From positions 1 to 37,265 of the IMG/VR virus record IMGVR_UViG_3300017766_002176: DNA of 37,265 nt; one strand, written 5' to 3'. How positions within the stretch are numbered: the first letter of the stretch is position 1; each line of letters begins with the position of its first letter. The DNA is from a virus. Taxonomy: Duplodnaviria; Caudoviricetes. The notes beneath the pieces are model-generated. The model saw nothing but the letters and a program-made list of their open reading frames with translations. It did no database searches and was not told where the DNA came from. Shown in pieces: positions 1-37,265 of the stretch. The translations under genes were made by a program, and so were the position numbers.

Positions 1-265
1 CCGCATGGCCTCGGCTGGCGACCCTAGGGCCCGCGCGTCGGGGGAGACTTTCAAGCAATACGGCAAGATTTGCCGTCGCTACGTTTGGGCCGCCCAGACG
101 CTGGAAGACGCGGGGCCCAAGGCGCGCAATCGTCTAGACCCTGACGACGTCGCCGACTTCCTTGCATGGAAGGCCGCACGCGCCGCACTAGAAACCCCAC
201 GGGAACGCGCGGAGCGTATCGCCCGCGAGATAGAGGAGACTGACGAATGGACAATCAAGCCATAG
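1..265 (+). CDS. Hypothetical early protein, possibly 5'-truncated by the window edge
   Basis: Frame is open from the window start (ATG at 5) to a stop at 265; overlaps the next gene by 19 nt; no recognisable motif. Confidence 0.5.
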   Translation, partial: RMASAGDPRARASGETFKQYGKICRRYVWAAQTLEDAGPKARNRLDPDDVADFLAWKAARAALETPRERAERIAREIEETDEWTIKP

Positions 266-678
266 TGACCGCAGAACGCTTGCGCGATATGGGTGCTTGC
301 CGTGGCGGGCGGATAGACTTCGACCGCGCATTCGGCCGCGCGGTGGATATATCCGACCCCGCTACGCAAGGCGTCATAGTCCGCGCGTTCAGGAAGGTCG
401 ATCTCGACTGGGCAATCGTCCGGTTTGTTCCCAATGATTGTTGGGATGACTACATCGCGTATCGTCACGCGAGTTTAGACGCCTACTATGACGCCTTGCA
501 CATAGGGGTAAAAAAGCGTTATCCCAAAAATGACGCCTATCCGTCGATTGTGGAAGCCCGCGCCTTCTTTCACCACAGATTGCGGGTGTTCCGCTATGCC
601 GTGAAACTCTACCTTGGCACGGAACCTGCAAAGCCTTGGACAGCCACTCAACGGGAGACGGACTATGTCACGTATTGA
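247..678 (+). CDS. Hypothetical early protein (143 aa)
   Basis: GAGGAG at 233-238 before the ATG; N-terminal T-x3-L-x3-GAC-x2-G-x3-F pattern seen in small phage proteins; locally lower GC. Confidence 0.75.
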   Translation: MDNQAIVTAERLRDMGACRGGRIDFDRAFGRAVDISDPATQGVIVRAFRKVDLDWAIVRFVPNDCWDDYIAYRHASLDAYYDALHIGVKKRYPKNDAYPSIVEARAFFHHRLRVFRYAVKLYLGTEPAKPWTATQRETDYVTY

Positions 679-946
679 AACGCCGCAAGATCTGGCCTAC
701 GCCGAGCGGGCGCTAGACGCCGCGCGGAAATGGTCGCAACGAGTCGAGCAACTGGTTTGGGATTTGGAGACGGCTCTATCCGCCGTCAACAAGGACGCCG
801 CCGGTTATCGCCGGGCGAACAAGGCAAACCCGGACGGCGGCGCGAATGCTCTGCCTGGGGAGGTCAATGACGCGCTCCTGGCGTTGCTGAAGGCTTTCCC
901 GCATCTCCGCCCAGGTGAACCGCTCGACGCGCCTAAGCCGGCTTGA
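665..946 (+). CDS. Hypothetical early protein (93 aa)
   Basis: ATG at 665 follows GGGAGA; overlaps the end of the upstream gene; helical composition. Confidence 0.7.
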   Translation: MSRIETPQDLAYAERALDAARKWSQRVEQLVWDLETALSAVNKDAAGYRRANKANPDGGANALPGEVNDALLALLKAFPHLRPGEPLDAPKPA

Positions 947-949
947 TCC

Positions 950-975
950 TAGGGCCTCGGGTGACCGGGGCCCTA
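950..975 (+). promoter_or_regulatory. Intergenic 11-bp hairpin with GNRA (GTGA) loop; possible processing or stability element
   Basis: TAGGGCCTCGG-GTGA-CCGGGGCCCTA, one G-U pair, no U tract. Confidence 0.55.
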
Positions 976-1006
976 TAGTCAAACCTGCGAATATAAGGGA
1001 TTACGC

Positions 1007-1594
1007 ATGTACGCCGATCACGTCCCACAGATCAATGCCGCGATGCGGGAAGATCCTGAGATCTTCGCCCGTGGCGTCATGTTCGCCTCGCTATCCATCC
1101 GCCAGCCCGTCGAGAATGTTCCGGCTTATCTGGACGACTTGGACCGGACGGGCGCAGATAGCTCCTATCTCCTGGGCATGAAGCGCGCCACCTATCGCCA
1201 CGTCATGGCGCACAGGCAAGGCCTCTGGGCGGACGTGTGCGCCGTGGGCCTGGATCGCCCGCAGGACGCCATCGCCCGGCTTCTGGAAGTCCCAGGCCTG
1301 GGCATCGTCAAATCTGCCTTCATCGCCCAGTTTCTGGGCCATGACGTCGCTTGCCTGGATAGCCGCAACGTCGCCCGTGAAGGCCGCGCCTTGCGCGCCT
1401 GGCGGACTGATGGACTGCCGCCCGCTCGCCTCGCCCGCAAGGTTGACGCCTACTGCGCCGAGACCTGGGGGAAAGCCGAGTTCTACTGGGATGCCTGGTG
1501 CGCAGACGTCGCATCCGCCCGCCCGCGTCACACGGCGCAGGAAATTTCCGCCTTGCATCTGGCGATCTTGCCGGATAGCTATGTCCCATTCTGA
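1007..1594 (+). CDS. Putative HhH-GPD superfamily DNA glycosylase/AP lyase (Ogg2-like signature)
   Basis: LLEVPGLGIVKSAFIAQFLGHDVACLDSRN gives a helix-hairpin-helix with Lys followed by the conserved Asp; AAGGGGA RBS. Confidence 0.65.
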   Translation: MYADHVPQINAAMREDPEIFARGVMFASLSIRQPVENVPAYLDDLDRTGADSSYLLGMKRATYRHVMAHRQGLWADVCAVGLDRPQDAIARLLEVPGLGIVKSAFIAQFLGHDVACLDSRNVAREGRALRAWRTDGLPPARLARKVDAYCAETWGKAEFYWDAWCADVASARPRHTAQEISALHLAILPDSYVPF

Positions 1595-1604
1595 GGAGGG
1601 CCCT

Positions 1605-1952
1605 ATGTCACTCGACTGCAAAAACGGCTATAAGACGCCATGCCCGGACGGGTGCGGCGCTTGCGGCCTCCCCTACGCCATGCGCCCAGGGGCCCGCGAG
1701 TATCGCGTCACGGGAACCGACCGCGCCGCCGGATCTCTCGGCGTCCGCGAGACTTTCCAGATCGTCGTAACGGCGGCTTTCCGCGATGCGCCGGCTGTGG
1801 CGTTGGACATGCGCTATGCCGCCGGGCGCGAGCACGTCCACGTCTATTTTGTGAAGGCGATGCGAGCCGCCCGTCCGTCCGCCCGTCCGTCCGCCCGCCA
1901 GTCTCTCGCCGAGTGCGACGGGATGCGCGGCCTTCTCCAGCCCGAGGCTTGA
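1605..1952 (+). CDS. Hypothetical protein with Cys-rich N-terminus (115 aa)
   Basis: GAGGAGG RBS and ATG at 1605; C-x7-C-x3-C-x2-C cluster. Confidence 0.65.
   Translation: MSLDCKNGYKTPCPDGCGACGLPYAMRPGAREYRVTGTDRAAGSLGVRETFQIVVTAAFRDAPAVALDMRYAAGREHVHVYFVKAMRAARPSARPSARQSLAECDGMRGLLQPEA
1867..1897. repeat. In-frame 12-bp tandem repeat (CCGCCCGTCCGT x2.6) encoding ARPS-ARPS-AR
   Basis: Read directly from the sequence. Confidence 0.8.
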
Positions 1953-1954
1953 AC

Positions 1955-2335
1955 ATGGCCACGGAACAAGAAGACGCCCGCGCGGCCGAACGCCAGACCT
2001 GGCAGTATCGCGCCGTCGCCGCCACGCGCGGTAACCAAACCATGCTCGGCTGCATTCTCCTTGCCGTCATCGGCCGCAACGCGAAAAACCCGCCTTGGTT
2101 TGAGCCGGGCGCGGAGATCGACGCCGATGGCTTCTTGCTCGCGAATTTCGTGGGCAAGGATCGCGTCGATCACCACCAGTTGATACCCGTCGCCACGGTC
2201 AAAGATCTGGTGGACGAATTTCGCCGCCTCGCCGACGCCATCAAGCTCGACGACGCCGACCGCATCGCCATGTTCGCCGCCCTGCGCGCATGGATTGTGA
2301 AGGACCACAGGGCGCTGAAGGAGCCTTTCCAATGA
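1955..2335 (+). CDS. Hypothetical protein (126 aa)
   Basis: ATG 2 nt after the upstream stop, GAGG RBS, GC-ending codons, ATGA overlap with the next gene. Confidence 0.75.
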   Translation: MATEQEDARAAERQTWQYRAVAATRGNQTMLGCILLAVIGRNAKNPPWFEPGAEIDADGFLLANFVGKDRVDHHQLIPVATVKDLVDEFRRLADAIKLDDADRIAMFAALRAWIVKDHRALKEPFQ

Positions 2336-2772
2336 CTATCACTGTCTACTGCTTCGCTGGTCTCGCCTATGAGCACAGCGAACGCCCGGTCCCCGGCCAT
2401 GAGCCTTTCGAGCTCGCGCTTCACGGGGGACGCGAGGAATTGCTCGCCCTCCTGGTGAGCCTCACCGCCAAGCCCGCCACGCCCGCCGCCCCGGTCGACG
2501 AAAGCGGCCAGGGGTCCGGGTTCGAGATCTCCGCGCCCAGCGCACCCTGGTATATCCGCGATACTGCGGATGGGGAGTTCGTGGTCAAGAATGATCACAC
2601 CATCGGCTTCGACTATGTCAAGGAGCCGCTGCGCGCCACAGTTTTCGCGAACAAGAAGACCGCGCACAATATGATCAAGCGGCTCGCTGCTGACGACGCC
2701 ACCGCCCGGCGCTGGGTTGCGACGCAGGAATATCGCGGATGGCGCGAGATCTTGACGGGCAAGCCGGCTTGA
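2332..2772 (+). CDS. Hypothetical protein (146 aa)
   Basis: AAGGAG RBS; ATGA translational coupling; last gene of the + early cluster. Confidence 0.75.
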   Translation: MTITVYCFAGLAYEHSERPVPGHEPFELALHGGREELLALLVSLTAKPATPAAPVDESGQGSGFEISAPSAPWYIRDTADGEFVVKNDHTIGFDYVKEPLRATVFANKKTAHNMIKRLAADDATARRWVATQEYRGWREILTGKPA

Positions 2773-2833
2773 TCTAGCCTCTGATCTTCCCACTAGGGCC
2801 GACCTTAACTTTACTCATGTGAATGACCCCGAC

Positions 2834-2868
2834 AACCCCTCGGCGCTCCGGCTCCGGGGGGTTTCTCT
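2834..2868 (+). terminator. Probable intrinsic terminator between the convergent early cluster and primase gene
   Basis: AACCCCTCGG...CCGGGGGGTT 10-bp stem followed by TCTCT. Confidence 0.6.
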
Positions 2869-4738
2869 ATGCCGGCAGATACCACCGCAGGGCCGCGCCC
2901 TTGCCTGTGGCGTAGGCCTCCAGGGGTCCGCCCGAGGCCTTGCGCGCCAGGATGCCGGCAAGGCGGGTGATCTGTTCCTGGGCGACCTCGGGGCTCACGT
3001 CATGCGCCGGCGGCAGCATCTGGGCGGCGAGGACCGTGGATGTCACGCCCGCCTCCGCGCCGCGCGCCTTGAGGGCGGAGAGTGCAGCGCCGATGACCTT
3101 GGGGTTCAACCCGTCGTCCACATGCACCAGGGCCCGATGGTCGGCCGCGGTGATCGGCTGAAAGACCAGGTTGCTCGCCAGCTTCTTGCCCTCGAAAAAC
3201 CAGGGGGCCTGCCGGCGCTCGCCGTCCTTCACCTTCACGCAGGACATCTTGACGGTCTTCGTGACGTCGTCGCCCTCGACCTCCGCCATGGTATCAAAGC
3301 CGCCTGGCAGGGCGCTGGAGCCGCGCGCACGGCCGCCTTCGTGGCCCGTGTGGTGGATCACCAGGACGGCGGCCCCCGTGGCTTCGCTCATGGCCTGCAG
3401 CGCCTTGACGAACACGTTGGCGTCGCGGGCGTCGTTCTCGTTCATTCCCATCATCGCCTTAGACGCGGTGTCGGCGACGATCAGGGCAGGGTGGAGGCCG
3501 GCGGCGAGCAGCTGTTCCATGAACTCGACAGCGTCGTCCTCTACCAGCACCTCGGGGACGTTCGGCATGATGCGCAGCCGGGTCTCCTCGACCCCGTGGG
3601 CCAGGCACCAGGCCGATGCGCGGAGCTCCATGCCCCGGAACCCTTCACCAGCGAGATAGACCACATCGCGCGGCGGCTGCGCCTCGCGTCCATAGGCCGC
3701 AACCCCCGTGGCGACGGTCATGGCCATGTCCAGGGCGATGAAGCTCTTGTAGGACCCCGGCGGCCCGTAGAGCATGGCAAGGGACCGCTCGACCACCAGA
3801 TCAGGCAGCAGCCACTCCAACGGGGGGAGGGCGCGCATCTCGGCGAGGGTGTACGGGTGGAATTTGGAACGGCGAGCCGGCGCAGCTTCGGAGAGTAGCT
3901 TTCCGAGGGCGTCCCCGAAGACTTCTTGCGCCGGCTCAACCGCCCACGCGCCCGGCTCATTTTGAGCGTAGGCGGAGGCGTTCTCTAGTTTCGTCCTGAT
4001 GAACCCGTCCATGAACTCGGCGTCGAACGGCTCGCACCGCACGGCCCAGTGCTCCATGATCAGGTCGTGGGCGAGCTCGGGGGAGATCCCCAGGTTCAGG
4101 ACTTCACAGCAGACCACATAGGTCCGCTCGTCGCCGCCCTCCCCCTCGCGTGCCGGCGTCGCCGACTTGAGGTAGGAGGTCGCGCGGCTCACGTTGGCAG
4201 GGTGATCGAGGACTTCCGTCGAGGCCTTGGCCTTCTCTCGGGCGCGCGTGACGATGGGCGCAACCCAGGCCGGCAGCGGAGCCGGCGGCAGATCGGCGAG
4301 GTAGCTGTAGGTCCCATCTGGGGTCCGCGACGGTGGCAGCAGGACATAGGACCCGACCCCGCGCGTGTCCACCTTGAGCCCCAGCTTCTGGACGCTAGGC
4401 GGCAGGGACCCGGCGTAGTAGCGGTGGTGGCCCCCGCGCGGCGTGCGAACCATCTTCGTGGGAGGCGCTTCGCCGTGTTCGATCTGCAGGTCGGTCCAGG
4501 TGTCCTCGCCGACCGGCGGGTCAGTGTCGATCACGCATAGGCCGGAGGTCTCGGGGCTGGTGGCGACGTTGTAATCCGGGTTCTCTGACCACCAGGCGTT
4601 GATCTGGGCCACGTCAGTCGTCGCCGCGTAGACCCCGTTTTCCACGGCGGGGCGCTTGTCCATGGGGACACACGGGAATACCGCAACCCCTTGCGATGCA
4701 AGGTCTAGCGCGGCCTGATGTAAATCAGAGACTGGCAT
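2867..4738 (-). CDS. Bifunctional primase-polymerase (Prim-Pol) fused to an AAA_25/RepA-type helicase
   Basis: N-terminal GVAVFPC..KRP..ATTD..WW..PDYNVA..VIDTD and VRTPRGGHHRYY; C-terminal Walker A YGPPGSYKS, Walker B IVADT, VIHH. Start placed at ATG 4738 (alternative 4783). Confidence 0.9.
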   Translation of the reverse strand: MPVSDLHQAALDLASQGVAVFPCVPMDKRPAVENGVYAATTDVAQINAWWSENPDYNVATSPETSGLCVIDTDPPVGEDTWTDLQIEHGEAPPTKMVRTPRGGHHRYYAGSLPPSVQKLGLKVDTRGVGSYVLLPPSRTPDGTYSYLADLPPAPLPAWVAPIVTRAREKAKASTEVLDHPANVSRATSYLKSATPAREGEGGDERTYVVCCEVLNLGISPELAHDLIMEHWAVRCEPFDAEFMDGFIRTKLENASAYAQNEPGAWAVEPAQEVFGDALGKLLSEAAPARRSKFHPYTLAEMRALPPLEWLLPDLVVERSLAMLYGPPGSYKSFIALDMAMTVATGVAAYGREAQPPRDVVYLAGEGFRGMELRASAWCLAHGVEETRLRIMPNVPEVLVEDDAVEFMEQLLAAGLHPALIVADTASKAMMGMNENDARDANVFVKALQAMSEATGAAVLVIHHTGHEGGRARGSSALPGGFDTMAEVEGDDVTKTVKMSCVKVKDGERRQAPWFFEGKKLASNLVFQPITAADHRALVHVDDGLNPKVIGAALSALKARGAEAGVTSTVLAAQMLPPAHDVSPEVAQEQITRLAGILARKASGGPLEAYATGKGAALRWYLPA

Positions 4739-4748
4739 GATTTTGTGC

Positions 4749-4802
4749 TTGACGGCCCTCGGTGGCGTCCGTAAAAGGATCACGACATCGACACATTGTC
4801 AA
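4749..4802. promoter_or_regulatory. Overlapping divergent sigma70-type promoters
   Basis: + strand TTGACG-17nt-TAAAAG (4749-4777); - strand TTGACA at 4802-4797; lies in the only divergent intergenic gap of the window. Confidence 0.55.
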
Positions 4803-4816
4803 ACGGAGGACACCGA

Positions 4817-5158
4817 ATGACGACTACCCCGACCCTGCTGCGGAAATTCCGCCAGTGGACCCGAGAGGCCGACTATGGACAGGAGTTCGTCTACAGCTTC
4901 GCGGCCGATCCGCGCGACGCCAGGGACCCGGTCATCTTCGAGTATGCGCGCAAGCTGTCCGAGGGGGGCCTCGCCTTCCTCTACCAGCGCCGCCGCGCCG
5001 GCGGCTTCGACTACGTCGCCCGGCGGACCCGGGTCTTGAGCCACGAGGTTCTCGACCGAGTTTCGGAGAGCATCCCCGCACCCATCCGCAAAGAACGCCC
5101 GACCTGTGGCCGCCCCCGCAAGGGCGACGAGAGCGCGTTCCAACCCCTGGAGGCCTGA
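4817..5158 (+). CDS. Hypothetical protein, possible DNA-binding regulator
   Basis: GGAGGAC RBS at 4805; first gene after the divergent promoter; basic, with a C-terminal GRPRK AT-hook-like segment. Confidence 0.75.
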   Translation: MTTTPTLLRKFRQWTREADYGQEFVYSFAADPRDARDPVIFEYARKLSEGGLAFLYQRRRAGGFDYVARRTRVLSHEVLDRVSESIPAPIRKERPTCGRPRKGDESAFQPLEA

Positions 5159-5161
5159 ACC

Positions 5162-5668
5162 ATGACCATCATCACAACCCCCGTCCGCCTCTCGCAGGCG
5201 GTCTACTCCCAGCGCGCCCTCTGGAACCGCCGGAGCTTCGACGCCTTCCTGGAGAACCTGGGCCTGGACAACCCGTTCCGGCGGGGCACCCCGGCCAGGA
5301 AGCACGCGAGCACCGACCGGGCCGCCCGCAAGGAGGAAGCCCGCCGCCGGGCCCGTGACGGCGAGGTCGTCGCCGCGTTCGCCAAGCCGGGGCATCACCC
5401 GCACCAGCGCCGACCCACGGCCGAGCAGACCGCGGCTTGGGAACGCGGAAATTCATCTGACATCATCGCCGTGAACTACGCGGAGGTGGAAGCCCGGGTC
5501 CTCGCCGCGCGGGCCCCCAGCGAACTGCAGCATATCGTCGTCGAGCGCGAGGGGGCCTGGTGGGTTGCCATCGCGGTTCATGACGAGATCGACCTGTCTG
5601 CCGCTCGTGGCCCCTACGCCGCGAAGAAGACCGCCAACCGCGTCGCCCGCACGCTGAACGGGGGCTGA
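5162..5668 (+). CDS. Hypothetical protein with segments resembling family A polymerase motifs A and C
   Basis: GGAGG RBS; IIAVNYAEVEARVLA and IAVHDEI. Confidence 0.75.
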   Translation: MTIITTPVRLSQAVYSQRALWNRRSFDAFLENLGLDNPFRRGTPARKHASTDRAARKEEARRRARDGEVVAAFAKPGHHPHQRRPTAEQTAAWERGNSSDIIAVNYAEVEARVLAARAPSELQHIVVEREGAWWVAIAVHDEIDLSAARGPYAAKKTANRVARTLNGG

Positions 5669-5669
5669 C

Positions 5670-5843
5670 ATGGCCTGCAGCGTCTGCGGCCGGGCGCACA
5701 TCCCGGAACGGTGCAAGGACGGGCAGATCGAGTATCTGTCGGGGCCCTACCCTTGTCCGCTTCGGGATGCCGCCGAGCCGGCTGCAGACCTGTGGACCAT
5801 AGAGCCCGAGCCAACCGCTGAAGGCCTGGAGGACTTGTTTTGA
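5670..5843 (+). CDS. Small putative zinc-binding protein (57 aa), absent from the ORF track
   Basis: Manual translation MACSVCGRAHIPERCKDGQIEYLSGPYPCPLRDAAEPAADLWTIEPEPTAEGLEDLF*; starts 1 nt after the upstream stop and its TGA overlaps the helicase TTG start. Confidence 0.7.
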   Translation: MACSVCGRAHIPERCKDGQIEYLSGPYPCPLRDAAEPAADLWTIEPEPTAEGLEDLF

Positions 5844-7477
5844 AGCTCGACTACAACCCGTCCAATGGTGCCTTCCTCCTCCGGGTCCCCCGTGGCCCGG
5901 GGGTGGACATCAACACGCTCATGTCCGAACACGGGCTCGACTTGAGCACCGCCTCCTCGACCCCGGCCGAGGCGGTGTTGTTCACCCGGGAACCCTACTG
6001 CGCCGTGACCTTCTGGGAGTATGCGACGCCGCGCGCCCAGGAGGTGCTGATCGGCCTGCAGCAGGAGATCGCCCTGTCCTGGCGGAAGGAGGGGGCCGGC
6101 CACATTGACGTGCCCCTGGACGAGGAGCTCGCCCCCTTCCAGATCGCCGGCGTCCAGTACGCCAAGCGCCGGCAGAACACCTTGATCGGCGACGTGCCTG
6201 GCCTGGGGAAGACCCCGATGGCCATTGCCTTCGCGAATGAGATCCGCGCCGAGCGCACCCTGGTGATCTGCCCCGCGAACATCCGCCTCCAGTGGGCGAA
6301 GAACATCCGCCGCTGGTCGACCATGGAATATCCCTACGTGGTCTACCCCATCCTCCACGGCCGGCATGGGGTCCACCCGACCGCCGCCTGGACGGTGGTG
6401 AGCTACGACCTGGCGCGCACCGCCCCCATCGGCAAGGCCCTGGCGCGCGGCGAGTACGACCTCCTGATCCTCGACGAGGCGCACTACACGAAGGAGGTCA
6501 GCAGCCTGCGCAGCCGGGCGATCTGGGGAGGCGGTGAGAACCGAGTGTTCGAGGCCCTGGCGTCGCGCGCTAAGGCGATCCTGGCGCTGACGGGCACACC
6601 CCTACCGAACCGGCCGCGCGAAGCCTACACGCTCGCTCGGGGGCTCTGCTTCGATGCCATCGACTTCATGTCGGAGGACAGCTTCCGGGACCGCTTCAAC
6701 CCGAGCCTCAAGCGCGAGACCGCCGAGGGCAAGATCTACATCGACGAGCGGTCGGGCCGGCACGGGGAGCTCCAGTCTCGGATGCGCGCTAACTTCATGG
6801 TGCGGCGCGAGAAGTACGGGACGAACGGCGTCGGCTACCAGCTGAAGCTCATGCACATCCCCAATTATGACATCGTCCACGTCGACATGACGGGGGCGGT
6901 TAAGGCCGCCCTGAAGGCCGAGAGCATGTTGGACATCGACCCCGAGACCCTGGAGGGCGCGGACGCCGAGACCCTAGGACACGTCGCCGTGGTCCGCCGC
7001 ATGATGGGCATCGCTATCGCGCCCCTGGCCGCCGACTACGTCCGCATGTGCCTCGACGGCGGCGAGGAGAAGATCGTCCTGTTCGGACACCATGTCGAGG
7101 TGCTGAACATCCTGGAGAAGGCGCTCGCTGAGTACGGAGTGGTCCGCATCGACGGCTCACACTCGGCCGCCCAGAAGCAGAAGAAAGTCGACGACTTCAT
7201 CCGCAACCCAAGGCTCGGCGTCTGCCTGGGCAACATGCTCTCCATGGGCACGGGGACGGACGGGCTACAGGAGGTCGCCTGGCACGCCATCTTCGCTGAG
7301 AGCGACTGGACCCCAGGCACCAACCAGCAGGCTGTCGACCGCCTCGACCGCGGCGGCCAGGACACCCAGGTCCAGGCTGACTTCCTGGTCGCGCCTGGGT
7401 CCTTCAGCGAGAAGGTTCTCGCCGGCGCGCTGAGAAAATTGCAGACCACAAACAAAGCTCTTGACCGGCGGATGTAG
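5840..7477 (+). CDS. SNF2-like superfamily 2 helicase/translocase
   Basis: GDVPGLGKT, LILDEAH, LTGTP, RIDGS, QAVDRLDRGGQ; TTG start with GGAGG RBS. Confidence 0.92.
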   Translation: MKLDYNPSNGAFLLRVPRGPGVDINTLMSEHGLDLSTASSTPAEAVLFTREPYCAVTFWEYATPRAQEVLIGLQQEIALSWRKEGAGHIDVPLDEELAPFQIAGVQYAKRRQNTLIGDVPGLGKTPMAIAFANEIRAERTLVICPANIRLQWAKNIRRWSTMEYPYVVYPILHGRHGVHPTAAWTVVSYDLARTAPIGKALARGEYDLLILDEAHYTKEVSSLRSRAIWGGGENRVFEALASRAKAILALTGTPLPNRPREAYTLARGLCFDAIDFMSEDSFRDRFNPSLKRETAEGKIYIDERSGRHGELQSRMRANFMVRREKYGTNGVGYQLKLMHIPNYDIVHVDMTGAVKAALKAESMLDIDPETLEGADAETLGHVAVVRRMMGIAIAPLAADYVRMCLDGGEEKIVLFGHHVEVLNILEKALAEYGVVRIDGSHSAAQKQKKVDDFIRNPRLGVCLGNMLSMGTGTDGLQEVAWHAIFAESDWTPGTNQQAVDRLDRGGQDTQVQADFLVAPGSFSEKVLAGALRKLQTTNKALDRRM

Positions 7478-7489
7478 ATCCGCTAGTCG
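7461..7489 (+). promoter_or_regulatory. Putative sigma70-type promoter for the recombination/replication operon
   Basis: TTGACC then GCTAGTC at Caulobacter-like spacing (TTGAC...GCTA), about 50 nt before the next start. Confidence 0.45.
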
Positions 7490-7535
7490 GTAAGCTCCCA
7501 CGCTGTATATCCAGGTCAATCAGGAGGACAACCCA

Positions 7536-8222
7536 ATGACCACCGACGCCTACTATATCGTTGACGGCCGCATCGTCGTCGAGGACGGCAACAAAGCCAC
7601 CGAGGAATACGCGCCGACCCGCAAGGTCCGGGTCGAACTCGGCTTCTCGACGCCTGATGACACGGACGACGAGAAGAACGCTCACATCGTCCGCAACGTC
7701 GCCAAGATCGCTTCGGCCCAGGTCGATGATCTCCTCGGCCGCACCTCCAAGCCCAGCGCCACCTCGACCGCCGGCTCCACCGCCGAGGACGACAAGCCCA
7801 AGCGCACGCGCCGCACCAAGGAACAGATCGCCGCCGACGAGGCCGCTGCCGCCAAGGCCGATGCCGCTCTGAAGGCCGCCGATCCGGGCAGCATCGACGA
7901 GTTCGAGGACGAGACGCCGACTGCGGTCGACGGCTTCGACGCCGCTGGCAACCCGGTCGATGACGCCGGCGCTGTCGACGAGTTCGAGGACGACTTCAGC
8001 GCCGTCGAGCCGGAAGTGGAAACCGTCAGCGACGAAGACCTGAACGCCGCCGTCCAGAAGCGCAACGGCGAACTGAAGCCGACCCTCAAGGACCAGGCCG
8101 CGGTGAAGATCCGCGGGCTGATCAGCAGCTACAACCCGGACCCGACCGCGGTGTTCCAGCTGCGCCAGATCCCGGCCGCCAAGCGCGCCGAGTTCCTGAC
8201 GAAGCTCAAGGCCATCGCGTAG
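7536..8222 (+). CDS. Acidic, partly low-complexity protein of the kind that usually precedes DUF2800
   Basis: AGGAGG RBS; acidic centre with DEFED twice; small helical C-terminal domain; synteny with DUF2800-DUF2815-PolA. Confidence 0.8.
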   Translation: MTTDAYYIVDGRIVVEDGNKATEEYAPTRKVRVELGFSTPDDTDDEKNAHIVRNVAKIASAQVDDLLGRTSKPSATSTAGSTAEDDKPKRTRRTKEQIAADEAAAAKADAALKAADPGSIDEFEDETPTAVDGFDAAGNPVDDAGAVDEFEDDFSAVEPEVETVSDEDLNAAVQKRNGELKPTLKDQAAVKIRGLISSYNPDPTAVFQLRQIPAAKRAEFLTKLKAIA

Positions 8223-8229
8223 AAGTCGC

Positions 8230-8316
8230 CTCGCCTGGCGAGATGGAGGGGCGGTGACGGTCCTAGGCCGGAAGACCAGGGTTGCGACCCTTGGCACCTT
8301 TGCACCGCCCCTTCTA
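8230..8316 (+). promoter_or_regulatory. Structured intergenic RNA element in the nuclease leader
   Basis: 12-bp stem GGAGGGGCGGTG/CACCGCCCCTTC enclosing GGTC/GACC and AGGGT-TGCG-ACCCT hairpins. Confidence 0.5.
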
Positions 8317-8340
8317 CCAGCTTCACCCACGGAGGACACC

Positions 8341-9585
8341 GTGACAACCGTCATCGACCACACGCAGCGCGGCCATAGCCCGCTTGGCGCTTCCGGCGCG
8401 GAACGCTGGATGAACTGCCCTGGCTCCGTCGCCCTGCTGAAGGAGCTCGCCCTCCCCGAGAGCGACGATCCGTCCTACCGGGAGATCGGCACCGCCATGC
8501 ACGAGGCGGCCGAACATTGCCTGAAGGCCGGGATCGACACCTGGGAGATCGTCGGCGAGACCTTCAATAACGTGGAGATCGACGGCCCCCTGGCCGATGC
8601 GATCCAGGTCTACCTGGGCGTGGCGCGCAGCGACATCGACGCCTCCACCTTCCACTACGTCGAGTTCCCGGTCTCCAGCCCCGTTCACCCCCAATTCTAC
8701 GGCACCGCCGACCTGGTCGCGTTCCTGGTTCTCCTCGGGCACGTCCCGGCGAAGAACATCGGCGAGCTCTGCGGCGACGAGGCCGAGCTCCGGGTTCGGG
8801 ATCTCAAGGGCGGCGAAGGGATCGTCGTCGAGCCCGAGGAGAACCCGCAGCTGAAATACTACGCCTTCGGCGTGATCGACGGGATCGAGCGCCAGTCGAG
8901 CGTCGTCCTCCACCCGGATCTCAAGGTCCGCCTTGGCATCGTGCAGCCCCGGGCCTACCACGAGGAGGGCCCCGTGCGCGACTGGGTGACCACGGTCGGG
9001 GCGATCAAGGAATGGGTCCACGACACCCTGGTCCCCGCCATGCTGGCGACCGAGTACGACCACACCCTCGACGCCGGCCCCTGGTGCAGGTTCTGCGCCG
9101 CAAAGCTGGTGTGCCCGCTGCTGACCTCCCTGTTCCGGGCCGCCTGCATGGCGAACCCCAAGGAGATCATCAACTACAGCGACGAGAGCGCCGGCCGCAG
9201 CTACCAGTACGTCAAGGCCGTCGAGTTCTACCTCAAGGCCCTGAAGGACGACATCTTCCGCCGACTGAACACCGGCGTCCGCATGGATGGCGTGGCCAAG
9301 CTCGTCGACAAGAAGGCGAACCGGGTCTACACCTCCGGCGCTGCGGCCGAGGCGAAGACGAAGTTCGGGGCCGACGCCTTCACGAAGCCCGAGATCAAGT
9401 CGCCGGCTGAACTGGAGAAGCTGTCCCCGGCGGCCAAGGCCTGGGTCAAGGAGCACGCCTACCTGCCGAAGACTGGCCTGACCGTCGCCCTGTGGGACGA
9501 CCCCAAGCCGGCCGTGCGGGTCCAGACCACCAAGGAAGCGTTCGGCGACGCCATCGCCGCCCTCACTCAAGGAGAAGCCCCGTGA
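8341..9585 (+). CDS. DUF2800 family PD-(D/E)XK, Cas4-like exonuclease
   Basis: HSPLGASGAERWMNCPGS, GTAMHE, YGTAD, DLKGG, NPQLKYYA, WCRFCAAKLVCP (Fe-S-type Cys set); GTG start after GGAGGAC. Confidence 0.88.
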   Translation: MTTVIDHTQRGHSPLGASGAERWMNCPGSVALLKELALPESDDPSYREIGTAMHEAAEHCLKAGIDTWEIVGETFNNVEIDGPLADAIQVYLGVARSDIDASTFHYVEFPVSSPVHPQFYGTADLVAFLVLLGHVPAKNIGELCGDEAELRVRDLKGGEGIVVEPEENPQLKYYAFGVIDGIERQSSVVLHPDLKVRLGIVQPRAYHEEGPVRDWVTTVGAIKEWVHDTLVPAMLATEYDHTLDAGPWCRFCAAKLVCPLLTSLFRAACMANPKEIINYSDESAGRSYQYVKAVEFYLKALKDDIFRRLNTGVRMDGVAKLVDKKANRVYTSGAAAEAKTKFGADAFTKPEIKSPAELEKLSPAAKAWVKEHAYLPKTGLTVALWDDPKPAVRVQTTKEAFGDAIAALTQGEAP

Positions 9586-9791
9586 CCAAGATCACTCTCA
9601 CCGTTGAAGACCCCCCGTTCTGCGAGGGGAAGCTCGAAGTGACCGCCGCCTTCGACCTCGATAACATCCCGGAGGCGGCCCAGGGTAACGTCCTAGGGAC
9701 TGCTCTGAACGGGGTTGTCAGCCTGTTCGTCGAGGAATGGGGCAATACCGTCCGCGCCGGCGAGGTTGACGAAGACGACGACACCGAGTAG
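9582..9791 (+). CDS. Small acidic hypothetical protein (69 aa)
   Basis: AAGGAG RBS; GTGA overlap with the nuclease stop; ends VDEDDDTE. Confidence 0.7.
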   Translation: MTKITLTVEDPPFCEGKLEVTAAFDLDNIPEAAQGNVLGTALNGVVSLFVEEWGNTVRAGEVDEDDDTE

Positions 9792-9853
9792 CGTCCAGTC
9801 GCCAGCCCACCAGGGCATTTCACTAGCCGCTAGGCTACAAGCAGGAGGACGTC

Positions 9854-10558
9854 ATGTCCGAAGATAAAAACGAAGGCCTGTTCAACTCGACGGTGCCTGT
9901 TTTCGGTAGCTTCCCGAACGTCATGGAAGCCAAGGCCGTGAAGAAGAACGGCAAGGAAACCGGGGAGCCCAAGTTCTCCTACAACTTCGAGTTTCCCGCC
10001 GACCACCCCGACCTCAAGTCGCTCAAGTCCCTCGCCCTCAAGCTGGCGAAAGCCAAGTGGCCGGGCCGGGACATCGTCCGCGAGGCCGCTCTGGTCGACG
10101 CCAACGGCAACAAGAAGCTCTCCACCTTCAACTTCCCCTGGTCCCTCGGCGACAGCCTGGCGGAGAAGGCGAAGAAGAACGGCAAGGACCGCGAATGGAG
10201 CCGCGGCCGTCTGGTCCTGACTGCCCGGTCCAAGTACGAGCCCCGCCTGTCGGCCATCGTCAACGGCCAGCTGGTGGAGTTCGACGGAGAGAACCAGCCG
10301 CGCGCCCTCGCCAAGAAGCACTTCTTCACCGGCGCGGACGTCCTGTTCCAGGTCAACCTCCAGGCCTACGAAGGCGTCGGCGACACTGGGGCGGACGGCG
10401 TGACCGCCTACCTGAACATGGTCCTCGCCACCGGCAAGGGCAAGAAGGTCGGCGGCAGCGCACCCTCCGCGGCCGACACGTTCAAGGGCTACATCGGCAC
10501 CGTCTCGAACGAAGACGTCGCCGCCGGCCTGGACGACGACGAAGAAGTCGAGTTCTAG
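9854..10558 (+). CDS. DUF2815 / T7 gp2.5-like single-stranded DNA-binding protein
   Basis: SFPNV..EPKFS, GVTAYLNMV, acidic tail ending in an aromatic residue (LDDDEEVEF); lies between DUF2800 and PolA. Confidence 0.85.
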   Translation: MSEDKNEGLFNSTVPVFGSFPNVMEAKAVKKNGKETGEPKFSYNFEFPADHPDLKSLKSLALKLAKAKWPGRDIVREAALVDANGNKKLSTFNFPWSLGDSLAEKAKKNGKDREWSRGRLVLTARSKYEPRLSAIVNGQLVEFDGENQPRALAKKHFFTGADVLFQVNLQAYEGVGDTGADGVTAYLNMVLATGKGKKVGGSAPSAADTFKGYIGTVSNEDVAAGLDDDEEVEF

Positions 10559-10664
10559 GGAGCCGTGCAGTTGCCCGGTGCTGCCGAGGCAACCCCCTAG
10601 ACCCGCCGCCCTGCTAGTTAGACGCTGCACTCCGCAACCGATAAACAGCAGGGCGGCTTTTCTT
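10555..10664 (+). promoter_or_regulatory. Two-hairpin structured leader / terminator-attenuator upstream of the DNA polymerase
   Basis: Perfect 11-bp stem GCCGCCCTGCT (10605-10615)/AGCAGGGCGGC (10647-10657) plus TTTTCTT; upstream hairpin CTAGGG/CCCTAG and GTTGCC/GGCAAC. Confidence 0.6.
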
Positions 10665-10678
10665 CAGGAGGACTGACC

Positions 10679-12664
10679 TTGGCCTACGTCGTCGACTTCG
10701 AGAGCAAGAGCCGCTGCGACCTGAAGAAGGCCGGAGCCTGGCGCTATGCTGAACACCCGACGACGGAGGTTCTGTGCCTGTCCTACGGGCCGGTCAACAG
10801 TGAGGCTTTGTACACCTGGTTCCCGGGACAGTCGCAGCCGCTCTCGCTCCTGGAGGCAATCGAAGCCGGAGAGATCTTCATCGCGCACAACGCCGGCTTC
10901 GAGCAGGCTATGTGGGCCAGACACATGGTCGACCGCTACAACTGGCCGGCTATCCCGGTTCGCCAGTGGCACGACACCCAGGCTCGGTGCGCCAGCATCG
11001 CCATCCCCCAGGCCCTGGAGAAGGTCGGTAAGGCCCTGCAGCTGACGACCGAGAAGGACATGGAGGGCAACCGCCTGACCCTGTCTCTGTCTCGGGTCGA
11101 CAAGAAGACCGGCGAGCTCCCCGAGGTCACGCCGTTTACTCTCCTGCGCGTCGGGCAATACTGCGAGGTCGACGTCAAGGAGCAGCGCGAGCTCCACCGC
11201 CGGATCGGCTGGCTCGAACCCGACGAGCGCCAGGTTTGGCTCCTGGACCAGCGCACCAACCAGCGCGGCGTCCGCCTCGACGTGCCCCTGATCGCCGCCA
11301 TGCGCCAGGTCGTGGACCGGGGCTCGGCCCCGCTGGCAGAGGAGTTCGCCAGGCTGACCGGCGGCCTGAAGATGACCCAGCGGGATAAGGTCATGGCGTG
11401 GATGCTCGCCCGTGGCGTGATGATGCCGAACATGACGAAGGAGACCCTGGCGGCCGTGCTAGGGGAGACCGACGAAGGCGAGGAGATCGACGAGGACGAC
11501 CGCCTGGACCTGGATCTCCCGGCCGAGGTCGAGCGCGCCCTGCGCATCCGCCAGCTGATCGGTTCCTCCTCCATCAAGAAGCTCGGCGCGATGGAGGCCT
11601 GCGTCTGCGACGACGGCCGCGCCCGGGGTCTGCTCGCCTACCATGCCGCCAGCACGGGGCGCTTCGCCGGCCGGCTGATCCAGCCGCAGAACTTCCCGCG
11701 CGGCAACGATGTCGAGATCGACATTGATGGTAAGATCGCTGCGATCATGACGGGAGACCCGGACTTTGTCTACATGGCGCTCGGCTACCAGCCTGTTGAA
11801 ACAGTTGTGGCTTCTCTGCGCCACGCTATTATTTCTAACCCTGATCGCTATCTGGTGGCGGGCGACTTCGCGGGGATCGAGGCGCGTCTGGCCCTGGCCC
11901 TAGCCGGCCAGCATGACAAGACCGAGCTCATGGCGAGCGGCGTGGACGTCTACTGTGACATGGCGGCTACGATCTACGGTCACCCGGTCAACAAGAAGGA
12001 ACACCCCGAGAAGCGCCAGATCGGCAAGAACTCCGTGCTCGGCCTCGGCTTCGGCATGGGTGCCCCGAAGTTCCACTCCCGGTACGCCAAGGACCAGCCC
12101 CTGGAGTTCATTCAGAGCGTCGTGGCGGCCTATCGCAAGAACTGGGCACCGAAGGTCCCGGACCTGTGGAAGGGCCTGGAGCACGCGGCGATCCGGGCGG
12201 TCTGGGACGGCGGCGCGCACGAGGCCTACGGGGTCTCCTACCGCAAGGTCGATCAGTGGCTGGTGGCGACCTACCCGGACGGCTCGAAGCAATGGTACTT
12301 CGACCCGCGGCCGACCCGCCAGGCCATGCCCTGGGACCCCGAGGACATCCGCCGGTCCTGGACCTACCGCCAGGTCAAGCAGGGCCGCCTGATCACCATC
12401 AACGCCTACGGTGCCCTGCTCACCGAGAACTACGCGCAGCACATGGCGCGCCAGCTGCTAATCGACGCCTGGAAGAAGGCCGAGAAGGAGCGCATACCAA
12501 TCGTGCTGACCGTCCACGACGAGCTCGTTGGCGAACCGGAAAGCTCTAGGCAGGACGCCGAAACCGTGCTAGCTCAGATCATGGAGGACCGACCTGACTG
12601 GGCACGCGAGATCAAGCTGCCTGTCGCCGTTGAAACCTGGGCCGGAGACCGATACCGCAAATGA
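10679..12664 (+). CDS. Family A DNA polymerase with 3'-5' exonuclease (APSE/BPP-1-like)
   Basis: Exo I VVDFES, Exo II AHNAGFE, Exo III YCEVDV; motif A GDFAGIEAR, motif B RQIGKNSVLGLGFGMG, motif C TVHDEL; TTG start with AGGAGG. Confidence 0.95.
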   Translation: MAYVVDFESKSRCDLKKAGAWRYAEHPTTEVLCLSYGPVNSEALYTWFPGQSQPLSLLEAIEAGEIFIAHNAGFEQAMWARHMVDRYNWPAIPVRQWHDTQARCASIAIPQALEKVGKALQLTTEKDMEGNRLTLSLSRVDKKTGELPEVTPFTLLRVGQYCEVDVKEQRELHRRIGWLEPDERQVWLLDQRTNQRGVRLDVPLIAAMRQVVDRGSAPLAEEFARLTGGLKMTQRDKVMAWMLARGVMMPNMTKETLAAVLGETDEGEEIDEDDRLDLDLPAEVERALRIRQLIGSSSIKKLGAMEACVCDDGRARGLLAYHAASTGRFAGRLIQPQNFPRGNDVEIDIDGKIAAIMTGDPDFVYMALGYQPVETVVASLRHAIISNPDRYLVAGDFAGIEARLALALAGQHDKTELMASGVDVYCDMAATIYGHPVNKKEHPEKRQIGKNSVLGLGFGMGAPKFHSRYAKDQPLEFIQSVVAAYRKNWAPKVPDLWKGLEHAAIRAVWDGGAHEAYGVSYRKVDQWLVATYPDGSKQWYFDPRPTRQAMPWDPEDIRRSWTYRQVKQGRLITINAYGALLTENYAQHMARQLLIDAWKKAEKERIPIVLTVHDELVGEPESSRQDAETVLAQIMEDRPDWAREIKLPVAVETWAGDRYRK

Positions 12665-13119
12665 AAATTGCAACCTTCGACCTCGGCTCGAACATGGCTG
12701 TCGCGCACAACCTGCTCGGACATCCCGTCGTCGCCAGCCGTTCCTACAAGGGCACCCGGGTCGCCCGAGCCCATCAAACCCTGTGGCTGCTGCAGGATCT
12801 GCGCCGGCAATTCGAGGAGCACGGCGGCGTGGACGTGGTCCTCTACGAGCGGCCGTTCGCCCGGGGCCAGGACGCGACGCGCTGCCTGTGGGGGATCGCC
12901 GGCCTGATCGAGGCGGTCTTCGGTGACCATTGCGCCGTCCTGGACATCACCCCGGCCGAGATCAAGAAGTACGCGACTGGCGACTCCAAGGCCGACAAGG
13001 ACGCCATGATCTTCGCTGCTATGCTCACGGGCTACAGCGGCGAGAACGAACACGAAGCCGACGCCTGGTGCCTCATGCGCATGGCCGAGGAAACCCTTAC
13101 CAAGGAGAAAATAAAGTGA
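12661..13119 (+). CDS. RuvC-like Holliday junction resolvase
   Basis: N-terminal IATFDLGS, VLYERPF, EIKKYATG..ADK, NEHEADA acidic catalytic set; ATGA overlap with the polymerase. Confidence 0.85.
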   Translation: MKIATFDLGSNMAVAHNLLGHPVVASRSYKGTRVARAHQTLWLLQDLRRQFEEHGGVDVVLYERPFARGQDATRCLWGIAGLIEAVFGDHCAVLDITPAEIKKYATGDSKADKDAMIFAAMLTGYSGENEHEADAWCLMRMAEETLTKEKIK

Positions 13120-14348
13120 GCAAGATCTCAGACGCCGACCTGATCGGGGACCTCAAGGTCATCCGCGCGCAGGGCTCTGTCGCCGCCGCCGCCCGCTTCC
13201 TGGGCTGCGACCGATCAGGCCTGAACCAACGGGCTAGCGAGGCGAAGGCCCGCGGCCTGACCGCCGATACCCCCGTCCTCGACAAGGCCTCCAAGCTGGA
13301 GATCGCCCTGAAGCAGGCCCGCGCCGACCTGAAGTCCCTGCAGCGTGAGGCCGACACCGCGGAGAAGATCCGCGAGACCATCTATAACCTCGCCTCCCGC
13401 ACCCCCGAGCCGCCGGCGTGGCTGGAGCGGAAGGCCGGCGGCAAGGGCATCCGCGGCGTCCCGGTCACCATCTGGAGCGACTGGCACTACGGCGAGATCG
13501 TGCGGCCGGAGGAGGTCGGAGGCGTCAACGAGTTCAATGCCGAGGTCGCGGCCGACCGCATCCGCAAGCTGGTGGACGTGACCATTGAGCTCTGCACCGA
13601 GCACATGGGCCGCGCTGAACAACAGTGGCCCGGCATCGTCGTGTGCCTGGGCGGCGACATGATCAGCGGCGACCTCCACGAGGAACTTTTCGCCACCAAC
13701 GACCGCACCACCCAACAGTGCATCAACGAGCTCACCGATCACCTGGCCGCCGCCCTGGAGCGCATGGCTGACAAGTTCGGCAAGGTCTTCGTGCCCTGCG
13801 TGGTCGGCAACCACGGCCGCGCCAGCAAGAAGCCGCGCATGAAGGGCCGGGTCTACACCTCCCACGAGTGGAACATCTATTGCAACCTGGAACGCCACTT
13901 CCGGCGCGACGGCCGCATCCAGTTCTACATCCCCGGGGAGACGGACGCCTACTTCCGGGTCCACGGCCACCGCTTCCTGCTGACCCATGGCGATAGCCTG
14001 GGCGTCAAGGGCGGCGACGGGATCATCGGAGCCATCGGCCCCATCAAGCGCGGCACCCTGAAGATCGGGCACAGCGAGGCCCAGATCGGCCGCGACGTGG
14101 ACACCGTTCTCATGGGCCACTGGCACCAGATGCTCTGGCTCCCGGGCGTGATCGTCAACGGCGCGCTGAAGGGCTACGACGAGTATGCTCGCCTGGCCAT
14201 CCGCGCCCCCTACGAGCGCCCGAGCCAGGCCCTGTTCTTCGTCCACCCCGAGCATGGGATAACCGCCAAGTGGGAGGTGTTCCTCGACAAGCAGCGGGAC
14301 GTGTCGGAGAACAACGAATGGCTGACCTGGCTTCAGCCGAAGGCCTGA
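13116..14348 (+). CDS. Calcineurin-like metallophosphoesterase with N-terminal HTH and coiled coil
   Basis: SDWHYG, GGDMISG, GNHGR, THGD, GHWH; HTH GSVAAAARFLGCDRSGL; GTG start with AAGGAG RBS. Confidence 0.87.
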   Translation: MSKISDADLIGDLKVIRAQGSVAAAARFLGCDRSGLNQRASEAKARGLTADTPVLDKASKLEIALKQARADLKSLQREADTAEKIRETIYNLASRTPEPPAWLERKAGGKGIRGVPVTIWSDWHYGEIVRPEEVGGVNEFNAEVAADRIRKLVDVTIELCTEHMGRAEQQWPGIVVCLGGDMISGDLHEELFATNDRTTQQCINELTDHLAAALERMADKFGKVFVPCVVGNHGRASKKPRMKGRVYTSHEWNIYCNLERHFRRDGRIQFYIPGETDAYFRVHGHRFLLTHGDSLGVKGGDGIIGAIGPIKRGTLKIGHSEAQIGRDVDTVLMGHWHQMLWLPGVIVNGALKGYDEYARLAIRAPYERPSQALFFVHPEHGITAKWEVFLDKQRDVSENNEWLTWLQPKA

Positions 14349-14371
14349 ACCGAGACTAGGAGGACACCACC

Positions 14372-14893
14372 ATGAGCTTCGATCTCCACCCCATCATCGA
14401 CGAGGAGCACTGGGGCCTCGCCTGCCGGCACATCGGGTCGCTCTACCGGCCGCCCGATCTCGTGATCTCGCCTGACGGGAACCCCTACCTCTACCGCTGG
14501 CACGTCATCCCGCGGAACCTGGACGCCAACATCTACTTCCACGTCCAGGTCGCCAGTGACCCCGAGCGGCCCCTGCACGACCACCCGTGGGACAACACGT
14601 CGATCATCCTCGCCGGCGGCTACAACGAGATCGTGCAGACCCCCGGCGCGTTCCGCCAGGTCTACACCCGGCGCGTCGGCGACATCGTCCACCGGCCGGC
14701 GGAGCAGGCCCATCGCCTGGTCCTGCCGGGGCACCTCAAGTACACCATGACCCTGTTCGTCACCGGGCCCAAGGTCCGCGAGTGGGGCTTCTGGTGCTAC
14801 GACCACCGGGGCCGCAGCGTCTGGGTCCCGCAACACCAGTGCATCGTCAACAACCCGGACGGCACGTCCGTTTTCAAGGAGCCAGACCTGTGA
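14372..14893 (+). CDS. Cupin-fold (double-stranded beta helix) metalloprotein
   Basis: LHDHPW..SIILAGGYNE and GDIVHRPAEQAHRL..TLFVTGP give a His-x-His...His metal set; AGGAGG RBS. Confidence 0.75.
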   Translation: MSFDLHPIIDEEHWGLACRHIGSLYRPPDLVISPDGNPYLYRWHVIPRNLDANIYFHVQVASDPERPLHDHPWDNTSIILAGGYNEIVQTPGAFRQVYTRRVGDIVHRPAEQAHRLVLPGHLKYTMTLFVTGPKVREWGFWCYDHRGRSVWVPQHQCIVNNPDGTSVFKEPDL

Positions 14894-15354
14894 CCCTGAC
14901 CACTGACGCCGCCGCGCGCAAAGCCATGCCCATCGCCACTGGCGTTCTGGACTACTTCCCGGACGCTCTGGCCGCCGTCGCCCATTGCTCGAAGGTCGGC
15001 AACGACCAGCACAACCCGGGCGAACCCCTCCACTGGGCGAAGGAGAAGTCGACCGACGAGCCCGACGCCCTGATCCGCCACCTGATCGAACGCGGGACCG
15101 TCGACACCGATGGCGTTCGCCACAGCGCCAAGGTCGCCTGGCGGGCGCTCGCGCTCCTGCAGCGGGAGATCGAGGCCGAGCAACAGAAGCCGAAAGATGA
15201 CCGACCTGACTGGGCTCGCCCCATAGCGGTCACCGATGCCCAGGCCACGGCCACGGCCACGGCCACGGTACGCCGAGCGATGGATGCCTTGAAGGCAGCG
15301 GCGGATGCGGCCGACAAGAAGTACGACCGGCCGGGCCTCTACCCGGAGGACTGA
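14890..15354 (+). CDS. DUF5664 / dATP-dGTP diphosphohydrolase-like protein
   Basis: YFPDALAAVAHCS..GN..H...W...DALIRH...D.DGVRHSAKVAWRALALL; GTGA overlap with the cupin stop. Confidence 0.75.
   Translation: MTLTTDAAARKAMPIATGVLDYFPDALAAVAHCSKVGNDQHNPGEPLHWAKEKSTDEPDALIRHLIERGTVDTDGVRHSAKVAWRALALLQREIEAEQQKPKDDRPDWARPIAVTDAQATATATATVRRAMDALKAAADAADKKYDRPGLYPED
15243..15268. repeat. (GGCCAC)x4 in-frame hexamer repeat encoding ATATATAT
   Basis: Read directly from the sequence. Confidence 0.85.
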
Positions 15355-15400
15355 CTTGGCCACCCCCTTCCCTGACTGAGCGCCGCCGCGATCTTCGGAC

Positions 15401-15443
15401 AAAGAAAAGGCCCCCGGGAGTGATCTCGGGGGCCTTCGTCGTT
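15401..15443. terminator. Intrinsic terminator between the convergent arms, strongest on the - strand
   Basis: 13-bp stem AAGGCCCCCGGGA-GTGA-TCTCGGGGGCCTT (15407-15436) with an A-rich 5' flank that reads as a U tract on -. Confidence 0.85.
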
Positions 15444-15462
15444 CCGGGTGTAGGGTCGGAGC

Positions 15463-15921
15463 TTAGAACTGCTCGTCCGCCGCCTCCGCGGGGGGCTCCA
15501 CGGGCGCGGCCGTTTCTGCCGGAGCTTCGGTCGTCTCGGGCGGAACGTCCGTCACGGGGGCTTCTGTGGGCTCGGTGACTTCCTCGGGCACGCCCTCGGC
15601 GTCCAGGTGGGTGTCCACGGCGGCCAGGAGCTTCGAGATCTGGTCCTCGGCCCTGGCGAGATCCGTGGTCAGTTCGGCGATGCGAACCTGCGCGGCGTCC
15701 AGGGCGTCCTTCTTCTCGGCCGCGGCGGCTTCAGCGGCTTGCACCGCGGCGGCCTGCTTGGCGACGGTCGCCTTGTGGGCTTCCGCGTCAGCCAGGGCCT
15801 GGGCGCTGACGGCCGCGATCTTGTTCGCGAGGGTGACGGCCTCGGCGGCGTTGTGCTGGCCGGCGAGGGTGGAAAGTCGAGACAGCTGGCGCTCGATCTC
15901 AGGGGCGAATTTCTCACTCAT
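15463..15921 (-). CDS. Hypothetical Ala-rich coiled-coil protein with an acidic Pro/Glu tail
   Basis: AAGGAG RBS; ATGA overlap with the Rz stop; last gene of the late arm. Confidence 0.78.
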   Translation of the reverse strand: MSEKFAPEIERQLSRLSTLAGQHNAAEAVTLANKIAAVSAQALADAEAHKATVAKQAAAVQAAEAAAAEKKDALDAAQVRIAELTTDLARAEDQISKLLAAVDTHLDAEGVPEEVTEPTEAPVTDVPPETTEAPAETAAPVEPPAEAADEQF

Positions 15922-16463
15922 TGGGGTATCTCCTTGGTGCTGTTGAACAGGTCAGTTCTGGCGCGGGTGTCCGCGATCAGGGCGTTCAGTTGCTCGGCGT
16001 TTTGCTGGCCGACGCCGTAGTTCTCGACGATGGAAGCTGCCAGAGCAGAGGCTTTAACTGGCGCGCAGGCGTCATCAGATTTGCCGGCGGGTAGTTCAAG
16101 GTCGCCTGGATCGGCACCGAGCGCGGCGGCGTCGAGCACGCGGACAAGGCCGTAAGTGACGCAGCCAGAAGCATCTTGAGCAGGGGTGACATGGTCGGGT
16201 ATCCTCTTGATGATGGTCGTGGTCCGGTAGACGATCCGCTCCTGGACCTGGGCCTGGGTGACCGCGGCGGTGGTATCCCGGGCGGCCTGGACTTTCTCAG
16301 CCGCGGCGACGTGATCTTCGGCGGCCTTCACGACGGCGGCGTCGGCCGCGACGTGGGCGTTCCATTTCTTCTGCCAGTGGGCATCGGTGACCGTGGAGCC
16401 AACGACGAGCCCGACAGCGAGCGCGGCGAACATCGCGGCCAGCGCGAGATAGATCTTGATCAC
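15918..16463 (-). CDS. Inner-membrane spanin (Rz-like)
   Basis: GTGA overlap with the endolysin stop; N-terminal TM (IYLALAAMFAALAVGLVVG) then Ala-rich coiled coil; contains a nested lipoprotein ORF. Confidence 0.82.
   Translation of the reverse strand: MIKIYLALAAMFAALAVGLVVGSTVTDAHWQKKWNAHVAADAAVVKAAEDHVAAAEKVQAARDTTAAVTQAQVQERIVYRTTTIIKRIPDHVTPAQDASGCVTYGLVRVLDAAALGADPGDLELPAGKSDDACAPVKASALAASIVENYGVGQQNAEQLNALIADTRARTDLFNSTKEIPQ
15986..16192 (-). CDS. Outer-membrane spanin lipoprotein (Rz1-like), fully nested in Rz in another frame
   Basis: MSPLLKMLLAASLTALSA-C signal peptide with LSAC lipobox; Pro-rich mature part (YPPANLMTP). Confidence 0.8.
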   Translation of the reverse strand: MSPLLKMLLAASLTALSACSTPPRSVPIQATLNYPPANLMTPARQLKPLLWQLPSSRTTASASKTPSN

Positions 16464-16993
16464 TTCAGGCCTTCCAGGCACTGGGCGCGTTCCTCGCGCC
16501 GGCGGTTGTCGAGACCACGGATAGCACACCTGCCCTTGTGGTCAACCGGGCCGATGCAGTCGCGCTTCGGGTTGCTGGCCTTCCCCTTGTTCCACATGAG
16601 GATGGCGTCGCAGGCCCCCGGAAGGTCGTCGGCCGTGATCCGCTTGTTGATGGTCGAGGTGCAGAAGGCGTAGGTGCCGATGTTGTAGCCGGTTCGCATG
16701 AAGGCCCGGAAGCTTTCCAGCGGGGGCTCGCGCGTCATGCAGGCGGCGATCCCGAGACCGTGGTTGAAGGCGTCCTGCTTGAGCAGCGTCATGCACTCGG
16801 CGTCCGTCCGGGTCTGGCCGAGGACGACATCCTTGCCGGTGTGGCCGTAGCAGGTAGTCAGGACGCCGACGTTGTCCACGTAGGTCTTGTTGCTCTTGCC
16901 TTCGTCGGCGGCGAGAGCGAATAGGACGGACCCAGCGCCGGAGATCGCGGCGAGGACCAGGCCGGCTTTACGAGCTTGGGAGAGAGGTTTCAT
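16460..16993 (-). CDS. Endolysin, GH24 phage lysozyme, probably SAR type
   Basis: E-x8-D-x5-T triad (DEGKSNKTYVDNVGVLTTCYGHTG); YNIG; RGLDNRRREE; Gly/Ala-rich N-terminal hydrophobic stretch. Confidence 0.92.
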   Translation of the reverse strand: MKPLSQARKAGLVLAAISGAGSVLFALAADEGKSNKTYVDNVGVLTTCYGHTGKDVVLGQTRTDAECMTLLKQDAFNHGLGIAACMTREPPLESFRAFMRTGYNIGTYAFCTSTINKRITADDLPGACDAILMWNKGKASNPKRDCIGPVDHKGRCAIRGLDNRRREERAQCLEGLK

Positions 16994-17237
16994 CTTGCGT
17001 CTCGACGGTCTGCTGGAGGGCGACGATCAGAGAAGCGCGGCGAGCGGCGCGCTGTCGAGCACGCAGGCGGCGGATGTGCTTCTGGACCGTCTTGCTCTCC
17101 CAGATCTGGATGATGTACCAGACCAGACCGGCGAGACCGGCGAGGGCCGGGAGATAGCCCATGAACGTAGCGACAATCGCGCCCGCGGACACGGCATCAC
17201 CAGCATACGAAAGGGCGCGTTCGTGGGGCGAAGTCAT
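16968..17237 (-). CDS. Holin (pinholin-like)
   Basis: Small membrane protein directly upstream of the endolysin; hydrophobic AGAIVATFMGYLPALAGLAGLVWYII followed by a basic tail. Confidence 0.72.
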   Translation of the reverse strand: MTSPHERALSYAGDAVSAGAIVATFMGYLPALAGLAGLVWYIIQIWESKTVQKHIRRLRARQRAARRASLIVALQQTVETQDETSLPSS

Positions 17238-17272
17238 AATGGTTCCTCTCTAGCACTCTCGACTGCGGATCG

Positions 17273-18520
17273 TCAACGCCGGCGGATGAACCAGACGGAG
17301 AATGGGGTCTCGGAAGCCGGCGGCGGAGTGGCTTCGTTGACCGTCATAGTCACGCCCTGGACCCGCAGAGTGTTCGCACCGGGGCCATTGGACACGTTCA
17401 CCAGGTCGCCGGCGACGACGGCGTCCGTGTTGGTGTTGTCGTAGAAGTGCCCGGTCGACCCGAAGGTGACGGCGACGGACTGCGTCCCATTCGCCCCGTT
17501 GATCCGGCTCCTGAACGTCGTCGTCCCGGAGCCGCTGGTGTGGTTGGTGATGTGGACGCCCATGTTCGATAGGTCGGCATCGAACGGCATCGGGGTCGGG
17601 TGTGGGGTCTCCGAGGTATCCGCCGCGGTCGGGAGCGCGCCGATGATCGGGAGGTACGAGGTGTTGACGGACCCAGGGCCGTTGTTGGCCGTCGCGACCT
17701 TCTGCCCCTTCAAGTCGTGCGACGAGGTGTCGCTGGTAAAGCGGCAGCGCGGCCCCCAGAAGTCGATGTTGCCACCGGACGACGCGACGATAGCCCAGCG
17801 GACGATGTCCCCGGCGGCGACCGTCACGGAATGCGTGGTGTCAGTAAAGAGACCCGTGGTCGATGCCGGCGCGGCGCACTCCAGCGTGCTGGAGGTCCCG
17901 TTGACCTGGAGCCTGGCATAGGTCGTCGTCGACTTCCCGTTGACCAGGACGACAACCCAGCGGGCGCTGTCGAACGTCCCGGCTGAGTACATCGTGATCT
18001 CGCTCTCGGTCGCGCCGCCATCCGTGGAGATCGAGTTGGTGAGCGGGTGATACGAGGTGCCGTTGATGTCGTTCCGGCTTCGGTCGTAGACGTTGCCGGT
18101 CCCGTAGTAGGTTACCGCGCCGCCGGTCGAGGGCTCGAACTGGAGCCCGAGACGCCGGTTTATCGTCAGCGTACCGCCGCCCGTGCTCGTCGTGATCTTC
18201 CCGTGGAACAGATCGCCAGCGGTGGCGGACACGGTATTCGTCGTGTCGGAGAGGAGGCCCGTGGTCGACGCGGGGATCGCTACGGTCAGGGCGGAGTTAC
18301 TGCCGTTATAATATAACAGCAGGTTCGACGTCGTTGACCTGGCGTTCGCCGAGACCTGACAGAACAGGCGCGAGAACACGCCATCCTTGGCGACCAGGGA
18401 GACGTCGGAACCCCAGCTGAACGCCTGGCCTAGGCCTTGGTCGAGCGGGAAGGTCTGCGAGGCGCTGTTGTCGGCCGAGCTATAGTTGAAGTACGCGCCG
18501 ACGAAGGACTTATTGGCCAC
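17273..18520 (-). CDS. Putative receptor-binding / fibre-tip protein made of three tandem ~135-aa beta domains
   Basis: Ser/Thr/Gly-rich; three copies of a PASTTG..(S/T)DTT..V..(A)GD-type motif, 405 and 402 nt apart; end of the tail module. Confidence 0.7.
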   Translation of the reverse strand: MANKSFVGAYFNYSSADNSASQTFPLDQGLGQAFSWGSDVSLVAKDGVFSRLFCQVSANARSTTSNLLLYYNGSNSALTVAIPASTTGLLSDTTNTVSATAGDLFHGKITTSTGGGTLTINRRLGLQFEPSTGGAVTYYGTGNVYDRSRNDINGTSYHPLTNSISTDGGATESEITMYSAGTFDSARWVVVLVNGKSTTTYARLQVNGTSSTLECAAPASTTGLFTDTTHSVTVAAGDIVRWAIVASSGGNIDFWGPRCRFTSDTSSHDLKGQKVATANNGPGSVNTSYLPIIGALPTAADTSETPHPTPMPFDADLSNMGVHITNHTSGSGTTTFRSRINGANGTQSVAVTFGSTGHFYDNTNTDAVVAGDLVNVSNGPGANTLRVQGVTMTVNEATPPPASETPFSVWFIRRR

Positions 18521-18848
18521 GGCTCACGCGAGCCCCGAGCAGCCAGTAGTTCTCCTCCAGGTGCTGGTCCACTTCCGCGGCCTTCGAGCCCGGCCGGTCG
18601 AGGACCGTGATGGTCCGGTCGAGCTCCAGATTGAACTGGACCCGCTCCGGCGTGGCGTCGAAGCCTCTCGCGTCGAGCGAAGCGCGGACCAGGGAGGCGC
18701 GCCGGTTATCGTTGTGGACGTCGACCGGGGTGCAGTCCCGGTGGATGGGACAGGCGCGCTCGAAGGTCGCGTTTGCGAGCTCCCCGTCCTCGGTGACGCC
18801 GTCGAATAGAATAGAACAGCCGCAGCCGTTGTCAGGTTGCCATTTCAT
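18510..18848 (-). CDS. Small Cys/His protein in the fibre cluster (possible fibre chaperone or connector)
   Basis: ATGA overlap with the upstream stop; WQPDNGCGC...RACPIH. Confidence 0.65.
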   Translation of the reverse strand: MKWQPDNGCGCSILFDGVTEDGELANATFERACPIHRDCTPVDVHNDNRRASLVRASLDARGFDATPERVQFNLELDRTITVLDRPGSKAAEVDQHLEENYWLLGARVSRGQ

Positions 18849-20149
18849 AGTCCAGTCCCCTTCAGTGTGATGGAGAGCCACCCGATGCTCTTTACATCGG
18901 CCGGAGCTCGGATGTTCAGGGTGTTCCCCTTGACGATAGTATATCCAGACGCGAACGAGAACGTCCCGTCGTTACTGCCGTTCGTGAACGTGACCGTCCC
19001 AATCGGCGTTGAACTGTCTTCGATGTCGAATACGACAGATGCAGTCGGCTGGTCAAGACAGTATGCCTGACTATCCGTGAGGCCAGACGGGAATAGAATG
19101 TCGGTGTCCAAGATGGCATAAGCCACGATGTCGGACACGCGAGGCGTACCGGACACGGCCAGGCCCACGGATACTGTCGGAGTGAAGAACTCCAGGGCCG
19201 TCGCGCCGGAGTTGACCCGGACGGGCTTGCTCCCAGCGCCGGTGTAGTTGGCGGGCGCGTCGGAGAGCCCAGTGAACGCGGTGACCAGGGTCGGGAAGGT
19301 CTGGAACTCCACGGCCGTCTCGCCGGCGTTGACGCGCAGGTACTTGAGGGCCGCGCCCGTGAAGGCCGCCGGAACGTCTGTCAGTCCGATGAAGGTCGCG
19401 GAGCCACCACCGGACGCCGCCGCCCAGGCAGGGTCAGCGCCGGCCCCATTGGTCTTCAGGAAGTAGCCGCTCGTGCCGGGAGACAGAGCCGCCCAGGCCG
19501 ACGCCCCGCGATAGAGGATCATGCCCTGCGCGGCGGACCCGACGAGGTCCAGGACGTCGGACAGGGTAAGCTCCTCGGCGTCGCCGGCACCGGCAGTCTT
19601 GCGGCCGAGGACCCGGGCCGTCGCGGAGACGTCCTGCATCTTGGCATAGGTGACCGCGCCGTTCGCGATGGTCGCCGCCGCGGCACCCGGGCCACTGGCA
19701 GTCACGTCGCCCGTCAGGCTAGTCACGGCCGAGCTCGTGTAGAACTCCAGGGCCGTCTCGCCGGCGTTGACCCGGACGTCCTTCAGAGCCTGGCCGGTGT
19801 AGCTGGCGGGGACGTCAGATAGGGCCGTGAAGGCGGTCACCAGGCTCGGGGGCGTCACGAACTCCAGGGCCGTCGCACCCGAGTTGACCCGGACGTACTT
19901 CAGCCCCGCGCCCGTGTAGCTGGCGGGGACGTCAGACAGGCCGGTGAAAGCCGTTGCCCCCGCAGCGCCGTTCACCTGTGTCCACCCAGCCGTGGCCGGG
20001 TCCCAAGCGTAGGTATCGCCCGTGTCCGTCTCCAGCCAGAAGTACAGCGGCGACGGCCCAGCCGCCGGGGTGGCGGGGGTCGGGGAGAAGGCGGCGCGGG
20101 CGGCAGCGTTACCGCTCGCGAGGAAATAGTTCAGTGCTGTGTCAGTCAT
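18845..20149 (-). CDS. Tail fibre protein (distal part) with four internal repeats
   Basis: Four FTGLSDVPASYTGAGLKYVRVNSGATALEF-type repeats; Gly/Ala/Thr-rich; beta-rich C-terminal domain. Confidence 0.82.
   Translation of the reverse strand: MTDTALNYFLASGNAAARAAFSPTPATPAAGPSPLYFWLETDTGDTYAWDPATAGWTQVNGAAGATAFTGLSDVPASYTGAGLKYVRVNSGATALEFVTPPSLVTAFTALSDVPASYTGQALKDVRVNAGETALEFYTSSAVTSLTGDVTASGPGAAAATIANGAVTYAKMQDVSATARVLGRKTAGAGDAEELTLSDVLDLVGSAAQGMILYRGASAWAALSPGTSGYFLKTNGAGADPAWAAASGGGSATFIGLTDVPAAFTGAALKYLRVNAGETAVEFQTFPTLVTAFTGLSDAPANYTGAGSKPVRVNSGATALEFFTPTVSVGLAVSGTPRVSDIVAYAILDTDILFPSGLTDSQAYCLDQPTASVVFDIEDSSTPIGTVTFTNGSNDGTFSFASGYTIVKGNTLNIRAPADVKSIGWLSITLKGTGL
19187..19950 (-). repeat. 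Four imperfect ~90-bp coding repeats in two pairs, each with 117-nt spacing
   Basis: GAACTCCA(G/C)GGCCGTC...GTTGAC recurs near 19187, 19304, 19742 and 19859. Confidence 0.8.
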
Positions 20150-20398
20150 GGGGAGTATGCCACCATTATCAGATGCCCGGCTCCGTCAGACACTAGCACA
20201 GGCGGTTCGGCTCCGGTAGTCACTGGGGCCCAGCCGCTGCCGGCGGCGTTGAGCGTGGTCCCGGACATGGACAGCCCGGTCCCGAGCGAGATCTCTTGGA
20301 CGACCCCGGACCCAGTCGAGCCCCGGCCAAGCAGCTTGGACGCGGCCGAGACGTTCTGCATCTTGGCATAGGTGACCGCGCCGTTCGCGATGGTCGCC
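19634..20398. repeat. 43-bp exact direct repeat (19634-19676 and 20356-20398) shared by two adjacent fibre genes
   Basis: CTGCATCTTGGCATAGGTGACCGCGCCGTTCGCGATGGTCGCC in both; homology resumes at GTCACGTCGCCCGT (19701 and 20423). Confidence 0.92.
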
Positions 20399-20613
20399 AC
20401 GGCAATCGGGTTGCCGATGGTCGTCACGTCGCCCGTGAGCTCCTGGATCGTCACCCCGGCGACATAGCTCTGCGTCGCGCCGCCGAAGACCCCGAGGGCG
20501 CGCAGGTTTATGAGCTCCGCGTTCCCTTTCCCGGGGGAGATACGCCCGACGACGTAGCCCGGGGGGATCGGCGTGCGGACGCCGCGGAGGCGGATGTTCG
20601 GGGTGGTAGCCAT
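20146..20613 (-). CDS. Short tail fibre protein (proximal/anchor part)
   Basis: Follows the large ejection protein; LTGDVT..TIANGAVTYAKMQ and QEISLGTGLSMSGTTL fibre motifs; ATGA overlap with the next gene. Confidence 0.75.
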   Translation of the reverse strand: MATTPNIRLRGVRTPIPPGYVVGRISPGKGNAELINLRALGVFGGATQSYVAGVTIQELTGDVTTIGNPIAVATIANGAVTYAKMQNVSAASKLLGRGSTGSGVVQEISLGTGLSMSGTTLNAAGSGWAPVTTGAEPPVLVSDGAGHLIMVAYSP

Positions 20614-23600
20614 TACGCCAACGGCACCTGGCCGGCGTTCTCAGCGACCGGCGGCGGGGCGGCCGGGAAGGTGCCCTCGGCCGGAGCTTCCTGATCGGGG
20701 ATCGGGACGTTCGGCTGCTCGGCGGCGGCCTTCATGTCCGCGCGGATCTGCTCCGTGACCTCGATCCCCATCTTGGCGGCGGCGATCATCTGCGGGTAGA
20801 TGTCGTCGACCAGCTGGCGCTTCTCGTCGGGGGTCAGGTCTTCGTTCGCGTTGATGCCTTGGACGGCGGCGGACATGGTCATGATCGCCTCCTTGATCGG
20901 CGTTACGGCCTGCGCATACTGCCCTGCCGCGGCCGTAAATTCAACGTCCTCAGTGTCGCCGGTGCCGCCCTGCGCGCGGCGCATCGCCAGCTGGAAGTCC
21001 TTCTGCTTCGTCTCCAGGGTCTTCATGCCGTCGAAGAAGTCCTGGATCGGCTGCGCGGACATGCCCGGGGTGCGAACCAGGAAGCTGCTGACGAACGGGG
21101 TGTCCTCCAACTCCCACGGCTTCTTGCTGTCCGAGTGCGGGAGATCCAGGGCCTGCAGCACGAGGCCGCCGATGGTCCCGGACCAGCCCTTGACCAGGTG
21201 GTCGACCTGGATGGGGGAGAAGTCGGCGATGTCGAGCCCGGGGGGCCCCATGGCGCGGGCGATAGCCTTGGCGGTCTCGCTCGTGGACGTGGTGTATTGC
21301 ATGTAGCCCGACGCCCCCTCCATGGACGCCGGCACGAGCGGCCGTCCGGTGAAGAAGTTGTGGTTCGAGATGATCTCCGCCGGCGTCTCGACTATAGCCG
21401 GAGCCAGGGGCGGGACGAAGTCGTTCAGGAAGGCCTTCGCCGTCTTGTCGAAAGCGTGCGGGTCCTTGGCCGCCAGGTGGTCGAGCACCCGGGTCACCAG
21501 GCCGCCGAAGATGAACCCCGGGCCCTGCGGATAGCGGAGCCGGAAGCGGTGGCCGCCGATGGACGGCGTGATGTAGAACGTGTCGCGCTGCCAGCGTGGG
21601 AGGTCGGAGTACCGCTCGCCCTCGGGGAGCTCCTGGTCCTGCAGCCAGTTCAGCATGTAGAGCCCGATGGTCGGCAGAGAGATGACGGCCGCGGCGTGGA
21701 GCGCCGTGTCGAGCGGCCGGGCTTTGACGGCCTCTCCGACTTGCTTCAGGCCCAGCAGGGCCGGCCGGAAGAAGGGCGTGATCTGGGCCATGCCATTCAC
21801 GATATTCGCGGTGCCGCGCTCGGCGAAGTCGAGGTAGGCCTTGCGCGCCATCGTGGCGGCCTTGATGCTCTCGATACCCTTGCCTTCCGCGTAGCTCATG
21901 TAGCCGAGCCGGGAGGCTGCGTCGATCCGCTCCGAGACGATCTGGGCGAACTCGACGGGATGCTTGACCACGTTTGCGACGTTGCCCCACACGCCGGTCT
22001 TCTCGAACAGGCTGTCGACGTCGCGCTTCAGGTAGTCGAGATCCATCTCGGCCAGGCTCGCGCCCAGACCGCCCTTCGCCATGAAGTCCTGGAAGACGTC
22101 GTCCTGCTTGAGGACGTGGAACAGGCCCTTGACCAGGGTCACGTAGGGCGGCGGGTGCAGGGGGTCGAGCACGAAGGCGGCGATCTGGTCGCGCAGGACG
22201 TTCCGCACGGGGAAGTCGGGCGTCAGGGTGATGCCGGCGCGCTGGAGGGCGGCGAAGCTCTCCGCCGTCTTCATGAAGATGTTCGCCTGCCCGGGGCTGT
22301 CAGCCTTGCGCAGGAGCTCCGCCAGCTGCGGGCTCTTGGTCGTCCACCGCTCGGGCTTGCCGTCGCGGAAGAAGATGAAGTCATTCGGCCCCCAGGCCTT
22401 GGTGGCACGCTCGGCGACGAGGGGTCCGTAGGCCTCCAGGTTCTCCGGCGTCGCCTCGATCCCGTAGGGCTTGAAGACATTCGACCCCGCCTCGGCGATG
22501 GTCTCCTTGGGGTCCCAGGCGATCCGCTTGACGTCTAGGTTCTCCAGCTGCCCGCGCTCCGCCATCCCGACCACATGGCCGATGGCCCGGTTCCGGTCAG
22601 CCATCTTGATCAGGACGCGCATGTTGTCGATGGACGCCTTGAGCGGGTCGACGATGGAGCGGTCGGAGCCCTCCATGGTGTGGATGGAGTTCCGCGGATT
22701 GAAGCCACGGCCGCGGGCGCTGAAGCTCGCGTCGTCGCCCATGATGCGGCGCATGGACACGTAGGTCGGGTTGTTCTTGACCATGGCGTCTACCTGGGCC
22801 TGGCTGAACATGCCCGAGCCCTTGGCGTAGTCGAGCGCACCGTTCATGGTGTCGGTGAAGATCTTCGAGGCGCGCTCGTACTTCCTGACCGCGGCCTTGT
22901 TCACCGCCAGGGAGAACGCGGCGCGGGGGTTCAGCCCGGTCTCCACGCCCTGCGCGGCCTTGTCGGTGGTGCGCTTGGCGAGCATCCATGCCAGCCAGCC
23001 GTCCATGTCGCCGCCGTCCTCCTTGAGGGCGCGGGCGGCCTTCATGAAGGAGGGGCTGTCCTTGATCACGTCCAGGGTGATCGGGTCCACCAGGCCGTGC
23101 TGCACGAACACGCTGGCGCGGGCGTCGGAGGCGTAGGTCTGGCGGAACATGTCCTCCGTTCCCAGCTGGGTGTTCCGGTCATATTCGCCGGCGCGGATCA
23201 GCTGGTCGTCGATCCGGCGGGCGGGCGTCAGTTCGCTGATCGACTGGGTGAGCAGGAGGTCCGGGTCAATCAGGCTCTTGGGCTTGGGGGCCTCGCCGAC
23301 GTTCCGCAGGATCTCCTCGGTCAGGGTGCGCTCGTCGGCCGTCTCCCAGAAGCCGGGCTTTCCGGGCTCGTCTGCGCCGCCGCCAGCCGCACCACCAGGA
23401 GGCCGACCGCCACCGCCGCCCTCGCCGCCACCGGCCTTGGTCTCGGGGACGTAGTTCGGGATCTTGAGTTGTCCACCGTCGCCACCTCCGGGCATTTCGC
23501 CGCCGGAGCGTCGCCGCCCGTTGGCCAGATATTTTTGCGTCTCCTTGGGGAGGAAGCTCTCGTCCCGCGCCGCCGGCTCGCTCTCGTAGCGGATGCCGCT

Positions 23601-25586
23601 GCGGACGTTCCTGTCCGGGATCGCCTTCAGGCGGGTGCCCTCGCCCTTCGTCATATACTGGCTCGCGCGGCCGGGGCCGGCATTGTAGGCGATGGCAATG
23701 GCCGTCATGTCGCCCGCGTAGCGGCGGTGGAGGTCAGCGACGATCTTGTCGTGGACCCGCTTATTCACGGCCGGGTCGAACAGGGTCGAGACGTCGAAGT
23801 CCTTGCCCATGTACTGGCGGGCGGTGCCAGGCATGATCTGGTGTTTGCCGATGGCCCCGACCGGCGACACGCTATCGTCGCGGGAGCCTTCGAGCTTCAC
23901 CAGGAGCTCACTCGCCTCCTGGGGGGTAACGGCGTACTTTGTAACAGCCGGCCGCGGGGTCACGTTCTTCATCTCGGTGACCAGGCTTTCGTCGATGTTG
24001 ACGCCAAGCCGGCTCTGGGCTTCCGCCTGGGACATCGCACCGCGAGTGGTTCCAGCCGGCGTAGCGGCAGAGAGCTCGTCGCGCCACTTCGCAGCGATGG
24101 CTTCCCAGACCACCGGATGCTCCTGGGCGACCCTAGAGAACTCCTGCTGCATACGGCGGAGCGCGAACTCTTTATCACCGCCCCGGCCTTCAATTGCGTC
24201 CGCGGCATTGTCCACCAGGGCCTGGATACGGCGGACGATCCGGTTGCCCGTGAGATCGTTCTCCGAAGCGAACTTCTGGGTAGCAACAGCAAGATCGTCG
24301 AGGGCGCGGACGTGGACAGCCGGGTCGAGCGAATTGATCGCTGACGCGATGTCACCGCCGCTTACAAACGATGCCGCCGCGTCGATGCTGCCAGCGTCGA
24401 TAGCTTCGTTTGCCGGATACGCTCCAGCTACAGCTTCCGGGGCCTTGGTGCTCGGCTTGAATGGGGCCGGAGGCTCGGCTCGGGCGGCCGGCTTGAACGG
24501 TTCCGGGTCCGCCAGGGCGGCGGCGCGGAAGTTCGGCGTCACGGGGTTGCCGTTCACGTCCTGGCTGAAGACCTCCTGGCGGAAGGCTGGGTCCTGCTTC
24601 GCGCGCGAGACGGCCTCCCACGGTGGGACCCCGGTCTCCACGTAGATCTTCTGGAGGTTGTACTGCACGCGGCGGGTCGCGTCGCGCGAGGCGGTGTAGC
24701 CCTTGCCGGTGGCGGCAGCGGCCGTGTGGAAGCCCAGCACCAGGATCGCGGCGGTGCCGAAGTCCTCGGCGTCCGGGACTTCCCCATCAAGCGCGCCGGC
24801 GACAGCGGTGCCGGTGACCGCCTGGGTCAGGGCGTCCGCACCCGCGGCGACGAATGGCTTCGCGCCCATCGCAGCGACCTTGCCGCCGACCGCACCGCCA
24901 ACTGGAGCGGAGACCGCGCCGATGACGCCTTGCTTCGCCGTGGCTTCCAAGTTGCCAATCGCGAGGGCCGCGGCGTCGCGCCAGCTGCGGACGTTGCCAT
25001 CCCGGACCTCGTAGGCGTCCAGGAGCCCCTGGCGCATCCCCTCTGGCAGAGCGGCCGATCCGAAGCCCGCGCCGCCCACAGCGAGGACTGGGACCGCTAT
25101 AGGGGCTGCTGGGCCGGTAGCCGCGCCCGCCGCGCTACCCGTCGCCGCGCCGCCGACAAAGCCGGCGATGGTAGCCGGAAGGTCGCCGACCATCTGGCCG
25201 CCGGCATAGAGCGCCTGGTTCAGGAGATCGGCGTCTTCTGGATGCAGAGCATCCGGTTTACGCCCGCTGCGCGAGAGATTGATCGAGAGCCCGGTGACGG
25301 ACATGTTGAACCCGGCGGCCAGGGCGTCGAGCGGACCCATCTTCTCGCCGCCCGCTGCGGCGCGATTGCCGGCAACCTGGCTTACGAGCCCGGGAGCCTT
25401 CGGATCGCCGATGCCCCAGTAGGAGTTGATCTCGCTCGGCTTGAAGCCCGCGACCTGGAGTGACCGGGTCTTCTGCGCGGTCCAGTCCGATAGCGCGGCG
25501 TCGTCGAAGCCCGCGGCCTTCAGGCGGTTGTACTCCGCCACGCCATCCGGGATCTTGTGCTCTGTCGCTAGGCCGCTGCCGCTCAT
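20613..25586 (-). CDS. Large internal virion (ejection) protein with SLT lytic transglycosylase domain and LPD38-like C-terminus
   Basis: 1657 aa; LEGS...GAIGKHQIMPGTA...AYNAGPG...PKETQKY; C-terminal SNHNFFTGRPLVP..SPIQVDHLVKG; third ejection gene position. Confidence 0.85.
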   Translation of the reverse strand: MSGSGLATEHKIPDGVAEYNRLKAAGFDDAALSDWTAQKTRSLQVAGFKPSEINSYWGIGDPKAPGLVSQVAGNRAAAGGEKMGPLDALAAGFNMSVTGLSINLSRSGRKPDALHPEDADLLNQALYAGGQMVGDLPATIAGFVGGAATGSAAGAATGPAAPIAVPVLAVGGAGFGSAALPEGMRQGLLDAYEVRDGNVRSWRDAAALAIGNLEATAKQGVIGAVSAPVGGAVGGKVAAMGAKPFVAAGADALTQAVTGTAVAGALDGEVPDAEDFGTAAILVLGFHTAAAATGKGYTASRDATRRVQYNLQKIYVETGVPPWEAVSRAKQDPAFRQEVFSQDVNGNPVTPNFRAAALADPEPFKPAARAEPPAPFKPSTKAPEAVAGAYPANEAIDAGSIDAAASFVSGGDIASAINSLDPAVHVRALDDLAVATQKFASENDLTGNRIVRRIQALVDNAADAIEGRGGDKEFALRRMQQEFSRVAQEHPVVWEAIAAKWRDELSAATPAGTTRGAMSQAEAQSRLGVNIDESLVTEMKNVTPRPAVTKYAVTPQEASELLVKLEGSRDDSVSPVGAIGKHQIMPGTARQYMGKDFDVSTLFDPAVNKRVHDKIVADLHRRYAGDMTAIAIAYNAGPGRASQYMTKGEGTRLKAIPDRNVRSGIRYESEPAARDESFLPKETQKYLANGRRRSGGEMPGGGDGGQLKIPNYVPETKAGGGEGGGGGRPPGGAAGGGADEPGKPGFWETADERTLTEEILRNVGEAPKPKSLIDPDLLLTQSISELTPARRIDDQLIRAGEYDRNTQLGTEDMFRQTYASDARASVFVQHGLVDPITLDVIKDSPSFMKAARALKEDGGDMDGWLAWMLAKRTTDKAAQGVETGLNPRAAFSLAVNKAAVRKYERASKIFTDTMNGALDYAKGSGMFSQAQVDAMVKNNPTYVSMRRIMGDDASFSARGRGFNPRNSIHTMEGSDRSIVDPLKASIDNMRVLIKMADRNRAIGHVVGMAERGQLENLDVKRIAWDPKETIAEAGSNVFKPYGIEATPENLEAYGPLVAERATKAWGPNDFIFFRDGKPERWTTKSPQLAELLRKADSPGQANIFMKTAESFAALQRAGITLTPDFPVRNVLRDQIAAFVLDPLHPPPYVTLVKGLFHVLKQDDVFQDFMAKGGLGASLAEMDLDYLKRDVDSLFEKTGVWGNVANVVKHPVEFAQIVSERIDAASRLGYMSYAEGKGIESIKAATMARKAYLDFAERGTANIVNGMAQITPFFRPALLGLKQVGEAVKARPLDTALHAAAVISLPTIGLYMLNWLQDQELPEGERYSDLPRWQRDTFYITPSIGGHRFRLRYPQGPGFIFGGLVTRVLDHLAAKDPHAFDKTAKAFLNDFVPPLAPAIVETPAEIISNHNFFTGRPLVPASMEGASGYMQYTTSTSETAKAIARAMGPPGLDIADFSPIQVDHLVKGWSGTIGGLVLQALDLPHSDSKKPWELEDTPFVSSFLVRTPGMSAQPIQDFFDGMKTLETKQKDFQLAMRRAQGGTGDTEDVEFTAAAGQYAQAVTPIKEAIMTMSAAVQGINANEDLTPDEKRQLVDDIYPQMIAAAKMGIEVTEQIRADMKAAAEQPNVPIPDQEAPAEGTFPAAPPPVAENAGQVPLA

Positions 25587-27181
25587 TGTCCGGTCCTCTT
25601 GAGATACTGGGCGGGCGTCTCATTAGGCAACCGCGGCGCTACGCCGCCTGGGGTCGGGACGCTCGTCGGACCCGTGGGACCGCCCTCCTGGGAGAAGCGC
25701 CCGCGCATCGCAGCCATCGCCGACTTGTTGTTGACCTGATAGGGAGCCATCCGTTGCTGGAGGCCGCGAGGGTCGCGCGGATCGGTCAGGATGTCAACAG
25801 CCTGGCTCGGCGTGGAGCCGGCTTCCACCAGGCGGTTGAAGGCCTGATAGGTATCGAAGTGGAAGGCCTGGTAGTTTGCGGTGCCAGTCTGGTCGATGGA
25901 ATACATCGTCGACTTGGCGATCAGAGGTTTGATCTGGTCCAGGGCCTTGTTCAGGCGTGCCATGGCTGCGTTGTTGATCGCCTGGCCGGAACCCGCCGCC
26001 GGCGCAGCCTGGCGCAGGAAGCGATAGTCCGTGACCGCCAGCTTGCCGGCAGCGTAGGCTTGGTCCACCTCGACGACCGTCAGGGCCTGCGGCGACCCGG
26101 CCGGCTGGCCGATCTTCGAGGCGAGGTTAGTCCAGGTGGCGTTGTCCGTGTGGCGGTAGGTGCCGGTGATGGCGTCCTGGGTTGCAGCCGCGCCGGCGTT
26201 CCGCAGGGCGTTGATCGCGCCGGCGTCTGCACTCGGGTGCAGCGAGAGCTCCACCAAGGTCTGCCCGAAGTTCCGCGGAACCCGGATGCCCCCGGTCTGC
26301 GGGTCCCACATCTGGGCCGACACGGCGGCGGTCTTCGCCTCGAAGTCGTCCTTCTGCGCCTGGCGCTCGGCGGCGTGGGCAGCGCGGACGTCGGCTTCCT
26401 CGGCGTTCCGGTAGCTCTCGGCGATCCCGTACAGGTGGTTCCGGTCGGTGCCGTCCAGTTCGGTCGCGCCAAAGCCGGCGACCAGGGCCTGCTGCGCGGC
26501 CTGCGGGTTGGCTCGGGCCATGCCGAGGAAGGCCGCGGTGGTGAACTCTTTGCGCGCTGTGTCCCGGAGCTCCGAGCGGATCTGGTTCTGCTGGGCGACC
26601 GTCAGGTTCGGGTTGCGCTGGATCGCCGCCTCGATAGCGGTGTCGTACATCCCCTTGACGATGTCGAGCGAGGTCGGGTCCTTCATCACCATGTTGGAGG
26701 CGAAGGTCTTGGTGTCCGTCAGGTTCTGGACTGCGCCCATGCCGGCGAGCGAAGCCTGGTCCGCGGCCGTCTTCTCGAAGAAGTGCTGGCGCATCTGGCC
26801 CACGCTGGCCTCGGCCCACTTCTTGCTCTCCTCCGTGGTGAAGGTCGAGGCCCAGGCCTGGAGGATCGGCTCCAGCTGCTCCTCGCGGAACTTCGCGGCG
26901 GTGCTGGGGTCGTTGGGATCGGCGTCCTTGGCGGCGTTCTGCCAGGCGGTATTGATGCCGTCCATGATCTCAGCCTGGGTCTTCAGGCCGTTGCTCATTT
27001 CCTCGTTGATCTTCGCCTTGACCCACATGCCGCCAAGCGTCTCGATCCCATCACCGATGGCGCTGCCGATAGTCTGATAGGACTGCGCCTGGGCCCGGCC
27101 GGCGTTCACCGCCGCCTGCGCGCCGCGGTTGTCGATCTGCAGGCCCTCAATCGGGTTCGTGTATTCGCGGATGTTCGGCAT
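25583..27181 (-). CDS. Internal virion (ejection) protein, T7 gp15 position
   Basis: MPNIREY-type start, Ala/Gln-rich and helical; synteny. Confidence 0.72.
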   Translation of the reverse strand: MPNIREYTNPIEGLQIDNRGAQAAVNAGRAQAQSYQTIGSAIGDGIETLGGMWVKAKINEEMSNGLKTQAEIMDGINTAWQNAAKDADPNDPSTAAKFREEQLEPILQAWASTFTTEESKKWAEASVGQMRQHFFEKTAADQASLAGMGAVQNLTDTKTFASNMVMKDPTSLDIVKGMYDTAIEAAIQRNPNLTVAQQNQIRSELRDTARKEFTTAAFLGMARANPQAAQQALVAGFGATELDGTDRNHLYGIAESYRNAEEADVRAAHAAERQAQKDDFEAKTAAVSAQMWDPQTGGIRVPRNFGQTLVELSLHPSADAGAINALRNAGAAATQDAITGTYRHTDNATWTNLASKIGQPAGSPQALTVVEVDQAYAAGKLAVTDYRFLRQAAPAAGSGQAINNAAMARLNKALDQIKPLIAKSTMYSIDQTGTANYQAFHFDTYQAFNRLVEAGSTPSQAVDILTDPRDPRGLQQRMAPYQVNNKSAMAAMRGRFSQEGGPTGPTSVPTPGGVAPRLPNETPAQYLKRTGQ

Positions 27182-27183
27182 GG

Positions 27184-27855
27184 TCAGGCCTCCTCAATGA
27201 CGCGCGGCGCGATGCCGATCATATCGTAGTCCACTTGATAGACGCCATCGGCATCCTGGGTGACCGCGGCCGGGTAGATGCCGGCGACCTCCTGGGCCAT
27301 GACGCCCTCGAACAGGACGTCGCTCCCGAGGTAGCGGAAGCGATAGATCCCGACGCCGTCATCGCGGCGGCGCACGAGCTCGACGTCCGTCTTCATGCGT
27401 TCGTCGGACATGAAGATCATCGCCGCGGTCCCGGCCGCCTTGAGGATGCCGGAGAGGATGCCGCCCTTCTTAGCCGCCTTGGCGGCCTGGGCCTGCGCCG
27501 CGTAGCTCTCGGCTTCCTGGCGGTAGCCTTGCGCCTCGATAGTGCCCTGCAGCGAGATCAGCTGCTTGGTCAGGGCACCCTCGGCCGCGGACGACCGGAC
27601 GATGTCCATGGCGCTCCCGCTGTTCTTCAGCCCGGCTGCGGCGATGTCCGCCCGCTGGCCGCCCATGGTCTTGTAGATCTCGCGGCTAGTCATCAGCTGC
27701 TTGATGCTCGTGCTCTCTTTCGACAGCTTCTCGTTCTGCAGCGAGATCTCCGCCGCCTTGGCGTATCCCTTGGCAAGCTTCCCTTGCCCGATGGCCCCGA
27801 AGATGGACTCGGTCGCGCTAGCAAACCCGCTGAAGGTATCCCCGCTGATAGCCAT
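27184..27855 (-). CDS. Small internal virion protein (T7 gp14 position) with C-terminal peptidase S74 / intramolecular chaperone domain
   Basis: QRADIAAAG..SGSA ejection-type N-terminus; SDERMKTDV..GIYRFRY..GVMAQEV..P.AV..VDY. Confidence 0.8.
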   Translation of the reverse strand: MAISGDTFSGFASATESIFGAIGQGKLAKGYAKAAEISLQNEKLSKESTSIKQLMTSREIYKTMGGQRADIAAAGLKNSGSAMDIVRSSAAEGALTKQLISLQGTIEAQGYRQEAESYAAQAQAAKAAKKGGILSGILKAAGTAAMIFMSDERMKTDVELVRRRDDGVGIYRFRYLGSDVLFEGVMAQEVAGIYPAAVTQDADGVYQVDYDMIGIAPRVIEEA

Positions 27856-27858
27856 TTC

Positions 27859-30423
27859 TTAACGCTCCGTCGTTACGATGAAGCCTTCGATTGCGAGGAC
27901 CGTCGCCGGGTAGGGCCTGTTGACCTCCCAGCAGATCATGCTGTCGTAGCTGTACGTGTCGTCCAGGGTATCCCAGTGGACCCCGGAAAACAAGGTGGTC
28001 AGCGGGAGCGGCTGCGCGCCGCCAGTGGTCTTGAAGTTCGCCGGCCGCAGGTTGTTGAAGTCGGTGCCGAAGTAGATCCCCTGCGTCTGGTAGAGCAGGG
28101 TCCCGACCTGATGGGTGCGCCTGGTCTGCCCGAGCGAGGGGCCGATGCGGGAGCCCGTCTCGCTGGCGATCACCGGCCGCACGATCTGGCCCTGGCTGGT
28201 GTAGTTGTAGCCGACGACGATGGGGATGTGCCCATGGGTGCCGCCGAAGCCGTCCACGTAGACGTCATGGCCCGCGAATGTGCTCGTGTTCGCCGATAGC
28301 TGAGTGACGCGGGCGGTCGTGAACAGGCTCCCGGCCACGTCGAGGGGGAGATCGACATAGCCCGTCGAGGACACCGTGAACTCGCCGCAGTCGACGCCGG
28401 CGGCGAAGACGGTGATCTCCTGACCGACGAAAGGCCACAGGCCGTAGGCGCGGATCTTGTTCCCGCTCGACATATAGGTCGCCGTGGACGGGATGATGAA
28501 GCTGTCGAGGTAGGCGCTCTCGTTCAGAGCGATCTGCTCGTCGGCCAGGCGGCTCATTGTCTCGACCCAGTAGATCGGGTCCACGATGGAGCCGACCGTT
28601 ACCATCGTCAGGGAATTGGTCGACCCGTCCGGGGATGGGCCTACCGCGAGCGAGCGGAAGCCGCGGACGCCGTTCTCGCCGCCGGTGCGGTGCCAGTGCC
28701 AGGCGGAGAAGGACGCGCTCTGGGTGCCATACGGGCTCTCGCGCTTGTAGGTGCAGCCGACGAGGTCGCCATGGATGTCCAGGCCCCACAGGATCGGGGT
28801 TGGCTCCTGCTGATAGACGAACTCGACCATGCCGTTTCGGACCAGGTGTTTCGCCATCATCGACAGGTTCGCGCCGACATACTTCCCGAACGACGGGTCC
28901 GGGACGTACTCGATCACCTTGCTGTCGTGCCGGCCGATAAAGACCAGGGACATGGGGGCGCGGACGACGTGGGCGTTCTTGCTGCCGAACTTGGTGATCA
29001 TGTCGGCCTGAATGCTCGTCGGGGTCAGTGGGTCGTTCAGGGCCGAGGCCTGGATCAGCCACTCGCCGGCGGCCGTGCCGCAGATCATGCCCTGGTGGCA
29101 CGTCGACATCCAGAAGATCGTGTTGATGTCCTCGGCCTGGAGCACGGCCGAGATCGCATTGTCGTCCGCCACCGTCCCGTCAGGATCGGTCGGGGAGAAG
29201 TTGTAGGGGTCATTCGACTTGCTGCTGTCGATCCGGTTCCCGAGCACCCCAGTCAACCATAGGCGGCCCTGGTGGTAGGTGCCGTTGGTCGGGAAGCCGT
29301 GGGTCGTGCAGAACAGCCCGAGCCTCCAGATCTTGATCGGGTCGGTGTTCCGCAGCGCCTGGCCGCGGATCGTAACCGTGACGACGGTCGACGAGGTCCA
29401 GCCGGTCACCTCCGCCCAGGTCCAGAAGGCCGCGGTCGTGTCCACGATCCAGGCGTCGACCGTCGCGCCGGGCGGGCTGTCGGTGCTGGCTTTGGTGGCA
29501 TACCAGTAGACGCCGCCATATTCGACTTGATCGCCGACTGCATAGGCCGTGGCGGAAAGCCAGGTGTCAGGCGCGGACCAGAGCCGGATCAGTCGGCCGA
29601 TGTCCGCCGCGCCGATGCCGTGGTCCGCTCCAAAGGTCAGCGTGACCCCGACGCCCGAGGTGGCGCTTGGAGTGCAGGTGCCGCCGGTCGGGTCCAGATA
29701 GGGACCATCCAGGAAGTCGATCTCGGTGATGTCGAACAGGGAGCCGTCGTTGACCAGGGCATGTGGAGCGACACCGTTCTGCAGGATCGTCGCCGTGGTG
29801 TCGTCCTGGACAACCTGCACGAAGCGCCAGGCACCGCCCGTATATGGGGTGACGAGGTCGATGACTCGGGAGACCGTCACGTCGCCAGATCCGACTGAGA
29901 TCGTCGACCCGCTCACGTTGGTATTCGTCAGGGCGTCCTTGATGGTGAAGCGGTCGGTCCCGGTCACGGTGATCTCGAACTGGCGCTTCATCAGGACGGA
30001 CGTCCCGGAACCGTTCGTCAGGTCGACCAGGTTGAAGATCACCGTGTCCCCGGTCGTGTAGCCGTGGTTCGCCGTGGTGATGACCAGGGCCGGAGAAGCC
30101 GAGGAGATGGACGAGACGGACACGGTGTCCTCTGTCACGAGCTCGCCATCCGACGAGAAGCGGAGGTTGCCTTCGCTGAACTCCATGACGTAGCTGCTGG
30201 TCGCCGCGAAGTGGAACTCCCGGACGGTCGCGTCGATCCCGTTCTTCGTGTGCGCAATGAACTGGACGCCCGGCCGACGGATCACCGACCCCTCCTCGAT
30301 AGGGATCGAGTTGTAGCAGCGCGCCATGGCCCCGCGATAGTCCTCGCGGTCGACCCGGCCCTGCGCGGCTTGTGACCACTCACCCGACAGGAAGGTGGAC
30401 TGGATATACGAAGCGCGGCCCAT
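27859..30423 (-). CDS. Tail nozzle (tail tubular protein B-like)
   Basis: QSTFLSGEWS..GRVD..N..PIEEG..RRPG N-terminus; FPTNGTYHQGRL; AWHWH; 854 aa. Confidence 0.9.
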   Translation of the reverse strand: MGRASYIQSTFLSGEWSQAAQGRVDREDYRGAMARCYNSIPIEEGSVIRRPGVQFIAHTKNGIDATVREFHFAATSSYVMEFSEGNLRFSSDGELVTEDTVSVSSISSASPALVITTANHGYTTGDTVIFNLVDLTNGSGTSVLMKRQFEITVTGTDRFTIKDALTNTNVSGSTISVGSGDVTVSRVIDLVTPYTGGAWRFVQVVQDDTTATILQNGVAPHALVNDGSLFDITEIDFLDGPYLDPTGGTCTPSATSGVGVTLTFGADHGIGAADIGRLIRLWSAPDTWLSATAYAVGDQVEYGGVYWYATKASTDSPPGATVDAWIVDTTAAFWTWAEVTGWTSSTVVTVTIRGQALRNTDPIKIWRLGLFCTTHGFPTNGTYHQGRLWLTGVLGNRIDSSKSNDPYNFSPTDPDGTVADDNAISAVLQAEDINTIFWMSTCHQGMICGTAAGEWLIQASALNDPLTPTSIQADMITKFGSKNAHVVRAPMSLVFIGRHDSKVIEYVPDPSFGKYVGANLSMMAKHLVRNGMVEFVYQQEPTPILWGLDIHGDLVGCTYKRESPYGTQSASFSAWHWHRTGGENGVRGFRSLAVGPSPDGSTNSLTMVTVGSIVDPIYWVETMSRLADEQIALNESAYLDSFIIPSTATYMSSGNKIRAYGLWPFVGQEITVFAAGVDCGEFTVSSTGYVDLPLDVAGSLFTTARVTQLSANTSTFAGHDVYVDGFGGTHGHIPIVVGYNYTSQGQIVRPVIASETGSRIGPSLGQTRRTHQVGTLLYQTQGIYFGTDFNNLRPANFKTTGGAQPLPLTTLFSGVHWDTLDDTYSYDSMICWEVNRPYPATVLAIEGFIVTTER

Positions 30424-30429
30424 GGGATA

Positions 30430-31602
30430 TTACCTCCGGCACGTAATGTAGTCGTCCTCGGGGGGCTCCGTCGATCCGGTTTCGATGCCGTTCACGATGC
30501 GCGCCTCCGACATGAACTTCGTATAGACTTGCCCGATCACCGTCAACTTCTCGGTTGACTGGGTCAGGGGTTCCGCGAGCTCCATGGCCAGGCGGCACGC
30601 GAAGCCCTCGCAGAACATCTGGTCCATCTCCGGGACCGCCTCAATGTCCGCCACGAAGCGGAAGACAATGAGATCCCCGTCGACCGACGTGAAGTAGTCG
30701 CCGCCGAAGGTCCAGTCGTTATAGGACAGACCGGACGGCGCGCCCAGGTAGGACGACGAGCCAGCCTTCGGGTCCTGGGGGGCCTCACGGAGGAAGCCAT
30801 AGGGGAGCCGATAGACGTTCTTCGTGTTGTTGTCCGAAGACGGACCCGTGCCCAGGGGATAGGGCAGGACCAGAGACTTCAGCGTCACGCCGTAAACCTC
30901 CGGGTTCGGCTCCACGCCGCCCTTGCCGCCGAGATCCAGCCAGTGCTGACCGGACATGCCGCCGTACTGGGTGCCAGGGATCGCTTCCCATCCACCGCCG
31001 CCGGGGGTGTTGTTCAGGTTGAGCTCCTGCGTGCTCTGCCACTCCGACGAGGAATAGGTGACCACGTCCCGCTTCTGATAGGTGACCGTCGCATCCCAGT
31101 CAGCCGGCGTCCTCGGGTCCTCGTCGTTCCCGTTCTTCAGGGAGAGATAGACCCGATAGCTACCAGTCGCCGGCGTATAGACGAGCTCACCTGAGTAGTA
31201 GGAGGTGTTGACATCGTAGGCTGTAGCGGTCTGCGGCCCAAAGTATCGGCCCCATCCGGCGACCGTCCCGGGCGTCTGCGCCGCGGCGAGGTCTTCGACC
31301 GCCTGCCACCAGACATCCCCGTAGGTGACGATGCTGCCGGTGATGTAGGTCAGGGCCGCGCTATACGCCGGCGGCACGATGACCATGGTGTCGGTATCGA
31401 CCGGGCGCAGGGCGGCCAGGCGCGTAGCGAACCGCCAGACGTTGCGGCGAAGCTCGGCCTGGCGGATCTTGTGATAGCTGAAGTTGACCTCGTCCGCGGC
31501 CTTGCTGTCCTCGGACATGCTCGCGATCCGGCGAGCCCCGACGTGCTGCATGGCACGATTGGCGATGTCGACGCTGGTCTGGAAGGCGGAGTTCGTGGAC
31601 AC
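30430..31602 (-). CDS. Tail adaptor (tail tubular protein A-like) with inserted carbohydrate-binding-type repeats
   Basis: SVDIANRAMQHVGA..I..ELRRNVWRFA; YRLP; D.MF.E..ACRLA.ELAEPLT; about twice the usual length; GTG start with AGGAG. Confidence 0.85.
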   Translation of the reverse strand: MSTNSAFQTSVDIANRAMQHVGARRIASMSEDSKAADEVNFSYHKIRQAELRRNVWRFATRLAALRPVDTDTMVIVPPAYSAALTYITGSIVTYGDVWWQAVEDLAAAQTPGTVAGWGRYFGPQTATAYDVNTSYYSGELVYTPATGSYRVYLSLKNGNDEDPRTPADWDATVTYQKRDVVTYSSSEWQSTQELNLNNTPGGGGWEAIPGTQYGGMSGQHWLDLGGKGGVEPNPEVYGVTLKSLVLPYPLGTGPSSDNNTKNVYRLPYGFLREAPQDPKAGSSSYLGAPSGLSYNDWTFGGDYFTSVDGDLIVFRFVADIEAVPEMDQMFCEGFACRLAMELAEPLTQSTEKLTVIGQVYTKFMSEARIVNGIETGSTEPPEDDYITCRR

Positions 31603-31628
31603 GGGGCGGCTCCTAGAATGAGCCGTCC

Positions 31629-32168
31629 TTAGTACAGGCGGCCGACGAGATGGATCGTGAAGGTCTGGTTGGCGATGGGCGTGAACCCGGTGCTGTCGAT
31701 CTCACGGAGGGTCCAGTATAGCACGTCTCCGGGCTTGCGCGCCCAGATGATCGGGTCGCGGGCGTAGTCGTCAGTGGACGACGCACCATTGACCAGATGC
31801 AGGAAGGCCCCGTCAGCGCCGGCGGAGTAGGCGTCCGACACGTCAGAGGACATATGGCCGAGCCAGGAGGCCGCCCCGGTCGCAACCGCGTAGGCCCCGT
31901 TGTCCCCGTTCGTGAACGTGGGCGCGGCCGACCACAGGTCGATATGGCCCTGGAAGGTCGTGAACCCGGTGGTCAGGTTGGTAATCAGCCGGCCTCCGAC
32001 GATCTCGACGATCTCGGCTTCGTCCCGCGGGATGGTGACGCTCGGAACGACGATGCTCCCAGCCGTTGCGCTCGACGCGATCAGGTCGTTCTGCGCGTAG
32101 GCGGTCGTGTTGTTCGGGCGCGTCAGAACCGACGACGCCACAAACGGATGCTGTCCAAGCGTTTGCAT
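31629..32168 (-). CDS. Putative virion structural protein (beta-rich)
   Basis: AAGGAG RBS; TRPNNTTAYAQND motif; between head and tail genes. Confidence 0.7.
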   Translation of the reverse strand: MQTLGQHPFVASSVLTRPNNTTAYAQNDLIASSATAGSIVVPSVTIPRDEAEIVEIVGGRLITNLTTGFTTFQGHIDLWSAAPTFTNGDNGAYAVATGAASWLGHMSSDVSDAYSAGADGAFLHLVNGASSTDDYARDPIIWARKPGDVLYWTLREIDSTGFTPIANQTFTIHLVGRLY

Positions 32169-32177
32169 GGTGGCTCC

Positions 32178-32399
32178 TTAGACCCCGAAGGCGGTCGTGT
32201 CGTAGTTCAGCAGGTACATCTCGACCAGGTCGAGGGCCTGCTCAATTTCGAGGCGGGTCCAGCCGGCGGTCCCGCTGATGCGGACCTCCAGGTCGCCAGC
32301 GCCAGGCGTAGCGGTGCCCTCGGTGATGGTCTGGGAGCCTGCGGCCAGGACACTGATCGCGCCGCCGTTGCGGGAGAGGGAGAATGAAACGTCAGCCAT
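32178..32399 (-). CDS. Small hypothetical late protein (73 aa)
   Basis: AGGAG RBS; fills the gap in the late operon. Confidence 0.7.
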   Translation of the reverse strand: MADVSFSLSRNGGAISVLAAGSQTITEGTATPGAGDLEVRISGTAGWTRLEIEQALDLVEMYLLNYDTTAFGV

Positions 32400-32415
32400 G
32401 GCGGTCTCCTAGATG

Positions 32416-32490
32416 AAAAGGGGTGGCGGGACCCGGGGGAGGACAACCCGGGGCCCCGCCTTTGGCGTCCGCGCCGAAGCGCCCCGCCGT
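32416..32490 (-). ncRNA. Candidate 3'-UTR RNA or terminator: cUUCGg hairpin plus hairpin with anti-SD loop UUGUCCUCC
   Basis: GCGC-TTCG-GCGC (32482-32471); GGCGGG.CCCGGG-TTGTCCTCC-CCCGGG.CCCGCC (32460-32425) followed by ACCCCTTTT. Confidence 0.45.
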
Positions 32491-32493
32491 GTC

Positions 32494-33024
32494 TTAGTCG
32501 ACGAAGGTGATGCCCACGCCCATGACGGCGGCGTTGGTCAGCGAGGCAGCGACCGAGATCACCACGTCGATGAAGCCGCCCGGGTTGGACGACAGGCCGG
32601 CGGCCTGCCACAGGGGCTGGTTGCGGGCCGAGATCGGGTAGAACCCGCCTTCGTTGGTGATGTCCGTGCGGGCCACGGCAGCGCCGGAGACGTCGATGGC
32701 CGAGGCGAAGAAGTCCGCGTCGATCACGTCGCCCTGCAGCGAGACCGGGGTCCCGTCCACAGTGCTGTCGCTGTGGTACAGGCCGACGTTCACGGTGCCG
32801 GTGCCGCCGGTGTCGGCGCTCTCGAAGTGGACGCTCTTGACCTTGGCGGTCGCCGGCAGGCGGGCCAGGCGGTAGGTCGACGAGGTGTCGTCCGCGGCCA
32901 CGGTGGTGATGTAGGCGTCGACCTCACGGAGGTAGCCGGGAGCGCCTTCGCCGGTGGTCACAGCGACAACCGGGATGGCGTCGAGGTTAGTGATCGCGGC
33001 GGATTTCAGAGTGGAAGTACCCAT
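32494..33024 (-). CDS. Capsid cement / minor capsid protein (BPP-1 Bbp16 position)
   Basis: Directly after the major capsid gene; 176 aa; beta-rich jelly-roll-like pattern (STYRLARLPATAKV, IDADFFASAID). Confidence 0.7.
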   Translation of the reverse strand: MGTSTLKSAAITNLDAIPVVAVTTGEGAPGYLREVDAYITTVAADDTSSTYRLARLPATAKVKSVHFESADTGGTGTVNVGLYHSDSTVDGTPVSLQGDVIDADFFASAIDVSGAAVARTDITNEGGFYPISARNQPLWQAAGLSSNPGGFIDVVISVAASLTNAAVMGVGITFVD

Positions 33025-33045
33025 TGTCGTGTTCCTTCAAACCAG

Positions 33046-33096
33046 TGTGGGAGGGGATGCTGGAGGGGGGCTTGCCGGAGCTCGTCCCCCCTCCCC
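33046..33096 (-). promoter_or_regulatory. GC-rich intercistronic hairpin between capsid and cement genes
   Basis: GGGGAGGGGG can pair with either CCCCCTCC or CCCCTCCC downstream. Confidence 0.4.
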
Positions 33097-33107
33097 TTGA
33101 TCCGCCC

Positions 33108-34028
33108 TTACGGCGTGATGTCGGCTCCCGTGGTGTCGGAGCAGATGATCTTGAGCACCTTGCCGGGCTGCGTGCGCGTCGCGCCGTAGCTGGTCTTGGT
33201 GTAGAGATCGTAGGGCTCGCCCGACAGGTCGTTGCGGATGGACACGCGGTTGGTCATGTCTTGCCACATGCCCAGGTACAGCCCGGACTTGGCGAAGGCG
33301 ATGACGTCGCGCAGGTTGGATGCGGTCGCCAGGCGCTCGGACACGACGATGTCGAAGCCGAGGAAGCGGGTCACGCGGCCGTCGACCAGGACCGGCTTGT
33401 CGTTGAACTCGGTGCTCACGACTTGGGCCTGGTTGAGCAGATCGCTCTCCTGCTTCGAGCCGATGACCAGGGTCAGCGGATCGCTGTCGATGTCGACGTG
33501 GTTGTGGCGGAAGATCCGCTTCGCTTCGATCAGCTTGGCGACGGTCAGTCCGCTGGCGGCCGAGGAGCCGAAGGTCGAGGCGACCTCATAGGCGGACGAG
33601 AACGAGGCCCAGGTCTCCGCGGAGAGGCCGGCGGCGTCGGTGCCGGTGTAGGCGGTGCCGAAGGCGGCAGCGATGATCGCGTCGTCCCAGCCGCGGCCGA
33701 CCGCGACGGAGGCGCTTTCGAGATACTGCGATTTCGGGTCCACGATGGTGCGGAGCTCGTCGAAGCTGTCGATCAGCTGGTCGATCTCGCCGTCCTGCGG
33801 GAACACCCAGCGCCGAGTGAAGTCGGCGTCAGTGCGGTTCTTGGGGGCGAAGCGGCCGGCGGGGGCCTTCAGCTGGATCGCGCCGATTTGGTTGACCGGC
33901 GAGGCTTGCTTGCCGACGTGGGTGCCTTCGCGCACCTTTCCGCGCAGCTTCGAGCCCATTTGCTGAAGCTTGAGCTCCAGGTTGGTGCTGAACTGCGTGG
34001 TCCAAAGTTTATAAAGGTTCTCGGACAT
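33108..34028 (-). CDS. Major capsid protein
   Basis: QFSTNLELKLQQMGSKLR..V, D.FD.LR.IVDP.S.Y, FLGFDIVVSERL, YGATR..GKV; about 306 aa; follows the scaffold. Confidence 0.92.
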   Translation of the reverse strand: MSENLYKLWTTQFSTNLELKLQQMGSKLRGKVREGTHVGKQASPVNQIGAIQLKAPAGRFAPKNRTDADFTRRWVFPQDGEIDQLIDSFDELRTIVDPKSQYLESASVAVGRGWDDAIIAAAFGTAYTGTDAAGLSAETWASFSSAYEVASTFGSSAASGLTVAKLIEAKRIFRHNHVDIDSDPLTLVIGSKQESDLLNQAQVVSTEFNDKPVLVDGRVTRFLGFDIVVSERLATASNLRDVIAFAKSGLYLGMWQDMTNRVSIRNDLSGEPYDLYTKTSYGATRTQPGKVLKIICSDTTGADITP

Positions 34029-34212
34029 TGGATCTACCAAGTCTCCATGCTAGGGTTGGGTTACGCTCTGCTTGGCCTTGTCCTAGCGGGGGCCGGGTAC
34101 TATCGTCCGTCTGCGACCGCCCTTGCGGGTTATGGTCAGGTAGCTTGGGCGGTCGGGTGCCATCAGTCTCCCGCGTGAGGCCCCCTGTCCTTCCGGGTCG
34201 GGGCCGCCAGTC
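34029..34212 (-). promoter_or_regulatory. Long structured 5' leader of the capsid gene with three related hairpins
   Basis: H1 34205-34179, H2 34155-34114, H3 34094-34074. Confidence 0.6.
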
Positions 34213-34217
34213 ACCTT

Positions 34218-34247
34218 CATTTACACCCCGCTAGGACGAGGTGTCAA
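34218..34247 (-). promoter_or_regulatory. Putative sigma70-type capsid promoter within a near-palindrome
   Basis: TTGACA-CCTCGTCCTAGCGGGGT-GTAAAT; ACACCTCG/CGGGGTGT dyad. Confidence 0.55.
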
Positions 34248-34249
34248 GC

Positions 34250-34441
34250 TCACCGTTTGCGGGCCTTGGCGGCGGCCCCGACATAGGTCGTGGTCCGGTT
34301 GACGCCGGCACCGCGCTCCCTGTGGATCTCCCCGCCCTCCTTCGCGAACTTGGCCACCTGGCCCAGTTGACCCGCCGCATCAGCGTAGGGCTTCACCTTC
34401 TTCTTGATCGCGTCGGTCGCGGCTTTCACGTAGTTGGGCAT
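34250..34441 (-). CDS. Small basic hypothetical protein (63 aa)
   Basis: GGAGA RBS; Lys/Ala/Arg-rich; between scaffold and capsid genes. Confidence 0.65.
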   Translation of the reverse strand: MPNYVKAATDAIKKKVKPYADAAGQLGQVAKFAKEGGEIHRERGAGVNRTTTYVGAAAKARKR

Positions 34442-34465
34442 AGGGATCTCCGTTCGGGTTTGGGT

Positions 34466-35371
34466 TTAGGCGGCCGAGTAGTTCGCGCCGCTCTCGCCGA
34501 CGATCAGGGCGTTCAGGCCCATCATCTTGCGGTTCGCTTCGGTGTCGCCCGCCAGGTAGCGTTTGACCCAGGCTTCGTCCTTCATCAGGGAAGCCCGCTC
34601 GGCGACCGCCTGTTCGCGGGTGGCGGCACCTTGCGGGCCGCGGCCTTCGCCGTCGATGAACTTGTCCTCGCCCATCTTCGAGCCGAAGAACCGGAACATC
34701 TCCAGCATCTTCGCGCCGCCGGGAGTGGACTGCAGGGCCTTGAACTCCTCGTCGGACACGCCGGCCGCGGCGGCGGCGCGCTTGGCGACAAAGAGGTTCT
34801 GCTCCTTGTTCGCGCCCCAGGAGGCGTCGAGGGCGGCCTGGTCGGCTTGGACCTTGGCGGCGTTCTCGGTGACGCTCGATCCCTCGGCCTGGTCGAGGAA
34901 CTTCACGAAGCCTTCGGCGACGCGCCTGGCGGTTTCGACCGGCAGGTTCAGTTCCGCGGCGACCGCGCGGACGTGGTCGGTGAAGCCGGCGTCAAGCTCG
35001 GAACCGTCCGAGAACTTGATGCTGGAGAAGTCGTACTTGCTCGGGTCGTCCGGGGCACCCAGGCGCTGCCAGAAGGCCTTGGTCGCCGCGGCGTCGCCTT
35101 CGGTCGGCAGGCGCAGGATCTTGTCCGCCGGCGCGCCGATGAACCGCTCGGCCTCGCGATAGGCCTTGAGGACGTCACGGGCGACGACGTCGGCCGGCTT
35201 GTCGTGCCAGCCCTTGGTCTGGGCGACCCCAGTGAGCTCGGCGTCGAGGCCGGTCAGCCAGGATGCAGCCGGCGGGGCAGCGCCGCCCTCGGGAGTTCCG
35301 GCCGGCGGGGAGCCGCCTTCGCCGTCAGCAGCATAGGCCCGCATCGGGCCTCGGGTCATGAAGTTAAGCAT
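34466..35371 (-). CDS. Capsid scaffolding/assembly protein
   Basis: Pro/Gly/Ala N-terminus; Y.EAERFIG, FWQRLGAPDDPSKY, L..SWG, KMGED; AAGGAGG RBS; position before the capsid gene. Confidence 0.85.
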   Translation of the reverse strand: MLNFMTRGPMRAYAADGEGGSPPAGTPEGGAAPPAASWLTGLDAELTGVAQTKGWHDKPADVVARDVLKAYREAERFIGAPADKILRLPTEGDAAATKAFWQRLGAPDDPSKYDFSSIKFSDGSELDAGFTDHVRAVAAELNLPVETARRVAEGFVKFLDQAEGSSVTENAAKVQADQAALDASWGANKEQNLFVAKRAAAAAGVSDEEFKALQSTPGGAKMLEMFRFFGSKMGEDKFIDGEGRGPQGAATREQAVAERASLMKDEAWVKRYLAGDTEANRKMMGLNALIVGESGANYSAA

Positions 35372-35657
35372 CGGTGTCCTCCTTTAGGGGGTTGAAGTCT
35401 CGGCCGCTATACAGGGCGTACAGCTGCTCGCTTGTCAAGTTGAGGTGCTGCTGTATGCGCAGCCAGACCTCGCGTCGACCTTCCAGGACGGCGTGAAGCC
35501 GCGGATCTTCATGGAAGCAGGTTTCGTTCGCCCGGCAAAACTCGGCCAGATCTCGAAGGACCGTCTGGCCGGCGACGGACGACAGGGACAGCTGGTAGGC
35601 GCGCTTGCGCCCACGCAGGAAGTCCAGGAACGCGCCCCCGTTCTTGAAGGCTTTCAT
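35364..35657 (-). CDS. Bbp19-like protein
   Basis: AY..SVAGQTVLRDLAEFC...EGRREVWLRI; ATGA overlap at 35654-35657 favours this start. Confidence 0.8.
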   Translation of the reverse strand: MKAFKNGGAFLDFLRGRKRAYQLSLSSVAGQTVLRDLAEFCRANETCFHEDPRLHAVLEGRREVWLRIQQHLNLTSEQLYALYSGRDFNPLKEDTDA

Positions 35658-35848
35658 CGCGGGTCGGGCCTCGGCGAGTGATACGGGACGCTGGCCCATA
35701 GTGGCGGGGCCGCCCGGAAGGTGTTCAGGACGTCGTCCGGGTTCTCGATGGTCGACAGGTCAAGATCGAGAACGTGGGTCAGGGCCGGAGCTAGGCGCGA
35801 GTTGTAGCGCCGGAGCTCTCCCCTACCGACTGAGATCAGGATGGTCAC
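35654..35848 (-). CDS. Small hypothetical protein (64 aa)
   Basis: GGAGG RBS; GTGA overlap with the portal stop and ATGA overlap downstream. Confidence 0.65.
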   Translation of the reverse strand: MTILISVGRGELRRYNSRLAPALTHVLDLDLSTIENPDDVLNTFRAAPPLWASVPYHSPRPDPR

Positions 35849-37265
35849 CGTGGTTGTCCTCCACTCTTTGCCGCCATGGCCTCTGCCTTCATCATGGCGG
35901 CGGCGGCCGGCGCGGCTTGGATCTGCTGCTGCGCCTGCGCCTGCTCGGCCCGGGCCTGCCGCTTCGCAGCGATAGCCTTGGGGTCCGCCATCCAGCTTTC
36001 GGGCACGGCCTGGATCATAGCCATATCGCGCGTCGCGACGTCGAAGTCAAACGCATCGAGCGGCGTCGGGTCCTGGGTGGCGTTCACGATGGTCAGGACG
36101 CTCTCCAGGGTCCGCATCATGCCGGCGACCTCCTGGGCGCGCTGGGCGCGGGACAGGGGGCTCGTGTAGATCACGGAGTATTCCCCGCGCGCCTCGCGCA
36201 GGATGCCGGGCATCTCGGGCAGCAGGCCCAGGTCAGCCAGGATGTCGAGCTCCCGGTCGATCATGGGGCCCAGGTACTCGGACTGCTGCCGGCCAATAGT
36301 CGGCGCGAGCAGGATGCCCTTCTCGTTGGTCCGCTCGACGACCTCGGTGGCTGTCATCTGCGGGCTCTCGGTCAGGATCTGGAACAGCGTGACGAGGAAG
36401 GCGTCATTGATCAGCGACTTCTCCTCGTTCATCATGAGCTCGGTGATCTGGATGTTCCCAGTCGGGAGGACGCCGATCAGCGGCCGGCCATCAGCCGACA
36501 TGCCGCCCTTGTTGATCGCGCCCGGCCGCAGGGAGATGTCGACCAGGCCATCGTCTGCAGTCAGGAGGACCGGGTCGGCCGCGCGGTGTCCCTGCTTCAG
36601 GAACGTGCGCTTCTCGGCGTTCAGGGTCTTGATGGCAGGCAGGACGGACATCGCCGGCGAGCGGCCGTAGAGCTCCCCAGGGGTCTGGATGTAGCGGGTG
36701 GCCGCCAGGGGGAACGTGCGGTAGCCGCCCTCGGACAGGAGCTTCTGGCCCGTGATCGAGATGTAGTACGAGGCGAAGGGCTTGCCGCGCTCGTCGATCA
36801 TGTTGGGGTCCCAGTCGGCGCGCGGGCAGACCCGGTGCATGAAGTCGAAGGGCTGCTGGGAGCCCTGCTCCATGGCGGTCTTGATCTGCTCGGGGATCTT
36901 GTCGCCCCACTTCTGATAGGCCTGGCGCGCGGTGAGCCGGAACCAGCGGATGAACCCGTCGACCAGGCCCTGGTGGTTCTCGCGCAGAAAGAGCTCCCCG
37001 AGCGGGACGGACTTGTAGCGCAGGCCGCGGACGTCCTGGCCGGCGGCGTTGACCGCCTGGTCGACGAACATCCCGGCGGTGCCGAAGGCCCCGAGGCTCT
37101 GGTAGTTGTTGAAGTTCTGGGAGGCGAAGTTCCCGATGGGGGCGTAGCGGTGCTTGAACAGGATGCGGGTCGCGTTCTCGAACCACAGGCGGGCCTGGCG
37201 GTCCTTCATCACGTCGTCGTTGCTCGCGCCCAGCTGGTGCCAGACCATGTTCCGCGGCGTCAGGA
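35845..37265 (-). CDS. Portal (head-tail connector) protein, 5'-truncated by the window edge
   Basis: LGAFGTA, GELYGRSPA, PQMTATEV.ER..EK..LLAP, YTSPLSRAQ; frame is open to the end of the window. Confidence 0.95.
   Translation of the reverse strand, partial: LTPRNMVWHQLGASNDDVMKDRQARLWFENATRILFKHRYAPIGNFASQNFNNYQSLGAFGTAGMFVDQAVNAAGQDVRGLRYKSVPLGELFLRENHQGLVDGFIRWFRLTARQAYQKWGDKIPEQIKTAMEQGSQQPFDFMHRVCPRADWDPNMIDERGKPFASYYISITGQKLLSEGGYRTFPLAATRYIQTPGELYGRSPAMSVLPAIKTLNAEKRTFLKQGHRAADPVLLTADDGLVDISLRPGAINKGGMSADGRPLIGVLPTGNIQITELMMNEEKSLINDAFLVTLFQILTESPQMTATEVVERTNEKGILLAPTIGRQQSEYLGPMIDRELDILADLGLLPEMPGILREARGEYSVIYTSPLSRAQRAQEVAGMMRTLESVLTIVNATQDPTPLDAFDFDVATRDMAMIQAVPESWMADPKAIAAKRQARAEQAQAQQQIQAAPAAAAMMKAEAMAAKSGGQPR

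Follow-up and report, generated by a model that had tools for sequence, protein, structure and literature searches.

Family A DNA polymerase motif look-alikes in the variable linker of a small phage protein family, with a possible role as decoys

Genomic setting of the P0001 gene

The window (the whole stretch of DNA that was analysed, 37,265 nucleotides of the IMG/VR record IMGVR_UViG_3300017766_002176) is a GC-rich tailed-phage contig. Its head and tail genes lie on the strand opposite to a rightward replication run, which contained an ORF at 4817-5158, the P0001 ORF, a 57-aa ORF, an SNF2 helicase, a DUF2800 nuclease, an Enc34-type SSB, a family A polymerase (10679-12664), a resolvase and an exonuclease. 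P0001 is located upstream of both the helicase and the polymerase. The closest cultured phages were distant, at 34% for the polymerase (to Ralstonia phage DU_RP_II) and about 30% for the helicase. The features of the locus are as follows:

2867-4783, leftward: bifunctional primase-helicase
5149-5153, + strand: ribosome-binding site GGAGG, 8 nt ahead of the ATG (from the sequence)
5162-5668, + strand: P0001, a 168-aa accessory gene, second gene of the rightward replication operon
5180-5344, + strand: conserved N-terminal block, basic and helical, covering about residues 7-61 (SQRAL ... GTP.R ... DRAARK) (alignments, model)
5333-5530, + strand: variable linker, residues 58-123 (model, motif scores)
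5459-5509, + strand: residues 100-116, resembling motif A of family A polymerases (PSSM, single-query scoring, models)
5528-5665, + strand: C-terminal three-strand sheet and helix, residues 123-168, conserved (models)
5576-5590, + strand: VHDEI, which resembles motif C, at the turn predicted between strands 132-139 and 142-152; present in P0001 and in no other member
10679-12664, + strand: resident intact family A DNA polymerase, with the motif A Asp at 11864 and the motif C VHDE at 12512

The P0001 gene is real. Its GC3 was 0.88, against 0.87 for the polymerase and 0.91 for the helicase, and its codon bias was like that of its neighbours. No sigma-70-type promoter was found in 4600-6000. No RNA data set was listed as containing the region; the single DNA data set that was, identical to it throughout, may be its source. 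The protein had no Pfam match and no PHROG match at E<=1, and no NCBIfam family.

Among the other genes of the window, the 57-aa ORF between P0001 and the helicase (5670-5843) is Cys/His-rich, has an acidic tail that ends L-F, and showed no significant family. A cupin-type gene at the end of the replication operon (14372-14893) matched PHROG 4786, 'cysteine dioxygenase' (E=9e-41), and a 1657-aa virion protein (20613-25586) contained an SLT transglycosylase and an LPD38 polyvalent-protein domain. The 195-aa ORF at 1007-1594 produced no match in Pfam, PHROG, NCBIfam or PDB, and it has a stretch that we take to be helix-hairpin-helix-like, as in DNA glycosylases.

Scaffold, linker and polymerase motif look-alikes in the P0001 family

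Two protein collections, of 5.8 and 1.84 billion sequences, yielded 14 relatives, giving a family of 15 members. P0016 (E=0.016) and P0017 (E=6.3), both weak N-terminal matches, were counted among the 15, and P0007, a low-complexity repeat protein, was left out. A Pfam scan of the relatives other than P0016 and P0017 showed no family of note. The members have the basic N-terminal block in common; the C-terminal domain was present in 11/15 members and ends G-P-Y-x-x-K-K-T-A-N-R. The linker was 24-142 residues long in the members with both flanking blocks, and every significant motif A or motif B look-alike of the family fell within it.

Searches for the loci of the relatives found none in viral contigs (0/54 candidate stretches) or genomes (0/109), and in metagenomes they returned the window's own contig only (1/468 candidates). 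A pattern made from the C-terminal domain gave 0 matches, the P0001 protein and its motif had no match by tblastn in 50,697 phage records, and a locus search with the window's helicase found one distant locus.

The original prediction had read DIIAVNYAEVEARVLA at 5459-5506 as a parallel of polymerase motif A with Asn105 at the place of the catalytic Asp, and VHDEI at 5576-5590 as a parallel of motif C, downstream and in the correct order. A check of the sequence agreed on these points and on the short spacing, with 23 residues between Ala115 and Val139. Asn105 and Asp141 are 36 residues apart, compared with 218 (D396-D614) in the resident polymerase. The pattern D/N-x-x-E is a helix cap, so Asn105 is an unremarkable substitution; the Asp was kept at the catalytic position in 4/6 family cassettes and lost in 2/6. 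The motif was also rightly described as no close copy of the resident polymerase DNA, sharing 24/48 nt with the resident motif A, and is thus not a recent copy. Compared with 120 motif-holding loci, the best agreement of the motif DNA was 35/51 nt. The strict motif A pattern occurred twice in the six frames of the window, in P0001 and in the polymerase.

From 44 non-redundant phage polymerases, PSSMs were built for the upstream TGR motif as well as for motifs A, B and C, with rows affected by inteins or misalignment omitted (4 for B, 1 for C), and each member was scored against 2,000 shuffles. By the motif A PSSM, which is partly circular in that its source polymerases were chosen with a family-derived pattern, P0001 scored 27.5 bits, P0005 26.1, P0004 17.1, P0010 14.5 and P0009 10.9 (all p<=0.0005); with P0008 (p=0.01), motif A was found in 6/15 members. 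For motif B, the scores were 14.2 bits in P0003 (p<=0.0005), 10.4 in P0009 (p=0.001) and -1.5 in P0004 (p=0.0065, weak), while the best score in P0001 was -19.7 bits (p=0.66). A, B or both were present in 7/15 members and neither in 8/15. The order of the motifs varied, B preceding A in P0004 and A preceding B in P0009. Another 34 genes in the window (10,716 aa) reached at most 7.5 bits for A and 2.7 for B, and reversed proteins all stayed below -9 bits. In 499 ORFs of the fetched loci, 0/98,866 windows scored at least 10.4 bits for B, and 3 reached the score of P0004.

As a check on circularity, the phage's own motifs were used as single BLOSUM queries, and ORFs matching the core pattern of motif A were removed from the control. 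With motif A of the resident polymerase as the query, P0001 was equalled by 1/99,773 control windows, and so was P0005; with motif B, P0003 was matched by 0/98,288 control windows, P0004 by 6 and P0009 by 31. P0001 and P0005 come close to the lowest-scoring true polymerases (minimum 28.0 bits) and lie above 40/41 cellular matches to the core pattern (maximum 18.5), the lone exception being L217, itself a small multi-motif ORF. On these scores, the motif A look-alike of P0001 is clearly non-random.

P0005 and P0006 were identical at 122/127 aligned residues, and the 13-residue indel between them is the cassette, with five substitutions besides. The cassettes of P0001 and P0004 agreed at 12/13 residues in proteins 47-55% identical over their whole length. 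The polymerase HMM gave positive-scoring matches at motifs A, B and C only. Position 4 of the motif was acidic in 5/6 family cassettes, in 0/154 polymerase matches and in 8/14 non-polymerase matches (14 in which two families count three times each), which would fit adaptation to a free-standing helix. The family consists of a scaffold with a variable linker, and its non-random A and B look-alikes have been gained and lost. An alternative offered with the original prediction, that these motifs move as micro-modules, was supported and extended by motif B in the same linker of relatives and by the clean cassette indel.

Other pieces were seen in some linkers. Past its motif A cassette, P0008 lacks the C-terminal domain of the family and resembles a translation in a different frame, perhaps through a frameshift or assembly error. 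The long linker insertion of P0009 (about residues 95-187) includes a Cys/His-rich piece and, after the A and B look-alikes, a G-x-S-x-G-K-S that we take to be like a Walker A loop. Linker residues 66-116 of P0001 had no PHROG match at E<=1; residues of about 79-93 (5396-5440), with P-H-Q-R-R and P-T-A-E-Q-x-A-A, presumably recall helicase/terminase Q-motifs.

Against chance, the HDE of P0001 appears marginal. By PSSM it scored 2.0 bits (p=0.025), a score equalled by 3/34 window genes and 29/102,359 control windows and reached by about 4% of control proteins. The exact [VIL]HDE occurred twice in the six frames of the window (P0001 and the polymerase). It arose in 0.3% of shuffles, and the 108,347 control residues contained it 4 times, including once in another ORF with such motifs. 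Residues 128-150 aligned to the motif C region of the polymerase HMM at E=0.23 among 16 sequences. HDE was found in 1/11 members having the C-terminal region, and the surrounding stretch differed in every member. Of the two motifs that homologues had been expected to conserve, the E-x-R of motif A was kept in 6/15 members, but HDE was not kept beyond P0001. Nor were motifs A and C co-conserved in short proteins, as a search with residues 95-150 recovered P0001 alone (1/27 candidates). Motif A closely followed by [VIM]HD was present in other unrelated small proteins (gp221, L113 and L156). A scan for motif A followed within a short gap by HD[E/D/A/G/V] was not a clean test, since 42/48 matches were polymerases, hit out of frame or at the D-x-H-D-E motif of one of their helices; the remaining six were gp221 (3 loci), L156, L160 (out of frame, a tail protein) and L170 (likely chance). 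The chances are about even that HDE is a second captured piece on a hairpin turn or a product of chance.

Predicted structure and polymerase pieces in other small phage proteins

The full-length AlphaFold model of P0001 (10 alignment rows) had a pTM of 0.32, with confident ends and a pLDDT of about 42-54 in linker residues 71-120, the linker being predicted to be floppy. It contained N-terminal helices at 10-32 and 53-65, a helix at 106-116, strands at 123-129, 132-139 and 142-152, and a helix at 155-165, the C-terminal domain (123-168) having a pLDDT of 81-95. A model of the fragment 95-168 (8 rows, pTM 0.55) showed the same elements, again without a strand ahead of Asn105. The strand at residues 100-105 was absent from both models, with a pLDDT there of about 45-68 and shallow alignments. 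The two segments had been predicted to pack as in a palm; from these shallow alignments, neither model paired the motif A strand with the HDE hairpin.

Five fold searches gave no polymerase among the matches listed (best Z 4.3 and 4.4), a missing fold match being no exclusion of a fold, and a profile search for a solved relative of P0001 found none. The C-terminal domain matched 2kvt and 3bid at Z 3.8-4.2 (rmsd 2.2-4.4, 45-52 aligned), tied with unrelated folds. It is weakly like YaiA, NMB1088 and DUF1508-type small domains, which is not diagnostic, and its Atlas feature score of 0.81 is a lead only. The proposal that the R-Y-x-V strand of the family is the counterpart of the strand that precedes motif A in the resident polymerase was rejected (alignment probability 2.6%). 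The evidence from the predicted models weighs against a palm in P0001. The idea of an inactive palm mimic carrying both motifs was not supported, with HDE confined to one member, no motif A strand modelled and no polymerase among the fold matches listed.

A pattern derived from the cassettes was matched by polymerases in 112 and by other proteins in 8 of 120 viral loci (the best 120 of about 240). With Glu at position 4, the pattern matched 13 viral loci, none of them a full polymerase, compared with 0 and 0 matches for two scrambled patterns used as controls. The core D-F-x-E-I-E-x-R-V-L-A is a generic capped amphipathic helix, so these controls understate the background. In 596 Gb of cellular genomes the Glu-position-4 pattern matched 41 loci, mostly ordinary helices of unrelated proteins, and 3/13 viral matches belong to one ordinary-helix family; single core matches therefore prove little. 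Outside the P0001 family, the cases that appear convincing are those with a second polymerase piece (gp221, L123 and L217).

The gp221 proteins of phiCbK-like phages are 81-83 aa long, and that of phiCbK matched Pfam PF00476 at E=1e-12 in 83 aa. In gp221, 55 contiguous residues align to Pol I and nearly all of the protein is polymerase-derived. It was present in 26/26 Caulobacter phage records listed and was labelled 'putative Pol I DNA polymerase, palm domain' in GenBank in 2012; no report of its function was found in the literature searched. Across four alleles (six pairs, not independent), pN/pS was about 0.1-0.2 in motif codons and about 0.3-0.7 elsewhere. Between L124 and L130, motif codons showed 2.5/79.8 nonsynonymous and 6.5/25.2 synonymous differences, against 26.2/107.5 and 14.8/30.5, respectively, elsewhere. 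The motif codons of gp221 are under purifying selection. It is uncertain whether gp221 should be described as 'motif A plus motif C', as its HDE could derive from other polymerase segments. The gp221-type ORFs of 78-83 aa (L185:2501-2746; L124, L130, L133 and L184) lie directly behind a GcrA-like gene.

PHROG 12116 gave weak matches that covered the cassette in P0004, P0005 and P0010 (E=0.17, 0.12 and 0.007, respectively; 22-33 of 81 positions). P0001 had no match to it at E<=1, and its segment before motif A scored at best -1.2 bits (p=0.77).

L123 (1249-1797) matched PHROG 17 (E=1e-6) and scored 17.8 bits for the upstream motif, L217 (1345-1548) is a 67-aa ORF with several polymerase pieces seen by eye, and L119 (99-620) matched the head maturation protease PHROG 53 (E=0.001). 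Unrelated small ORFs with a motif A look-alike and other pieces were observed at L123, L217, L204 (about 1501), L119, L156 (935-1600), L113 (106-630), L122 (1411-1884) and L127 (1309-1962). The pieces strung together with the look-alike included the upstream TGR motif, a motif B-like Y-G and head-protease pieces, and others that, by eye, we take to be terminase Walker/nuclease, helicase and Cas4-type nuclease motifs. The phage family A polymerases at L023, L064, L109 and L111 are apparently interrupted by inteins inside motif B (by eye).

Interpretation of the motif-bearing linker

Like the family A DNA polymerases (PF00476), P0001 has a motif A with E-x-R and the preceding hydrophobic stretch, an HDE in the right order, and motif B look-alikes in its relatives. 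Unlike them, it is 168 aa long without fingers, thumb or exonuclease, has Asn at the motif A Asp, gave no profile match at E<=1, and is not predicted to form a palm. It resembles phiCbK gp221 (JX100813, PHROG 12116) in that both are small phage proteins in which a copy of motif A has Glu at position 4 and is followed by an HDE. In the P0001 family, however, the motif is a cassette of 13-17 residues that some members lack, and the scaffold around it is unrelated. By the tests used here, P0001 appears to be neither a polymerase nor a member of PHROG 12116.

From the sequence comparisons, we tentatively favour, at a little under an even chance, the reading that P0001 is a non-enzymatic accessory protein whose motif-bearing linker may serve as a decoy for a host anti-phage factor that recognises the phage polymerase. 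Pieces of polymerase genes would have been captured by recombination into the linker of the family and retained by selection on the protein, for what they present. P0001 would be expressed early, ahead of the polymerase, as the gene order suggests, and would bind the host sensor without activating it; the most likely beneficiary would be the phage's own family A polymerase (10679-12664). The decoy proposal draws on the A look-alikes in 6/15 members and on B in P0003, P0009 and weakly P0004, all in the linker. The retrieval of polymerases by the cassette pattern, the clean indel between P0005 and P0006 and the acidic position 4 also count for it, as do the small unrelated phage proteins with several polymerase pieces (gp221, L123 and L217), the selection on the gp221 motif codons and the existence of a sensor class, Avs19, that reads phage family A polymerases. 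Against it, a piece of 12-20 residues is a poor match for a sensor that reads a core fold via a large surface, and the hydrophobic residues of the motif pieces are buried in the intact polymerase. The cassette is dispensable, because 8/15 members have no A or B look-alike, and the selection test comes from gp221, which is another family than that of P0001.

Avs19 is reported to be a STAND NTPase that the family A polymerases of phages activate and E. coli Pol I does not, with the catalytic Asp dispensable (PMC12803255), and it requires the core polymerase domain (PMC12803255, PMC13581612). Avs19 and its kin recognise core folds via large surfaces, with no Avs19-polymerase model given there (PMC12803255 section 11). 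Motif-reading defences exist, since Lit and CapRel detect short capsid-protein motifs, as noted in the same paper (PMC12803255). Avs19 is a possible target of a decoy, not a relative of P0001, and no motif-sized inhibitor of it was found in the available parts of PMC12803255 and PMC13581612. The statement of an editorial (PMC13728456) on aRES as a T7 DNA polymerase sensor was not relied on, as the main text of the preprint does not contain 'DNA polymerase'.

In the accessible portion of a report on Bodo saltans virus, ankyrin-repeat ORFs carry catalytic-domain fragments of essential enzymes, including DNA polymerase, and are proposed as decoys for host antiviral factors, a suggestion rather than a test (PMC5871332). 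The P0001 family is alike in having a fragment of the catalytic region of an essential viral enzyme on an unrelated scaffold; it differs in that Bodo saltans virus is a eukaryotic giant virus with an ankyrin scaffold and an expanded paralogue family (PMC5871332, same portion). The P0001 scaffold is not ankyrin, having no Pfam family and consisting of predicted helices and one three-strand-helix domain. No description of phage motif-display proteins was found in the openly accessible full-text literature, including passages of PMC13728456, 10.1101/2025.06.06.658234, 10.1101/2023.04.06.535777 and 10.64898/2026.01.28.702374.

A broader form of the decoy proposal, put forward more guardedly, is that phages might encode a widespread, so far undescribed class of counter-defence proteins, whose conserved scaffolds display exchangeable copies of the best-conserved motifs from the phages' own core enzymes, swapped like antigenic cassettes to absorb pattern-recognition sensors. 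The P0001 family, with A, B and possibly C, would be one member, and the cassettes would map sensor epitopes.

It is unlikely, though worth serious weight, that the cassettes are relics of recombination in a linker where insertions are tolerated and fragments of conserved genes accumulate without function. Active-site motifs would then be over-represented either as the sole recognisable pieces or through homing endonucleases of introns or inteins that cut polymerase genes at these motifs, the broken ends being captured. This would agree with the absence of the cassette in 8/15 members and its clean loss in P0006, with the wide range of linker lengths, with the loss of the catalytic Asp in 2/6 cassettes, and with the inteins in motif B of some fetched polymerases. 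It is harder to reconcile with cassettes that are all in frame with the scaffold, with polymerase HMM matches at motifs A, B and C only, with the near-identical cassettes of P0001 and P0004 in diverged proteins, with residues kept while the DNA diverged from any polymerase gene seen, and with the purifying selection on the gp221 motifs.

We consider it improbable that the motif peptides, rather than being an immune decoy, tune or block replication by binding something that family A polymerases normally have as a partner or substrate. Candidates would be a replication protein of the host or of a rival phage, a chaperone, a protease, or DNA or a nucleotide together with the basic N-terminal block. 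That block is indeed very basic, P0001 lies in the replication operon ahead of the helicase, SSB and polymerase, and the C-terminal fold is weakly like small nucleic-acid-binding domains (all below significance). However, motifs A-C are not known to act as partner-docking sites. The exchange of A and B in one slot fits the display of targets better than a single partner interface, as do the non-polymerase look-alikes in other such genes (L119, with its head-protease match).

Chance convergence on a generic capped amphipathic helix, with a chance HDE, is very unlikely and, for motifs A and B, seems largely refuted. Unrelated cellular proteins do match the core pattern, and some control proteins do reach the HDE score, but the motif A scores of P0001 and P0005 approach the true-polymerase minimum and exceed nearly all of these cellular matches, and the motif B look-alikes of relatives are independent of the pattern used.

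In the palm, motif C forms a hairpin turn followed by a strand and helix. The right motif order, the HD at a predicted hairpin turn followed by strand and helix, and the alignment of residues 128-150 to the motif C region notwithstanding, a mini-palm in which the strand and helix of motif A would lie against the HDE hairpin and rebuild the palm surface is highly improbable, given HDE in a single member, the same C-terminal domain without either motif in P0006 and P0012-P0015, and residues 100-105 that are not a strand in the best full-length or fragment model.

Bacterial sensors aim at conserved phage proteins because phages cannot mutate them, and the question touched here is how phages with family A polymerases evade such sensors. 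Even as relics, the cassettes account for short proteins annotated 'DNA polymerase', PHROG 12116 among them, and show that active-site motifs move from one phage gene to an unrelated one in units of 40-60 nt. If they are decoys, they would offer an escape route of general use and already chart the epitopes that are sensed, and phiCbK gp221 provides a cultured system for the decoy idea.
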